64,000 bases of DNA, from contig CAWAYP010000008.1 in NCBI GenBank assembly GCA_963786375.1, positions 659 to 64,658 on the forward strand, read 5' to 3'. Within the stretch, counting starts at the first letter, position 1. The number at the start of each line of letters is the position of its first letter. Under the pieces are notes generated by a model, which did no database searches, had not been told where the DNA came from, and was given only the letters and a program-made list of their open reading frames with translations. Position numbers and translations under genes: made by a program. Source of the stretch: an uncultured Verrucomicrobiae bacterium. GTDB lineage: Bacteria; Verrucomicrobiota; Verrucomicrobiia; Limisphaerales; UBA11358. Shown piece by piece: positions 1-64,000 of the stretch.

Positions 1-1922
1 ACGCCGAGCTGAGCAGCATTACCAATCTATCCGTGCAATTTTCCGCCTACAACGGGAACCATCCTTTGCAGCAAGTTGATTTGTTTGTGGATGGGACGTA
101 TTACTGCACATTGACCAACCCGGTTCCGTGTCCCGGCAATCTATTGACCGTTATCCTGAATGGCTATCCCATCACTTACACAGTCCCCACCAACTCAACC
201 TTAAGCACAATCACAACCGGATTGGCGGCCCTCATCAACACCGACACCAACGCCACACAGGTCAAGGCCTTGAGTCATGGCGACCGTATTGAACTGCAAT
301 CCATCGCCGGCTATTCAACGTTGGCCCCGTTCTATGTCGCGGATAACACTCCCAAAATCCGCCGGGCCTCTCCTACAGCGTCAATTATCTGCCTGATTCA
401 ACCCCGCCGCAGATGCTGCCCGGTCGTCCTGGCACAAGCGGGGCCTTCACGATGGCGGCGGGGCCTTCCAGCGCATTGCCTTATGTAATTTTGGCCTCAA
501 CCAATTAATGGATTGGCTGCCCATCTACACGAACTCGGTGCCGGGGCTACTGAATTTTACCGATTTCGACTCCACGAACTATGCCGCGCGCTTTTATCGC
601 ATGACCTGGCCGGACGCGGATCGCCTACCGAATTGTCCGCGCCACAGTTTGTGGGTTCGGGCACATTCCAGTTGCATGTGGACAGTGTGGCTGGTTTGCC
701 GTGGGCCATCCAAACCTCCCCGGACCTTGTTAATTGGATGTCCATCTTTACCAATCAACTTGGCGGAGCGATGGACTTTGTTGATGGCAACGCGACGAAT
801 GTCGGCGGTGAAGTTTATCGGGTTTGGCATGTGCCGCCGACGCCGCCCGGCTTTACAGTGCTTGATTGACAACTAACCTCACCTTGGCCCGCGTGGACAG
901 TGCCGTGCAGCCTTACGTGGTTGAAGTCTCCACGAACCAAGGCCAATCTACCGTGCTGGCAACCAACTTTAACCTTGCCAATTTTAACCTTGGTGCAATT
1001 CAAACCACTGCCGCCAGTGGATGGAAGTGGAGAAAGTCTCGCAACTTTTCTGCGCGCCAGCCAACCCACCTTGCTGGCCTCGGGAGCGCTCGGTTTCCAG
1101 GAATCTTTGAGGTGCGCAATTCGATTCCCGCCAATTCTTGGATGGAGTTCACTTTTATCAAAACCAACGGCCAGTCTGTGGTCGTGGCCGTCACCAATCG
1201 GTCTTCTGGCAATTCCGTCGCGCTCGCCGCGCAACTGTTCACCTCGATAAACGCGAATTCCGCCTTGCAGGGCAGTGACGGTGTTGAGGCCGAGGATTAT
1301 ATTGTGAGCCAATACGGCACGTTCTTCTTCACCTCCTTTAATCTGTATGCCCGGAGTGCCGGCTACCAGGCTGCTGCAATACAAGCAATCCCCACTGTGT
1401 CGTCCTTCAGAGTTCCCTCGTTCACGTCGGGGGGCAGCACCCTCACCGCGAACCTGTCCGATCTTGAGCCTCGAAACCATCTTTACGTCACAGCCGGCGC
1501 GTCCAGTTTGTCCCTGACTTTCCCCTTGGACACCACAACCCTGCCTGACGGTTATCACACCTTGACGGCGGTCGCCTACGAAGGCAGCAACTGCGGACCG
1601 AAACCCAGGTGACAGTGCCCGTCACGATCCAAAATAGTTCCTTGAGCGCAACGTTGACGCTGCTCGACCTGACCAATCAAGCTCCAGTGCAAGGCACCTA
1701 CCACATCCAGGTTGATGCCAACACCAACACCGTGAGCTTGATCACCTTGTTCAGCAACGGCGGCGCGCTGGGCATGGCCACCAACTCACCCACGGCGGTC
1801 TTCCAGGTGAATGGAGCGGGTTTGGGGCCGGACTGCTCCCTTTCTATGCTCTCGTTCAGACTTCTGACGGACTCGAGTATCGCACGCAAACGCAATGGAT
1901 CCAACTGGGGTCCACGCCGTAG
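1..1922 (+). pseudogene. Frameshifted, window-truncated inverted duplicate of the large secreted protein gene at 15125..18142(-)
   Basis: nt 1-120 read identical to the reverse complement of 16936-17055. ORF pieces 33-488, 513-869, 866-1612 and 1609 onward carry the same peptide (QFSAYNGNHPLQQVDLFVDGTYYC...) in changing frames. The first break is a C4->C3 run difference at 351-353. Confidence 0.85.
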
Positions 1923-2016
1923 CGGGTTGAAACCTGCTTTCCGGGCAACCCGGCGGCGGAAGATTTGCCCGACTTCATCTTCCGCCAGTTTTGCATCGGC
2001 AAATAATGTTGAAGGT

Positions 2017-2321
2017 TCAACTCCACTTCTGGCCCATCCCGTCAATCCCGCTGCGCTTCAAGTCGTCCGGTGTCATCGCGATGCGAAATTCAACATCGGC
2101 CTGAAAGTCAGAAACCAGGGCTCTGCCAATACCGGGATTTTCGAAGTGTCGGGCAAATCCACAATGAGTACGGCCCCTCGCTGGCCGTTTTGCTCGGTGA
2201 AATAAACCGCCTCCGGTTTGATGGTTTCCAGAATTTTGTTCAACTTTGCTCCCACCGAACCGTTTTTGACCGCCGCGTTGAATGGTTGAGGGGGAATTCT
2301 GACATTCATTAACATACGCAT
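2017..2321 (-). pseudogene. Frameshifted copy of the 101-aa conserved hypothetical gene at 14725..15030
   Basis: The first 72 codons of ORF 2073-2321 are identical to the 14725-15030 product. An A4->A3 run difference at 2104-2106 shifts the frame before the C-terminus. Confidence 0.8.
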
Positions 2322-2534
2322 GATGATTCCTTTGGTTGATATTTAAATTAGACTAACTTTCCAAGTCTGACGGTGCAAAATTGAATAGCAAGCTCGAACG
2401 GCGGCGGAAGATTTGGTCATTCCGTTTTAGGTCAATTTGCATGGGGAAATAGTCACGCGAAGGAGACGATTTCGACTTTGTGCCTGGCAGAAAAGGTTTT
2501 CTGAAAAAGCCTTCGTGGCCTGCGCGTGACACTT

Positions 2535-3772
2535 TTACCAAACTTCCACCGGCCCTTTGGGCACGGGAATTTGTTCGCGTTGGTTGACGGCGGGTTCGTC
2601 GCGCATGAAGGACGCGACCATCGGCGGCGGACGGAAGCGCGGCTGCAATTCGCCGTTCTCGTCGAGAAATTGCCGCCGCCAGCGGATGTAGTTTTCCAGA
2701 ACGTCGTGAAATTCCGCGCGCGTGGAAATCTGCACGACGCGTTTGTTGAATTCGTGGCACGGGCCGAACCGCTTGGCATACCACGGCGCGACTTTGCGGA
2801 ACATCCGGCAGCCGAGTTCCTCGCCAAAAACTTCAATCATCAAATCCAGATGCCGGCACATCACGCGCACGCGCTCGGCAAAGGAAGGGTCAGAAGGGAT
2901 ATTCCTGTCTGTGCCGGAAGTTCGTTCAACGCGGTAGCGTCTTGGAGTGCGGCAGTCCTCTGGCACTTTTCGTGTGCGAACCGTCCATTTAAAATCGGCA
3001 GAGGACTGCCGCACTCCAAAATCTGACGGTTGTTCCGCCATTCAGATATTGCAGCGTGCGCTGGAAAATCCACGGATTATAAAATGCGCCGCGCCCGATG
3101 CTCACGCCGGCGCAGCCGGTTTCATCGAGCATTTTCTTCGCGGCCTGCGGCGTGATGATGTCGCCGTTGCCGATGACGGGAATGTGCTTCACGGCTTCGA
3201 CGACTTTGCGGATGCCGGCGAGGTTCACCGTGCCGCCGAAACCCTGTTCGCGCGTCCGGCCATGGACAAAAATGGCCGCGACGCCGGCATCTTCGAGCGC
3301 GCGCGCCAAATCCGGCGCGGTGAGATTTTCGTCGTCCCAGCCGAGCCGCATTTTGGCCGTCACGGGAATTTTCACGGCGTTGACCATGCCGCGGACGAGC
3401 GCGGCGGTTTTGTCGAGTTCGGTCATCATGGCCGAGCCGCCGCCGACGTTGCAGACTTTGCGGACGGGACAGCCCATGTTGATGTCAATGGAATCGACGC
3501 CGCAGTGCTTCGAGCATGAGCGCGGCGTCGCGCATTTCCTCCGGGCACGGAGCCGAAGAGTTGGACGGCCAGCGGCGAATCGGCCGGCCGGGTTTCAATG
3601 AGCTTGAACGCCTTGGGATTTTTTTCCAGCAGCGAGCGGGCGTTGACCAGATCGGTGGTGCAAAGGCCGACGCCGCCGATTTCGCGCACGACCAGGCGGA
3701 AGGGCAGGTTGGTGTAACCCGCCAGCGGCGAGAGAAACAGATTGGATTCGATGTCAGCGAACCGAGGCGCAT
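2535..3772 (-). pseudogene. dusB: tRNA-dihydrouridine synthase, frameshifted duplicate of 13274..14509
   Basis: ORF pieces 3485-3772, 3426-3689, 2989-3477 and 2535-3041 together tile the DusB peptide (MGCPVRKVCNVGGGSAMMTEL..., ...PVPKGPVEVW) in different frames. Confidence 0.85.
2942..3022. repeat. Family C long hairpin repeat (GGAGTGCGGCAGTCCTCTG...CAGAGGACTGCCGCACTCC) inside the left dusB copy
   Basis: Self-complementary arms are read directly. It is homologous to 14025-14105, 53930-54008 and 43801-43858. Confidence 0.8.
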
Positions 3773-3870
3773 GGTTTGATTATAGCAGATTGATTGACAT
3801 TGGCGAGAAAAGCGAATTCGCGCATTGCGGAAGCGAGAACGGCATGTTAGCTTGGCATGCCAAAGTAAAA

Positions 3871-5930
<2,060 letters not shown>

Positions 5931-5939
5931 GATTTTAAG

Positions 5940-6662
5940 TTACTGCGAACCTTCCGGTTCCAGCACCACCCGGAACCCGTAGTCGTTTTTGGTTTTGTCA
6001 GGAGCTGAATACTCACGAAAGGCAATCCGTGCATTGATGTCAATGTACGTGTCCCAGGCGCCGCCGCGCAAAACATGATAGGGTTTGTCCTGCGGATCAA
6101 GGCACCATTCCATGACGTTGCCGCGCGTGTCATAAAGGCCGAGATGGTTCGCCCCCAAACTTCCCACCGGCTCGGTGGAGGAACGGCGTTGCAAATTCAA
6201 GCTCGTCACCGCATCGCTCAGGGAAGCATCGTCCACGAGCTGTTCCCATTGGGCCTGCGTTGGCAAGGTATAGATGTAACCTTTCGGCAATTCTTCAGCC
6301 TTTTGTTCCTTCTCGGTCAGCATTTTGCAGAACGACGTGGCGTCGTTCCAGTTCACGGAGTCCACCGGATGATCTTCGCCTTGAAACGCACTGGGGTTGC
6401 CCGCCATTACTTTTTGATAGGACTTTTGCGTCACTTCATACATGCCGGCCCACAAGGTCGGTGAAATTTTCACCAGCACGATGCCGACGGTGTTGGTCAC
6501 CTGGTCGTTTTGGGCCATCAATTCCTTGAGTGTGGGCGGCGCGTTGGTGTCGCTGTCGGAGGTCGTCGTGTCCTGTGTGTCTTCCTGCGCGTGGCATAAG
6601 GCTGGCAGGGAAGACAGCAAAGCCATGGTCAAAAGTGCGATAATTCTCCGGTTTATTTTCAT
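5940..6662 (-). CDS. Secreted formylglycine-generating-enzyme (FGE/SUMF1)-type sulfatase-modifying-domain protein
   Basis: Intact ORF with signal peptide MKINRRIIALLTMALLSSLPALCHA and FGE-type motifs (HPVDSVNWNDATSFC, GNVMEWCLD, RVLRGGAW, YGFRVV). The ATG at 6662 is preferred over the ORF-track start at 6710. Confidence 0.75.
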   Translation of the reverse strand: MKINRRIIALLTMALLSSLPALCHAQEDTQDTTTSDSDTNAPPTLKELMAQNDQVTNTVGIVLVKISPTLWAGMYEVTQKSYQKVMAGNPSAFQGEDHPVDSVNWNDATSFCKMLTEKEQKAEELPKGYIYTLPTQAQWEQLVDDASLSDAVTSLNLQRRSSTEPVGSLGANHLGLYDTRGNVMEWCLDPQDKPYHVLRGGAWDTYIDINARIAFREYSAPDKTKNDYGFRVVLEPEGSQ

Positions 6663-6716
6663 AACGCAAACAAGCTTGTGGTTGGCAATCAAGGTCACAT
6701 AGCAAGCCACGTGCCG

Positions 6717-7241
6717 TTACGGGGAGTTTTCAGGGGGCTTCAAGTCCTCCGCCAAAAAACGGGCCACGTCCTTGAACCAGGCGGCGTTATCGGGATTCAC
6801 GGCCATAAGCGACTGATGGGCTTCCAGACAGGTGCGTGTGATTTCTCCGCGGGTCGGATTCGTGGAATTCGGTGTTTGCGTTTGGACATCATCAGGCAAC
6901 TGCAACGTCCCGCTGATTACTTTGAAAAGATGCAACACCCCCAGATTTTCAAGCAGGTCCGTGATGCGCGGGCTGGGATTCAGCAATTCAATCTCGCGTT
7001 TGTCCGGCGCGGTGGACTGATTCAGCTTCAATCCGAACCCGGCCAGGATGCCGAGAAACGTGCTGTCCATGAGCGCGCATTCGGACAGGTCAATGATGAG
7101 ATGGCCGTAACCCTTCTGTGCCAGTTCGGTCAGCAGCATTTTGAAATCGGGGCCGTACGTGAAATTGGCACGGCCCATGATTTTCACGCAGGCGAAACGC
7201 TCGCATGCCATTACCAGTATTTTTGCCGCCGAAGTTGCCAT
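6717..7241 (-). CDS. STAS-domain protein (anti-sigma-factor antagonist-like)
   Basis: Intact 174-aa ORF. The segment GHLIIDLSECALMDSTFLGILAGF followed by NPSPRITDLLENLGVLHLF is typical of SpoIIAA/STAS folds. Confidence 0.6.
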   Translation of the reverse strand: MATSAAKILVMACERFACVKIMGRANFTYGPDFKMLLTELAQKGYGHLIIDLSECALMDSTFLGILAGFGLKLNQSTAPDKREIELLNPSPRITDLLENLGVLHLFKVISGTLQLPDDVQTQTPNSTNPTRGEITRTCLEAHQSLMAVNPDNAAWFKDVARFLAEDLKPPENSP

Positions 7242-7258
7242 ATTTTAAATTCTTCCTT

Positions 7259-8403
7259 TTACGCGGCGGCGGCCTGCGGCGTGACGATTTGCACCAGGGT
7301 TTGCTGCAGGACCAACGTCTCGTCGAGGCCGCTGGACACCAGCCGCTGGTTGCAGCGCAGCAACAAATCCATCGCCCGGATCAATTCGGCCTCGGTATAA
7401 CGTTTCACCTGCGGCAGCGCTTTGAAAAGCACATACGGATTCAGTGCCAGCGGATTGAAACGGCGGTCGCCGGGCAGCTGGTCCGCCGGGACGCGCTCGA
7501 AGTTGCCCCTTGAAACGGTTGTAATCCGTCTCCGGCTTGATCCAGCCTTCGCGCAGCATTTCCTTCAACAACAGCATCGCGCGGACTTTGGCGATCAAAC
7601 CATAGAGCAGGCCGATTTCGGATTTCTTGCGAATCGAACTTTACCTCCCACAATTCCTCGTCCAGCCGCCGCAGCAAACGGGGCAAATCGCGGTCGCCCA
7701 GGGCGTCGCCGAGCGCAAAGGCCCGCGCCGTCTTGTTCCGGACGCAAACCGCATTGACGTCACCGGCCTCGATTTCTTTCGGTCGCCCGCGAACAAAGGC
7801 GAGTTTCTCAATTTCATTGTCGAGCTGGCGCGCGATTGGGTCCCACGCGGCTGACCAGTTCCGCCAGGGCTTCCTCGGAAATTTCCTTCTTGCGCTCGCG
7901 CACGGCTGTTCGCGCCGCAACTTCCGCGCGCTCCGCCCAGTCGCGGTCGTCGACCGACCAGCCGGCAAGGCTTTCGACCGAACCGATTTTGTCGAGCGTC
8001 TTGAAAAACGTTTTGCGTTTGTCCACCTTGCCCGCGCTGATCAAAAGCCGGATGCCGCTGTTGCCGACCACGCGAACGCCTTCAATTCCTCCGCCAGACT
8101 CGGCCAGCGATTCGGTGACCGCCTGGGCGGACGCCACCCGCTCCTCGCCGAGAAAATTGCAATCGCGCAGCCAGATGACCTTGCCCGTGCCGAAAAACGG
8201 CAGGGTTTGCAATGCTTCGCGCAAGACGGGCAATGGCGGCGAGGGCTTCGCCACTGTTGGAAACGGTGGCCTCGATGATTTCGTGATCCATGCCCCCGAT
8301 TTCCTCGCACCATTGCTGGTAGAGTTGTCTGGGCGCGCTGCTTGATGGCGAACTCGTCGTCACCACAAATGAGAGCCAGTGATGGGGTTTCGGCGGCGGG
8401 CAT
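7259..8403 (-). pseudogene. holA: DNA polymerase III delta subunit, frameshifted
   Basis: HolA-like peptide pieces (LALICGDDEFAIKQRA, LREALQTLPFFGTGKVIWLRDCNFL, KVDKRKTFFKTLDKIG, ARAFALGDALGDRDLPRLLRRLDEEL, IAKVRAMLLLKEMLREGW, ..LQQTLVQIV) lie in ORFs 8041-8403, 8082-8366, 7814-8254, 7441-7968 and 7245-7598, in shifting frames. Confidence 0.7.
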
Positions 8404-8404
8404 T

Positions 8405-8488
8405 TTATTCAGCCTCGCTGCCGGTTTCGTTGATCCGGTTCAGCACTTCGCTCATGTCCTCGACCTGCTCAAAGAGGGAGGCGGCCAC
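8405..8488 (-). pseudogene. 3'-terminal remnant (about 27 codons) of a bifunctional-nuclease (BFN/DUF151)-like gene, cut at the palindrome centre
   Basis: The reverse complement reads VAASLFEQVEDMSEVLNRINETGSEAE*. This parallels the tail of the right-arm copy (NALFEQVEDMSEILERINENGGETE*). Confidence 0.5.
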
Positions 8489-8489
8489 A

Positions 8490-8646
8490 AAAATCGTCGA
8501 GATTGACGCGCGCCCCAGCGATTGCCTGGCCCTGGCCACCGCGCAGAAAACGCCCCATTTACGTCACCAACGCGCTCTTCGAACAAGTCGAGGACATGAG
8601 CGAAATCCTCGAGCGAATCAATGAAAACGGCGGCGAGACCGAATAG
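8490..8646 (+). pseudogene. 5'-truncated, frameshifted bifunctional-nuclease (BFN/DUF151)-like gene fragment
   Basis: It reads KIVEIDARPSDCLALA, then after a frame change PIYVTNALFEQVEDMSEILERINENGGETE*. DaRPSDaiALA..aPIyV is the C-terminal signature I associate with BFN domains. Confidence 0.5.
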
Positions 8647-8649
8647 GAA

Positions 8650-9794
8650 ATGGCCCCATCTGCCGCAAGCAGTCTGCCCCGTGGTGCTGGTCTGCGGTGA
8701 GGATGAGTTTGCCGTCAAGCAGCGAGCCAAAGAGATTATACCGCAGTGGACGCGAGGAACTGGGCGGCATGGACCACGAAATCATCGATGCCGGCGTCTC
8801 CAACAGCGGCGAAGCCCTCAAGACCTGCGCCGACTGCGCGAGGCGCTCCAGACCCTGCCCTTCTTCGGCACCGCCAAGGCCATCTGGCTCCAGAACTGCA
8901 ATTTCCTCGGAGACGAACGAGTCGCCCTGGCGCCAGGATGTCACCGAATCCCTCGCCTACCTGGCGCAGGAACTCAAGGAGTTCTCCTGGCAAAACGTCC
9001 GCCTGCTCATCAGCGCCGGAAGGTGGACAAGCGCAAGGTTTTCTACAAAACGCTCGACAAGCTCGGCACCGTCGAGAATCTTCGCCGCGATGGTCCGTGG
9101 ATGACCGGGATTGGGCGAACCAGGCGGAAGCCTGGGCGCGCAAGGCGTTGCGCGCCCGCCAAAAGGAGATTTCCGACGAGGCCCTGGCCGAACTGGTCAA
9201 CCGGGTCGGCCCGAACGCCCGCCAACTGGACAACGAAGTCGAGAAGCTCGCGCCTCTACGTCGGCGACCGGCCAGGAAATCGAAATGGCGGACGTGGCGG
9301 CCGTTTGCACCCGGAACAAGACGGCGCGGGCCTTTGCCCTGGGCGATGCCCTGGGAGACCGGGACCTGCCGCGTCTGCTGCGGTGCCTGGACGAGGAGTT
9401 GTGGGAGGTAAAGCTCGATCCGCAGAAATCGGAAATCGGCCTGCTCTACGGCCTGATTGCCAAAGTGCGCGCGATGATCCTGCTGAAGGAGATGCTGCGC
9501 GAAGGCTGGATCAAGCCGAGAGGCGGATTACAACCGTTTCAAGGCCCAACTGGAGCGCGTCCCGGCGGAGCAGTTGCCCGCAAGACCGCCGTTTCAACCC
9601 GCTGGCGCTCAATCCTTATGTGCTTTTCAAAGCCCTGCCGCAAGTCAAGCGATACAGCGCAGGCCGAATTGATTCGGCGCGATGGAACTCCTGCTGCAGT
9701 GCAACCAGCGCCTGGTGTCCAGCGGCCTGGACGAATCGCTGGTGTTGCAGCAAGCACTGGTGCAGATTGTGGCGCCGCGGCGGCCGCCGCGTAA
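8650..9794 (+). pseudogene. holA: DNA polymerase III delta subunit, frameshifted (right-arm copy)
   Basis: HolA pieces (VVLVCGEDEFAVKQRAKEI, LREALQTLPFFGTAKAIWLQNCNFLGDERVA, KVDKRKVFYKTLDKLGTVENL, ISDEALAELVNRVGPNARQLDNEVEKLA, ARAFALGDALGDRDLPRLLRCLDEELWEV, MELLLQCNQRLVSSGLDESL) alternate among the frames of ORFs 8621-9799, 8697-9104, 8746-9411, 9111-9794 and 9682-9918. Confidence 0.7.
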
Positions 9795-9808
9795 GTTGAA
9801 AAGCAACC

Positions 9809-10332
9809 ATGGCGCGTCCCCGGCCAAAATCTCGGTCTGGCGGCGGGCACTTCGCCTGCGTCAGAATCACCGGCCGGGCCAATTTCACGTCCGGCCCCGA
9901 TTTCAAGACCCTCCTTGACGAACTGGCGCAAAGGGGCTACGGGCATCTCGTCCTCGACCTCTCCGAATGCACGCTCATGGACAGCACGTTTCTGGGCGTC
10001 CTGGCCGGATTCGGATTGAAGCTGAATCCAGTCCGCCGCGCCGGACAAACGCGAGATTGAATTGCTGAATCCCAGCCCGCGCATCACGGACCTGCTTGAA
10101 AATCTGGGGGTGTTGCATCTTTTCAAAGTAATCAGCGGGACGTTGCAGTTGCCTGATGATGTCCAAACGCAAACACCGAATTCCACGAATCCGACCCGCG
10201 GAGAAATCACGCGCACCTGTCTGGAAGCCCATCAGTCGCTTATGGCCGATGAATCCCGATAACGTCGCCTGGTTCAAGGACGTGGCCCGATTTTTCGCGG
10301 AGGACTTGAAGCCCCCTGAAAACTCCCCGTAA
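9809..10332 (+). pseudogene. STAS-domain protein, frameshifted duplicate of 6717..7241
   Basis: ORFs 9809-10060 and 10062-10262 plus a third frame reproduce the STAS peptide. One break is an extra C (aatccag versus aatcag) near 10026. The 3' half is identical in peptide to the left copy. Confidence 0.8.
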
Positions 10333-10388
10333 CGGCACGTGGCTTGCTATGTGACCTTGAATTGCCAACCACAGGCTTTGTTTGCGTT

Positions 10389-11115
10389 ATGAAAATAAAC
10401 CGGAAAGTTTCGCGTTTTTGGCCATGGCTGTGATGTTGTCCCTGCCGGCCTTTTGGCTCGCGCGCAGGAAGACACACAGGACACGACGACCTCCGACAGC
10501 GACACCAACGCGCCGCCCACACTCAAGGAATTGATGGCCCAAAACGACCAGGTGACCAACACCGTCGGCATCGTGCTGGTGAAAATCTCACCCGGACTTT
10601 GGGCCGGAAAATTTGAAGTGACGCAGGACGCCTATCAAAAGTTGATGCACTCCAATCCCAGCGCATTTCGCGGCGATGACAGGCCGGTGGATTCGGTGAG
10701 CTGGAACGACGCGATGGCGTTTTGCGGGAATGCTGACCAAAAGGAAAAAAAGGCTGAAGAATTGCCCGACGGTTATGTCTATTCGCTCCCGACGCAGGAT
10801 CAATGGTTCATGCTCATGGACGATGCTACCCTCGACCATGCCGTGATGAGCCTGAACCTCCAGCGCCACGTTCCTCAACCGAGCCGGTCGGCAGTCTGGG
10901 GGCGAACCAGCCTCGGCCTTTATGACACGCGCGGCAATGTCATGGAATGGTGCCTTGATCCGCAGGACAAACCTTATCGCGTTTTGCGCGGCGGCGCATG
11001 GGACACGTTCATTGACATCAATGCCCGGATTGAATTTCGTGATTACTCGCTCCGGACAAAACCAAAAACGACTACGGGTTCCGGGTGGTGCTGGAACCGG
11101 CAAGGTTCGCAGTAA
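10389..11115 (+). pseudogene. FGE/SUMF1-type domain protein, frameshifted and diverged duplicate of 5940..6662
   Basis: ATG at 10389 (MKINRK..) hits a stop after 14 codons. ORF 10453-11115 resumes with AQEDTQDTTTSDSDTNAPPTLKELMAQNDQVTNTVGIVLVKISP, identical to the left copy. The core is diverged and the C-terminus is out of frame (..KPKTTTGSGWCWNRQGSQ). Confidence 0.8.
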
Positions 11116-11312
11116 CTTAAAATCTCAAACCGGCGCGGGCGCCGGAGTGCCAAGACCGGGCAATTTCGGCGGCACGGGTTTGGGCGGTGTTTCAGGCAGG
11201 GGCGTGCCTGCCGGCGCGCCCATGATATTCCACTTTCGGCTTGGGCGGCGGCGGCGTGAATTTGCCGGTTTTGACAATTTCCTCGACTTGCGCCCGATCA
11301 AGCGTTTCGTGT

Positions 11313-12965
11313 TCAAGCAGCGCGCTGGCAATCAATTCCAGCTTGTCGCGGTTGGTCAAAATAATATTCTTGCGCCCGCTTGTAGCCATCATCAATGAGG
11401 CGCTTGATCTCCTCGTCAATTTCCCGCGCCGTGCTTTCGCTGTAAACCTTCGTGCGCGCCATTTCACGGCCGAGGAAAACAAACTCATCGTCACTGCCGT
11501 ATTGCACCATGCCGACCTTGTCACTCATGCCATACTGGCAAACCATTGCGCGCGCCAGATTCGTCGCCTGTTGGATGTCCATGGCCGCGCCCGTTGAAAT
11601 ATCGCCCGAAACAATTTCCTCGGCGATGCGCCCGGCCATGGTCACGGCGAGGTCGTCAAACATTTCCTTGCGCCGCCGGTTCAAAATATCCTTTTCCGGC
11701 AACTGCATGGTTGAGCCCAGCGACTGCCCGCGCGGAATGATCGTGACCTTGTGCAGGGGATGCGTGTGTTCCAGCAACACGTTCACCAGCGCGTGGCCGG
11801 CTTCGTGCCAGGCGGTGCATTTTTTCTCCTCGTCGGTCATCGCGAGGCTGCGGCGCTCGCGGCCCCAGCGGACCTTGTCGCGCGCCTCCTCCAGTTCTTC
11901 CATGCCGACGGATTTTTTATTAGTCCGCGCGGCGAGCAGGGCGGCTTCATTCAACAAATTCGCCAGCTCCGCGCCGGAATAACCCGGCGTGCCGCGCGCG
12001 ATGATGGACAAGTCCGCCTCCGGCGCGAGTTTTACGTTCTTGGCGTGGACTTTCAAAATTGCCTCGCGCCCGCGCACGTCCGGCAGATTGACCACCACCT
12101 GCCGGTCGAAACGGCCCGGACGCAACAGGGCCGGGTCGAGCACGTCCGGCCGGTTGGTCGCGGCGATGATGATGATGCCTTCCTGCGTGTCAAAGCCGTC
12201 CATCTCGACGAGCAACGCATTGAGGGTTTGTTCGCGCTCGTCATTGCCGCCGCCGAGGCCGTGCCCGCGCGAACGGCCGACCGCGTCAATTTCGTCAATA
12301 AAAACCAGGCACGGCGTGTTGCGGCGCGCCTGTTCGAACATATCGCGCACGCGGCTGGCGCCGACGCCCACGAACATTTCCACGAAATCCGAACCGCTGA
12401 TGCTGAAAAACGCCGCGTCCGCCTCGCCGGCGATGGCCTTGGCCAGCAGTGTTTTGCCCGTGCCGGGCGCGCCCACCATCAGGACGCCCTTCGGAATTCG
12501 TCCGCCTAGCTTTTGAAATTTCTTCGGGTCCTTCAAAAACTCCACCAGCTCGGAAACCTCTTCGATGGCTTCCTCGACTCCGGCCACCTCTTTAAACGTT
12601 GTTTTGTTCCGGTCCTTCGCCAGCATCCGGGCCTTGCTTTTGCCAAAACTCAGCGCGCCCTTCCCGGCGATTTTGATCTGCCGGATGAAGAAAAACCAAA
12701 ACAAAAGGGCGATCAACACAAACGGCGCGACACTCCAAAGCACACTCATCAACATCGTGTTGGGCTGGCTCGCGCTGATCTTGTCCGAGGCGAACAATTG
12801 GTCCTCCTTGTCCTGGCTGAGATAGGCGTTTTTGACCACAAACGGCACCTCCACCGGCTGGCCGTTTTGTTTGACAATATTTCCATCCTTGTCGGTCTGG
12901 TAATATGAACCGTTGATCTCCGTCAGGGGAGCCGTCTGCGGATTAAAACTGACCGTCGCCTGCAC
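11313..12965 (-). CDS. ftsH: ATP-dependent zinc metalloprotease FtsH (core ORF; the full locus 11125..13173 needs three +/-1 frame corrections)
   Basis: Motifs present: Walker [14 protein letters not shown], Walker [16 protein letters not shown], zinc site [11 protein letters not shown]2 [12 protein letters not shown]1 lies in ORF 12943-13173. The conserved C-terminal helix ([23 protein letters not shown]) and Pro-rich tail lie in ORFs 11192-11524 and 11125-11331. Confidence 0.85.
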
Positions 12966-13273
12966 GATCTGGCTGGCGGAACTTTTTGAAAAACTCGGCT
13001 TGAGACAGGGTGCCCACCTGCGTCGCCATGTGGTCGCGCAGCAGCATCAACGCCACAATGCTGCCAATGATGGCAATCCACGCCACCCACGTTGTCGGCG
13101 GCAATTTGAATCCACCCGCCGGCTTTTTGGGGCCACGATCGTTTTCTTTATTATTTTGATTCTCGTCGAACATTTTTACTTTGGCATGTCAAGCTAACAT
13201 GCCGTTCTGGCTTCCGCAATGCGGGAATTCGCTTTTCTCGCCAATGTCAAAATCAATCTGCTATAATCAAATC

Positions 13274-14509
13274 ATGCGCCTTGGCTTGTTGACGGTGCCG
13301 TCCAATCTGTTTCTGTCGCCGCTGGCGGGTTACACCAACCTGCCTTTCCGGCTCGTCGTGCGCGAAATCGGCGGCGTCGGCCTTTGCACCACCGATCTGG
13401 TCAACGCCCGCTCGCTCCTCGAAAAAAATCCGAGGGCATTCAAGCTCATCGAAACCCGGCCGGCCGATTCGCCGCTGGCCGTCCAGCTTTTCGGGTCCGT
13501 CCCGGAGGAAATGCGCGACGCCGCACTCCTGCTTGAAGCACAGGGTGTCGCCGCCATTGACATCAACATGGGCTGTCCCGTCCGCAAAGTCTGCAACGTC
13601 GGCGGTGGCTCGGCCATGATGACCGAACTGGCCAAAACCGCCGCGCTTGTCCGCGGCATGGTCAGCGCCGTGAAAATTCCAGTGACGGCCAAGATGCGGC
13701 TCGGCTGGGACGACGAAAATTTGACCGCGCCGGATTTGGCGCGTGCGCTCGAAGACGCCGGCATCGCGGCAATCTTTGTTCACGGGCGGACGCGCGAACA
13801 GGGTTTCAGCGGCACGGTGAACCTCGCCGGCATCCGCAAAGTCGTCGAAGCCGTGAAGCACATTCCCATCATCGGCAACGGCGACATCATCACGCCGCCG
13901 GCCGCAAAGAAAATGTTCGATGAAACCGGCTGCGCCGGCGTGAGCATCGGCCGTGGTGCTTTCTATAATCCGTGGATTTTCCAGCACACGCTGGAATACC
14001 TGAATGGCGCGAACAACCGTCAGATTTTGGAGTGCGGCAGTCCTCTGCCGCTTTTAAATGGGCGGTGCGCACACGAAAAGCGCCAGAGGACTGCCGCACT
14101 CCAAGACGCTACCGCGTTGAACGAAGCTTCCGGCACAGACAGGAATATCCCTTCTGACCCTTCCTTTGCCGAACGTGTGCGCGTGATGTGCCGGCATCTG
14201 GACTTGATGATTGAAGTTTTTGGCGAGGAACTCGGCTGCCGGATGTTTCGCAAGGTCGCGCCGTGGTATGCCAGGCGTTTCGGCCCGTGCCACGAATTCA
14301 ACAAACGCGCCGTGCAGATTTCCACTCGCGCGGAATTTCAAGATGTTCTGGAAAACTACATCCGCTGGCGCAGGCAATTTCTCGACGAGAACGGCGAATT
14401 GCAGCCGCGCTTCCGTCCGCCACCGATGGTTGCGTCCTTCATGCGCGCGCCGGCGGCAACAACGCGCGAACAAATTCCCGTGCCCAAAGGGCCGGTGGAA
14501 GTTTGGTAA
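13274..14509 (+). CDS. dusB: tRNA-dihydrouridine synthase B carrying an in-frame hairpin-repeat insert
   Basis: Intact ORF from MRLGLLTVPSNLFLSPLAGYTNLPFR, with INMGCPVRKV and IGRGAFYNPWIF. The ATG at 13274 is preferred over the track start at 13181. Confidence 0.85.
   Translation: MRLGLLTVPSNLFLSPLAGYTNLPFRLVVREIGGVGLCTTDLVNARSLLEKNPRAFKLIETRPADSPLAVQLFGSVPEEMRDAALLLEAQGVAAIDINMGCPVRKVCNVGGGSAMMTELAKTAALVRGMVSAVKIPVTAKMRLGWDDENLTAPDLARALEDAGIAAIFVHGRTREQGFSGTVNLAGIRKVVEAVKHIPIIGNGDIITPPAAKKMFDETGCAGVSIGRGAFYNPWIFQHTLEYLNGANNRQILECGSPLPLLNGRCAHEKRQRTAALQDATALNEASGTDRNIPSDPSFAERVRVMCRHLDLMIEVFGEELGCRMFRKVAPWYARRFGPCHEFNKRAVQISTRAEFQDVLENYIRWRRQFLDENGELQPRFRPPPMVASFMRAPAATTREQIPVPKGPVEVW
14025..14105. 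repeat. Family C long hairpin repeat translated in frame within dusB (..ILECGSPLPLLNGRCAHEKRQRTAALQD..)
   Basis: ggagtgcggcagtcctctgccgc ... gcgccagaggactgccgcactcc form roughly 20-nt complementary arms. The same element occurs intergenically at 53930-54008. Confidence 0.85.
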
Positions 14510-14724
14510 AAGTGTCACGCGCAGGCCACGAAGGCTTTTTCAGAAAACCTTTTCTGCCAGGCACAAAGTCGAAATCGTCTCCTTCGCGTGACTATTTCCC
14601 CATGCAAATTGACCGAAAACGGAGTTGAGCAAATCTTCCGCCGCCGTTCGGAGCTTGCTATTCAATTTTGCACCGTCAGACTTGGAAAGTTAGTCTAATT
14701 TAAATATCAACCAAAGGAATCATC

Positions 14725-15030
14725 ATGCGTATGTTAATGAATGTCAGAATTCCCCCTCAACCATTCAACGCGGCGGTCAAAAACGGTTCGGTGGGAGCAA
14801 AGTTGAACAAAATTCTGGAAACCATCAAACCGGAGGCGGTTTATTTCACCGAGCAAAACGGCCAGCGAGGGGCCGTACTCATTGTGGATTTGCCCGACAC
14901 TTCGAAAATCCCGGTATTGGCAGAGCCCTGGTTTCTGACTTTTCAGGCCGATGTTGAATTTCGCATCGCGATGACACCGGACGACTTGAAGCGCAGCGGG
15001 ATTGACGGGATGGGCCAGAAGTGGAGTTGA
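14725..15030 (+). CDS. Small conserved hypothetical protein (101 aa)
   Basis: Intact ORF MRMLMNVRIPPQPFNAAVKNG...; no family is recognised with confidence. Confidence 0.55.
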   Translation: MRMLMNVRIPPQPFNAAVKNGSVGAKLNKILETIKPEAVYFTEQNGQRGAVLIVDLPDTSKIPVLAEPWFLTFQADVEFRIAMTPDDLKRSGIDGMGQKWS

Positions 15031-15124
15031 ACCTTCAACATTATTTGCCGATGCAAAACTGGCGGAAGATGAAGTCGGGCAAATCTTCCGCCGCCGGGTT
15101 GCCCGGAAAGCAGGTTTCAACCCG

Positions 15125-18100
15125 CTACGGCGTGGACCCCAGTTGGATCCATTGCGTTTGCGTGCGATACTCGAGTCCGTCAGAAGTCTGAACGAGAGCA
15201 TAGAAAGGGAGCAGTCCGGCCCCTAAACCCGCTCCATTCACCTGGAAGACCGCCGTGGGTGAGTTGGTGGCCATGCCCAGCGCGCCGCCGTTGCTGAACA
15301 AGGTGATCAAGCTCACGGTGTTGGTGTTGGCATCAACCTGGATGTGGTAGGTGCCTTGCACTGGAGCTTGATTGGTCAGGTCGAGCAGCGTCAACGTTGC
15401 GCTCAAGGAACTATTTTGGATCGTGACGGGCACTGTCACCTGGGTTTCGGTCCGCACGTTGCTGCCTTCGTAGGCGACCGCCGTCAAGGTGTGATAACCG
15501 TCAGGCAGGGTTGTGGTGTCCAAGGGGAAAGTCAGGGACAAACTGGACGCGCCGGCTGTGACGTAAAGATGGTTTCGAGGCTCAAGATCGGACAGGTTCG
15601 CGGTGAGGGTGCTGCCCCCCGACGTGAACAAGGGAACTCTGAAGGACGACACAGTGGGGATTGCTTGTATTGCAGCAGCCTGGTAGCCGGCACTCCGGGC
15701 ATACAGATTAAAGGAGGTGAAGAAGAACGTGCCGTATTGGCTCACAATATAATCCTCGGCCTCAACACCGTCACTGCCCTGCAAGGCGGAATTCGCGTTT
15801 ATCGAGGTGAACAGTTGCGCGGCGAGCGCGACGGAATTGCCAGAAGACTGATTGGTGACGGCCACGACCACAGACTGGCCGTTGGTTTTGATAAAAGTGA
15901 ACTCCATCCAAGAATTGGCGGGAATCGAATTGCTAAGCTCCAAGTATTCCTGGAAACCGAGCGCTCCCGAGGCCAGCAAGGTGGGTTGGCTGGCGCGCAG
16001 AAAAGTTGTGAGACTTTCTCCACTTCCAATCGCACTGGCGGCAGTGGTTTGAATTGCACCAAGGTTAAAATTGGCAAGGTTAAAGTTGGTTGCCAGCACG
16101 GTAGATTGGCCTTGGTTCGTGGAGACTTCAACCACGTAAGGCTGCACGGCACTGTCCACGCGGACCAAGGTGAGGTTGGTCGTCACATCAAGCACTGTAA
16201 AGCCGGGCGGCGTCGGCGGCACATGCCAAACCCGATAAAATTCACCGCCGACATTCGTCGCGTTGCCATCAACAAAGTCCATCGCTCCGCCAAGTTGATT
16301 GGTAAAGATGGACATCCAATTAACAAGGTCCGGGGAGGTTTGGATGGCCCACGGCAAACCAGCCACACTGTCCACATGCAACTGGAATGTGCCCGAACCC
16401 ACAAACTGTGGCGCGGACAATTCGGTAGGCTGATCCGCGTCCGGCCAGGTCATGCGATAAAAGCGCGCGGGATAGTTCGTGGAGTCGAAATCGGTAAAAT
16501 TCAGCAGCCCCGGCACCGAGTTCGTGTAGATGGGCAGCCAATCCATTAAATTGGTTGAGGCCAAAATTACATAAGGCAATGCGCTGGGAATCCCCGCCGC
16601 CATCGTGAAGGCCCCGCTTGTGCCAGGACGACCGGGCAGCATCTGCGGCGGGGTTGAATCAGGCAGATAATTGACGCTGTAGGAGAGGCCCGGCGCATTT
16701 TGGGGAGTGTTATCCGCGACATAGAACGGGGCCAACGTTGAATAGCCGGCGATGGATTGCAGTTCAATACGGTCGCCATGACTCAAGGCCTTGACCTGTG
16801 TGGCGTTGGTGTCGGTGTTGATGAGGGCCGCCAATCCGGTTGTGATTGTGCTTAAGGTTGAGTTGGTGGGGACTGTGTAAGTGATGGGATAGCCATTCAG
16901 GATAACGGTCAATAGATTGCCGGGACACGGAACCGGGTTGGTCAATGTGCAGTAATACGTCCCATCCACAAACAAATCAACTTGCTGCAAAGGATGGTTC
17001 CCGTTGTAGGCGGAAAATTGCACGGATAGATTGGTAATGCTGCTCAGCTCGGCGTTGACGAGGTTGGTATCCCATTCTCCGTCACCCACCCGGGCAAAGG
17101 GCGCGGCCAGGGGTTCACCCACAATCAACCCAAGATACGGCGCATTGATGCTCTGATAATAGCTCTCGGCCAGACTGAAGCCGCGGGCCTGATAAAAATA
17201 ATCCTGGGGGTTGGGAAACTTCTGCGTGTCGTCTTCAGGCTCCACCACCGTGCCATAACTGCCGGCCGCGCCGGCATTGATGAAGGCCAGCAAGTTCGTC
17301 TGGCTGTTGGCGCCGAAAATGATGCCGCCGTAGGATGTCATACTGTCCGCAATGGCACCCGGAACAAAAGTGCTTTGCGGGACGCTGAATTGCGCCAGAC
17401 CCGTTTCATAGCCCAAGCAGCCGTTTGGCCACAAGACGGAATCGGTGTTGGTGCGCAGAATTGAGGAAACCCCCAGAATATTCACGTTGAAAATGGCATT
17501 GTCGAAAAACGGATAACGGATGTTCCGGAGTGTGTCGGAGCTTTTGGCCAAGACCACCGGTTGTTGGGGACGGGTCCCATCGCTTTCAACTCCCTGATCC
17601 ACCAATGCTTCCGCCTGGGCCAGTGAATCAGCCGTGATCATGGTGGTGAGAAAGGAATAGCCGGGCGCGCCGACGGGTGTCGCCTGGCGGAATACCGCTT
17701 CGCTGGCGGCATAACTGTTGGTGACACCCAATGGATCGCTCCCGTCACCCTGTCTGGAGCCATAGAACAAAGCCGAGGTCGTGCCGTTGACCACGGAGCC
17801 AAAGCTGGTCTGGAACGGGATATCCATCGAGAGAACAACGTAATCAATCTGGTTAGTCAACTGGCGGGCCGCCAGCATGTTCAACAAGGGCATTACCAGA
17901 TTGGTTTGAAGATCATTGCTGGCCCACAATGTGTTGCCGCCCGCCCAGTTGATGTATAACACATTTTGAGGCGGCACTTGGCGCTGTTCACAGAAGTAAT
18001 TGCCCAGTTCACATGAATTTGAACTGGCCTGGTTGATGACGACAACCGTGTTCAAGCCGCTGCCGCCAGCCTGTAGCCTGAATGCCAGGACACAATTCAA

Positions 18101-18142
18101 CAGAACCAGCGCCAGCATTCTTCGATGACGACTGCCGCTCAT
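15125..18142 (-). CDS. Large secreted protein of unknown function (about 1005 aa), beta-rich repetitive C-terminal half
   Basis: Long intact ORF. The ATG at 18142 gives a signal-like N-terminus MSGSRHRRMLALVLLNCVLAFRLQA and avoids overlap with the upstream gene. The ORF-track start at 18451 is unlikely. Confidence 0.75.
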   Translation of the reverse strand: MSGSRHRRMLALVLLNCVLAFRLQAGGSGLNTVVVINQASSNSCELGNYFCEQRQVPPQNVLYINWAGGNTLWASNDLQTNLVMPLLNMLAARQLTNQIDYVVLSMDIPFQTSFGSVVNGTTSALFYGSRQGDGSDPLGVTNSYAASEAVFRQATPVGAPGYSFLTTMITADSLAQAEALVDQGVESDGTRPQQPVVLAKSSDTLRNIRYPFFDNAIFNVNILGVSSILRTNTDSVLWPNGCLGYETGLAQFSVPQSTFVPGAIADSMTSYGGIIFGANSQTNLLAFINAGAAGSYGTVVEPEDDTQKFPNPQDYFYQARGFSLAESYYQSINAPYLGLIVGEPLAAPFARVGDGEWDTNLVNAELSSITNLSVQFSAYNGNHPLQQVDLFVDGTYYCTLTNPVPCPGNLLTVILNGYPITYTVPTNSTLSTITTGLAALINTDTNATQVKALSHGDRIELQSIAGYSTLAPFYVADNTPQNAPGLSYSVNYLPDSTPPQMLPGRPGTSGAFTMAAGIPSALPYVILASTNLMDWLPIYTNSVPGLLNFTDFDSTNYPARFYRMTWPDADQPTELSAPQFVGSGTFQLHVDSVAGLPWAIQTSPDLVNWMSIFTNQLGGAMDFVDGNATNVGGEFYRVWHVPPTPPGFTVLDVTTNLTLVRVDSAVQPYVVEVSTNQGQSTVLATNFNLANFNLGAIQTTAASAIGSGESLTTFLRASQPTLLASGALGFQEYLELSNSIPANSWMEFTFIKTNGQSVVVAVTNQSSGNSVALAAQLFTSINANSALQGSDGVEAEDYIVSQYGTFFFTSFNLYARSAGYQAAAIQAIPTVSSFRVPLFTSGGSTLTANLSDLEPRNHLYVTAGASSLSLTFPLDTTTLPDGYHTLTAVAYEGSNVRTETQVTVPVTIQNSSLSATLTLLDLTNQAPVQGTYHIQVDANTNTVSLITLFSNGGALGMATNSPTAVFQVNGAGLGAGLLPFYALVQTSDGLEYRTQTQWIQLGSTP

Positions 18143-18221
18143 AGGCTTAACCTGACATAACCAGGGGGACGTGCCTGCTGCCGGAGGGTTGTGACAACAT
18201 AAACAATCTTTTACTGATGTC

Positions 18222-18255
18222 TGCAAAGAAAACAAGCCGGTCATTGACCGGCTTG
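18222..18255 (-). terminator. Rho-independent terminator after the PEP-CTERM gene 18289..19179
   Basis: Hairpin caagccggtca-t-tgaccggcttg (18233-18255), followed on the minus strand by a T-rich run. Confidence 0.55.
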
Positions 18256-18288
18256 CTTCTGCTATTTTTACCAGAGATATTCCGGCCG

Positions 18289-19179
18289 TCAGGATGTCTG
18301 ACGGCTCCGCGCTAATCCCAAGGCACCCAAGCCCAGCGCGATTAAAGCCATGGTGGTCGGTTCCGGAACAGTCATAACTTTCAAGCCTTTGTCTTTGCTT
18401 ATGTCCTCCTCGTCGCCTGGGTTTAGCGTTGCGTCCCATTGGAACGCCCACGACACATCGCCAGTAACCGCCGAGGTATTGTCGCTGAGGTTGAAATTTA
18501 GACTAGCCGGGTTATTGAGTTCGTTCAGCGTTGTGGGGACCAGCGCAGCTTCGGCGTAGTTTGCGTTCGGTGATTCAATGACTTCAGCAATTCCCGTCCC
18601 GCCCGGCCCGCCAGTCGTTTGGAAGGCTGAGGTATACGCACCAGGATTGCCGGAAATGCTCACAGTATTGTTGTTGTTCTGCAGCAAATTGAAATTGGAA
18701 TATTGGTAGAAGTTCAAATCCACAATTTGATCGGAATAGTTATCGATCCATATGTACTCCATCATATCGGCAGATCCAGAGTTGGCGCCGTTACCGTGCA
18801 AAACGTAATCAACATTCACTTGCACTCCATTGGCTGCTCCATAGGTCACGGTAAGGTTATTGGGCCCGTTGTAGGAAGTGCTCAACTCGCCAAGTTGATC
18901 AATGGACAGCGGAGCGCTACCGTTGATTGAATACCAAAACCATTGTTGGTCCAACTGGCTCTGAGAAACGCCCCCCACAGTCCAGCTGTTCATCCCGATG
19001 CTGCCAGTGCCGCCAGAGCCGGCGCCTAGATTCAGTGTCGCCGCAGACCCTCCGTCACTAAGCGGGAAATTTTGAGCCATGCCCTTGCCTGGCAAAAGCA
19101 AAACTCCTGTCCCGACCAATGCGGCACACAGGAACGCGACGGCTCTACTTTTTAAATAAATTTCACGATGTGCTTTCAT
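18289..19179 (-). CDS. PEP-CTERM sorting-domain secreted protein
   Basis: Signal peptide plus C-terminal VPEPTTMALIALGLGALGLARSRQTS (the PEP motif, a TM helix and a basic tail). Confidence 0.8.
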   Translation of the reverse strand: MKAHREIYLKSRAVAFLCAALVGTGVLLLPGKGMAQNFPLSDGGSAATLNLGAGSGGTGSIGMNSWTVGGVSQSQLDQQWFWYSINGSAPLSIDQLGELSTSYNGPNNLTVTYGAANGVQVNVDYVLHGNGANSGSADMMEYIWIDNYSDQIVDLNFYQYSNFNLLQNNNNTVSISGNPGAYTSAFQTTGGPGGTGIAEVIESPNANYAEAALVPTTLNELNNPASLNFNLSDNTSAVTGDVSWAFQWDATLNPGDEEDISKDKGLKVMTVPEPTTMALIALGLGALGLARSRQTS

Positions 19180-19256
19180 AAAGCTCTCTGATTATTATTA
19201 ATACAAATTTAACTTAATTTGGTTTTACCGTAATCTGGAATGGAAGTCAAGCTCTT

Positions 19257-20117
19257 TTAGTTTCTTCGTCGCCTGCACACCAGGGCCACGGCCAACATTC
19301 CCGCCGAAACCAACGCCACGGACGAAGGTTCAGGCACCGTGATTGTTTGTGTTTGACTGATTGTAAATGAGCTGCCCCCCTGCAGGCCTGTCACATCCCA
19401 TTCATAGGCAAAAACCGCGTTCCCCGAAGCAGTGAGGGTTATGTCGTTAAGCGGATTGGGAGACCCATTCAATGGCCCAAATGGAGCCCCACCGTTGTCC
19501 GCCTGCATTTCGGTCGTAGCTCCTCCAATTGGTTGCAATAAATCTTGAAGCGACGCCCCTCCCCCGGTCTGATAGGCTTGGTATTGGGAAGGGTTGCTGA
19601 GAATGGACATTTGTACATTCTGGCTTCCCGAAACGTTTCCCAAGACAAAATCCGAGTATTGATAGAAAATTATGTTTGCGCTGCTGCTGGGATCATTGTT
19701 GTTGTTGATGTATATCGTAGGGGTCAAAGAATATGTATTGCCAGAAATACCTAGAACATAGTTGAAATTAGCCGTGAATCCTGAACCCAAATTATACCAG
19801 ACATTTAACTGATTATAGGATGACCCTACTCTTGACACGGCTTCTGAAGTAAACATGGAGCTATTTAACTCAGTTACTCCAGAACCCAAATTAAAATAAA
19901 ACGTTTCTTGGCTCAATTGATCCACGCCACTCACCGTCCAATAGTCCAACCCGGCATTGGGGTCGAACCCCAAATTGGAAATGTGGCCGCTGAGGCTTTT
20001 GGTAATGTTTGTAACCTGCGCCTCGCTTTGAACGACAAAGCCGGCGAGTAAAAACGCAAATAGAGCACCTTGAAACAACCGCGCCCTGCTTACGAATGAT
20101 TTCTTCAAAATCTTCAT
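19257..20117 (-). CDS. PEP-CTERM sorting-domain secreted protein (paralog-like neighbour)
   Basis: C-terminal VPEPSSVALVSAGMLAVALVCRRRRN. The likely start MKILKKSF is at 20117. Confidence 0.8.
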   Translation of the reverse strand: MKILKKSFVSRARLFQGALFAFLLAGFVVQSEAQVTNITKSLSGHISNLGFDPNAGLDYWTVSGVDQLSQETFYFNLGSGVTELNSSMFTSEAVSRVGSSYNQLNVWYNLGSGFTANFNYVLGISGNTYSLTPTIYINNNNDPSSSANIIFYQYSDFVLGNVSGSQNVQMSILSNPSQYQAYQTGGGASLQDLLQPIGGATTEMQADNGGAPFGPLNGSPNPLNDITLTASGNAVFAYEWDVTGLQGGSSFTISQTQTITVPEPSSVALVSAGMLAVALVCRRRRN

Positions 20118-20310
20118 AGCTTCGCTTGGTATTCTGGTAACCTGCATCCGTTATAGGCTATCCAAGTCAAAAGTCAAGACATTTATTGTCACGAAATGAT
20201 GCAAAAAAGGGATGGTGACTGGCCTTCCTAAGAGGTTCAAAGTCAACGGCTGGCCACAATTCCAAGGCCAGCCGGCCTTTGCATGGCCAATCACGCGAGG
20301 CCAGTGGCCG

Positions 20311-21759
20311 TTACTTTCCAATGCAAAACTGGCTGAAAATCGAGTCGAGCAAGTCCTCCGTCGCCGTTTTGCCGACGATTTCGCCGACGGCGTTGACGGC
20401 AATGCGCAAATCCAGTGCGGCCAGTTCCAAGGTCACGTTATCGCGCAGCGCGTCAATCGTCCGTTGTGTCGCCGCCCGCGCGCGGTTCAACGCGTCCTGA
20501 TGCCGGGAATTGATCATCGCCTGCAACATCCCGGCCTTGATTTCGCCGGACCAAATCAGTTCCTTGATGGCGTCCTTCAATGCTTCCATCCCCCGCCCGT
20601 TCAGGCAGCAAATGTCCGCGGTTACAGGTGGGGAAAAATTCCCCTCTCCCGTCCTGGCGGACACCCTCTCCCCGCTTTGCGGGGAGAGGGACGGGGTGAG
20701 GGGCTTGTTAAAAAACTCGTTGAGATTCAACCTTTGCGGCAAATCCATTTTGTTCCGGACCAGAATCCGTTTCTTGCCGGCAAACTCGTTGAGAAAATTT
20801 TCGTCCGCTTCCGTCAGCGGCTCGCTCGCGTCCAGCACGTGCAAAATGAACTCGGCCTTGGAAAGCGTTTCATGGCTGCGACGAATGCCTTCCTGCTCGA
20901 TCTCGTCGCGCGCCTCGCGCAAGCCCGCAGTGTCAATGAACACCACCGGCAGCCCGCGGATGTTCGCCGTCTCCTCAATCGTGTCGCGTGTCGTGCCGGG
21001 AATCGGCGACACGATGGCGCGGTCGCGCCCGAGCAGTTGATTGAGCAAACTCGACTTGCCCACATTGGGCCGGCCCACAATCGCCGCGCGGATGCCGCGG
21101 CGCAAAATCTGTCCCTCGTTCGCCGTCCGCAAAAGTTCGTTCATGAACATCACGCCGGCTTCCAGACGTTTCAGCAATTGGGCCTTGGTGTCGGGCGCGA
21201 TGTCTTCGTCGGGAAAATCAATATGCGCCTCGACGTGCGCCAGCGTCCTCATCATCTCATCACGCAATTCATTGACGCGTTGCGATAATTTGCCGGCGAG
21301 TTGCTCCTGGGCGGCGGCGAGCGCCAGTTCCGTGCGCGAATGAATCAAATCCACGACCGCCTCGGCCTGCGCCAGGTCAATGCGCCCGTTGAGAAATGCG
21401 CGCCGCGTGAATTCGCCGGGTTCGGCCAGCCGCGCGCCATTTTCCAAAAACGTGTCCAGCACCAGCTTCGCCGGCAAAAGGCCGCCGTGGCAGGTGATTT
21501 CGACGGTGTCCTCGCGCGTATAAGTGCGGGGCGAACGCAGGACGGCCAGCAACACCTCATCCACGTCCCGGCCCTGTCGGACAACCTTGCCGTACTGAAT
21601 CGTGTGCGTCGCCGCCGCAGAGGGTTTGAGTGAACATTTCCCAACCGGCAGAAAACCTTTGTCCGCAATGGTGAGGGCTTGCGGACCGGAAATCCGGACG
21701 ACGGCCAATCCGCCTTCGCCGAGCGGCGTGGCAATGGCGGCAATCGTGTCGTCAAACAT
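20311..21759 (-). CDS. mnmE: tRNA uridine-5-carboxymethylaminomethyl modification GTPase MnmE
   Basis: Motifs present: MFDDTIAAIATP..GGLAVVRISG, GRPNVGKSSLLN, DTAGLR, NKMD, SARTGEG and C-terminal CIGK. Confidence 0.9.
   Translation of the reverse strand: MFDDTIAAIATPLGEGGLAVVRISGPQALTIADKGFLPVGKCSLKPSAAATHTIQYGKVVRQGRDVDEVLLAVLRSPRTYTREDTVEITCHGGLLPAKLVLDTFLENGARLAEPGEFTRRAFLNGRIDLAQAEAVVDLIHSRTELALAAAQEQLAGKLSQRVNELRDEMMRTLAHVEAHIDFPDEDIAPDTKAQLLKRLEAGVMFMNELLRTANEGQILRRGIRAAIVGRPNVGKSSLLNQLLGRDRAIVSPIPGTTRDTIEETANIRGLPVVFIDTAGLREARDEIEQEGIRRSHETLSKAEFILHVLDASEPLTEADENFLNEFAGKKRILVRNKMDLPQRLNLNEFFNKPLTPSLSPQSGERVSARTGEGNFSPPVTADICCLNGRGMEALKDAIKELIWSGEIKAGMLQAMINSRHQDALNRARAATQRTIDALRDNVTLELAALDLRIAVNAVGEIVGKTATEDLLDSIFSQFCIGK
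20662..20704. repeat. Family D hairpin repeat (CACCCTCTCCCCG-loop-CGGGGAGAGGGACGGGGTGAGGGG) inside mnmE
   Basis: Matches the reverse complement of 32312-32353 except in the loop. It is translated as PLTPSLSPQSGER between the G4 and G5 motifs. Confidence 0.8.
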
Positions 21760-21836
21760 AAGTTGAGTGGCGGGCGTCCAAGAACGAAGGATGAGAGCCG
21801 TTTTTTTGTCCTCGACTCCCGGCCCCCGGCCCTCGA

Positions 21837-22250
21837 CTAATTCAAATGCCGGCCATTGCCGGCCGCATTCCCGGCCTCGCGGCCCTGTAAAAACAGCCGG
21901 GCTTTTTGGTAACTTTTCTTGTGCAAATAATGCAGCAGTGTGGGGTCGGCGTCGCGCGGCAATTGTTTGGCCAGCTCGTCAATCCGCGCAAAAAGCTTGA
22001 GCAAATCCAGTTTGGGATTGGCCGACGGCATGGCTTGCACGGCGGCATCCAATTCCACCAGCGTGTTCAGCAAATTCTTTTCCGACAACGTGTCCACAGC
22101 GCAGAGTAATACCGATTTGCCGGCATCCTGACAATATAATCCGCATTGACGTGTGTCCACGGTCCTTGAATGCGCGCCGCGAAGGCGGAAGGACTGGCAC
22201 ATTCCAAAACCTGTCGGCAGATCGAATGTTTCCCAAAAACACGCGCTCAT
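21837..22250 (-). CDS. Hypothetical small helical protein (start uncertain; a GTG at 22097 is plausible)
   Basis: ORF only. The C-terminal part LLNTLVELDAAVQAM...DPTLLHYLHKKSYQKARLFLQGR looks like real protein sequence. Confidence 0.4.
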   Translation of the reverse strand: MSACFWETFDLPTGFGMCQSFRLRGAHSRTVDTRQCGLYCQDAGKSVLLCAVDTLSEKNLLNTLVELDAAVQAMPSANPKLDLLKLFARIDELAKQLPRDADPTLLHYLHKKSYQKARLFLQGREAGNAAGNGRHLN

Positions 22251-22291
22251 CAGTGATTGCTTTTGGGCGTCGGCAAGGTAGTTTTAACAAC

Positions 22292-22639
22292 ATGAAACGG
22301 ATTGCTCTGGCCTTGCTGGCAACGCTGCTCTTTGCCGGATGCATCACGCAAAAAGTGGACTGGCAGGCGCGCGTCGGCCAATACACACAGGATCAGGCCA
22401 TCACGGATCTGGGCCCGCCGGACAAATCCGCAAAACTGTCCGACGGCACCGTCGTGGACGAATGGCTCACGCAATCCAGCCGTGTCATCGTCGGGCCGGA
22501 GCCGTATTTTCTTGGCCCCGGATGTTATTTCGGCCCATCCACGCCCGGCTACACCGAGACATTCGTGCCTGCCTGTTTTCTGCGGCTGACATTCGGCTCC
22601 GACGGCCGGCTCAAGTCGTGGAAAACCTTCGCCAGATAA
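22292..22639 (+). CDS. Small lipoprotein
   Basis: MKRIALALLATLLFAGC lipobox at the internal ATG 22292. Confidence 0.65.
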   Translation: MKRIALALLATLLFAGCITQKVDWQARVGQYTQDQAITDLGPPDKSAKLSDGTVVDEWLTQSSRVIVGPEPYFLGPGCYFGPSTPGYTETFVPACFLRLTFGSDGRLKSWKTFAR

Positions 22640-22681
22640 ATCTGCTTCCGCCCGCGCGACGCCCGTGCTTAACTCGCCGCG

Positions 22682-22999
22682 ATGAATGTCAATCTCGGCG
22701 TTTGGAGTATTTTGACGAAACTGGCCGTGGCCCTGGTCGTCTTGGCCCTGCTATTGCTGATCAGCCTGAAGTTTCTGCCGCTGCTCCAACAAAACGAGCG
22801 GATGCGCGCGGACATCTTGCGGCTGCAAACCCAGCTTCAGATTGAAGAAGCCAAATCCAGGGAGCTTCAGGCCCAGATTGACGAGCTGCGGAACGATCCC
22901 GCCGCCGTCGCGCGCCTAGCCCGTGAAAAACTCGGCTACGCCAAGCCCGGCGAAACCGTCGTTCATTTTGAACCCGCCACCAACAGCCCGCCGCGGTGA
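22682..22999 (+). CDS. ftsB: Septum formation initiator (FtsB/DivIC family)
   Basis: N-terminal TM helix, a coiled coil, then DPAAVARLAREKLGYAKPGE, typical of FtsB/DivIC. Confidence 0.75.
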   Translation: MNVNLGVWSILTKLAVALVVLALLLLISLKFLPLLQQNERMRADILRLQTQLQIEEAKSRELQAQIDELRNDPAAVARLAREKLGYAKPGETVVHFEPATNSPPR

Positions 23000-23052
23000 C
23001 TCCTTTACGATGTAGCGGCGCTCTGCGAGCACCGCAAACGGCTGAACCTCTC

Positions 23053-23080
23053 AAAAAATGCGGCGGTCACAGCCCGCCGC
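23053..23080 (-). terminator. Rho-independent terminator downstream of frr
   Basis: Stem gcggcgg/ccgccgc (23060-23066 and 23074-23080) with an A6 run on the plus strand, which is a T6 run after the hairpin on the minus strand. Confidence 0.5.
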
Positions 23081-23135
23081 TGCATTTACCATCGAATCCC
23101 CATCTGCCATCTCCCAACTGCCATCTCCGAATCCT

Positions 23136-23696
23136 TCACACCGTCATGATTTCCTTTTCCTTGTGCGTGACGTGCGTGTCAATCTTGGCGGTGTACTGGT
23201 CGGTGAGCTTCTGCAAATCCTTTTCCGCCTGCTTTTCCTGGTCCTCGGTGATGCCGCTGTCGTGGCCATGTTTCTTCAACTGTTCCATCGCGTCGCGGCG
23301 CACGTGCCGGATGGCCACGCGCCCGTCCTCCGCCATTTTCTTGATGAGTTTGACGAACTCCTGCCGCCGTTCCTGGCTCAATTCGGGAAACGCCAGCCGG
23401 ATGATTTTGCCCTGGACCGCCGGGTTCAGGCCGATGTTCGACTTTTGAATCGCCTTTTCAATCGGATGCAGCGAGTTCGCGTCCCAGGGTTGCACCACCA
23501 ACATGCGCGGCTCCGGCGTGGTGATGCCCGCCAATTCCCGGATGCGCATTTGCGAGCCATAGACTTCCACCATGATGTTCTCGACCAGCGAAGCCGATGC
23601 CTTGCCCGTGCGCACGCCGGCGAATTCGTTGATGACCACCTGCTCGGTCTTGATCATCTTGTCTTCCGCTTCCAGTAAAATATCGTCGGGTGTCAT
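23136..23696 (-). CDS. frr: Ribosome recycling factor
   Basis: 186 aa with the typical Frr sequence (INEFAGVRTGKASASLVENIMVEVYG...RHVRRDA...). Confidence 0.9.
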   Translation of the reverse strand: MTPDDILLEAEDKMIKTEQVVINEFAGVRTGKASASLVENIMVEVYGSQMRIRELAGITTPEPRMLVVQPWDANSLHPIEKAIQKSNIGLNPAVQGKIIRLAFPELSQERRQEFVKLIKKMAEDGRVAIRHVRRDAMEQLKKHGHDSGITEDQEKQAEKDLQKLTDQYTAKIDTHVTHKEKEIMTV

Positions 23697-23880
23697 AGCT
23701 GGTTTCCTTTTTGCCCGTTTTCCAGCTTGCTGTATAGCGTAAAAACGGATGCAAAAAGGCTGCCGTCAGGCTAGCAAGGCCGCTGCGCCGGGTCGAATGA
23801 AAATTAACCTGACATCACCCGGGCAAGAAAATACGATTTTTCAATGAGATTGAAGTCGCAGGGTAAAACCCGGAGGAGCC

Positions 23881-24378
23881 ATGGCGGAGGCTAAGGCAGA
23901 GGACACGCTGGTCGTCATCAAACCGGATTCGTTCTGGCGCAACCTGAACGGTCAGGTCGAGGCCCGCCTAAAGGCATTGGGATTAAGCGTGGTGGCAGAA
24001 TGCATACTCGCTCAAGGTGAGAACCTTCCGGAGGAAAAATGGCGGGAATTTTATTTTCCGGCCATCGGAGACCGGCCCCCGTGTCTGGAGGGAACGTCGA
24101 AGTACATGGCTTACGGCCCGGTGAAGGTCATTCATTTTAGGGGAGTTGGCGCCATTCAGAAGGTTCGCCAGGCAGTGGGCGCGACCAGGCCGTGGCAGGC
24201 CGATCAAGGCACCATTCGTGGAGACTTCTGGCCGGGCGCCGTGGAAGCGAACGCTGCGTACCGGCTGAAATTCCAGCAACCCGGCGACGACCAATTTCTG
24301 TTTAACATGATTCACGCCTCGGACTCGGAAAAGAGTTTTGCGCGGGAAATTATGTTCTTTGATAAGTTGCATGATTGA
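23881..24378 (+). CDS. Nucleoside-diphosphate-kinase-like protein (divergent)
   Basis: TLVVIKPD near the N-terminus, GTIRGDF, and IHASDS in place of the NxxHGSDS active-site segment. Confidence 0.55.
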   Translation: MAEAKAEDTLVVIKPDSFWRNLNGQVEARLKALGLSVVAECILAQGENLPEEKWREFYFPAIGDRPPCLEGTSKYMAYGPVKVIHFRGVGAIQKVRQAVGATRPWQADQGTIRGDFWPGAVEANAAYRLKFQQPGDDQFLFNMIHASDSEKSFAREIMFFDKLHD

Positions 24379-24457
24379 AAAACCCGATTGGGAACACAGC
24401 CAATCACGTCCACTGGTTGGCGTTGCCATTGCGCCCGGGTTTGGCCGTGGTTAGACT

Positions 24458-26158
24458 GTGAGCGTGGCGGACATTGTTTTAACCACGCTCAACGCGAAAT
24501 ACATCCACGCCGCGTTCGGCCTGCGTTACCTGCTGGCCAATCTGGGCGAACTCCGCCCGCGCGCCTGCCTCGCCGAGTTCGACATCAATCAGCGTCCGCT
24601 CGACATTGTGGAAATCCTGCTCGCGCGAAATCCCAAAATCATCGGCTGCGGCATTTACATCTGGAATGTTGAGCCAACCACCGAAGTCATCGCCGCCATC
24701 AAACGCGTCCGGCCCGACATCAAAATCATTCTCGGCGGACCGGAAGTCAGTTACGAAGCTGAAGAACAAAACATCGTCCAACTGGCCGACCATGTCATCA
24801 CCGGCGAAGCGGACTTGAAGTTCGCGGAGGTGTGCCGGGTGTTATTAAGCCGAATCAAATCAAAGGGCGTCAAAGAACAAACGAAAGTTCGAAACCCCCT
24901 CGCCCCGTCCCTCTCCCCCGTTGCCAACGGGGGAGAGGAGGTGCAACTCCCCAAAATCATTCCCGCCGAACCGCCGGAATTTTCACAACTTGCATTGCCC
25001 TACGATCTTTACACCGACGACGACATTGCGCATCGCATTATTTACGTCGAGGCGTCGCGCGGCTGTCCCTTCACGTGCGAGTTTTGCCTGTCGTCACTCG
25101 ACATTCCGGTGCGGCAGGTTCCACTGGAAAAAACTCTGGCGGAATTGCAGCGCCTGCTCGATCGCGGCGTGAAACAGTTCAAATTCGTTGACCGCACATT
25201 CAACCTCAACCTCGCCGTCAGCAAAACCATCCTCGAATTTTTTCGCGCGCGTTTTCAACCCGGCCATTTCTTTCACTTCGAAATGATTCCCGACCGGCTG
25301 CCGGAATCGTTGCGCGAGATCATCGCCAAATTTCCGCCCGGCGCTCTGCAATTCGAGGTCGGCATCCAGACGTTCAACGACGAAGTCAGCCATCTAATCA
25401 GCCGGCGGCAGGATTACGAAAAACTCGCCGATAATTTCCGTTACTTGCGCCACGAAACCGGCGTGCATATCCACGCCGATTTGATTGCCGGATTGCCCGG
25501 GGAAACGCTGGCAGATTTTGCCGCCGGGTTCGACCGGCTGATCGCGCTCGGTCCGCAGGAAATCCAGGTCGGCATTTTGAAACGGCTGCGTGGCACGCCG
25601 ATTGTCCGGCACGACGCCGAATGGAAGATGGTCTATAGCCCGCATCCGCCGTACGACATTTTGCAGAACAAACTGATTGATTTCGCCACGATGCAAAAAC
25701 TCAGACGGTTCGCGCGCTACTGGGACCTGGTCGGCAACAGCGGCAATTTCATCGAGACCACGCCGCTGATTTGGAATCCTGGAGGGAACCGCTCCGTCGC
25801 TTCCCAAACTTCTTTGGAAAGTCAGGGCACTGACAAAGGAGTGCCCTCCCAGGCGGTCACCCAGTCCTCCCCATTCTATTCATTCCTGCGCTTCAGCGAA
25901 TGGCTGTACGCCCGCACCGGCCGCACGGACGGCATCGCGCTGGCGCGGCTGATGGAACTGCTGTTAAAATTTCTTACCGGCGAACTCCGGCTTGACGCCC
26001 GGCCGGTGGCCGAGGCGCTTTGGCGCGATTACCGGCGCGGCGGCCGCCATGACCAACCGGGTTTTCTGAAGGATTTTCTGCCCGCGGACGAAACCGTGAT
26101 TCCATTGCGGAAAACCAAATCCATCCTGCCCAAACGCCAGGCCCGGCATTTGGTGTAA
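24458..26158 (+). CDS. B12-binding-domain radical SAM protein (DUF4080-like C-terminus)
   Basis: N-terminal [18 protein letters not shown] and the radical SAM cluster motif [11 protein letters not shown]. Confidence 0.75.
24896..24940. repeat. Family D hairpin repeat inside the radical SAM gene
   Basis: ccccctcgccccgtccctctcccccg-ttgccaa-cgggggagaggag, translated as [15 protein letters not shown]. This is the same element frame as in mnmE. Confidence 0.75.
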
Positions 26159-26519
26159 ACCTGATTGTGGAGAATAGGTTGTTAATAAATTTCCGTTTTT
26201 TTCCTTTATCCATTAACGGTCTTTGCTAAAAATATGCGGACGGTAATCCATTATCGCGCCAAAGAATAGAAAACTGACGGAAAATATAATTTCCCTCATC
26301 CTCTTGGGAATTATTGTTTCTTCGGGCGCCCTACTGGCCATTTTTTTGCTTTTGTCGCCATCCTTGCAATAGCCCGGCATTGGGAAGTCGGGGGGCCTCT
26401 CCGGGGCATTCAAAACGGCATTTTTACGACGGCTTCTGCGTCCCTTTTTTTGCCGGCTTAAGTCCTTGACCTTTCGCACCTTGGTCTGAAGACCTTGTTT
26501 TTAACATTCCAAAATTAGC

Positions 26520-26547
26520 TTGCAACGACCAAAGAATCAGTTATTAT
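26520..26547 (+). promoter_or_regulatory. Candidate sigma70-type promoter for the RRM protein gene
   Basis: TTGCAA, a 16-nt spacer, then TATTAT, lying about 135 nt upstream of the ATG at 26682 in an AT-richer spacer. Confidence 0.35.
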
Positions 26548-26681
26548 TTGGCCGCCTGTGAGATAACTTGTCTCTTTACGGTCATGGAAAATCTTCAAGT
26601 GAACTTGGTTCAGTGATGATTTGAAACCCGGCAGTCGGGAACAGTCCGCGAAAGGCAGCGAGTTGAACAGCAAATCATCAA

Positions 26682-27041
26682 ATGAGCACGAAATTGTTTG
26701 TAGGAAATCTTTCCTTCAACACGACAGAAAATGACCTGCAAGAGGCGTTTGCCGCCCATGGCACGGTCGTGGAAGCCAACCTCATGATGGACCGGATGAG
26801 CGGCCGCTCGCGCGGCTTTGCTTTTGTCACCATGTCCACGCCCGAGGAAGCACAGAAGGCGATTGCCGCCATGAACGGCGCGACGCTCGGCGACCGCGCC
26901 CTCACGGTGAACATCGCGCGCCCGAAAGAGGAGCGTCCGCGCGGCGACCGCGGCCCGCGCCGTGAATTTCGCGGCGGCGGCGGTGGCGGTGGCGGTGGCG
27001 GTGGCGGTGGCGGCGGCGGCGGCCATCGGGAACGTTATTAA
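26682..27041 (+). CDS. RRM-type RNA-binding protein with a Gly-rich tail
   Basis: RNP2 [12 protein letters not shown]1 RGFAFVTM and a C-terminal poly-Gly run. Confidence 0.85.
26972..27022. repeat. (GGC/GGT)17 microsatellite encoding poly-Gly
   Basis: Read directly: gcggcggcggcggtggcggtggcggtggcggtggcggtggcggcggcggcggc. Confidence 0.9.
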
Positions 27042-27117
27042 TCACAGCAAATAAGTTTGGCGGGGCGACGTCTGAAATGGGCGTCGCCCTTGTTTTTACG
27101 TCCGCCAATAGTCTGTC

Positions 27118-27330
27118 ATGGAAGAACACATAGAAGTCGAAGGGCGTATCACCTCGGTACTGGCCGGGACGATGTTCCGCGTTGAACTGGACAACAAACA
27201 TCAGGTGCTCGCCACCATTTCCGGCAAGATGCGAAAACGGTTCGTCCGCCTCACCATCGGCGACCGCGTGAGAATGGAAATGTCCCAATACGACTTGAAC
27301 AAGGCGCGCATCGTCTGGCGGCTGGGGTAA
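27118..27330 (+). CDS. infA: Translation initiation factor IF-1
   Basis: 70 aa; IEVEGRITSVLAGTMFRVELDNKHQVLATISGKMRKRFVRLTIGDRV is the typical S1-like IF-1 sequence. Confidence 0.9.
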   Translation: MEEHIEVEGRITSVLAGTMFRVELDNKHQVLATISGKMRKRFVRLTIGDRVRMEMSQYDLNKARIVWRLG

Positions 27331-27475
27331 CCACCCGCCAAAACCCCGGTGACGGGCGCTCCCCATTTGAACCAGCCGCTGATTTTTGGAATTTGTTCGG
27401 ACGGTTGGCCCGCGCCCATGGCATTGACTTAATGAAATTGTCAACGGGCGGCCGCAACGATAAGCTCTGGCAGCT

Positions 27476-30304
27476 ATGATGATGCCTGCCCAGCAGATGG
27501 CCACGTTGAATGCGGCAAATTGCGAGGTCGCCTTCGACAATCTGACACGGCAGCTCTACGCCACGGACGCATCACCTTATCAGATTGTGCCGCTGGCGGT
27601 CGCCTTTCCAAGGGGCGCGGCGCAGGCCAGTTCCATCATCCAGGCGGCGGCGCAGGCGGGCATCTCAGTCATTCCCCGCGGCGCGGGCACGGGGCTTGCC
27701 GGCGGCGCCATTGGCGAAGGCCTGGTCATTGATTTTGCGCGGGACAACCGGCGCATCAGCAATTTCGACCCGCAACGCCGCAGCATCCGCGTCGGCGCGG
27801 GCGTGGTGCTGGATCAATTGAACGATTTCCTCCGACCGCAGGGATTTTGTTTCGGCCCGGACGTGGCGACCAGTTCGCGCGCGACGCTGGGCGGCATGAT
27901 TGCCAGTGATTCATCGGGCGCGTACGCGCCGTTTTACGGCACGACAGGAATGCACGTCAATGAACTGAGGATCGTCCTGGCTGATGGCGAGGTGTTGAAA
28001 GTCGGCGCCGACCGCGACACCCTGCAACGACAGCGCCTGGTGCTTGAAGACGTCCTTGCGCTCAATACCCTGCAAATCGCCGAACGTTTTCCGCCGGGCC
28101 TGTTGAAGCGGTGGCCCGGCTACGCGCTGGCCCGGGCGATGAATGAACCCGGCAATCTGGTCCATATCCTCTCCGGCAGCGAGGGCACGCTCGCGGCGAT
28201 CATTTCGGCCGAACTGAAAATCGTTCCACTGCCCGCCGAGCGCGGGGTGGGTCTGCTGTTTTTCGCGTCCGTGGCCGAGGCGATGCAGGCCACGGAGGAA
28301 TTGCTCGATTTGATGCCGGCGGCAATTGAGCACATTGACCGCCCGCTGTTTGACCAGACACGCGGCCAGCGTGAGTTTCAGGCCGTGCGCGATTTGCTCG
28401 AACTCGACGTCAAGCCGTGCGAGGCAATTTTAATCATCGAGTTTTTTGAGGACGCCCAGGACCGGCTCGCGCAGTTGCAGCAACACAAACTGGGCCTGCG
28501 CAAATTGATTTTGCGGACCCAGGCAGAAGCCGACCTGGTGTGGGCAATGCGCCGGGCGGGGCTGTCCTTATTGACCGGTTGCAAAGGCGCCGCGAAACCC
28601 GCCTGTTTCGTGGAAGACACGGCGGTGCGTCCGCGCGATTTGCCGGCCTATTTTGCCGGCTTGCAACAGTTGATGGTCCGCGCGGGGGTCCAGGCCTCGT
28701 ATTACGGCCATGCGGCGGCGGGCCTGCTGCACGTGCGGCCGGTGCTCGATTTGCACAGCGCGGATGATTTGAAAAAATTCCGCCAAATTGCCGGCGAAGT
28801 GGCCGCGCTGGTTTCACAGTTCAAGGGCACGCTGGCCGGCGAACATGGCGTCGGCATCGCCCGCAGCGAGTATCTCAAAGATCATGTCGGCGAAGAACTT
28901 TATCAGTTGATGCGGCAAATCAAACAGTCCTTCGATCCGGACAATTTGTTCAACCCGGGCAAAATCATCTCGGACGGCCGCTACAAAATTGACAGTCATT
29001 TGCGGCTGGGCGCGGGTTATTCGCTGAAATTGCCGTTTGAACCGCGGCTCGCATTCGCGGCCAGGGACGGCTCGTTCACCGCCAATCTGGAACAGTGCAA
29101 CGGCTGCGGCGGCTGTCTCAAGCAAACCCCGACGATGTGCCCCACGTTCCTCGCCACCGGCGGGGAAATCATGTCCACCCGCGGACGCGCGAACGCCATC
29201 CGCGCGGTCCTGGAACTGCGCGAAATCAAGGGCGACCCGCTGCGCTCGCGGGAGCTGGAGGCGGCCTTGAGCAACTGTTTGTCCTGCAAAGCCTGCACCA
29301 CGGAATGTCCGTCCAATGTGAACCTGGCGCTGTTGAAGGCGGAATTGCTGAATGCGCGCATTCGCCGCGACGGTTTGAAGTGGCGCGAACGATTGTTCAG
29401 TTCGGTGGATCAACTGGGCCGCTGGGGTTGCAAAATGCCGCGCCTGGCCAACGCGCTGCTGGATTTCTTTCCGGTGCGCTTGATGAGAAACCGGCTTTTG
29501 GGCCTGACCACCCGGCGCCCATTGCCGCGCTTTGCGCGAATGCGGTTCGATCATTGGTTCGCCAGGCATCAACCCTCCGCGCCCGCGACCCGCAGCCGGG
29601 TGATTCTCTGGGACGACACCGTCACGCGTTATTACGAGCCGCACGTCGGCATGGCCGCCGTGACGGTGCTTGAAGCGGCCGGCTTTCAAGTCACGGTGGT
29701 GGCGCAGCGCGAATGTTGCGGACGGCCCGCCTTCAGCCAGGGCAACCTGGACGAAGCCGCCAAATCGGGCCGGCACAACCTTGCGCTGTTGAACCAGGAC
29801 ACCGACGGCGCGCCCATTATCTTTCTTGAACCTTCCTGCTTTTCAATGTTCGCGGAGGATTACCGGGAGTTGAAGTTGCTGGGCGTGGAAAACGTCGCCC
29901 GGCGCTGTTTTTTGTTCGAGGATTTCATTGAAAACTTCCTGAGTTGGGAGCCGGGCGGACTCCAATTCAACAACCGCGCCGGACGATTGATCATTCATCC
30001 GCATTGTCATGCCCGGGCGCTGGCCAATCCCAACCTCATGCGCCAACTCGCCGAGCGCCTGCCGGAAAAGACGGTGACCTTGCTGGATGCGGGCTGCTGC
30101 GGCATGGCGGGCACGTTCGGGATGCTGGAATCAAAATACGACCTTTCGGTGAACGTCGCGGAGCCGCTCATTCAAAAAATCAGAAATCAACCGTTTGGGA
30201 CCACCGTGGTCGCCTCCGGCGCAAGCTGCCGCCAACAAATTCAACACCTGGCAACCGTGAGGCTGCGTCACATGGCCGAAGTCCTGGCCGAATCGCTCGC
30301 GTGA
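27476..30304 (+). CDS. FAD-binding oxidase fused to an Fe-S/CCG domain (GlcD/GlcF-like, D-lactate or glycolate-type dehydrogenase family)
   Basis: N-terminal FAD-binding domain (VIPRGAGTGLAGGA), two ferredoxin-like cysteine motifs (CNGCGGCLKQTPTMCP, CLSCKACTTECP) and a Cys-rich C-terminal half. Confidence 0.75.
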   Translation: MMMPAQQMATLNAANCEVAFDNLTRQLYATDASPYQIVPLAVAFPRGAAQASSIIQAAAQAGISVIPRGAGTGLAGGAIGEGLVIDFARDNRRISNFDPQRRSIRVGAGVVLDQLNDFLRPQGFCFGPDVATSSRATLGGMIASDSSGAYAPFYGTTGMHVNELRIVLADGEVLKVGADRDTLQRQRLVLEDVLALNTLQIAERFPPGLLKRWPGYALARAMNEPGNLVHILSGSEGTLAAIISAELKIVPLPAERGVGLLFFASVAEAMQATEELLDLMPAAIEHIDRPLFDQTRGQREFQAVRDLLELDVKPCEAILIIEFFEDAQDRLAQLQQHKLGLRKLILRTQAEADLVWAMRRAGLSLLTGCKGAAKPACFVEDTAVRPRDLPAYFAGLQQLMVRAGVQASYYGHAAAGLLHVRPVLDLHSADDLKKFRQIAGEVAALVSQFKGTLAGEHGVGIARSEYLKDHVGEELYQLMRQIKQSFDPDNLFNPGKIISDGRYKIDSHLRLGAGYSLKLPFEPRLAFAARDGSFTANLEQCNGCGGCLKQTPTMCPTFLATGGEIMSTRGRANAIRAVLELREIKGDPLRSRELEAALSNCLSCKACTTECPSNVNLALLKAELLNARIRRDGLKWRERLFSSVDQLGRWGCKMPRLANALLDFFPVRLMRNRLLGLTTRRPLPRFARMRFDHWFARHQPSAPATRSRVILWDDTVTRYYEPHVGMAAVTVLEAAGFQVTVVAQRECCGRPAFSQGNLDEAAKSGRHNLALLNQDTDGAPIIFLEPSCFSMFAEDYRELKLLGVENVARRCFLFEDFIENFLSWEPGGLQFNNRAGRLIIHPHCHARALANPNLMRQLAERLPEKTVTLLDAGCCGMAGTFGMLESKYDLSVNVAEPLIQKIRNQPFGTTVVASGASCRQQIQHLATVRLRHMAEVLAESLA

Positions 30305-30410
30305 ATCGCAAGCAGCCCGGACCGGCCAACTTTTAGGGAGAACATCGAACGTCCAGTGCTCTGGCAGGCATTACGCGGGCAGGAACTTTGATTTTCAGTG
30401 CTCCTGTCCG

Positions 30411-31325
30411 CTATCCGTAAATGTCGCTCAACGCGCCGCGCAATTCGGGAAATTGAAACTTGAAGCCGAGTTTGAGGAAACGCCTGGGCGCGCAACGCCG
30501 GCCGGTCAACGCCAGCGACGGGTCGGTTCGCATCAACCACGAGCCGAGCCGCACCGCCCAAACCGGCGCGGGCGGACACCGGGGACGGTGCAACGCCCGC
30601 CGCAGTTCAGCCATGAACTCCGCGTTCGTGACCGGGTTTGGCCCCGTGGCATTGAACACGCCAATCACCTCGCCCCGTTCGATGGAGTCCATCATCATTT
30701 GAGTCATGTCCGCCAGATGAATCCAGCTGACATACTGCCCCCCGCTGCCCGCTGCTCCGCCCAGAAACCATCTGGTCAATTTTCCCAGCACGGAAAGCGC
30801 GCCGCCATCGCGCGCCAGCACAAGGCCGGTTCGCAGCAACACGCGACGGGTGTTGGCCAACGGCACGGTTTTGAACGCAGTTTCCCAAAGCCGGCAGGTT
30901 TCCACCGCTTCACCCTGGCCGGACGGTGTGCCTTCCTCGCACCATCGGTCGTCCAAATCGCCATAGAACGCGAGCGCCCCCGCCTGCACCCACACGCGCG
31001 GCGGATCTGCCACGCTGTGAACCGCCGCGGCCAAAGCGTTCACGGAATTAATGCGTGATTCATTGATCTCGCGGACATTCTCCGGCGTGTGCCGGCAATT
31101 CACACTGCGCCCGGCAAGATTGACCATCGCGTGGGCGCCTTCCACAGATTGCACCCAATCGCCCAGCGTCCTCCCATTCCACGCCACTTCCTTGACGCCA
31201 TCGTCGCGCCCGCGCGGCAAACGCGTCAGCACCACCACCTCGTAATTTTTCAGGAGCAAATTCCGGGCGAGCGCCCGGCCGAGGAAACCGCTGCCGCCTG
31301 CGAGCACGACCCGTTTTTTATTCAT
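30411..31325 (-). CDS. NAD-dependent epimerase-family protein (TIGR01777/YfcH-like)
   Basis: Rossmann motif VVLAGGSGFLGRAL and a DUF1731-like C-terminus. Confidence 0.65.
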   Translation of the reverse strand: MNKKRVVLAGGSGFLGRALARNLLLKNYEVVVLTRLPRGRDDGVKEVAWNGRTLGDWVQSVEGAHAMVNLAGRSVNCRHTPENVREINESRINSVNALAAAVHSVADPPRVWVQAGALAFYGDLDDRWCEEGTPSGQGEAVETCRLWETAFKTVPLANTRRVLLRTGLVLARDGGALSVLGKLTRWFLGGAAGSGGQYVSWIHLADMTQMMMDSIERGEVIGVFNATGPNPVTNAEFMAELRRALHRPRCPPAPVWAVRLGSWLMRTDPSLALTGRRCAPRRFLKLGFKFQFPELRGALSDIYG

Positions 31326-31776
31326 GGCCGGTCCTTTCCAGTTTCAATTCCGGCGCGGTTTGGTCCGTCAACGGATTGACGCCAAACTGCGTCCGCTCCA
31401 GCTCTTTCAGCCATTTTCGGGCCAATGTACCCACGGTCTCCAGGTTCAAATGTTCATGCACGCGCGGATATTTTTCGAAGTTTGCACAGGCGAGCTTGAA
31501 CAGCGCGGCGGCGGGCGGCGGACGGTTTTTTTGCAGGTGTACGAACGCGCCGGCCAGTTGAATCAGCCCCTTGTAAAACGCGCCGTTCGCGCCATGCTTG
31601 TCCTTGAGCCATAAATTTTCCAGCACCTCATGCGCTTCGTAAAATTGCCGGCGATTGAAACAATCAAAATAACCAAGATAATGGGGGTCCAGTTTCCGCC
31701 CGTGATGATGGCCCACCATTTCGGCAATGCGTTTGCTCTTGCGGCTCACGCAGGCAGGGTAATGTCCAAAATCCAA
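31318..31776 (-). CDS. DUF309-domain protein
   Basis: FNRRQFYEAHEVLENLWL is the motif typical of DUF309. The ORF overlaps the downstream gene by 8 nt. Confidence 0.6.
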   Translation of the reverse strand: MDFGHYPACVSRKSKRIAEMVGHHHGRKLDPHYLGYFDCFNRRQFYEAHEVLENLWLKDKHGANGAFYKGLIQLAGAFVHLQKNRPPPAAALFKLACANFEKYPRVHEHLNLETVGTLARKWLKELERTQFGVNPLTDQTAPELKLERTGHE

Positions 31777-31808
31777 AGTCTAAAGCCCAAAGTCGCGTGG
31801 AGTTGAAA

Positions 31809-31930
31809 GGTAGGGACGGCGCGCCGCGCCGTCCGCGCCGCGTTCAGCGGCGCAACTCCCTGCGTGAACCTTGGACGTTCATTCCGCCCGCTCCACGCGG
31901 GCGGGGACATCGCAGCGCGATGTCCCTACC
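31809..31930. repeat. Family A composite hairpin module (GTAGGGAC...GTCCCTAC), solitary copy
   Basis: ggtagggacggcgcgccgcgccgtcc / gcgccgcgttcagcggcgc / linker / ccgcccgctccacgcgggcgg / ggacatcgcagcgcgatgtccctacc. The architecture matches modules at 55.9-56.3 kb and 59.3-59.6 kb. Confidence 0.8.
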
Positions 31931-32064
31931 CACACTATTGCGTCTCCCTTTTCCAGAAACAAATTTCCTCCCCCATAAAATAAAACAGCCGCGACGGTTA
32001 AATCGCGGCTGCATCGCAATGCGTTAAAACTTTTATGTCACCATGTGGCTTCGCGCCCGGGGAA

Positions 32065-32121
32065 GTAGGGCGGTGCTGCTGCGCCGCCGATATTTGGGCT
32101 GCGGAGCACCGCAGCCCTACC
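32065..32121. repeat. Family A variant hairpin (GTAGGGCGGTGCTGC...GCAGCCCTAC)
   Basis: GTAGGG/CCCTAC clamp with a self-complementary interior. It contains ccgatatttggg, also seen at 59507-59518. Confidence 0.55.
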
Positions 32122-32245
32122 ATTCCTCGAATCGGTGCCGGACGTGGACGCCAAGCTCAAAGCGCCCAACATGGCGGATGACAAGTTTGAGGACGTGGTG
32201 AAATCGGCACAGGATGCGGCGGTGCTCGTTTTGGTTTACTGACTG

Positions 32246-32292
32246 TCTCCCTCTCCGCCAACGAAGTTGGGGGAGAGGTTGGGGTGAGGTGG
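32246..32292. repeat. Family D hairpin repeat, left copy of an inverted pair
   Basis: tctccctctccgcc-aacgaagtt-gggggagaggttggggtgaggtgg. Confidence 0.7.
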
Positions 32293-32311
32293 TGCTTGTT
32301 TCAGCTAAAAT

Positions 32312-32353
32312 CCCCTCACCCCGTCCCTCTCCCCGTTTGGCGGGGAGAGGGTG
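32312..32353. repeat. Family D hairpin repeat, right copy of an inverted pair
   Basis: cccctcaccccgtccctctccccg-tttgg-cggggagagggtg. Confidence 0.8.
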
Positions 32354-32509
32354 AAATATCTGCGGCGGTGCTGGTTTTGGTTTATTGATTAGGGAAGGCA
32401 GGAAACAATGAACTGGTTTTTCCTGACTTCGTGTTTTCCTTATTAAATTGAAAACGAGACGACCCTGCCAAACATTGACAACTTCCCCGTCCTGCGACAC
32501 TCTGCCCGC

Positions 32510-33442
32510 ATGGCGAAACCTGCTTTGGGACGCGGCCTCGGCGCGCTGTTGGGCGGCAGTCCGGTTTTGACTCAACCCGCCCCGGCACCAAGTGTTCAGT
32601 CCCCTCCTGCAATCCCGGACCCCGCGCCCGGCCCGCGCGAGCATGTGCAGCGCGTGCCCCTGGACCGCATCCGGCCGTGCCCCCTCCAGCCGCGCAAGGA
32701 TTTCTCCGCCGAGGCCCTGCGCGAACTGGCTGATTCCATCCGCGAACAAGGCATTGTGCAACCGCTCATCGTCCGTGAGCGCAACGGTTATTTCGAATTG
32801 ATCGCCGGCGAACGCCGCTGGCGCGCCGCGCAGTTGTTGCAACTGCCGGAGGCGCCCGTCATCGTCCGCCAGGCCGACGACCGCGCCGTGCTCGAACTGG
32901 CGCTCATCGAAAATCTCCAGCGCGAAAACCTCAACGCCATCGAGGAAGCGCACGGCTACGCGCAACTCGCCGAACAATTCCAGCTCACCCAGGAGGAGAT
33001 TGCCGGCAAGGTGGGCAAAAGCCGCGCCGTGGTGGCCAACGCCCTGCGGCTGCTCAAACTCCCGCTGGCCCTTCAAAATTTCATCCGCGACGGACGGCTT
33101 TCCGTCGGTCACGCCAAGGTCATTCTCGGCCTGGCGAGCGGGAAGGACCAAACACTCGTCGCCGAGCGCGTCATCAAGGAAGGCCTGAACGTCCGCCAAA
33201 CCGAAGGTTTGCTCGCCCGGCTGCACCAGCGCGGTTCGCGCCAGACCGCGCCCCGGCCGGAATCCCTGGCCGCGCCCGCCGGCGACCCGCACGTGGCGGA
33301 TTTGGAGGACCGTCTGCGCGAAGTCTTCGCCACCAAGGTGCAACTCCACTACACAGAGGGCAAAGGCACGGTGGAAATTTCCTTTTTCAGCGACCAGGAA
33401 CTGGAGCGGATTCTGCAAATTCTCGGCGTCGCCGCCGGTTAA
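32510..33442 (+). CDS. parB: Chromosome partitioning protein ParB/Spo0J
   Basis: Motifs present: LGRGLGALLG, PLQPRKDF, GIVQPLIVRE, ELIAGERRWRAAQL and an HTH segment. Confidence 0.9.
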   Translation: MAKPALGRGLGALLGGSPVLTQPAPAPSVQSPPAIPDPAPGPREHVQRVPLDRIRPCPLQPRKDFSAEALRELADSIREQGIVQPLIVRERNGYFELIAGERRWRAAQLLQLPEAPVIVRQADDRAVLELALIENLQRENLNAIEEAHGYAQLAEQFQLTQEEIAGKVGKSRAVVANALRLLKLPLALQNFIRDGRLSVGHAKVILGLASGKDQTLVAERVIKEGLNVRQTEGLLARLHQRGSRQTAPRPESLAAPAGDPHVADLEDRLREVFATKVQLHYTEGKGTVEISFFSDQELERILQILGVAAG

Positions 33443-33484
33443 AAATTGCGCGCGTCCCCCGGTTTCTGCAAAACTTCATGACGA

Positions 33485-34615
33485 ATGAACACACCTGAAT
33501 TACGCGAACAATGCGCCCGGCAACTCCTCGCCGGCGCCGATGCCGCCGGGCGCCTGACGGCTTTTGTGGGACTGGACGGCTTTGTGGATGAAATCCTCCA
33601 TGTCGTGGACAAGCGCGACAGCGCCGATTCGTTTCAACGGCTGGCGACGATTCCCCAACTGGCCGCGCGCGTGGCCGCGGCGGCGGGCAAAAGCACCAAC
33701 ATCGAAATCGTCAACCGCGTCACCAAGCTCGGCGGCAACGGCCCCATCATGGCCAACGCCCTCGCGAGCTTCGGCTTGAAGGTCACCTACCTCGGCACCC
33801 TCGGCTGGCCGGATTTGCATCCCGTCTTTGCCGCCTTCGCCAAACGCGCCGAAGTCCATTCCATCGCCGAACCCGGCCACACCGACGCCTTGGAGTTCGA
33901 CGACGGCAAAGTCATGCTCGGCAAAATTTCGTCGCTCAAGGACGTGAACTGGCCGAACATTGAAGCGCGTTTTGGCCGCGACCAATTCGCCGCCCAATTT
34001 TCCAGCGCCGATCTCGTCGGCTTTGTGAATTGGACCATGCTGACCCACATGAATGAAATTTGGGAGGCGGCGCTCCGGGAAATTTGTCCGGGCATGACCG
34101 GCAAACGCCGCTTGATGTTTTTTGATCTGGCCGACCCCGAAAAACGCAAACCGGACGACATCCGGCAGGCGCTGAACACGATTGCCCAATTCGGGAGGTT
34201 TTTCGATGTCATCCTGGGCTTGAATGAAAAGGAAGGCTGCGAAATCGGCGACGTGCTGGGGCTGAACACCCGCGACCGCTCGCCCGGCGGGCTGGGCAAG
34301 CTCGCCGTGGAAATCAACCGGCGCGTGCCGGTAAACACCCTCGTCATCCATCCCGTCAGCTACGCGCTGGCCGTGAGCCAGGGCATGGTTTCCCTGGTCG
34401 AAGGCCCGTTCACGCCCAAACCCGTCATCACCACCGGCGCGGGCGACCATTTCAACTCCGGCTTTTGCCTCGGCAAATTGCTCGGATTGGACAACGCGCA
34501 ATCCGTCCTGACCGGCGTCGCCACCAGCGGCCATTACGTCCGCACCGCGCAAAGTCCAACCATCCCGGACTTGGCCAAAATGCTCCGGTCCTGGCCGAAA
34601 GAAAGTGACAGGTGA
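33485..34615 (+). CDS. PfkB-family carbohydrate kinase
   Basis: C-terminal TTGAGDHFNSGF (the PfkB GAGD signature). Confidence 0.65.
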   Translation: MNTPELREQCARQLLAGADAAGRLTAFVGLDGFVDEILHVVDKRDSADSFQRLATIPQLAARVAAAAGKSTNIEIVNRVTKLGGNGPIMANALASFGLKVTYLGTLGWPDLHPVFAAFAKRAEVHSIAEPGHTDALEFDDGKVMLGKISSLKDVNWPNIEARFGRDQFAAQFSSADLVGFVNWTMLTHMNEIWEAALREICPGMTGKRRLMFFDLADPEKRKPDDIRQALNTIAQFGRFFDVILGLNEKEGCEIGDVLGLNTRDRSPGGLGKLAVEINRRVPVNTLVIHPVSYALAVSQGMVSLVEGPFTPKPVITTGAGDHFNSGFCLGKLLGLDNAQSVLTGVATSGHYVRTAQSPTIPDLAKMLRSWPKESDR

Positions 34616-34630
34616 CCAGTGACCAATGAC
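34605..34630. repeat. GTGAC-rich low-complexity repeat, left flank of the four-helix-bundle cassette
   Basis: gtgacaggtgaccagtgaccaatgac; it is complementary in motif to 35033-35068. Confidence 0.6.
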
Positions 34631-35077
34631 GGAAAATCAACCAACGCGGCGAATGCAGACCGGCTGGAGTCTTTTGGAATTTACCAACCGGCGGGGCAAT
34701 TGTTCGACGACTTTTGGCTCGACGCTGACGGTATGGAAAAAGATTTTCGCGGGCGCGAACTGGCCCGGCAACAAGTGCGAAGTTTGGATTCCATCTGCGC
34801 CAGCATCGAAGAGGGCTTTGGCCGGGGTTTTGGAAAAGAACTGCCGCGGCACTTAAAAATCGCGCGGGGCGAGGCGCGGGAAAGTCAGGGGCGGTACAAA
34901 CGATGCCGGCATCTGCTCAATGGAGAAATCATCAGTAACCGGGTTGCCACGCTGGACCACATCATCGGCGGTTTGACCAAAACCATTTCAACCATTGAAG
35001 GACGGCAAAAAAATACCAGAAACGCGCCGGCTGTCACTTCCCGTCACCCGTCACCCGACACCCGTCACTCCCCATGA
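34619..35077 (+). CDS. Four-helix-bundle protein (23S rRNA intervening-sequence protein family)
   Basis: SICASIEEGFGRGFGKELPRHLKIARGEARESQ matches the core I associate with the IVS/four-helix-bundle family. Confidence 0.6.
   Translation: MTNDGKSTNAANADRLESFGIYQPAGQLFDDFWLDADGMEKDFRGRELARQQVRSLDSICASIEEGFGRGFGKELPRHLKIARGEARESQGRYKRCRHLLNGEIISNRVATLDHIIGGLTKTISTIEGRQKNTRNAPAVTSRHPSPDTRHSP
35033..35068. repeat. GTCAC-rich repeat, right flank of the four-helix-bundle cassette
   Basis: gtcacttcccgtcacccgtcacccgacacccgtcac. Confidence 0.6.
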
Positions 35078-35643
35078 TTCTGCCCGTTGTCAAATACGGC
35101 CACCCCGTCCTCCGGCAAAAAGGCGCGCGCATCGAACGCGTCACGCCGGAAATCAAAAAACTGGCGGCGGACATGCTCGAAACCATGCACGCCAGCAACG
35201 GCGTCGGCCTGGCCGCGCAGCAAATCGGCCGGGCGCTGCAACTCACGGTCCTTGATGTGCGCGAAGCCAAGGACCGCCCGTCCTGGCTCGAACTGGATGG
35301 CCAGCCCGCCGACGTGAACGGCCTCATGCCGCTCGTTTTGATCAATCCCGAAATCAAACCCTTCGGCGATTCCGTCGCCGGCGGCGAAGGCTGTCTAAGT
35401 TTCCCCGAAATTTTCGGGGAAATTGTGCGGCCCGGAAACGTGGACGTAAAAGCGTTGAATGAAAAAGGCAAGCCGGTTGAATTCCGCTGCGGCGGATTGC
35501 TCGCGCGTGCCATTCAACACGAAGTGGACCACCTCAACGGAATTTTGTTTATCGACCGGATGGACAAAAGCACCAAGGAAGAACTGCGTCCGCAGTTGGA
35601 TGCCCTCCAAGCCGCAACCAAGGCGGAACTGCAAAAAAAATAA
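35074..35643 (+). CDS. def: Peptide deformylase
   Basis: The three deformylase motifs GVGLAAQQIG, EGCLSFP and QHEVDHLNG are present. Confidence 0.9.
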   Translation: MILPVVKYGHPVLRQKGARIERVTPEIKKLAADMLETMHASNGVGLAAQQIGRALQLTVLDVREAKDRPSWLELDGQPADVNGLMPLVLINPEIKPFGDSVAGGEGCLSFPEIFGEIVRPGNVDVKALNEKGKPVEFRCGGLLARAIQHEVDHLNGILFIDRMDKSTKEELRPQLDALQAATKAELQKK

Positions 35644-35783
35644 TTGCATTTCTCCCCCTTTCCGCGTTGCGAAGCAATGGGAGGGTACCTGCCAGCCGGG
35701 TGAGGGATTTAGCTTGCTAAGATGCCGCCTAACAGGGCGCGAGGCTGTGCAAAAAGTCTGGCGGAGCGGTCAGCAAAAGTTTT

Positions 35784-35817
35784 GCCGGCGGTTCGAAAGT
35801 TTGGGCCGCCGGTTTTT
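35784..35817 (+). terminator. Candidate rho-independent terminator downstream of def
   Basis: Stem ccggcgg/ccgccgg (35785-35791 and 35806-35812) followed by TTTTT. Confidence 0.35.
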
Positions 35818-35951
35818 GCTTTCCGGAGTCGGAATCGGGTCGGATAATAGCCGGGGACGATTATAGGTTCGGCGGACGGGAAAATGGGTGTTGCCGCCCG
35901 GTTCAGACTCGTTGCGGGACTTTGACCTTTCCCACCGCTGACTGGGCAGGG

Positions 35952-36797
35952 TTACATTGCGCTTTCACCTACTTGAAATCGCACAAACCGGCGGACGGTA
36001 ATTTCGTCGCCGAGCTGCTTGGCAATTTGGGCAACATGCTCCTTCACACTCACTTCGGAATTTCGCTTCACAAATCCCTGATCCACGAGGCAGTAAGTCT
36101 GGTAAAACTTGTCCAGAACGCCCTGCAGTATTTTCTCCATCGCCTGCGCCGGCTTGCCTTTGAAGCGGTCGGATTGCGAGGCGATCTCGCGTTCCTTGGC
36201 GATGACGTCCGCGGGAACCTGTTCGCGGGAGACGGCGTGGGGATGTCCCGCCGCGATTTGCAGCGTGATGTCCTTGACGAGCTGTTTGAATTCGTCCTTG
36301 GCGGCGGTTTCGGCCTTGCCCGCTCCCACTTCCACGAGCACGCCCACTTTCGCGCCGGTGTGGATGTAGGCGGCAATCAGCCCGTTGCCGTTGACTTCCA
36401 TTTTCGCGTGCCGGGCAATTTTGATGTTCTCGCGGATTTTGGCGACCATCGCCTCGCGTTCCGCTTCGAGGTCCGGACCGGCCCCGGTCGCGTAACGTTT
36501 TGCCACCTCGTCGCAAAACGCCCGGAAGGTTTCATTGCGCGCGACAAAGTCCGTCTCGCTGTTCACCTCCACAAGCACGCCCAATTTTCCGCCCGGCGCG
36601 ATGTATTGGGCAATCGCGCCCTCCTTCGCCTCGCGCGCCGATTTCACGGCGGCGGTCGCCTGGCCCTTTTTGCGCAGAATTTCCACGGCGGCATCGAGGC
36701 CGCCTTTGGCTTCAACGAGCGCCCTTTTGCAGTCCATCATGCCCGCCCCGGTCATTTCGCGGAGCTTGGCAACGTCAGCAGAATTAATTTCAGCCAT
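35952..36797 (-). CDS. tsf: Elongation factor Ts
   Basis: N-terminal UBA-like VAKLREMTGAGMMDCKRALVEA, in the tsf-rpsB arrangement. Confidence 0.9.
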   Translation of the reverse strand: MAEINSADVAKLREMTGAGMMDCKRALVEAKGGLDAAVEILRKKGQATAAVKSAREAKEGAIAQYIAPGGKLGVLVEVNSETDFVARNETFRAFCDEVAKRYATGAGPDLEAEREAMVAKIRENIKIARHAKMEVNGNGLIAAYIHTGAKVGVLVEVGAGKAETAAKDEFKQLVKDITLQIAAGHPHAVSREQVPADVIAKEREIASQSDRFKGKPAQAMEKILQGVLDKFYQTYCLVDQGFVKRNSEVSVKEHVAQIAKQLGDEITVRRFVRFQVGESAM

Positions 36798-36843
36798 ATA
36801 AATGGGTTAAGAGTTGAGAGTTAACAGTTGAAAGCGCCCGGCA

Positions 36844-37689
36844 TCAAGCCGGCCGCGGTACGGCCCCGGTTACGACCGGGGCGGCCGCCGCCGCAGTTTG
36901 AGCGGCGGGCACTTCGGCCGGGACGGTTTCTTCCGGCGCGGGCCGGCGCGCGTGTCTGGCCTCAAATTCGGCGTGCGCCTGCGTGATGGCCTGGCCAATC
37001 GTCGCCAGGATCATGCGCACGGAGCGGATGGCGTCATCGTTCGCGGCAATGGGATAATCCACCAGGTCGGGATCGCAATTGGTGTCCACCAGCGCGACGA
37101 GCGGCAGCTTGAGCTTGCGCGCCTCGGCAACGGCGTTGTGCTCGCGCTTGATGTCCACGACAAACATCGCGGCGGGAATCCGGTCCATCGCGCGGATGCC
37201 GTCAAAATACTTTTGCAACCGGCCGGCTTCGCGGCGGATGACGGCTTGTTCCTGCTTGCCGTAATGGGCCAGCGTGCCATCGGCGTCCATCTTCTCGATT
37301 TCCTTGAGGCGCCCGATGGAGCGTTTGATGGTGTTGAAATTCGTCAACGTGCCGCCGAGCCAGCGTTCGGTGACATAAAACTGGCCGCAATTTTGGGCCG
37401 TTTCCTTGATGCACTGCTGCGCCTGCTTTTTGGTGCCAACAAAAATCACCTTTCCGCCCTTGCGGACCGTCCCGGACAAAAAATCGCAGGCCGCTTCCAG
37501 TTGGACGAGCGTCTTGCTGAGGTCAATGATGTGAATGCCGTTGCGCGCGTCGAAGATGAACGGCTTCATCTTGGGGTTCCAACGCCGCGTTTGGTGTCCG
37601 AAATGGACACCGGACTCCAATAATTCTTTGATGCCAATGCTGAGCACAAGTTTCCTTTGGTTGAGGCCCCGAATTTTTCGCAGCGGCAC
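36844..37689 (-). CDS. rpsB: 30S ribosomal protein S2 (true start probably internal, near 37640)
   Basis: LLESGVHFGHQTRRWNPKM is present, with a C-terminal Ala/Pro-rich extension. Confidence 0.9.
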   Translation of the reverse strand: MPLRKIRGLNQRKLVLSIGIKELLESGVHFGHQTRRWNPKMKPFIFDARNGIHIIDLSKTLVQLEAACDFLSGTVRKGGKVIFVGTKKQAQQCIKETAQNCGQFYVTERWLGGTLTNFNTIKRSIGRLKEIEKMDADGTLAHYGKQEQAVIRREAGRLQKYFDGIRAMDRIPAAMFVVDIKREHNAVAEARKLKLPLVALVDTNCDPDLVDYPIAANDDAIRSVRMILATIGQAITQAHAEFEARHARRPAPEETVPAEVPAAQTAAAAAPVVTGAVPRPA

Positions 37690-37945
37690 TTTGTGAGCGC
37701 CGCTTTTCGGCGGTCATAGACCGCCGCCGCATTTCAGGGCATCCCGCGGAACACGGGATTCAGTTTGATGTTGTTGCGGCCTCCGCCTTCACTCAAAGGC
37801 GGAAATTGAGGCCGTTTTTCCCCCCGCCAATTCCGGCGAAAAGATGGGTGAGCATAGCAAAACCATAGAAAGTAGCAATGGTTATTTTCGCGAAATCCGG
37901 CCCCGTTCGCTTGTCAAAATCCGGCCGTTGCATTACTTTCCAAAA

Positions 37946-38917
37946 ATGTCGTTGAACAAGCATCTTGTTTTGCTGGCCCTGCTCTGCGGCGGCCTGACCG
38001 GCGCCTCCGCCGACACGATCCACCTCCAGGGCAACGACGCGGTCACCGGCAAAATCCTGGCGGAAAAACCGGATGCCGTGGTGGTGGACGTGGGATACAC
38101 GGTGCTGGTTGTGCCGCGCAGCGCCATTGTCAATATTTCCCAGGCCGGCAACGCGTTGGCCCGGCTGGCCGCGACCTCCAGCCCGTTGCTGAACGCCAAC
38201 CCGCCGGCGCAATTCTACTCCACCGACGGGGGGCGCGCGGCCGCGGCCAGCGACGTGCGCGACCTCGTCAAACAAATCGGCGAGGCCGTCGTGCAGGTGC
38301 GCACCCCGGGCGGGCTGGGTTCGGGATTTTTCATCAACGCGGACGGTTATCTGATCACCAATTTTCACGTCATTGAGGGCGAGACGGAAATCAGCGTCGA
38401 GGTTTACCGGCATGTGGACGGGCAGCTCGACCGGGAGACGTACCGGCAGGTGCGCATTGTGGCCATCAACAAATTTCAAGACCTGGCGTTGTTGAAAATC
38501 GAGGACCAGAACGCGCCCAAATTCAAATACGTCACGCTCGGCAGCACGGACACGTTAAACGTGGGCGACGCGGTTTTCGCCATTGGCAGCCCGATGGGGC
38601 TGGAGCGCACGGTGACTTCGGGCATCATCAGCACCAAGACGCGCGAATTGGAGGGCCAGCTTTATTTGCAGACGACCGCGCAGATCAATCCCGGCAACAG
38701 CGGCGGCCCGCTGTTCAACATGGCGGGCCAGGTCGTTGGCGTGACGAACATGAAAATCATGTTCGGTGAAGGCCTGGGTTTTGCCATTCCAATTGAGCTG
38801 GTGAGAAACTTTCTCGATCACCGCGACGCCTTCGCCTATTCCACCGACAACCCCGGCAGCCCGTATCGTTATCTGCCGCCGCCCGGCAACCTGCTCCAGA
38901 AAGCCACGAAGGAATGA
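37946..38917 (+). CDS. Secreted trypsin-like serine protease (S1C/HtrA-like, no PDZ seen)
   Basis: Signal peptide MSLNKHLVLLALLCGGLTGASA. The catalytic triad contexts are TNFHV, DLALLK and GNSGGPLF. Confidence 0.75.
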   Translation: MSLNKHLVLLALLCGGLTGASADTIHLQGNDAVTGKILAEKPDAVVVDVGYTVLVVPRSAIVNISQAGNALARLAATSSPLLNANPPAQFYSTDGGRAAAASDVRDLVKQIGEAVVQVRTPGGLGSGFFINADGYLITNFHVIEGETEISVEVYRHVDGQLDRETYRQVRIVAINKFQDLALLKIEDQNAPKFKYVTLGSTDTLNVGDAVFAIGSPMGLERTVTSGIISTKTRELEGQLYLQTTAQINPGNSGGPLFNMAGQVVGVTNMKIMFGEGLGFAIPIELVRNFLDHRDAFAYSTDNPGSPYRYLPPPGNLLQKATKE

Positions 38918-40911
38918 ACGATTTGTTTTTGGCGCAACGCCGGCCGCAGCTGATTTCCCGCCGGTTATTTATGATCGCGTCCCTCTTCCGTCTCCCGCGC
39001 CAACGCGCCACCGGAATTCTTCTGGCCGGGTGCTTGACGCTGCTGGCCCCGGCGTCCCTGCGGGCGGCCATTCCGCCCGCGGAAAATCTGCTGCCAAGGG
39101 ACACCTTGCTGGTCCTCACCGTGCCCGATTTTGCCGCGCTGCGGGCCGACGCGCGCCAGTCGCCGCAGTGGCAGTTCTGGAACGACCCGGCGATGAAACC
39201 GTTTCGCGACAAATTCATGGCCCAGTGGAATGAAAGTTTCGTTGCGCCGCTCGAACGCGATCTGGGCGTCAAACTCGGCGACTTCACCGATTTGCCGCAG
39301 GGCCAGTTGACTTTTGCCGTCACTCAAAACGGCTGGAATGGCGGCGACGACAGCCCGCCGCCCGGCCTCCTGGTGCTCCTTGACGCCAAAGACAAAAGCA
39401 ACCTGCTCACAACGAACCTGGCCAAACTCCGCCAAAAATGGCGGGCGGCGGGCAAGCCCATCCACACGGAAATGGTCCGGGGCATTTCATTTTCCGTGGC
39501 GCCACTGGCAAGCAATGACGTTCCGCCAACCCTCGCGTTCCTGTTTCCCCAGAGCCAGCCCGTTCAGGAACTGGGCCGGAAAACCACGGTCCCCAAGCCC
39601 GGCGAACTGGTGATCGGCCAGTTTGGGTCCCTGTTGATTGCCGGCAACTCCCTCAAGGCGGTCGAACCCGTCGCGGCGCGGTTGACGGGCGGCGCGTGGC
39701 CGCCGTTGAGCGACAACCCGGTTTTTGCCGCCGACCGGCCGGCGCAGTTTCACGGCACGCCGCTGTATTATGGCTGGTTCAACGCCAAAACCGTTTTGGA
39801 CGTGCTCGCGCACATTTCCCCGCCGCAGCCAAATCCCGAAGCGCCAAGTCCCCTGCCCCAAGTTCCCTGGAACCAGGTCCTCGACGCCTCCGGCCTGACC
39901 GGCTTGAGATCGGTCAGCCTCAGCTATTACGAATCCCACGCCGGGGCGCAGTTCAACGTGTTCCTGTCCGTGCCGGCGGCCGCCCGGCAGGGCATTCTCC
40001 AAATGATTGCCGCCGCGCCGAAGGACGCGAACCCGCCGGGTTTTGTGCCCGCCGACGCGGTGAAATTCTTCCGTTGGCGGATTGACGGCCAGCGGGACTG
40101 GGCCGGGTTCCAAAAAATGCTGGGAAACATCTCGCCCGCCGCCCTGAACAGCCTCAATTCCGTGCTCGATATCGCCAACGCCGCCGCGCAGCAAAAGGAC
40201 CCGAACTTTGACATCCGCCAGAACCTCTTCGCCAACCTCGGCGATGATTTCATCAGCTATCAAATGGCGCCCAAAGGAACCAGCCCGGCCGATTTGAACA
40301 ACACCCCTTCCCTGCTCCTGTTTGCCGCATCCAATCCCGACCAGACGGCCCTGGCCATCAAAAACATCGGGTCCATGCTGCCTTCGGAACAAAACCCGCC
40401 GGAACCGCGCCTTTTTCTGGGGCGAAAAATTTACACAATTCCCCTGCCCCACCGCCGCGCGCCGGAAGGCTCCAATCTGGTTTCGCGTTCCCTGTACTGC
40501 GCCGCCAGCGGCGGTTACGTGGCCCTGACGATGGACGTTTCACTGCTGGAAAATTATTTGCGCAGCGACGAAGGCCACGTCAAACCCCTGCGCGGAATCT
40601 CCGGACTGGCCGATGCCGCGCAACGCGTCGGCGGCACCGGCAACGGCCTGTTTGGTTACGACAACCAACGCGAACTCATGCGGATGCTGTTCACCACCTT
40701 GAAAAATGAGCCCGCCGGCGGTGCCAACCCGCTGGCCACCCTGCCGATGGTCTCCCCGGGCATGAATTTCAGCCAATGGATGGATTTCTCGCTGTTGCCG
40801 GATTACGACCAGGTTTCCAAATATTTTTATTTCACCGTTTATGGCGGCAACACCACCGTGAACGGGCTGTCGTTCAAATTTTTCACCCCGCGCCCGCCGC
40901 AGTTGAATTGA
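38914..40911 (+). CDS. Hypothetical secreted protein (665 aa)
   Basis: Long intact ORF with an ATGA overlap with the protease gene and a signal-like LLAGCLTLLAPASLRA. Confidence 0.6.
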   Translation: MNDLFLAQRRPQLISRRLFMIASLFRLPRQRATGILLAGCLTLLAPASLRAAIPPAENLLPRDTLLVLTVPDFAALRADARQSPQWQFWNDPAMKPFRDKFMAQWNESFVAPLERDLGVKLGDFTDLPQGQLTFAVTQNGWNGGDDSPPPGLLVLLDAKDKSNLLTTNLAKLRQKWRAAGKPIHTEMVRGISFSVAPLASNDVPPTLAFLFPQSQPVQELGRKTTVPKPGELVIGQFGSLLIAGNSLKAVEPVAARLTGGAWPPLSDNPVFAADRPAQFHGTPLYYGWFNAKTVLDVLAHISPPQPNPEAPSPLPQVPWNQVLDASGLTGLRSVSLSYYESHAGAQFNVFLSVPAAARQGILQMIAAAPKDANPPGFVPADAVKFFRWRIDGQRDWAGFQKMLGNISPAALNSLNSVLDIANAAAQQKDPNFDIRQNLFANLGDDFISYQMAPKGTSPADLNNTPSLLLFAASNPDQTALAIKNIGSMLPSEQNPPEPRLFLGRKIYTIPLPHRRAPEGSNLVSRSLYCAASGGYVALTMDVSLLENYLRSDEGHVKPLRGISGLADAAQRVGGTGNGLFGYDNQRELMRMLFTTLKNEPAGGANPLATLPMVSPGMNFSQWMDFSLLPDYDQVSKYFYFTVYGGNTTVNGLSFKFFTPRPPQLN

Positions 40912-40917
40912 CCGCCG

Positions 40918-43245
40918 TCATTCGTGCGGATAGACCAGAATCCGGTCGTGCACCACCACGATCAGGTCGTTTTTCCCGTCGCCGGTGACATCCTTGACCA
41001 GGGCCTCGCGCGGCTCCGGCAGGCCATTCATTTCCCCGCGGAACGTGTGTTCCTCAAACACCTTCCAGCGAATGGCCGGCACGAGCTTGTGATGGGAATC
41101 AAAGCGGACGATATCGAGATAATGCTGGGCGGTTTCCAGAAAAACCAGTTCCTTGCGCCCGTCGCCGTTCAGGTCGCCGCTGGTCACGTCATTCAAGAAA
41201 CCATCCTTGATGGGTGTGTCGTACCCGTCCAGTTCGCTCAAGTTCCAAGTCCTGCCCGCCAGCGGCATCCAGGCGACCGCGTTCTGGCCGGAAAACACCA
41301 CGCTTTGAGCGCCGGCGCCGCCCAGCATGACCGTTTGCAGGCCGTTGAATCCTCCGACCGGCAGGGGAAGGTTGCGCGCCACCCGCCAGACCCCCAGGTT
41401 GTCCCGCTGGCAAAGCGTCAATTCCTGGTGCTCCGCGTCCAGCAGAAAGATTGAAGGCGTCCGGTTCGTGCCGTTGGCAACCGTGCAGGCGCCCACAATT
41501 TGCGAGTCACTCGCCGCGCCATTGATCTGGTCCTTCACCCGGAACACCCATTGCGGCTGATTGGTGGGGGCGAGCGTCTCCAGTTGCTTTTCCAGCACCA
41601 CCGCGCGCACAAAATTCTTCCCGGCCAGCAGCAATTCCGGCTTGCCGTCGCCGTCCACGTCCATCGCAGCCAGCCAGGGCTGCGCCATCACGCCGCCCGG
41701 CGGATCCACCTCCTCCTCGTCAAAGCTCCCGTCCGTTTTCTGCAGCAGCACCTTGATTTTGTCATAGGGAATCAGCACCACCAAATCCGCCAGCCCGTCC
41801 TGATCCACATCCTGGATGGCCATGGTGGCCGGCAGGTCGGTGAAACTCTCGCTGAGCTTTTGCGTCCGCGTTTTGCCGTCAAAGCTGCGCGTCACCAGAT
41901 AACGCTGTCCGTTCTTGTCCACGATGAGACACAGGACGGGCTTGGCGCCGTGGCGCAGCGGACCGACCGCCATGACCAGCGGCTTGCCATCAATCGGCAG
42001 GATGGTGGGAAACGGCAGCCGTCCGTCCTTGCCGAATTGCGCCACCCCCACCGCCCCTTCTCCCTGGCTCAACAGGAAAATTTCCGGCTTGCCGTCGCCA
42101 TTCCAGTCCGCCGCCGCGATCTGGCTTACACCGGCCAGGGTCGGAAAGGTTTCGGGCGCGGCCAGCGAACCGTCCGGTTGCTGCAAATAGACGGAGATTT
42201 GACCGCTGTCCGGCTGCGCCACGAGCAAATCGGGGCGGCCGTCGCCATTGACATCGGTCCACAGGATGCCGCGCTGGGCGGCGTCCGTCTTGTTCAACGG
42301 CAGGACTTGAAATTGCCCGCGCGCCAGCGCCCCGGACAAACGCTCCGCCGGTTCCTGGACAAATTGCGAGACCGCCGCGCGCCCGGAATTTTGGGCGATG
42401 GTCACGACATAGGTTTTGGCATTGCCCTCCAGATTGTCCGCGCAATACGAGCGGATGGGCTGGGTTTTGAAATAGATTTCGGGGCCCAGCTGGCCGGCGG
42501 CGTCCTGAAACCGGACCCGGAACGGCGTCGGACTGTCCCAGTCCACCAGCAGCAAGTCCTTCCGTCCGTCGCCGTTGACATCCACAATCTGCGCGGCGCC
42601 GGGCGTGCCCGAATAGGGAATCTTTTCGGGATCGGCCAGGGTGCGGTCTTTTTTCTGCCGGAGATAATACAGCGAACCGTTGTCGCCCAGCAAAGCCAGA
42701 CCCGGGCGGCCGTCACCATTCAAATCGCCGGCGGTCAGCGCGTTTGGATTCATCTGTCCGTCATCAATGGTCCAGGTTTTCGGATCGCTCCAGCCGTTGG
42801 TGCCCTCGTTATAAATCACCTCAAGATTATGCGAATCGCCGTAGAAGGCGATGTCGGGGCGGCCATCGCCATTGAGATCGGTCACCACCATCGAGGCGAT
42901 GTGCTCGTCCACGGGAATGGAATCAATCCGAAAACGCGAGCCGGGCGGCAATTGATTGATGTCCAGCGGCTGCGCGGGGGGCGCGCTGGCGGCCCAGTTG
43001 GTTTTGCCCGTCTCATTGTAAAGCAGGACAATCTTCGAGCGCAGATTGTCGGCGATAATCAGGTCGTTCAAACCGTTGCCATTCAAATCCGCCGCGTGCA
43101 AGTCGCTGATTTGCTGGTCAATGGGAAAAATCTCCGGGCCGCCGAACCAGAAACCATTGGTGCCACCCCTGCCCTGGACCGAAGAAACAAAATTCAAAGC
43201 CAGCGCCGCCAAGGCGACGCACCGCAAAAAATTCATGGTTCGCAT
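40918..43245 (-). CDS. FG-GAP/VCBS-repeat secreted protein
   Basis: Repeated DLNGDGRPD / DVNGDGRKD / DWNGDGKPE / DVDGDGKPE calcium-loop motifs. Signal peptide from MRTMNFLRCVALAALALNF. Confidence 0.75.
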   Translation of the reverse strand: MRTMNFLRCVALAALALNFVSSVQGRGGTNGFWFGGPEIFPIDQQISDLHAADLNGNGLNDLIIADNLRSKIVLLYNETGKTNWAASAPPAQPLDINQLPPGSRFRIDSIPVDEHIASMVVTDLNGDGRPDIAFYGDSHNLEVIYNEGTNGWSDPKTWTIDDGQMNPNALTAGDLNGDGRPGLALLGDNGSLYYLRQKKDRTLADPEKIPYSGTPGAAQIVDVNGDGRKDLLLVDWDSPTPFRVRFQDAAGQLGPEIYFKTQPIRSYCADNLEGNAKTYVVTIAQNSGRAAVSQFVQEPAERLSGALARGQFQVLPLNKTDAAQRGILWTDVNGDGRPDLLVAQPDSGQISVYLQQPDGSLAAPETFPTLAGVSQIAAADWNGDGKPEIFLLSQGEGAVGVAQFGKDGRLPFPTILPIDGKPLVMAVGPLRHGAKPVLCLIVDKNGQRYLVTRSFDGKTRTQKLSESFTDLPATMAIQDVDQDGLADLVVLIPYDKIKVLLQKTDGSFDEEEVDPPGGVMAQPWLAAMDVDGDGKPELLLAGKNFVRAVVLEKQLETLAPTNQPQWVFRVKDQINGAASDSQIVGACTVANGTNRTPSIFLLDAEHQELTLCQRDNLGVWRVARNLPLPVGGFNGLQTVMLGGAGAQSVVFSGQNAVAWMPLAGRTWNLSELDGYDTPIKDGFLNDVTSGDLNGDGRKELVFLETAQHYLDIVRFDSHHKLVPAIRWKVFEEHTFRGEMNGLPEPREALVKDVTGDGKNDLIVVVHDRILVYPHE

Positions 43246-43378
43246 AAGCACTGGCAACCTGCCATTCCCCGCCGTCATTGGCCAGTTTATTCGCACCCCA
43301 ATCATCCCCGTCCTCGTAATCGTAACCGGAAAATCAAATCGAGGACGGGAACGAGGGCGGGAACGCCGGGAGCGAAAA

Positions 43379-43801
43379 TCATTCGCCGATGAAATGCCAT
43401 GCCATGCGGCGGGCGTGCCCGTGGCGGCGGTGTTCCCACAGGTAAATCCCCTGCCACGCGCCCAACGCCAGCCGGCCGCCGCGCACGGGAAGGCCCAGAT
43501 TCACCGTCGTGAGGGCTGTGCGGATATGCGCCGGCATGTCGTCGTCACCTTCCAGCGTGTGTTCGAACAGCGGGTCGCCATCGGGCACCAGCCGGTTGAA
43601 GAAGGCCTCCAAATCACGCCGCGCGTCGGGACTGGCGTTTTCCTGGATCACCAGCGAAGCCGACGTGTGTTGCAGATGAATCGTCAGCAATCCTTCCTTG
43701 AATTGGTTCCGCCCCACCCAGGCCTCGACTTCGCGCGTGAACTCGTACAGGCCGCGACCGCGCGTCGTGATGGTTAATTCATGTGAAAGTTGGCGAAGCA
43801 T
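43379..43801 (-). CDS. yjbQ: YjbQ/UPF0047 family protein (secondary thiamine-phosphate synthase-like)
   Basis: LTIHLQHTSASLVIQEN and DDMPAHIRTALT...LGAWQGIYLWEHR are typical of the family. Confidence 0.75.
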   Translation of the reverse strand: MLRQLSHELTITTRGRGLYEFTREVEAWVGRNQFKEGLLTIHLQHTSASLVIQENASPDARRDLEAFFNRLVPDGDPLFEHTLEGDDDMPAHIRTALTTVNLGLPVRGGRLALGAWQGIYLWEHRRHGHARRMAWHFIGE

Positions 43802-43858
43802 TTTGGAGTGCGCGGATACGTCCGCGCTTTCAAAGCGGCGACAGGTCGCCGCAGTCCA
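43801..43858. repeat. Family C related double-hairpin repeat
   Basis: ttttggagtgcgcggatacgtccgcgctttcaaagcggcgacaggtcgccgcagtcca. Confidence 0.6.
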
Positions 43859-43870
43859 TGATTATATTTT

Positions 43871-45718
43871 TTACGGATTCGCCGGCGCGCCCTTTTCGTT
43901 CAGCATTTTTTCCAGGGCCGGGTTGCGCGGCTGGCCGTCGGCGAGCGCCTTTTCATAATGCCAGCGCGCCAGTTCAACCATCGGCGGCTGCTGCGTGAGG
44001 TAAATCACCGCCAGATTGTTGTGCGCCGCGGCGTAATGCGGGTCCAGTTGCACCGCCCGGCGCAACGCCGTTTCCGCCTGCGCGCGCAAGCCTTTCTCCG
44101 CCAGCGCCACCCCCAGGTAATTTTCAATGTCCGGGTTTTGCGGATTGAGTTTTGCCGCGCGGCTCAACGCGTCGAGCGCCTCGTCATATCTGGCCTCGCT
44201 GAACCGGATGCGGCCCAAAACCGTCAGGTTGTAGGCATCATTCGGACTCTGCGCGAGCGCCGCCTGGATGTGTTTGTCCGCGTCGTCCAGCTTGTTTTCC
44301 TCCAGCTCGATCTCGGCCAGATTGGCCAGGGCCAGCCCGTTGTTTTGGTCGTGCCGCAAAATTTCCTGATAATCGGCCTCGGCCTTGGCGTATTCCCGGG
44401 CGGAAAAATAATTCTGCGCCTCGGCCGCCAGCGAAGCCGCGCCGCCGGGCAATTCGCGAACGGACTTCTTTTCCGCGTCGGAATTGGCCGCCAGTTCGGG
44501 CGCCGATGGCTTGAACAAGGCCAGTTCTTCCGGCGTGTAGGGAACCGGCTGCGCCTCATCCACCGCGATGCGCGCGCGCAACGTGTCCACCTCCCGCGCC
44601 AGCGTGTCAATCTGCGCCGCCGCGTCCTGGCCCTTGCCGCCGTAAAGCCGCTTGTTGGCGTCACCCAGGCGCGCCATCAATTCATCGCGTTCCTGCTCCA
44701 GCTCATGGATGCGCGCCTCGTTTTCCGCCTGGCTTGGCCCGGTTGCCGCCGGCGCCGGGTTCACCGCCACGCCCTGCAATTGCCTCACGCGATTTTCCAG
44801 CGCCATTTTCTCAAGCGAACCTATCTCCGCCGCCGATTGCAGGGCGGCAATTTGCGTCCGCGCCCTCGCCAGTTCGGCATCCGCGCTGGTGGCATCCATT
44901 GTGGCCGGCGGCGCGGACTTGAGGCTGGCCACCTGTTGCTTGAGCAATTCATTTTCCTGGCGCAGGGCCTCGGCGGCGTCCGCGCTGGCCAGCAACGATT
45001 GCAGGCGCGATTGCAGCACCTGATTTTCCAACGTCAGCTTGTCGGCGCGCGCCGTTTGGACGGCCAGTTTCTGGTTGGCCTCGGCCAGCGCCTGTTTTAA
45101 CTGTTCCACCGCCTGGGTATCCACGCCCGCCGCCATGCCGCCCGGTCCCCGCGCCAGGCTCACCTTCAACAGATCATTTTCCTTCATCAAGGACCGGAGC
45201 TGCTCCTGCACCTGGGCAAATTCGCCCGGCGACACCGCCGCCGGCTGCACCGCCAGCGCCTCCTTGAGTTTGGACTGCAACGTTTCGTTGTCGGTCTGCA
45301 ATTGCCTGATCTGTTCATGCAAGGCGCCGAGCTGCGACTCCAGTTCGGCTTGCGCCGCCGCCGCCGCCGTGGCCGGGGTCGCGGGAACCGATGCCGCCGC
45401 CGGAGCTGTGCCGCCCTGCGGGATGGCCGGAAGCCTGGCGGTCACCTCGGTGATTTTGTCCGCGAGATAACTCAGCCGGAAACTGACGATCTTGGGATAC
45501 CAATCCGGGAACACCCGGTGGAACTTTTCCAGATTGGTTTGCGCCTCGGTATAGTCATCCAGCGCCCGGCGTGGTTCTCCTGAATTATTAAACACGTCCC
45601 CCTGCTGGATGAGGGCGTAAATGACGAGGTATTGATCGTCGGGATTTTCCTGCGCGCGCGCCGCCGGCGACAGCAACAGCGTCAAAACCAAAAAAGCAAA
45701 TACAGCCAGGCGTTTCAT
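43871..45718 (-). CDS. Secreted TPR plus long coiled-coil protein
   Basis: Signal peptide MKRLAVFAFLVLTLLLSPAARA at ATG 45718. The middle is Q/A/L-rich coiled coil and the C-terminus carries TPRs. Confidence 0.65.
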   Translation of the reverse strand: MKRLAVFAFLVLTLLLSPAARAQENPDDQYLVIYALIQQGDVFNNSGEPRRALDDYTEAQTNLEKFHRVFPDWYPKIVSFRLSYLADKITEVTARLPAIPQGGTAPAAASVPATPATAAAAAQAELESQLGALHEQIRQLQTDNETLQSKLKEALAVQPAAVSPGEFAQVQEQLRSLMKENDLLKVSLARGPGGMAAGVDTQAVEQLKQALAEANQKLAVQTARADKLTLENQVLQSRLQSLLASADAAEALRQENELLKQQVASLKSAPPATMDATSADAELARARTQIAALQSAAEIGSLEKMALENRVRQLQGVAVNPAPAATGPSQAENEARIHELEQERDELMARLGDANKRLYGGKGQDAAAQIDTLAREVDTLRARIAVDEAQPVPYTPEELALFKPSAPELAANSDAEKKSVRELPGGAASLAAEAQNYFSAREYAKAEADYQEILRHDQNNGLALANLAEIELEENKLDDADKHIQAALAQSPNDAYNLTVLGRIRFSEARYDEALDALSRAAKLNPQNPDIENYLGVALAEKGLRAQAETALRRAVQLDPHYAAAHNNLAVIYLTQQPPMVELARWHYEKALADGQPRNPALEKMLNEKGAPANP

Positions 45719-45915
45719 GCTGGCACAATACTCCAAGCGAACGCGATTTGGCAACGCCGGCGGCGGGGCACCTGACTTTTGATTTCTTAACCTTGATCCT
45801 CCGGCGGAACGATCACGATGAAGGGCAAGATTACGAGCAGGATACCGCCATCCCAATTCGCGCGTTGACCTGTCCCGCCGGTTCTGTTACCGTCCGGCGC
45901 ACCTGAAATGCGCCT

Positions 45916-46536
45916 ATGAACACCGCGCTGAACCAGCATGTGCTTGTGTTAAACCGCTTGTGGCAGGCGGTCAACGTCTGCACCACCCGGCGCGCGCTCA
46001 CCCTGTTGTTCCAAGGCCACGCGCAGGCGGTCCTCGACGACAAAGACGGTTCCTTCCGCACGTTTGATTTCGAGGAATGGCGCGACCTTTCGGCCAGCGC
46101 GCCGCACGAGGAATCGGTCCGCGCCATTTCCTTCCGCATCCGCGTGCCGCGCATCATTCTGCTGCTCATCTACGACCGGCTGCCGAAAAAGGAAGTGAAA
46201 TTCACGCGCCACAACATTTTCGAGCGCGACAAGAACACTTGCCAATACTGCGGCCGGGTGTGCGACCGGAAGGATTTGAACCTGGACCACGTGATTCCGC
46301 GCGACCGCGGCGGGCCGACGACATGGGAAAACATCGTCTGCTCCTGCATCGAGTGCAACACCCAGAAGGCCAACCGCACGCCGCAGGAAGCCGGATTGCA
46401 TCTCATCCGCAAACCCAAGCGCCCGAAATGGCGGCCGTTCGTGCAGATCAACTTCAGCCTGCACCGGCACGACAGTTGGAAGCACTTCATTGACCTCGCC
46501 TATTGGAACGTCGAGCTGGGCGAAGACGTCGGGTGA
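45916..46536 (+). CDS. HNH endonuclease family protein
   Basis: CQYCG...LNLDHVIPRDRGG...WENIVCSCIECNTQK is a zinc-finger HNH motif. Confidence 0.75.
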   Translation: MNTALNQHVLVLNRLWQAVNVCTTRRALTLLFQGHAQAVLDDKDGSFRTFDFEEWRDLSASAPHEESVRAISFRIRVPRIILLLIYDRLPKKEVKFTRHNIFERDKNTCQYCGRVCDRKDLNLDHVIPRDRGGPTTWENIVCSCIECNTQKANRTPQEAGLHLIRKPKRPKWRPFVQINFSLHRHDSWKHFIDLAYWNVELGEDVG

Positions 46537-46658
46537 TTTAATTTGCGATTTGCGAATCCCTTCCGAATTTGGACACGCGCGCAAATCGTATATCGTAAAT
46601 TGGAAATGATCAGCGCCAACATCCCGACAGCATGTCCAATGCGGGGTCGGCACCAATA

Positions 46659-46686
46659 TTGACAGGTTGTCCACGGCAACTATAAC
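46659..46686 (+). promoter_or_regulatory. Candidate sigma70-type promoter of tRNA-Glu
   Basis: TTGACA (46659-46664), a 16-nt spacer, then TATAAC (46681-46686), 11 nt before the tRNA 5' end. Confidence 0.45.
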
Positions 46687-46697
46687 ATGGCTCGCGT

Positions 46698-46772
46698 GGC
46701 GTGTTCGTCTATCGGTTAGGACGCTGGATTCTCAATCCGGAAAGACGGGTTCGATTCCCGTACGCGCTACCA
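46698..46772 (+). tRNA. tRNA-Glu (anticodon CUC), CCA encoded
   Basis: Hand-folded cloverleaf. Acceptor ggcgtgt/acgcgct; D arm gtc-tatcggttag-gac; anticodon arm ctgga-ttCTCaa-tccgg; variable loop aaag; T arm acggg-ttcgatt-cccgt; discriminator a; cca. Confidence 0.85.
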
Positions 46773-46938
46773 TTTTGGCCCTGCCTGGGAAATGACACGA
46801 GCGTGAAGTGCCGTGGACGGGTTTGGTCCCCGGAAAAAAGCAAAAATCAGTCTTGCTCGAAGGAATTGAAACCATGTGTGATCCGACACGAAAAACGAAG
46901 TCCCGACCGGGGGCGACCCTTTTCACTCGTCACACCGC

Positions 46939-49842
46939 GTGGACCTCTCCTATCATGGGGTCAACCTCATGAGCCCATGGTCGAAGCAGATAACCGGATC
47001 AGGCAAAGTGGATGCCGTGCATTTGAGCGCGTCTGATTCGCCGTCGGTTGAAACGCCGGGAAACACCCGTTCCCGCCCGCCCGAGGCCGGCAGCCGGCCG
47101 GCCGGTTGGCCAAATCGCTGGGCGGTTTTTGGCGTCTGTATTTTTCTGGTGGTGATGGTCTGGGTGATTTTCGGCCAAACGCAGGGATTCGGCTTTGTCA
47201 ATTACGACGACAACGTGTATGTCTATCAGAATTCAATAGTTCAGGCCGGGCTGACCTGGACAGGCCTCAAGTGGGCGTTCACCACGATGGACATGGCCAA
47301 CTGGAATCCACTCACCTGGTTGTCCTTCATGCTCGATTGCCAGTTATTCGGCCCGAACGCCGGTGGATGTCATCTGGTTAATGTCCTCCTCCACGCAGCC
47401 AACGCCGCTCTGTTATTGGTGTTGCTCTGGCGGCTGACCAGCCGCCTCTGGCCCAGTGCGTTCGTCGCCGCTCTGTTTGCCTGTCATCCGCAGCACGTGG
47501 AATCGGTGGCCTGGGTGGCCGAACGCAAGGACGTGCTTTCGGCCTTCTTCGGATTGCTGGCCTTGCTGGCCTACGTGGGTTATGTCCGGAAACGGTCGGA
47601 GGCCGAGAGTCGGGGGCCGGGCGCGGGCGTTGCGATGCCGGCCCGCGATCCCCGCCTTGCCGCCCCCGACTATCCTTTGGCGCTTTTCTTCTATGCCTGC
47701 GGACTCATGGCCAAACCGATGCTGGTGACGTTGCCCTTCGTGTTGCTGTTGCTGGATTACTGGCCGTTGCAGCGGGTGCCCAATTTTGAATTGCGATGGT
47801 CCCATTGGGCCCGGCTGATTCGCGAGAAATGGCCGTTCTTTGTACTGACCATTGCTTCCTGTATGGTGACCTCTATCGCCCAGCAACGCAGCATGGCATT
47901 TGTCGCTTCGAGCAATTATTCACTGCCTTCGCTGCCGGCCCGCGTTGGCAACGCGGCGATGGCGTATGTCAAGTACCTGTTCCAGAGCGTCTATCCGGTG
48001 AATTTGGCGGTGCTTTATCCGCTGCCCAAGGAGATGGCCTGGGGGCAAGCAGCCGGGGCCGGGCTGGTCTTGATGGTGATGACCGGGCTGATTTGGCGGG
48101 CACGCCGGCGATGCCCGTATTTGTTGACGGGTTGGTTGTGGTATTTGGGGATGCTGGTGCCGGTGATTGGCTTGGTGCCGGTGGGGGCAGGCCTTCAAGC
48201 GATGGCCGATCGCTACACGTACCTGCCGCAGATTGGGTGGTATCTGCTGGTGACGTGGGGGGCGATGGAACTGTGCGCGGGCTGGCGGCATCGCCGCGTG
48301 GTGCTGGGCGGCATCGCCGCAGTCATTCTGGTGGCTTTGATTGGCTGCGCGCGCACCCAGGTTTCGTATTGGCGGAACAGCGAAACGCTATGGACTCACA
48401 CGCTCGCCTGCACCTCTGACAATGCGACAGCCCTCAACAATCTCAGTGTCGTACTGTTCGAAAAAGGCGAAGTGGACCAAGCGATGGCCGATTGCCAAAA
48501 GGCGCTGCAAATCAATCCCAACGACCCGAACGCCTGGAACAACCTCGGCAACGTACTGCTCCAGGAGGGCAGGCTGGATGAGGCGATTCCATATTTCCAA
48601 AAGGCGCTGCAAATCAATCCCAACTACGCGGAGGCCCACAACAACCTCGGCAACGTACTGCTCCAAAAAGGCAGAGCGGACGAGGCGATTGCCCAATTCC
48701 AAAAGGCCCTGCGCTTCAATCTCGATGTCGCGAAAACCTACTGCAACCTCGGCAACGCCCTGCTCCAAAAGGGCGAAGTGGATGAAGCGATTGCCCAATA
48801 CCAAACGGCCCTGCAAATCAACCCCAACTCCGCGGAGGCCCACAACAACTTCGGCCGGGTGCTGTTCCACGAAGGCGAATTGGACCAGGCGATTGCCCAA
48901 TACCAAACAGCCCTGCAAATCAAGCCTGACTTCGCGGAAGCCCACAACAACCTGGGTATTGTGCTGTTTCAGAATGGCGAAGCAGACGAGGCGATTGCGC
49001 ACTTTCAAGAGGCGTTGCAAATCAAACCTGATTTCGCGGGGGCCCGCAACAACCTCGGCAACGCCCTGCTCCAGGAAAACAAAGTGGACGAGGCGATTGC
49101 CCAATTCCAAAAGGCCCTGCAAATCAATCCCGACAACGCTGACGCCCAGAACAACCTCGGCAACGCCCAGCTCCAAAAGGGCCAGGTGGACGAGGCGATT
49201 GCCCATTACCAGAAGGCCCTGCAAATCAATCCCAACAATCCGAATATCTGCAACAACCTCGGCAACGCCCAACTCCAAAAAGGCAAGTTCGATGAGGCGA
49301 TTGTGCATTTCCAAAAGGCGTTGCAAATCAAACCGGACTTCGTGGAGGCCCACGTCAACCTCGGCAAGGCCCTGCTCGAAAAAGGGCGCCTGCCGGAGGC
49401 CGTCCAGCATTTTCAGCGTGCCCTGGCCATGCGCCCGGACGACCCTGGCATTGAGATGGACCTGGGCTACGCCTGGTCGCGCCAGGGACAATTCGAACCG
49501 GCCATTGAGCATTATCAAGCCGCCCTCAAGCTGCAGCCAAACAATGCAGCCTTTCTGAACAACCTCGCATGGCTTTTGGCTACGTGTCCGGAGGCGCGTT
49601 CTCGCAACGGCCAGCAGGCCGTCCAACTGGCCGAACGGGCTTGTCAGTTGACCGATTTCAAGCAGCCGCAACTGATTGGCACTTTGGCCGCTGCTTATGC
49701 CGAAGCGGGACGCTTTGACGATGCGGTGGCAGCCTCGGAAAAGGCCCACGATTTGGCGCTGGCGCTTGGACAACAAACGCTGGCGCTCAAGAACCAAAAG
49801 TTGCTGCAACTTTTTAAGGCCCACCAACCCTGCCGGGAATAA
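46939..49842 (+). CDS. Polytopic membrane domain (TMTC/PMT-like glycosyltransferase-type) fused to a long TPR array
   Basis: About 430 aa of multiple TM helices, followed by more than 12 TPR units (AEAHNNLGNVLLQKG..DEAIAQFQKALQINP). The start codon is uncertain. Confidence 0.65.
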   Translation: MDLSYHGVNLMSPWSKQITGSGKVDAVHLSASDSPSVETPGNTRSRPPEAGSRPAGWPNRWAVFGVCIFLVVMVWVIFGQTQGFGFVNYDDNVYVYQNSIVQAGLTWTGLKWAFTTMDMANWNPLTWLSFMLDCQLFGPNAGGCHLVNVLLHAANAALLLVLLWRLTSRLWPSAFVAALFACHPQHVESVAWVAERKDVLSAFFGLLALLAYVGYVRKRSEAESRGPGAGVAMPARDPRLAAPDYPLALFFYACGLMAKPMLVTLPFVLLLLDYWPLQRVPNFELRWSHWARLIREKWPFFVLTIASCMVTSIAQQRSMAFVASSNYSLPSLPARVGNAAMAYVKYLFQSVYPVNLAVLYPLPKEMAWGQAAGAGLVLMVMTGLIWRARRRCPYLLTGWLWYLGMLVPVIGLVPVGAGLQAMADRYTYLPQIGWYLLVTWGAMELCAGWRHRRVVLGGIAAVILVALIGCARTQVSYWRNSETLWTHTLACTSDNATALNNLSVVLFEKGEVDQAMADCQKALQINPNDPNAWNNLGNVLLQEGRLDEAIPYFQKALQINPNYAEAHNNLGNVLLQKGRADEAIAQFQKALRFNLDVAKTYCNLGNALLQKGEVDEAIAQYQTALQINPNSAEAHNNFGRVLFHEGELDQAIAQYQTALQIKPDFAEAHNNLGIVLFQNGEADEAIAHFQEALQIKPDFAGARNNLGNALLQENKVDEAIAQFQKALQINPDNADAQNNLGNAQLQKGQVDEAIAHYQKALQINPNNPNICNNLGNAQLQKGKFDEAIVHFQKALQIKPDFVEAHVNLGKALLEKGRLPEAVQHFQRALAMRPDDPGIEMDLGYAWSRQGQFEPAIEHYQAALKLQPNNAAFLNNLAWLLATCPEARSRNGQQAVQLAERACQLTDFKQPQLIGTLAAAYAEAGRFDDAVAASEKAHDLALALGQQTLALKNQKLLQLFKAHQPCRE
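48425..49440 (+). repeat. Tandem 102-nt (34-codon) TPR repeats of high mutual similarity
   Basis: About ten consecutive units with recurring ..EAIAxFQKALQI(N/K)P(N/D)xAEAHNNLGNxLLQKGxxD.. Confidence 0.8.
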
Positions 49843-49951
49843 CCGGCGCGCCGGCGGGAGAATCAATCCGGCTGTTCAGCGATTTGCGCCAATGATGGCA
49901 CCAATCGCCGGGCTTGACTTTCAACCTTCAACTTTCAACCCTCAACCCTTA

Positions 49952-50317
49952 ATGACCGCCTTTCAAATCATCTTCACGCCGACGAGCGCCGCCGAACTGG
50001 CGCGGATGCCCAAGGAACTGCAGTTGCAAATCCTCGGCGACTTTCGCGGCCTGCCCCAACAGGTGCGCGGCACGGAACTGGACGAATTCGGCAAGCTGGA
50101 ACGGGGCGGGCGCGTCCTGCACCGCTTTCGCGTCGGCGACTACCGCGTCTATTTTGAACGGCACGAACTGGGCGTGCTCGTGCACCGGATCCTCAACCGG
50201 CACACGCTCAAGGATTTCTACTTCCGGTCCGGCCTCAAGACCGCCGAGGACGAAGCGCTCCAGGAAAATCCCAAGTTTTGGGAACTGATGGAAGCGGCCA
50301 GGACCTCGGCAAAATAA
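49952..50317 (+). CDS. RelE/ParE-like toxin-family protein with a C-terminal extension; no partner antitoxin seen
   Basis: Core LHRFRVGDYRVYFERHELGVLVHRILNR resembles the RelE/ParE beta-sheet core. The internal ATG at 49952 is preferred. Confidence 0.4.
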   Translation: MTAFQIIFTPTSAAELARMPKELQLQILGDFRGLPQQVRGTELDEFGKLERGGRVLHRFRVGDYRVYFERHELGVLVHRILNRHTLKDFYFRSGLKTAEDEALQENPKFWELMEAARTSAK

Positions 50318-50389
50318 AGCCGCCAGTGGCGAGTAACGGGACAATCCAGTCCGGTGTGAACCTCGGTGGTGGTACATTTTGCAACTTTC

Positions 50390-50516
50390 GGTGGGGCAAG
50401 CGTCCTCGCAAGCCGCAGCACTATTACCCCGGCTCGTCAGCAGCCTCGCCCCACCAAAAGCATGGCCCACCAGGGTGAAGTCCTACCACCGGTGGGGCGA
50501 GCGTCCTCGCGAGCCG
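50390..50516. repeat. Family B repeat cluster (GGTGGGGCGAGCGTCCTCGCGAGCCG), three units in +,-,+ orientation
   Basis: Units at 50390-50416, 50431-50455 (inverted) and 50491-50516, immediately upstream of the first RAYT gene. Confidence 0.8.
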
Positions 50517-50573
50517 GGGTAAAGGGGAAATTCAAACTTTCAAACGCTTTGTTCAACCAATAATTTCGAAAAC

Positions 50574-51095
50574 GTGAACCGGTATCAAGACAACCAATTT
50601 CCTCAACGCCAAAATCCTTCACCCGGCGTCCATATCCAATTGGGCCAATCCAACATGGTCCTGCTGACGATTACCACCGAAAAGCGCGAACCCTGGCTGG
50701 CCAATGAAGGAGCACATCAGCTTCTTCACCAGACCTGGTCAGAAGCGACTGCCTGGTTGGTCGGCGATTACTTGCTGATGCCGGACCATTTTCACTTGTT
50801 TTGTGCACCGGGAGATTTGCACTTCACCATTGAAACGTGGATTTCCTATTGGAAGCGCGAATTCGCGCTAAAGCAAAAACAGCTCGCGAGGACGCTCGCC
50901 CCACCAAAAAGCGTCGTCCCGCCAGAATGGAAATTTCAGTCACGCGGCTGGCATCATCGGCTGCGTGATGGTGAAAATTATTCGGAGAAGTGGGTTTACG
51001 TGCAGGAAAATCCGATCCGTAAAGGATTGGTTAAACGAATTGAAGACTGGCCATTCAAAGGTCGAGTGTTTGATTTGATTTGGACTGGAAAGTGA
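50574..51095 (+). CDS. REP-associated tyrosine transposase (RAYT, IS200/IS605 Y1 HUH family), copy 1
   Basis: HUH motif LMPDHFHLF and tyrosine motif WVYVQENPIRKGLV...DWPF. GTG start. Confidence 0.75.
   Translation: MNRYQDNQFPQRQNPSPGVHIQLGQSNMVLLTITTEKREPWLANEGAHQLLHQTWSEATAWLVGDYLLMPDHFHLFCAPGDLHFTIETWISYWKREFALKQKQLARTLAPPKSVVPPEWKFQSRGWHHRLRDGENYSEKWVYVQENPIRKGLVKRIEDWPFKGRVFDLIWTGK
50883..50906. repeat. Family B repeat unit inside RAYT copy 1
   Basis: gctcgcgaggacgctcgccccacc, translated as LARTLAPP. Confidence 0.7.
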
Positions 51096-51152
51096 CTTCA
51101 CATGACGGCTAGAGCCTTTCCATAAAACATGTAGCTTTACACATGCGGTGCG

Positions 51153-51566
51153 GTGTGGCAGGGTGTCGTCATGCGCGCCATTCCTCTACCGATCCGCGAA
51201 CGAATCATCCACCTCTATGAACAGGGCAAAGGCACCGGCGAAATTGCGGAGTTCTTTGGTTTCTGTGTTGCCGCCGTGCGGCGGGTTCGGCAGCAGTTCA
51301 AGGCGCGCGGCACGCTGCAACCCCAAACTCATCAATGCGGGCGCAAGACACTGTTGACCGCCCGCCGGAAAGCCCGCCTGCAAAGACTGGTGGCCCAGCA
51401 ACCCGACGCCACTCTGGCTGAACTGGGAACCCGCCTGGATCGCCCCTTTCGGACTTCGACGGTGGACTTATGGCTGCGGCGGCTGGGGTTGACGTATAAA
51501 AAAAACGCTGCACGCCGCCGAACAAAATCGCCCCGACGTGGCCGCAAAACGGGCTGGCTGGCATGA
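51153..51566 (+). CDS. IS630 transposase, N-terminal HTH part (orfA)
   Basis: IRERIIHLYEQGKGTGEIAEFFGFCVAAVRRV helix-turn-helix. It ends shortly after an A8 run at 51497-51504. Confidence 0.75.
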   Translation: MWQGVVMRAIPLPIRERIIHLYEQGKGTGEIAEFFGFCVAAVRRVRQQFKARGTLQPQTHQCGRKTLLTARRKARLQRLVAQQPDATLAELGTRLDRPFRTSTVDLWLRRLGLTYKKNAARRRTKSPRRGRKTGWLA

Positions 51567-52101
51567 GTCGCTGGCCGGAGAATCCCCGGCGCAGATGGTG
51601 TTCGTGGATGAAAGCGGAGCCAACACGCGGATGACCCGCTGGCGTGGCCGCGCGCCAACAGGCCAACGGCTCGTCGCCCGGATTCCGCACGGCCATTATC
51701 AGACCAGCACCCTGATTGCCGGGGTCGGCCTGCGCGGAGCCTGCGCCCCGTGGTTGTTTGACGGGGCCATGGACGGGGAGATGTTTTTGGCGTGGGTGCG
51801 GCAGGGATTGGCGGCCGTCCTACAGTTCGGCGATCTGGTCATCATGGACAATCTGGCCACACACAAGGTGGCCGGGGTGCGTGAGGCCATTGAAGCCGTC
51901 GGCGCCCGGCTGTTGTATCTGCCGCCCTATTCGCCGGACTTCAACCCCATTGAAAACATGTGGAGCAAGATCAAACAGGCGCTGCGCAGCCGCTCCCCGC
52001 GCACCCAGACGGAGTTGCTGATCGCCGCCGCCCTGGCGTTTGATTCCATTTCATCCGCTGACTGCCTCGGTTTCTTTTTGCACGCCCGATACGCTATATG
52101 A
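51538..52101 (+). CDS. IS630 transposase, DDE catalytic part (orfB)
   Basis: Motifs VFVDESG, IMDNLATHK and LPPYSPDFNPIENMWSKIK. The frame is continuous with orfA if one A of the A8 run is skipped. Confidence 0.8.
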   Translation: MAAKRAGWHESLAGESPAQMVFVDESGANTRMTRWRGRAPTGQRLVARIPHGHYQTSTLIAGVGLRGACAPWLFDGAMDGEMFLAWVRQGLAAVLQFGDLVIMDNLATHKVAGVREAIEAVGARLLYLPPYSPDFNPIENMWSKIKQALRSRSPRTQTELLIAAALAFDSISSADCLGFFLHARYAI

Positions 52102-52125
52102 TTTATGGAAATGCTCTAGCGCTCC

Positions 52126-52150
52126 GGCTCGTCAGTAGCCTCGCCCCACC
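52126..52150. repeat. Family B repeat unit just right of the IS630
   Basis: ggctcgtcagtagcctcgccccacc. Confidence 0.7.
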
Positions 52151-52179
52151 AACTTTGTGTTCCTTTGCGTCTCTGGGTT

Positions 52180-52205
52180 AAAAAAACCGCCTTGCGGGAC
52201 CCGCA
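52180..52205 (-). terminator. Candidate terminator downstream of cysC
   Basis: ccgc-cttg-cgg stem, preceded on the plus strand by an A7 run, which is a T7 run after the hairpin on the minus strand. Confidence 0.35.
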
Positions 52206-52223
52206 TCCTTCGCGCGAGACGAT

Positions 52224-52760
52224 TCAAATCGCGAAATCACTGAGCTGGGCCTGGGCCAGTTCCAGGATGGAATTGTAACAGCCCTCCACGTTTTGCGCCA
52301 CGGTGTCTATGTAGTTTTCCCGTTCCTGCGGGCGGGGCACTTCGAATGGAAAATCCAGCAAATCCGGCACGCTCCCCGTCTTGGCCCGCTGGTAAAGCCC
52401 CTTGGGATCCCGCGTTATGCAGACATCCAATGGCGCATGAATGTAAATCCAGGCCAGGCGCTTGCCCAAAACTTTGGCCACCACGTCCCGTTGATTATGT
52501 TCAGGCGCCATGGTGGCAACGACCACGTTCATTCCCTGATCGAGCGCCAGCTTGGCCACCTCGGCAATCCGCCGGTGGTTTTCCACCCTGGCTTCCGTGG
52601 AGAAACGCAGATCGGAGCAAAGGCCCGACCGCATGTCGTCCCCATCCAGAAAAAACACCGGGATGTCCCGGTCGGCAAACCCATCGCGCAGCTTCCGCGC
52701 CAGGGTGGTCTTGCCCGCGCCACTGCGTCCGAAGAGCCAAAATACCCGGGTGAGTCTCAT
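52224..52760 (-). CDS. cysC: Adenylyl-sulfate (APS) kinase
   Basis: P-loop GRSGAGKTTLA, FLDGDDMR and the RRIAEVAKL region are typical of CysC. Confidence 0.8.
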   Translation of the reverse strand: MRLTRVFWLFGRSGAGKTTLARKLRDGFADRDIPVFFLDGDDMRSGLCSDLRFSTEARVENHRRIAEVAKLALDQGMNVVVATMAPEHNQRDVVAKVLGKRLAWIYIHAPLDVCITRDPKGLYQRAKTGSVPDLLDFPFEVPRPQERENYIDTVAQNVEGCYNSILELAQAQLSDFAI

Positions 52761-52927
52761 ACGCGAGACTGCAATGGCCAGGCCGCTTCGTCAAGAAAGA
52801 AGGCTGGAGCGGGCGATGATTCTTTCGCTGGGCGGGCAACCCGCGAGGCCACTGCGCATGTTTGACAGCACTCCCCCCGACTCCCCTGCAAAGGGCCTCC
52901 TAATCCAAAATGGCAGGCGAATTCAGA

Positions 52928-53296
52928 TCAATCGCCCAAAGGCAAAAGCCGCAACCGCGATTTGTGCCCCTTGACTGTAATCAATGCGCCGCGTTGAAGG
53001 TTGTCCTTATGCTGTTCCAAAATCAGGCACACGTCTTCGCCAATGCTTTGGGGGCGCACGTCATCCAATCGGAGTTGGATGACACTGGGCAAAACTCCGC
53101 GGCTTTGAAAAAGCAATTTTGTGAAATCGAGGTCTTGCGTAAGAACCACCGCATGATTTTGACTCGCCCAGCGCATAATCTCCGCGTCGGGGGCGTTGCG
53201 GGGACCGAGTTCGCGCCAGTGGCGGGCGACGTGGCCATGTTGGCGGAGAAATTCGATCCATGAAAGCGGCAGGCAGTTGTCAATAACGATGGTCAC
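52928..53296 (-). CDS. PIN-like toxin (DUF5615 family)
   Basis: VTIVIDNCLP...EIMRWASQNHAVVLTQDLDF. A GTG start at 53296 overlaps the upstream stop (GTGA). The partner is DUF433. Confidence 0.6.
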   Translation of the reverse strand: MTIVIDNCLPLSWIEFLRQHGHVARHWRELGPRNAPDAEIMRWASQNHAVVLTQDLDFTKLLFQSRGVLPSVIQLRLDDVRPQSIGEDVCLILEQHKDNLQRGALITVKGHKSRLRLLPLGD

Positions 53297-53526
53297 GCGG
53301 GCTGAAGCTCGATTTCGCGCTCGCGCGTGAGCCAGGCGGCATAAGCCATGCACGCTTTGATGTCGTCTGGTTCGAGATCGGGATAATCAGTCAGAATTTC
53401 CTTTTCCGTCGCGCCGGCAGCCAGCAGGCCAAGAATGGTAGTGGCCGGAATTCTCATGCCGCGAATACAGGGCAACCCCGTCATGACCGCCGGATTCACC
53501 GTGATGCGCTTCAAAAGCTCTTTCAT
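53293..53526 (-). CDS. DUF433-domain antitoxin-like protein
   Basis: ITVNPAVMTGLPCIRGMRIPATTILGLLAAGATEKEILTDYPDLEPDDI is typical of DUF433. Confidence 0.65.
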   Translation of the reverse strand: MKELLKRITVNPAVMTGLPCIRGMRIPATTILGLLAAGATEKEILTDYPDLEPDDIKACMAYAAWLTREREIELQPA

Positions 53527-53590
53527 GCCTTTATTCTACCACTGAACGGGAAATATCCAAAGTCAATTCCAAGACCTTCGACCACACAAG

Positions 53591-53718
53591 AGCTTCCGCG
53601 CCAGGGTGGTCTTGCCTGCGCCACTGCGTCCGAAGAGCCAAAATACCCGGGTGAGTTTCATACGCGAGGCTGGAAAAATTGCGCCACAGCGTCAAGGAAG
53701 AAGAAGGCGATTACGACT
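53591..53718 (-). pseudogene. Duplicated 5' end plus upstream region of cysC (about 25 codons), orphaned by the TA cassette
   Basis: agcttccgcgccagggtggtcttgcc[t/c]gcgccactgcgtccgaagagccaaaatacccgggtgagt.tcatacgcgag is shared with 52690-52770. Weaker similarity continues to about 52815 and 53718. Confidence 0.75.
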
Positions 53719-53929
53719 GATAATAGCCCGGCGTTTCAACGCCGGGACGCCGGCCGTTGTCGGTCAAGTCCCGAAGGGACGGTTGAATCAATCCCACAAA
53801 TACCGCTCGTCGTATTCAAGGTCGGGTCGGTTCAGCAACGCCAAAAATTCCGCCTGGAAACTCCGGCTGGAGCATTTTGATAAAAACTGTGGCCGTTATT
53901 TGAAAGCCCGACGGGAAAATTCCGCAAGG

Positions 53930-54008
53930 TTTTGGACTGCGGCGGCCCTCTGCCGCTGTTGAAAGCCAGGCGCGCACGAAAGCGGCAGAGGGCTGCCGCA
54001 GTCCAAAA
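53930..54008. repeat. Family C long hairpin repeat, intergenic copy
   Basis: ttttggactgcggcggccctctgccgc ... gcggcagagggctgccgcagtccaaaa. Confidence 0.8.
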
Positions 54009-54295
54009 CGCTGGCGCGCGGTCCGGCCACATCCTGTACGTGGACGGCTGCAGAATTTTTGAAACTGCTCTGTGGTCAGGCATCCCTTCGGGATCCATTC
54101 TCTCTGGCAGTTCCACTTAACATTGGCACAGGCGATTATTCGGCAGGGCTGACCTGCCGGTCAGCCAACCGGCGGCGCAGCAGCGCCGCCCCACCGTGTG
54201 TGTGTGTCAAAGTCATTGTGATTTGCCATAAAATCGGCGTGCGACGATTTTTCATGGCCTCCGGCAATCATGGCGTTTATGATTTTACGGCCATC

Positions 54296-55846
54296 ATGAA
54301 GTTGAAGCGACAATCGTTGGTTTCTCCCGGTTCCATCTCCCGCATGTTGCAAGCCGCGGAACAGGCCTGGAAACGCCGGGATTTCCCGCAAAACCTCGAG
54401 CTGCTGGAACGCGCCAGCCGGCTGGACCCGGCCAATCCAGCCATCCTGCTGCAATTGGGCCGGAGCCACGGGCTGGGTTTCGATTATGCCGCCGCCGAAC
54501 AATGTTTTGAACGGGCCATCCGCGTTACCTCGCGTAAGACCGAGACACTCGCGGCAGCGGGAATCCATAGCCGCGATTTCCGCAACCCGGAACTGGCCGA
54601 ACGCTACTTCCGGCGGGCCGCCGAACAAAAAGATGCCCCGCCCGAGGCGCTGATTTATCTGGCCGAGCTTTACGAACGTCTCCGCCGCGGAGCCGAGGCC
54701 GCCCAATTGATTGACCGGGCGCTGCAATTGAACGGCGCCTGCCCGCCGGCCCTGCTCGCGCGCGCCCGGCTGGAACGCCAGGCCGGCCAACTGGCAGAGG
54801 CCGAACAGCGGTTGCGCTCCATTCCCAAAACCGCCGACCGGGACACGCGGGTGCGGAGCCTTTACGAACTGGGCGCCGTCCTCGACCGCCAGGGCCGGTA
54901 CGATGAAGCCATGACCGCCTTCCTTGAGGCCAAGTCCATGCTGCGCCAGGATGCGACGGGCTGGCTGGCGGAATTAATGGTCGTTCGCGACCGCTTGAAG
55001 GTCATGCGGGCCAACATTACGGCCGAACTGTTTCAAAAGTGGTTCGACACCGCCCCGGCGCTGGCGCCCGCCCGGAGAATCGCCCTGCTCTGCGGCCATC
55101 CCCGCTCCGGCACCACCCTGCTCGAACAGGTCCTGGACTCCCACCCGGACATCATCTCCGCCGAGGAGACGGAACTGTTCCATGACTACGCCTACATGCC
55201 GGTGATGCGAGGTTCGCCGGAAGGCGCGCTCATGCTGCCCGTTTTGGAATCGGCGCCAACCGACTTGCTGAAACATGCGCGCGACCGATATTTCCGGCAA
55301 ACGGAATTGCTCCTGGGCCGGCCAATCAAAGGCCGGTTGCTCATTGATAAAAATCCGTCGCTCACTTTTTTCATCCCCGCCATCCTGCGCGTGTTTCCCG
55401 AATTAAAACTCCTGATTGCGTTGCGCGATCCGCGGGACGTGGTCCTGAGCTGTTTCATGCAGGCCTTTGTTCCCATCGGGCAAGTCACCGCCGCCTACCT
55501 GACCCTGGAAGGCACCGTGGACGAATATGCCGCCCTGGTGGGCATCTGGCAGACCCTGGCTCCGCTGCTGCAAGGCCATTATCTCGAACTGCGTTACGAG
55601 GACATGGTGGACGATTTGGAATCCGTCTCCCGAAAGTCGCTGGATTTTCTGGGCGTTCCGTGGGACGCCAACGTGCTGCATTTTGACGAACACGCGCGGC
55701 AGAAACAGGTGCGCTCGCCCACGTACGCCGACGTGGCCAAACCGGTATTCAAAACCGCCGTCGGCCGCTGGCGGAATTATCAGAAATATCTGGAGCCGTT
55801 CCTGCCCAAATTGGAGCCGTTTGTGAAGGCATTTGGATATGAGTAG
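54296..55846 (+). CDS. TPR-domain sulfotransferase, paralog 1
   Basis: N-terminal TPRs, PAPS-binding-like CGHPRSGTTLLEQ and RDPRDVVLSCF. The ATG at 54296 matches the starts of the paralogs. Confidence 0.75.
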   Translation: MKLKRQSLVSPGSISRMLQAAEQAWKRRDFPQNLELLERASRLDPANPAILLQLGRSHGLGFDYAAAEQCFERAIRVTSRKTETLAAAGIHSRDFRNPELAERYFRRAAEQKDAPPEALIYLAELYERLRRGAEAAQLIDRALQLNGACPPALLARARLERQAGQLAEAEQRLRSIPKTADRDTRVRSLYELGAVLDRQGRYDEAMTAFLEAKSMLRQDATGWLAELMVVRDRLKVMRANITAELFQKWFDTAPALAPARRIALLCGHPRSGTTLLEQVLDSHPDIISAEETELFHDYAYMPVMRGSPEGALMLPVLESAPTDLLKHARDRYFRQTELLLGRPIKGRLLIDKNPSLTFFIPAILRVFPELKLLIALRDPRDVVLSCFMQAFVPIGQVTAAYLTLEGTVDEYAALVGIWQTLAPLLQGHYLELRYEDMVDDLESVSRKSLDFLGVPWDANVLHFDEHARQKQVRSPTYADVAKPVFKTAVGRWRNYQKYLEPFLPKLEPFVKAFGYE

Positions 55847-56398
55847 GTAAGGACACGTCGCCGACGTGTCCGCGCCCCAACCGGGCGCAACCTTCCGGCG
55901 GCTTTTCCGCCGGAGACATCGCAGCGCGATGTCCCTACCAAATCACATTCATCCGACAATGGCAGAATGGCGCGCCGCGCCGTCCGAGCGCCGCGTCCAG
56001 CGGCGCAATCGCGGATTCAAAAACCTTGCACCCTCGTTCCGCCCGCTGGACGCGGGCGGGGACGGGTAGGGACACGTCGCCGACGTGTCCGCGCCCCAAC
56101 CGGGCGCAACTTTCCGGCGGCTTTACCGCCGGGAACATCGCAGCGCGATGTCCCTACCAAATCACATTCATCCGACAATGGCAGGATGGTTCGCCGCGCC
56201 GTCCGAGCGCCGCGTCCAGCGGCACAATCGCGGATTCAAAAACCTTGCACCCTCGTTCCGCCCGCTGGACGCGGGCGGGGACGGCTGGGGCCAGCCGTCC
56301 CTACCGGGTAGGGACACGTCGCCGACGTGTCCGCGCCCGAACCGGGCGCAATTCCGGCGGCGTTACCGCCGGGGACATCGCAGCGCGATGTCCCTACC
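55847..56398. repeat. Family A repeat array 1 (three four-hairpin units alternating with two long modules)
   Basis: Recurring gtagggacacgtcgccgacgtgtcc gcgccccaaccgggcgc ..tccggcggctttaccgccgga gacatcgcagcgcgatgtccctacc. It starts at the stop codon of paralog 1. Confidence 0.85.
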
Positions 56399-56399
56399 A

Positions 56400-56432
56400 G
56401 AACCGTTTGTAAAGGCGTTTGGATACAAGTAA
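56400..56432 (+). pseudogene. Orphan 3' tail (last about 10 codons plus stop) of a sulfotransferase paralog
   Basis: gaaccgtttgtaaaggcgtttggatacaagtaa encodes EPFVKAFGYK*. Compare LEPFVKAFGYE* at the ends of both intact paralogs. Confidence 0.7.
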
Positions 56433-56450
56433 GGTGGTCGAGAGACAAGG

Positions 56451-56527
56451 GCTGCGGCTCGTCAGTAGCCTCGCCCCACCACCATATGGTCACATCAGGT
56501 GGGGCGAGCGTACTCGCGAGCCGCAGC
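56451..56527. repeat. Family B inverted pair forming a long hairpin
   Basis: gctgcggctcgtcagtagcctcgccccacc, a 17-nt spacer, then ggtggggcgagcgtactcgcgagccgcagc. Confidence 0.8.
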
Positions 56528-56598
56528 TAATTGTGTGAGTCCCTGTGGATTTTCTCCGCTTGCGCGGGAAACCAGAGCCTTTATGATTTCGGCACATC

Positions 56599-58194
56599 AT
56601 GAAGTTGAAGCGCCCACAGTTGGTCCACCACAGTTCCGTCGTTAAATTGTTCCAGGCCGCCGAGCAGGCGCTGCAACGCAAGGATTTCCAGCAAAATTTC
56701 GAGCTGCTCGAACGCGCCCGCAGCCTGGACCCGGCCAATCCCGCCATTCTGCTGCAATTGGGCCGGAGCCACGGGTTGCGCTACAATTATACCGCCGCCG
56801 AGGAATGCTTTGAAAAAGCCATCCAGCTTGCCCAAAACAAAACCCAAATCATGGCAATGGCCGGCGCGCAAAGCTGCGATTTTTTCAATCCGGAGTTGGC
56901 GGAGCGTTATTTCCGGCGGGCCGTGGAACAAAAGGACGCCACCGTTGGAATGCTGGTCCAATTGGCGGAGATTTATGAAATGTTCTTCCACCGCATGGCC
57001 GAGGCCAGTCAAATGATTGATCGGGCGCTGCAAATGGATCCCACTTTTCAGAGGGCCTTGCTGACGCGCGCCCGGCTGGAGCGCCAGGCCGGCCATTTGG
57101 AAGAAGCCGAGAAATTGCTGCGCTCCATTCTCGCAACGACTGATCAGGAGACGCGCATCCGGGCCTATTATCAGTTGGGCGCCGCCCTGGATCGTCAGGG
57201 GCGATATGATGAAGCGATGGCGGCTTTCATCGAGGCCAAGGCGCCTTTTCAGGCGCAGAGCGGGGCATTCTTTCTTCAACGTCAAATTGCCGGCGCGCAT
57301 TTGCGGGAGATACTCACCAGTATTTCCGCCGAAACTTTCCAGCGCTGGTTTGATTTTGGCCGGGAACTACAACCACCCCGGCGGCTGGCCATGCTTTGCG
57401 GCCATCCCCGCTCCGGCACCACCTTGCTGGAGCAGGTGCTGGATTCGCATCCGGACATCATTTCCGCCGAGGAAACGACTGTTTTCTATGAGTCTGTGTA
57501 TCTGCCTTTGGCGCGCACGCAACCGCCGCCAGCACCTCGCCCAGGCCTGCCCCCACAATTCCAAATGTCCGATCAAGTAGAACTTTCGGTGCTGGAAGCC
57601 GCCCCGAAGGATTTGTTGCAGCAATTGCGGGAGAATTATTTCCAAACCATGGAGCGTTGCCTGGGAAAACCCATTGACAACCGGCTGTTAGTTGACAAAA
57701 ACCCGGCGCTCACGCTGCTGCTCCTCGGTTTCCAGCGCGTCTTCCCGGAAGTCAAACTCATCGTCGCACTGCGCGACCCGCGAGACGTGGTCTTGAGTTG
57801 TTTCATGCAGAATTTTGCGGTTCTTGCCCCAAGACATACCGCCTTCTTCAACTTGAAGGACACAGTCGAGCAATATGTCGAGGAAATGAACATCTGGCGG
57901 ACGCTGGCGCCCATGATTCCGGGCCGGTATCTCGAAGTCCGGTACGAGGACATGGTGGAGGATTTGGAATCCGTTGCCCGCAGGACGCTGGATTATTTGG
58001 GCGTTTCCTGGGACGTCAAGGTGGTGCATTTTTACGAACGGGCGCGGCAGAGACGGGTGCGCACGCCCGGTTACGCGGACGTAGGCAGGCCGGTCTTCAA
58101 AACCGCGCGGGGCCGCTGGCGGAATTATCAGAAATATCTGGAGCCGTATCTGTACCGGCTGGAGCCGTTTGTAAAGGCGTTTGGATATGAGTAG
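56599..58194 (+). CDS. TPR-domain sulfotransferase, paralog 2
   Basis: Same architecture and motifs as paralog 1 (CGHPRSGTTLLEQ, RDPRDVVLSCF, ..LEPFVKAFGYE*). Confidence 0.75.
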   Translation: MKLKRPQLVHHSSVVKLFQAAEQALQRKDFQQNFELLERARSLDPANPAILLQLGRSHGLRYNYTAAEECFEKAIQLAQNKTQIMAMAGAQSCDFFNPELAERYFRRAVEQKDATVGMLVQLAEIYEMFFHRMAEASQMIDRALQMDPTFQRALLTRARLERQAGHLEEAEKLLRSILATTDQETRIRAYYQLGAALDRQGRYDEAMAAFIEAKAPFQAQSGAFFLQRQIAGAHLREILTSISAETFQRWFDFGRELQPPRRLAMLCGHPRSGTTLLEQVLDSHPDIISAEETTVFYESVYLPLARTQPPPAPRPGLPPQFQMSDQVELSVLEAAPKDLLQQLRENYFQTMERCLGKPIDNRLLVDKNPALTLLLLGFQRVFPEVKLIVALRDPRDVVLSCFMQNFAVLAPRHTAFFNLKDTVEQYVEEMNIWRTLAPMIPGRYLEVRYEDMVEDLESVARRTLDYLGVSWDVKVVHFYERARQRRVRTPGYADVGRPVFKTARGRWRNYQKYLEPYLYRLEPFVKAFGYE

Positions 58195-58530
58195 GTAGGG
58201 ACACGTCGCCGACGTGTCCGCGCCCCAACCGGGCGCTACGTTCCGGCGGCTTTACCGCCGGAGACATCGCAGCGCGATGTCCCTACCAAATCACATTCAT
58301 CCGACTATGGTAGGGATGGCGTGCCGCGCCGTCCGAGCGCCGCGTCCAGCGGCGCAATCGCGGATTCAAAAACCTTGCACCCTCGTTCCGCCCGCTGGAC
58401 GCGGGCGGGGACGGCTGGGGCCAGCCGTCCCTACCGGGTAGGGACACGTCGCCGACGTGTCCGCGCCCCAACCGGGCGCAACTTTCCGGCGGCTTTACCG
58501 CCGGAGACATCGCAGCGCGATGTCCCTACC
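58195..58530. repeat. Family A repeat array 2
   Basis: Same units as array 1. It spans from the stop codon of paralog 2 to the stop codon of RAYT copy 2. Confidence 0.85.
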
Positions 58531-59218
58531 ATTCAAACTGAGGGCGTTGGCCGTCAGCAAAATAAACGAACGGCCAGTCTTCGGGGCGTGGGGCCAGTTC
58601 TTTCCGCACGGGATTTTGCAGGATGTAATCTGCCTTTTCACGGCGACTTTCCTCATGCCTCAACCGATGTTCGAAAAAATCACGTTGCCATTGGATGCCC
58701 AATTGCCGGGCTGTCCACCGTTTCCAAGAACTCACGACCTCCTGCAACGTGCGTTCCGCCCGCTGAACGCGCGCGGGGACGCCTCGGCGAGACATCCCTA
58801 CCGGGTAGGGACACGTCGCCGACGTGTCTGCGCCCCCGGCGGGCGCAGTTCCGGCAGCTTTACCGCCGGAGATCTCCCGGCCTGGCGTTCCTACCGGATT
58901 CGTTGGTAGGGACATCTCGCCGAGATGTCCGCCCTCCTCCCGGACGCCTGAGCCAGGCGTCCCTACCATGAGATTTGCGGGTGGAAAGGCAATCAAGGCA
59001 TGAACATGGTCGGGCATGAGGAGAAATAAATGGGCAAACCAGATGAATTGTTCGTTGCGGAAACGGACGCTGTCCAGCAATGGCCCGGCAACGTCGGGCC
59101 TGGCAAGATGATTGATTTCCCGGGGCTGGCAATTGACGGTGACGAAGCAAATTTCCAGTTGAGGATCAACCCACAACGGAATTTCGTGCGGCAACATCTT
59201 CCTGCGGGGAACAAACAC
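58526..59218 (-). CDS. REP-associated tyrosine transposase (RAYT), copy 2, carrying an in-frame family A repeat insert
   Basis: N-terminal LPHEIPLW...ICFVTVN, HUH motif LMPDHVHALI and tyrosine motif ADYILQNPVRKELA..DWPF. About 72 codons (58752-58968) are repeat-derived. Confidence 0.75.
   Translation of the reverse strand: MFVPRRKMLPHEIPLWVDPQLEICFVTVNCQPREINHLARPDVAGPLLDSVRFRNEQFIWFAHLFLLMPDHVHALIAFPPANLMVGTPGSGVREEGGHLGEMSLPTNPVGTPGREISGGKAAGTAPAGGADTSATCPYPVGMSRRGVPARVQRAERTLQEVVSSWKRWTARQLGIQWQRDFFEHRLRHEESRREKADYILQNPVRKELAPRPEDWPFVYFADGQRPQFEW
58752..58968. repeat. Family A repeat block inside RAYT copy 2
   Basis: Contains gggtagggacacgtcgccgacgtgtc..., ggtagggacatctcgccgagatgtcc and ggacgcctgagccaggcgtccctacc. 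Confidence 0.8.
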
Positions 59219-59270
59219 GGAAAAATAGTAGGACCGTCAAAAATGAGACGCAACGCCAAAGTATTTTTAT

Positions 59271-59642
59271 GGTAGGGCCAGCGCGCTGCGCCGTCCGCGC
59301 CCCAAGGGCGCAACGTTCCGGCGGCTTTACCGCCGGGGACATCGCAGCGCGATGTCCCTACCACTTTGCAATGGTTCGGTAGGGACATCTCGCCGAGATG
59401 TCCTGCGCCGTGTTCAGCGGCGCAATTGAAGATTCGGAAAGTCACGCGCTTTCGTTCCGCCCGCTCTGCGCGGGCGGGGACGGCTGAGCCAGCCGTCCCT
59501 ACCAAGCCGATATTTGGGTAGGGACATTTCGCCGAGATGTCCTGCGCCGCCTTCAGCGGCGCAATTGAAGGTTCGGGAAGTCGCGCGGTTTCGTTCCGCC
59601 CGCTCTGCGCGGGCGGGGACGGCGCAGCGCGCCGTCCCTACC
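59271..59642. repeat. Family A repeat array 3
   Basis: One four-hairpin unit followed by two long modules (59379-59504 and 59516-59642), ending in gtccctacc. Confidence 0.85.
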
Positions 59643-59649
59643 TTGAAAT

Positions 59650-59680
59650 AAAAAAACCCGCTCTTCCTCGGAAGAGCGGG
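59650..59680 (-). terminator. Rho-independent terminator of the PEP-CTERM gene 59715..60338
   Basis: cccgctcttc-ctcg-gaagagcggg (59657-59680) with a T run after the hairpin on the minus strand. Confidence 0.65.
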
Positions 59681-59714
59681 AATTCTGAAAAAAGCAACTT
59701 GATTGCCTTTTAAC

Positions 59715-60338
59715 TTAGGCCTGTTTGCGGCGGAACAGCATCAGCGCTGCCAAACCCAAACCACCCAACGCCATCGTCGTTGGCTCTGGCACTGGTGAGC
59801 CTGTCAGCACCACGCCCGGCATATTCGCCGCATAATCAGGTGGTAGAGCAGTTGACGTGAGTCCAAAACCACCAGCAGCGGTAGTTTCCTGCCACAAGGC
59901 TGAATAGCCTTTGACCGTAGCTAGGGCAAAAGTTGCTCCCGTCGTCGTGTCCCAAGCTTCATACATGAACGTCACGTTGCCCGAACTCCATCCGGTTATA
60001 ATCTGGTTTCCCGCAGAGAAGAATCCGCCAGGACCGACACCATAAGTGGCACCAGCATTTGCGCTAGTGCTGATAAACCCAGTGATGCCTGCCGTGGATG
60101 ACCCAGCGAAAGATGCCGCGCTGGTGCTGACAGTGCCAAGCTCGTAGAATAACTGAACTTCCACGCTTGCGCTGTCAACGTTGTTACCAACGGTATACCC
60201 GCTATTGGCACCCCACGTCACTTGGTCTGTCGTATAGGTGGCCGAGGAATAGTTGTTGAATAAGATTTGCCCTTGCCCAAAGGCGGCAATGCCCGAGGCT
60301 GCGATTCCAAGTACTGATAATACGATTGCTTTTTTCAT
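59715..60338 (-). CDS. PEP-CTERM sorting-domain secreted protein
   Basis: Signal peptide MKKAIVLSVLGIAASGIAAFG and C-terminal VPEPTTMALGGLGLAALMLFRRKQA. Confidence 0.8.
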   Translation of the reverse strand: MKKAIVLSVLGIAASGIAAFGQGQILFNNYSSATYTTDQVTWGANSGYTVGNNVDSASVEVQLFYELGTVSTSAASFAGSSTAGITGFISTSANAGATYGVGPGGFFSAGNQIITGWSSGNVTFMYEAWDTTTGATFALATVKGYSALWQETTAAGGFGLTSTALPPDYAANMPGVVLTGSPVPEPTTMALGGLGLAALMLFRRKQA

Positions 60339-60393
60339 ACTAGTTTTTTTTTGGTTTTAGGTTTGTTTCTTTAAATTGTTTATTCGGTTAATT

Positions 60394-61053
60394 CTAGCTG
60401 CTGGGCAAACTCTGAATCAGAGTGGCTCCAGCAGTCGGCGGAGTGATGAAGAAACCTTGGCCCACCGAAATACTGAAAACACTTGGAGTCCAAACACCAC
60501 CGAGTTTCTCAGTGCTGCTATAGGTGGAACTGCCAGGATTCCAGACACTAATGGTGGTCTTGTTTGGCAAAGTTCCAAGATCAATGTTGCTGGTATCAGC
60601 CAATGTCCCTGAATACGGAATCGGGCTGCAAATCAACGACTGCACACTGCCGGCATAGGTATTGGTAACGCTGGCACCTACGTTCGCAGTAACAGTCCCG
60701 ACAAATGTGTTTGTCTGAGCTCCCGCTGACGCGGAGGTTTGAATGAAGAACCCTTGACCAACAGCTATCTGAGGATCACTCGGAGTCCACACGCCACCGA
60801 GCTTTTCTGTAGATGCAAACGTGCTGCCAGTCCATGTGGCAATGGTTGTTTTATTCGGCAGGGTGCCCAATAGTGTGGCGACGTCGTTCGAGGTGCCGTT
60901 AATCAATTGGTTGCCCACCAAGGTCTGCTGACCCGCAACCAACGGAATATTGTAATATCCCACCACATTGGCGGAATAAACCGGTGAAGCGTTTGAAGAA
61001 ACCACGCCTGCGGCAAGGGCCGCCGCCGCAAATAATAGTATTTTTGTTCTCAT
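60394..61053 (-). CDS. Secreted protein with two tandem internal domain repeats
   Basis: Signal peptide MRTKILLFAAAALAAGVVSSNA at ATG 61053. The block LGTLPNKTTI..W..GS..STEKLGGVWTPS...VGQGFFI occurs twice. Confidence 0.65.
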   Translation of the reverse strand: MRTKILLFAAAALAAGVVSSNASPVYSANVVGYYNIPLVAGQQTLVGNQLINGTSNDVATLLGTLPNKTTIATWTGSTFASTEKLGGVWTPSDPQIAVGQGFFIQTSASAGAQTNTFVGTVTANVGASVTNTYAGSVQSLICSPIPYSGTLADTSNIDLGTLPNKTTISVWNPGSSTYSSTEKLGGVWTPSVFSISVGQGFFITPPTAGATLIQSLPSS

Positions 61054-61144
61054 TTGTGTTTTGTTTTGTTTTACCGTGTGTGTCATCAATAGAGCTAAGG
61101 AGTTTGTTCGAATTCCTGCCGGTGCACAAGTCGGTTGAGTAGTA

Positions 61145-61169
61145 TCAAAAGTAGTATTACGTTGCCTGA
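61145..61169. repeat. Left copy of an imperfect direct repeat flanking the integrase module
   Basis: tcaaaagtagtattacgttgcctga versus tcaaaagtagtaacacgttgcctgg at 63310-63334 (22 of 25 match). Similarity extends a few nt on each side. Confidence 0.6.
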
Positions 61170-61474
61170 CGCTGTGCGAGCGCGACGCGGCGGGTGTCTG
61201 GCAGGTCAAACGCAACGTGGATTTGCCGGTGGCTGATTTTAATGGCCTGCGATCAGTATCCCTCGGTGGGCCGAACATGCAGAGCATCGCGTTTCTCGGC
61301 CAGAATGCCGTTGCCTGGATGCCGCTGGGCGGCGAAGTCTGGCATCTGGAAGCGCTTGATGGATACGACACGCCCGTCAAAGACGGTTATTTGAATGACG
61401 TGACCACCGGCGACGGGAAAAACGATCTGATCGTGGTGGTTCACGACCGGATTCTCGTTTATCCGTCCAAATAG
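61163..61474 (+). pseudogene. Diverged 3' fragment of an FG-GAP protein gene (paralog of 40918..43245) with an internal deletion
   Basis: LTLCERDAAGVW...GQNAVAWMPLGGEVWHLEALDGYDTPVKDGYLNDVTTGD-GKNDLIVVVHDRILVYPSK* parallels the last roughly 170 residues of the 795-aa ORF, minus the segment between its two GD-G sites. Confidence 0.75.
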
Positions 61475-61657
61475 AGAACCAGTTGATCGCTTTCTCTCTT
61501 CGCGCTTTGGGAAGTTAACCCATCTTCCCCAGTTCGAGGAACCGTGAAAGCGATTTGCAGGCGTTTTTGAGCCGTCACGAAACGGGGGGCGCGGGTGCGG
61601 CGCAAGCCGGGTGGGCAGGTAAAGCAGCGTCAAGAACCCCGAATAAAACCTTTTCTG

Positions 61658-61833
61658 CTACTTTTTACGCGCGGCGGCGAGAAGCGCGTTGCTCAGCCAG
61701 TCTGGTCTTCGTTTGGCCGGAAGCACGGACAGCCGCCGTCCACGTCCTGCGCTTCTTCGGGCGGCAATCGAACGGCAAAGAGAACTGCGACGCCCTTTTT
61801 GGACAGCCGGGGCCGGCCCATTTTCTTTTTCAT
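61658..61833 (-). pseudogene. Small ribbon-helix-helix-like DNA-binding gene, apparently with two frameshifts
   Basis: MKKKMGRPRLSKKGVAVLFAVRLPPEEAQDV.., then in other frames AAVRASGQTKT and WLSNALLAAARKK*. It is divergent from the integrase. Confidence 0.4.
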
Positions 61834-61845
61834 AGAAACTTAGAT

Positions 61846-61859
61846 ATTTGTTAACAAAT
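61846..61859. promoter_or_regulatory. Perfect 14-nt palindrome ATTTGTTAACAAAT between the divergent RHH-like gene and the integrase (candidate operator)
   Basis: Read directly. It lies 13 nt upstream of the RHH start and just before a TTGACA at 61863-61868. Confidence 0.4.
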
Positions 61860-61907
61860 GTCTTGACACCATCCGATTTTCGTTAACATAAGTCTAGTCT
61901 CGACAAT

Positions 61908-63371
61908 TTGAGTCTGAGTTGTGCCAGAACAACACCCGCACGTCCCTGTCAAGACAAGCGGACCAAGGACACCAGGCGCGAATCGGTGCGGGCAATAGAA
62001 AGACTAGCAATGAAAGCATGTTCACACAAGGTCGAAAGACGCGGTTCATGGGATGAGCAACCGCCGGGAGGCGGCGGCGTGACGTTTCCAAGGGAAGTCG
62101 ACAGAAACGCGTTAGAGGCGACGCCGCCGATATTTCAACGGATCGGTGATTGTCTTTACCGGAAAGGTGGTGCCATTTACGCCCGTGTGCGGCTGAATGG
62201 CAAACCGAATTGGCGCAGCACGGGCACCGACAATCCAGCGGAAGCCCGGAAGTGGCTCGAAAAATGGCGTGGCGAGAAGTGGATGCAGGAACACGGCATT
62301 GAGGCAAAGGGTGTCATGCTACATCGCCAGCGCGTCACGGTGGGCGAATTGATGGACAGCTACGTTAGAGACGGGATGCGAACACGCAAGGGGCGCCCGA
62401 AAAGTCCGGCCACACTCAAGAATGAGCAAGCCTATCTAAAGCCATTGCGGAAATATTTCGGAAGTAAACAAGCGGCGGCAGTGTCGTTGGCGGATTGTGA
62501 CGGATACCGCGATTGGAGAATCAGCGGCGGATATCAAGCCGATGCGGAGACGGATGATATACGGAAGAAGAGGCAACGGTTGCGAGCGGGTACGCCCAGC
62601 GTTGACTTGGAGCTGACAATTTTGAGCAACGTGTTTAGTCTGGCCGTGCGGCGGGTGGTGCTTAAATCAAACCCATTGGCGGGCAGAGGCCGTTACAGTG
62701 TAGCAGAGGACACCCGGCATTGCCGAGAAGTTGCGCCGACACCGGAAGGATTAAAGCAAATTGAACACTCGCTGCGGGCAAGGAATGAGCATGGCATGGC
62801 GGACGTGGTTTGTTTCCTTGCCTACAGTGGATTGAGGATTGGTGAGGCTTTGCCGTTGGATTGGGATGCGGTGGATTGGGAACAAAAGATTTTGAAGGTC
62901 AAAAGGGAGAAACGCGGCATCATGCCCTGGGTGCCGATTCTACCCGAAATGGAGGCTTTGCTGCGCCGGATGCGGAAGCGAACCACCGGCCACTTGCTGT
63001 TTCCATCGCCATATCACCCTGACACGCCGCGCGCTGGTTCGGCAGTCAGAAATCGCCTTACGGCGGCTTGCCGTGAGCTCGGGCTGGGGCATGTAACGCC
63101 GCACGGTCTACGCTCGTACTTTGTCACGCAGGCACGTCAAAGCGGGCTTTCTGACGCCGAAATCGCCATGCTGATAGGCGACAAGACCGGCCCGGCAATC
63201 ATCGCCAAAATCTACGGTGATGTGCGGCCTGATCATTTGTTCCGGCAAGCACAGCGAATCCGGCTAACGGTGCAATCCGGCCAGGATGGTGAAAGGCAAA
63301 CGAGCAGTGTCAAAAGTAGTAACACGTTGCCTGGTGTTTCACCGTGTCCCATCGTGACGCCGGAGGCTTAA
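61908..63371 (+). CDS. Tyrosine-type site-specific recombinase/integrase (start probably internal, e.g. 62010)
   Basis: Catalytic-domain contexts GLRIGEAL, HVTPHGLRSYFVT and IAKIYGDVRPDH, with an N-terminal SAM-like arm. Confidence 0.8.
   Translation: MSLSCARTTPARPCQDKRTKDTRRESVRAIERLAMKACSHKVERRGSWDEQPPGGGGVTFPREVDRNALEATPPIFQRIGDCLYRKGGAIYARVRLNGKPNWRSTGTDNPAEARKWLEKWRGEKWMQEHGIEAKGVMLHRQRVTVGELMDSYVRDGMRTRKGRPKSPATLKNEQAYLKPLRKYFGSKQAAAVSLADCDGYRDWRISGGYQADAETDDIRKKRQRLRAGTPSVDLELTILSNVFSLAVRRVVLKSNPLAGRGRYSVAEDTRHCREVAPTPEGLKQIEHSLRARNEHGMADVVCFLAYSGLRIGEALPLDWDAVDWEQKILKVKREKRGIMPWVPILPEMEALLRRMRKRTTGHLLFPSPYHPDTPRAGSAVRNRLTAACRELGLGHVTPHGLRSYFVTQARQSGLSDAEIAMLIGDKTGPAIIAKIYGDVRPDHLFRQAQRIRLTVQSGQDGERQTSSVKSSNTLPGVSPCPIVTPEA
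63310..63334. repeat. Right copy of the direct repeat, lying within the integrase 3' end
   Basis: See 61145-61169. Confidence 0.6.
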
Positions 63372-63452
63372 ATTGTCACAAAGACCAAAATTTACAAGGG
63401 GTTTGATGCGATTTGTTGAAGTGAAATGCCCGTCGAGGCTGCTACGGACAAT

Positions 63453-63481
63453 AAAAAAAGGCTCCGAATTGCTTCGGAGCC
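63453..63481 (-). terminator. Rho-independent terminator (minus strand)
   Basis: ggctccgaa-ttgc-ttcggagcc with an A7 run on the plus strand, which is a T7 run after the hairpin on the minus strand. Confidence 0.6.
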
Positions 63482-63516
63482 TTCTTACGAAATACTATCT
63501 ACTTGCCCTATCCGCT

Positions 63517-63590
63517 TATTTGCGGCGACGGAAAGCCAACAGTGAGGCAATGCCCAGACCCGCCAGCGCGAACGTGGCCGGGACCGTGCG
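63517..63590 (-). pseudogene. Remnant of a PEP-CTERM anchor (C-terminal about 24 codons only)
   Basis: The reverse complement reads TVPATFALAGLGIASLLAFRRRK*. The body of the gene is absent. Confidence 0.4.
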
Positions 63591-63652
63591 GCAACCGGCA
63601 AGCAACTTCCGCTTGCGCCGGAAACAGCGGCATCTATGATTTTGTGGTCATC

Positions 63653-64000
63653 ATGAAGTTGAAACGCCAGTCATTGGTTTCCCAGGGCTCCATTCCCGCA
63701 TGTTGGAGACCGCCGGGCAGGCGGCTTCGCGCGGCGACCACCAACAAAGCGTCGAGATTTTGGAACGGGCCAGCCGTCTGGACCCCGGCAATCCCAATTC
63801 TCCTGCACCTGGGAGCGTTTATGGCAAGCGTTACGATTCCGCTGCCGCCGAAGGTTGTTTTGAAAAGGCCGTTCGCTTTACGACCCGGAAAACGGAGTTG
63901 CTCGCCTGGCCGGGAAGCATTGCCGGGATTTTGGAAACTATGCGTTGGCCGAACGCTAGCTTCAGCGCGCCGTGGAGCAAAACGATGCCCCGCCGGAAGC
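63653..64000 (+). pseudogene. TPR-sulfotransferase paralog 3, 5' part, with frame disruptions; runs off the window
   Basis: Same leader and start as paralogs 1 and 2 (tatgattt..catcATGAAGTTGAA). The peptide MKLKRQSLVSQGSI.. continues as MLETAGQAASRGDHQQSVEILERASRLDPGNP.. and ..GKRYDSAAAEGCFEKAVRFTTRKTE only after frame changes. Confidence 0.65.

Follow-up and report, generated by a model that had tools for sequence, protein, structure and literature searches.

A verrucomicrobial REP-associated tyrosine transposase gene hosting in-frame copies of its presumed cognate repeats

The window analysed here is a stretch of 64,000 nucleotides (64 kb) from an uncultured Verrucomicrobiae bacterium. It contains a gene for a REP-associated tyrosine transposase (RAYT) which, like most of its relatives, lies inside arrays of a cognate, GTAG-headed REP/REPIN family, and which carries further units of this family within its reading frame. 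The features are listed in Table 1. Public gene calls place the start of the gene at the ATG of codon 8 (59195–59197), which gives a protein of 223 residues. An example peptide of this protein is GHLGEMSLPTNPVGTPGR. The window also holds a second RAYT gene (50574–51095), which is distantly related to the first and has a different repeat.

Table 1. Features of the RAYT locus and of the repeat family in the window (positions are those of the window).
Feature	Position	Strand	Remarks
RAYT gene	58526..59218	-	230 aa from GTG start
N-terminal core	58979..59218	-	aa 1–80; includes HUH motif H71-V-H73 at 59000–59008
Linker and insert, full	58748–58978	-	aa 81–157
REP-derived block, in frame	58752..58967	-	216 nt = 72 codons; between HUH and Tyr
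E1	58905..58967	.	short REPIN, 63 nt; two GGTAGGGAC heads and two head hairpins
E2	58804..58895	.	type-A REPIN, 92 nt; one head degenerate (GGTAGGAAC)
E3 (REP_L)	58752..58802	-	single REP, head-to-tail; translated as VGMSRRGVPARVQRAE
C-terminal core	58529..58747	-	aa 158–230; includes catalytic Tyr198 at 58625–58627
REP head GTCCCTACC	58522..58530	+	contains the TAG stop of the RAYT (complement of 58526–58528)
Array 3' of RAYT	58194..58530	.	type A 58194–58287, type B 58309–58435, type A 58437–58530
Array 5' of RAYT	59270..59643	.	~52 nt upstream of GTG; type A 59271–59362, type B 59378–59503 and 59517–59642
Further array, same family	55843..56400	.	between two sulfotransferase-TPR paralogues
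Isolated type-B REPIN, same family	31809..31930	.	intergenic, 27 kb from RAYT

The gene encodes a RAYT: an HUH/Tyr transposase with homology to TnpA-REP of E. coli. The identification rests on NCBIfam, on a profile search of the PDB and on the predicted fold, and not on Pfam: a Pfam scan of the full protein gave no hit at E <= 0.1, and only a chance match to AntA. NCBIfam family NF047646 (REP-associated tyrosine transposase), which has a cut-off of 80 bits, matches the full protein in two stretches with 72.7 bits, and matches the protein without its insert in one stretch with 84.2 bits. The insert thus lowers the NCBIfam score below the cut-off and abolishes the Pfam match, and RAYTs of this kind are annotated as "hypothetical protein" for that reason. 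A profile built from relatives finds TnpA-REP (PDB 4ER8) with E = 1e-12. Foldseek, run with the AF2 model, gives 4ER8_A as the top PDB match (E = 3e-6; TM 0.64, target-normalised), followed at ranks 2–30 by IS200/IS605 TnpA proteins of the same HUH/Y1 fold.

Both catalytic motifs are intact. The HUH motif reads LLMPDH71VH73ALI, with H71 and H73 invariant among 82 relatives, and Y198, in ADYILQNPVRK, is likewise invariant among relatives. AF2 models the N-terminal core with a pLDDT of ~90 for residues 20–80, where it predicts strands at 23–30, 61–67 and 71–77 and a helix at 41–56, and models the C-terminal core with a pLDDT of 86–95 over residues 161–220, lower toward the C-terminal end. The HUH motif falls on the strand at 71–77 and Y198 on a helix at 192–200. 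Judged from its conservation, the enzyme is probably catalytically active.

The units of the repeat family consist of a GTAG-type head, GGTAGGGAC, followed by two hairpins, so that GTAG lies at the 5' foot of a hairpin. The REPIN units, which are inverted REP pairs bounded by GGTAGGGAC ... GTCCCTACC, are 63, 92–94 or 122–127 nt long. The sequence GTAGGGAC occurs 21 times in the window against an expectation of 0.37, and none of 100 shuffles reached 21. All of its copies fall in five clusters, of which two adjoin the RAYT gene, one lies inside it and two are elsewhere in the 64 kb. An Rfam search of positions 55000–60500 gave only two eukaryotic matches at chance level, far under their gathering scores. 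As regards transcription, co-transcription with the upstream PEP-CTERM gene was considered and rejected, since an intrinsic terminator-like hairpin (59657–59680) stands between the two genes. No convincing sigma-70-type promoter was found upstream of the RAYT start, the sole promoter-like match being inside the ORF, although a scan of this kind is uninformative for this phylum.

Compared with uninterrupted orthologues, the window RAYT has 219 extra nucleotides, or 73 codons, between its HUH and Tyr motifs. Three repeat units can be recognised here. E1 is the only unit of the short type (63 nt) in the window, and has a counterpart as the first element of the insert in L168, L162 and L173. The six extragenic type-A units are on average 93% identical among themselves, and E2 is 74–83% identical to them. 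E3, or REP_L, is the element common to the orthologous insert-bearing genes; in the window its hairpins contain two G-T pairs and one mismatch. The intragenic units in the window are the most diverged of their type when compared with extragenic units, as expected for old copies that evolve as coding sequence. Pairing is well kept across loci: in 16 intragenic heads from six loci, 99.3% of the hairpin cells pair and four of the nine pairs covary, with a covariation score that none of 500 shuffles reached. As single-stranded DNA the insert folds with -77.5 kcal/mol (z = -5.6), and none of 200 shuffles was as stable.

In the AF2 model, residues 85–99 and 107–152 have pLDDT <50 and no secondary structure, and residues 100–106 have a slightly higher pLDDT, likewise with no secondary structure. 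The insert is therefore predicted to be a disordered loop directly after the HUH strand of a confidently modelled core. With a profile of relatives, the insert site aligns to TLPEGDDD of 4ER8. A native low-complexity domain was considered as the source of the insert, and was ruled out by the recognisable REP units, heads and covarying stems. A target motif at the insertion site was also sought; the uninterrupted genes show a variable 12-nt linker and no GTAG-like motif. The right junction in the window shares an 11-nt identity, CGGAACGCACG, with the linker of L002, which hints that some uninterrupted alleles are deletion derivatives, or may be coincidence.

A first-pass annotation of this DNA had described intact HUH and Tyr motifs, a candidate cognate REP family of the GTAG type with arrays at both ends of the gene, a TAG stop within a repeat, and about 72 codons of repeat read in frame at 58752–58968. 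All of this holds, with the in-frame block ending one nucleotide earlier. The annotation had also asked whether the family occurs elsewhere. It does, both in the window (at 31.8 kb and 55.8 kb) and in 133 of 171 loci, namely 170 around homologues from other assemblies together with the window's own contig.

Heads of the family are concentrated around approximately 165 related genes: their density is 5.2 per kb in the 250 bp upstream of the gene and 5.9 per kb in the 250 bp downstream of it, against ~0.1 per kb beyond 500 bp, which is an enrichment of about 50-fold near the gene. Of 164 related loci, 66 have the stop codon inside a GGTAGGG head, and the particular gene end seen in the window (..FEW* / TGAATGGTAGGGAC) is also found in L162, L082 and L083. 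Liang et al. are said to have noted in 2015 that REPs lie close to stop codons.

REP-derived inserts occur at the same codon position in at least ten other metagenomic lineages, with lengths of 51–330 nt. The eleven alleles verified at the DNA level carry 219 (window), 180 (L162), 330 (L164), 246 (L165), 54 (L166), 81 (L168), 102 (L169 and L170), 105 (L171), 99 (L082) and 51 (L083) extra nucleotides, all of them multiples of three, in a sample that favours intact ORFs as most of these alleles came via protein searches. Near-identical alleles differ by whole in-frame units, 228 nt between L169 and L164 and 141 nt between L171 and L165. At this site the orthologues have either a 4-codon linker or a REP-derived insert, and not an unrelated native domain, which the first-pass annotation had named as an observation that would tell against its reading. 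Some 150 of 160 scanned loci have no insert here. The locus scans took the best 80 tblastn matches each, which favours contiguous ORFs, and their counts of lengths divisible by three are for this reason not unbiased. A second insertion site is used in the same RAYT family, with 66 nt in L007, 72 nt in L024 and L096, and 48 nt in L107. The family of the window's other RAYT, with its different repeat, follows the same pattern.

The insert-bearing genes share the neighbourhood [PEP-CTERM pair] -> RAYT <- [sulfotransferase-TPR] in L001, L082 and L162–L168, where the flank is long enough, which supports their orthology and the vertical inheritance of the RAYT. The exception is L083, whose neighbours do not match. 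Between insert-bearing genes the core has a dS of ~0.6–2.7 for most pairs (saturated and uncomputable for a few) and a dN/dS of mostly 0.03–0.3, with the highest values, 0.36–0.56, in the N-terminal half. These values indicate strong purifying selection on the flanking core, with dS at saturation or close to it in most pairs. Of the 67 columns with at least 90% conservation, the window RAYT deviates at two, as does the median family member. It carries Y24C, where 79 of 81 relatives have Y.

Disrupted genes were also found. In L173 the two halves are in different frames and a REP head is read as xTAG. L172 has lost its C-terminal half after a REPIN at the second site, and has a mutated HUH motif (PDRVH). 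An exhaustive search of representatives also found frameshifts in the uninterrupted genes P0255, P0287 and P0352. Disrupted copies are therefore detectable, yet in the minority, and the erosion seen in L172 and L173 does happen, as a minority outcome. The N- and C-terminal halves of the insert-bearing genes have discordant nearest neighbours, with the break at the insert; for example, L164 and L169 differ by a dN of 0.218 in the N-terminal half and 0.007 in the C-terminal half. Because of this discordance a single gain followed by recombination is inseparable from multiple gains, and a whole-gene NJ tree was dropped as clean proof of several independent gains.

We consider it most probable, at roughly 0.7, that the gene is an intact and selectively maintained verrucomicrobial RAYT that hosts inherited in-frame copies of its cognate repeats. 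A single REP, REP_L, would have landed in frame in the ancestor of an orthologous group of genes, in a surface loop after the HUH β-strand that by correspondence is the polar E68 loop of the monomeric E. coli TnpA-REP. The allele would then have been inherited, and possibly spread by recombination too, while more REP/REPIN units were gained and lost beside the resident REP head and selection mainly retained versions that preserve the frame and have no heads read as xTAG. In the window genome the outcome would be a disordered loop of 73 residues made from three repeat units, with the catalytic core unaffected. The repeats were probably placed there by the RAYT itself, through catalysed insertion biased toward its own gene. 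The comparison among relatives suggests that the in-frame REPs are old, inherited and tolerated by a domesticated enzyme that is intact, and are not the mark of a gene under destruction. A loop of this size beside the HUH strand could still hinder DNA binding, and the genome may hold an uninterrupted paralogue beyond the 64 kb analysed.

It is very unlikely that the window RAYT is instead an early pseudogene, inactivated by its own repeats and still open by chance. The insert is large and stands beside the HUH strand, Y24C is a departure at a conserved position, truly disrupted relatives exist (L172 and L173), and frame arguments give an estimate of ~10–20% of random REP insertions leaving the ORF open, because REP DNA is GC-rich and has few stops. 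Against this, the insert position and REP_L are common to lineages at saturated dS, every independent length change among the insert-bearing alleles has kept the frame, conserved residues are at the level typical of the family, and the ORF has no frameshift or stop although its intragenic units predate the extragenic ones. The first-pass annotation's suggestion of an enzyme eroded by its own substrate is unsupported for the same reasons: a position shared by at least ten diverged lineages, lengths that are all multiples of three, low core dN/dS and median conservation. That the insert was created by mis-assembly across repeats can practically be dismissed. Repeats are a classic source of assembly error, and the contigs of L169, L170 and L171 are short and from short reads; but the window lies within a 504-kb contig, independent assemblies from different studies (among them L082 and L164, on 349-kb and 306-kb contigs) have inserts that share the codon position but differ in their units, and the P0002 and P0007 alleles were each recovered in two independent assemblies, from JGI and ENA.

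A further proposal, which we regard as unlikely though well above either of these, is that the intragenic REP is kept as a working nucleic-acid element within the ORF, beyond mere tolerance. It fits an active enzyme, and amounts to the main explanation in a stronger form. The element could be a site where the RAYT binds or cleaves and so limits its own expression, an mRNA hairpin that throttles translation, or a recombination hot spot that shuffles alleles. REP_L is 96–100% identical in nucleotide sequence among L082, L083, L164, L169 and L170, whereas four-fold sites in the flanking core of these genes are ~50% identical (dS ~1–2). At the loci examined, its combination of hairpin 1 and hairpin 2 is found only inside genes. 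The pairing and covariation of the 16 intragenic heads point the same way, as do the radical changes in the encoded residues despite pairing (for example TAGPA to MARRA) and the break between N- and C-terminal relationships at the insert. However, the intragenic units in the window are degenerate, both in the GGTAGGAAC head of E2 and its low identity to extragenic units and in the imperfect hairpins of E3. The REP consensus is conserved across all these genomes anyway, so that an appearance of constraint could arise by gene conversion from extragenic copies; L169 is a 1.4-kb short-read contig that is possibly chimeric at the repeat; and the roughly 150 scanned loci without an insert here are presumably functional. 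Only tentatively do we raise the possibility that verrucomicrobial RAYTs have repeatedly captured their own REPs, of which at least REP_L would have been retained as a working hairpin. If this were true, the substrate of the enzyme would be built into its own gene or mRNA, and the system would limit itself by feedback, either because the RAYT binds or cleaves its coding sequence or because a hairpin throttles translation. The insert might then also serve as a hot spot for allele shuffling. A cis-regulatory circuit of this kind, linking a domesticated transposase to its repeat population, would be previously undescribed.

In RAYT/REPIN systems a transposase and its non-autonomous repeats persist together for long periods by vertical inheritance, and these systems are the main example of such coexistence. 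Here, cognate repeats do land in the RAYT gene, which is consistent with an action biased to the enzyme's own neighbourhood. The HUH/Y1 fold tolerates 17–110 extra residues after the HUH strand, plus inserts in at least one further loop, and this tolerance is useful for HUH-tag engineering and for understanding the monomeric state of RAYTs. The relatives also form a natural allelic series with 0, 1, 2 or more intragenic REPs, with which the effect of intragenic substrate copies on the expression or activity of the transposase is directly testable.

The closest well-studied system is E. coli TnpA-REP with its REP/BIME elements, the 'REPtron' (Nunvar 2010; Ton-Hoang 2012; Messing 2012, PDB 4ER8). 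It shares with the window RAYT the HUH and single-Tyr Y1 fold, a gene flanked by cognate REPs, and GTAG at the foot of an imperfect hairpin. The two proteins have only ~16% sequence identity, the REP of the window combines two hairpins with a longer conserved head (GGTAGGGAC), and no REP lies within the ORF of the E. coli gene. E. coli TnpA-REP is a monomer whose HUH strand is followed by a polar loop, to which the insert site aligns; its E68 stands in place of a proline of the dimer interface of IS608 TnpA (PMC3479197). The IS200/IS605 TnpA proteins (IS608, ISDra2) are obligate dimers, in which the loop after the HUH strand is a hydrophobic interface (PMC3479197). In such dimers one would expect harm from an insert at this place. 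They have the HUH/Y1 fold of the window RAYT and process ssDNA hairpins, but they belong to multi-copy mobile elements, whereas RAYTs are single domesticated genes. In Pseudomonas, as here, inverted REP pairs form REPINs (Bertels and Rainey 2011; Bertels et al. 2017), and the RAYT, which shows synteny and housekeeping-like conservation, appears to be inherited vertically. Pseudomonas belongs to another phylum, and its REPINs are described as extragenic, with no mention in those two papers of REPINs inside a RAYT ORF.

Translated repeats are themselves known. Rickettsia palindromic elements (Ogata et al. 2000, as cited in PMC3733652) form translated surface segments in proteins that are apparently functional, although, as far as that account goes, they are CGTC-type or unrelated in sequence and have no known dedicated transposase. 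Much closer to the present case are the in-frame intragenic GTAG REPs that Di Nocera, De Gregorio and Rocco (2013, PMC3733652) reported in genes of known proteins, with the greatest number in the verrucomicrobium Opitutus terrae. The REP clusters encode up to 43–82 residues, REP termini supply TAG stops, and RAYT genes overlap with REPs at their 5' or 3' ends (PMC3733652). The literature thus already contains flanking REPs, stops formed by REP heads and, in Verrucomicrobia, in-frame intragenic REPs, and to this extent the description of the arrangement as unusual in the first-pass annotation has to be qualified. No report of REPs inside their own RAYT was found in the literature. In the parts of PMC3733652 that list intragenic REPs, the hosts are helicases, repair genes, tRNA enzymes and similar, with no table entry containing 'transposase' or 'RAYT'. 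The window gene differs from the cases of Di Nocera et al. (2013) in that the host is the presumed transposase of the repeats themselves, the site lies between its catalytic motifs, and the site is conserved across lineages.

The open reading frame studied here (the window RAYT; coordinates of all features are collected in the table) gave no match in a Pfam search. The NCBIfam model NF047646, "REP-associated tyrosine transposase", matches the full protein in two stretches with 72.7 bits, just below its cut-off of 80 bits; deletion of residues 83-156 raises the score to 84.2 bits, in one single stretch. A profile built on uninterrupted relatives identifies a single solved structure, that of E. 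coli TnpA-REP (4ER8; E = 1e-12), which is also the top PDB match to the AlphaFold model (E = 3e-6, TM 0.64 on the target), with IS200/IS605 transposases next. On the basis of these matches, the gene is a RAYT. The HUH motif (H71-V-H73) and the catalytic-type tyrosine (Y198, in ADYILQNPVRK) are both present, and the protein is presumably active. Public gene calls start it at an ATG at codon 8.

The associated repeats, family A, fit GTAG-type REPs and REPINs as defined in the literature. The window contains 21 copies of GTAGGGAC (0.37 expected), confined to five clusters; five of these exact heads lie inside the RAYT, and the clusters that were compared with the ORF map are otherwise intergenic. 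Each unit has GGTAGGGAC at its start, a 9-bp hairpin opened by the final head bases, a second hairpin (CCGCCCGC..GCGGGCGG, CCGGCGG..CCGCCGG or GCGCC(G)C..G(C)GGCGC) and then AACG. The units occur in inverted pairs with heads outward, forming REPINs. The arrays that the first-pass annotation had placed against both ends of the gene are indeed there, and the TAG stop (complement of 58526-58528) does lie within a repeat head (58522-58530).

Coordinates of the RAYT genes, their motifs, repeats and inserts. L numbers denote DNA loci around homologues from other assemblies.
Feature	Position	Strand	Description
Window RAYT ORF	58526-59218	-	230 aa counted from GTG start
HUH motif, H71-V-H73	59000-59008	-	window RAYT
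Tyr motif, Y198	58625-58627	-	window RAYT
E1	58905-58967		short REPIN, window RAYT insert
E2	58804-58895		type-A REPIN, window RAYT insert
E3	58752-58802		single REP, gene orientation, window RAYT insert
Family-A array	58194-58530		abuts gene, overlaps its stop
Family-A array	59270-59643		other side of gene, ends ~52 nt upstream of GTG
Family-A cluster	55843-56400		away from window RAYT
Type-B REPIN	31809-31930		intergenic, away from window RAYT
Type-A REPIN			92-94 nt, six extragenic copies in window
Type-B REPIN			122-127 nt, four complete copies in window
Short-type REPIN			63 nt, family A, window
RAYT copy 1	50574-51095	+	173 aa, NF047646 69.5 bits, distant relative of window RAYT
Family-B repeats	50390, 50442, 50491, 50892, 52137, 56467, 56498		window
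Second-site insert	L007:870-1400		region with REP-derived insert of 66 nt, in frame
Second-site insert	L024/L096:2501-3043		region with REP-derived insert of 72 nt, in frame
Second-site insert	L107:2501-3013		region with REP-derived insert of 48 nt, in frame

Two sulfotransferase-TPR paralogues (54059-55846 and 56599-58194) both end in ..EPFVKAFGYE and a stop directly at a REP head, and an orphan third copy of their 43-nt gene tail (56389-56431) follows the REP array at 55843-56400, which suggests duplication or rearrangement via the arrays. An intrinsic-terminator-like hairpin with a 10-bp stem and T run (59657-59680, minus strand) follows a PEP-CTERM gene (59715-60338) and lies upstream of both the window RAYT and the REP array.

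Flanking and termination by its own REPs is the normal state of this RAYT clade. In about 165 related loci the density of GGTAGGGA heads is 5.2/kb in the 250 bp upstream and 5.9/kb in the 250 bp downstream, against about 0.1/kb more than 500 bp from the RAYT, and the stop codon lies within a REP head in 66 of 164 loci.

The insert site is delimited by FPP (aa 78-80) and LQ (aa 158-159). The gap between them is 12 nt in 144 and 9 nt in 16 of the 160 related loci scanned (two of which also have a second, extra-long gap), and 231 nt in the window RAYT, giving 219 extra nucleotides or 73 codons. Three repeat units, E1 to E3, make up 216 of these (58752-58967), within one base of the 58752-58968 first reported. 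All three forward heads are read GTA-GGx (Val-Gly), never xTAG. As single-stranded DNA the region has a folding energy of -77.5 kcal/mol (z = -5.6 vs shuffles). The right junction (GCGGAACGCACG/TTGCAG; 58748-58763) is almost identical to the linker of an uninterrupted relative (TCGGAACGCACG/ATGCAG; L002:585-596), and TCGGAAC is found on the left side of the L162 insert; deletion through CGGAAC microhomology may have given rise to some of the uninterrupted alleles.

A protein search found 939 relatives, the majority verrucomicrobial, 157 aa long and without insert. Ten matches (P0002-P0010 and P0023) are longer at precisely the position of the window insert, and the added residues are the same words of translated repeat (VGTAGPAVPAR..., HLGEMSLP). 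DNA from the loci of these ten and 160 further loci verified 11 distinct alleles with a REP-derived insert at this site, of 51, 54, 81, 99, 102, 102, 105, 180, 219, 246 and 330 nt, all multiples of three. The smallest (L083, L166) are one gene-oriented REP, named REP_L; L082, L169, L170 and L171 have REP_L and an inverted REP, head-to-head; L164 and L165 contain additional REPIN units; and a short REPIN comes first in the window, L162 and L168. Whole in-frame units separate the near-identical pairs L169/L164 (228 nt) and L171/L165 (141 nt), and in REP_L variants with a 2-nt difference in loop length, a 1-nt junction difference restores the frame. Where enough flank is present, the genes have two PEP-CTERM-type genes upstream and a converging sulfotransferase-TPR gene downstream (parts of this context also surround the uninterrupted L003, L010 and L033), the exception being L083 with no neighbour match. 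On the basis of this common neighbourhood, the insert-bearing RAYTs are orthologues.

A second in-frame insertion site in this RAYT family lies between INCRERF and NQLA, in the stretch that joins the first strand to the first helix; inserts there translate as ..GRDSALRCPDAAAQRPYP... RAYT copy 1 has its own repeats, family B (head GGTGGGGCGAG plus hairpin; 7 copies vs 0.42 expected), one of which lies within its ORF (50882-50909), in frame as LARTLAPPK. Among its relatives the base length is 160 aa, and translated-repeat inserts, in frame and variable, are found at this site in many of them. An IS element (51108-52120) has inserted just downstream of RAYT copy 1; its ends are 28-nt inverted repeats (51108-51135 and 52093-52120), and it carries two transposase-like genes (51153-51566 and 51538-52101) that may be a single frameshifted one.

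The best explanation of these observations, to which we assign a probability of about 0.7, is that the window gene would be an intact RAYT whose disordered loop derives from REPs and is old and inherited. The anatomy described in the first-pass annotation (coordinates, motifs, arrays and stop) stands, but its suggestion that the enzyme is being eroded by its own substrate is not supported. When insert-bearing genes are compared pairwise, dN/dS falls mostly at 0.03-0.3 in either half and reaches 0.36-0.56 in the N-half at most, with dS of about 0.6-2.7 for most pairs and saturated, hence uncomputable, for a few; both halves have thus stayed under purifying selection over a long divergence. Among 67 columns with a conservation of 90% or more, the window protein differs from the majority residue at 2 (Y24C and S77A), which is the family median. 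In the AlphaFold model the core (aa 20-80 and 160-225) has pLDDT of about 90, and most of aa 85-152 is below 50 and has no secondary structure. The insert site aligns with TLPEGDDD of 4ER8. Directly after the HUH-side strand, P73 of IS608 TnpA is part of a hydrophobic dimer interface, and its position is a polar E68 in monomeric TnpA-REP (PMC3479197), from which we infer that the loop is probably solvent-exposed and permissive in RAYTs. Erosion by REPs does happen elsewhere: in L173 (1-500) the two halves are in different frames, 1 for the N-half and 2 for the C-half, and a REP head supplies a TAG stop, and L172 (840-1510) has a REPIN at the second site, has lost the whole C-half and has HUH mutated to PDRVH. 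Against these two disrupted genes stand the 11 in-frame alleles and a more distant protein (P0259); one third in frame would be expected of neutral, independent events, but the actual events are non-independent and ascertainment favours ORFs, so that this ratio is supporting evidence only.

It is also conceivable, though we consider it unlikely, that the intragenic REP is kept beyond mere tolerance. REP_L is 96-100% identical among L082, L083, L164, L169 and L170, whose flanking cores agree at only about 50% of four-fold sites, and the hairpin combination of REP_L is found only intragenically in the loci examined. Pairing holds at 99.3% of the hairpin positions of 16 intragenic heads, and four of nine pairs covary while the encoded residues change radically. 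The window's own units are however more degenerate than any others of their type: E2 has a degenerate head (GGTAGGAAC) and 74-83% identity to extragenic type-A copies, which are 93% identical among themselves, and the E3 hairpin has two G-T pairs and a mismatch. The two halves of the gene also differ in history. About 20 residues 3' of the insert (SWKRWTARQLGI) are common to all insert-bearers, and the N-halves form two clades; for the pair L164/L169, dN drops from 0.218 (N-half) to 0.007 (C-half), although the short L169 contig may be a chimera. Together, REP_L identity, covariation and half-gene discordance point to hairpin selection, recombination at the repeat, or both. The insert-bearing RAYTs are mosaics of a common post-insert segment and N-terminal halves from two clades, a sign of recombination at the intragenic repeat or, for L169, of a chimeric contig.

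In the RAYT/REPIN literature covered, including by full-text searching, no mention of interrupted RAYTs was found, and the intragenic-REP table in the accessible part of Di Nocera et al. (2013, PMC3733652) has no entry with "transposase" or "RAYT". Within that literature, one arrangement appears to be undescribed: a RAYT gene that carries its own REPs between its catalytic motifs, at conserved positions and maintained in frame under purifying selection, with recurrence in two RAYT families. The single components are already known, since the same paper describes GTAG REPs in Verrucomicrobia, TAG stops supplied by REP termini, RAYT gene ends overlapped by REPs, and in-frame intragenic REPs, with the highest number in Opitutus terrae, in clusters encoding up to 82 aa.
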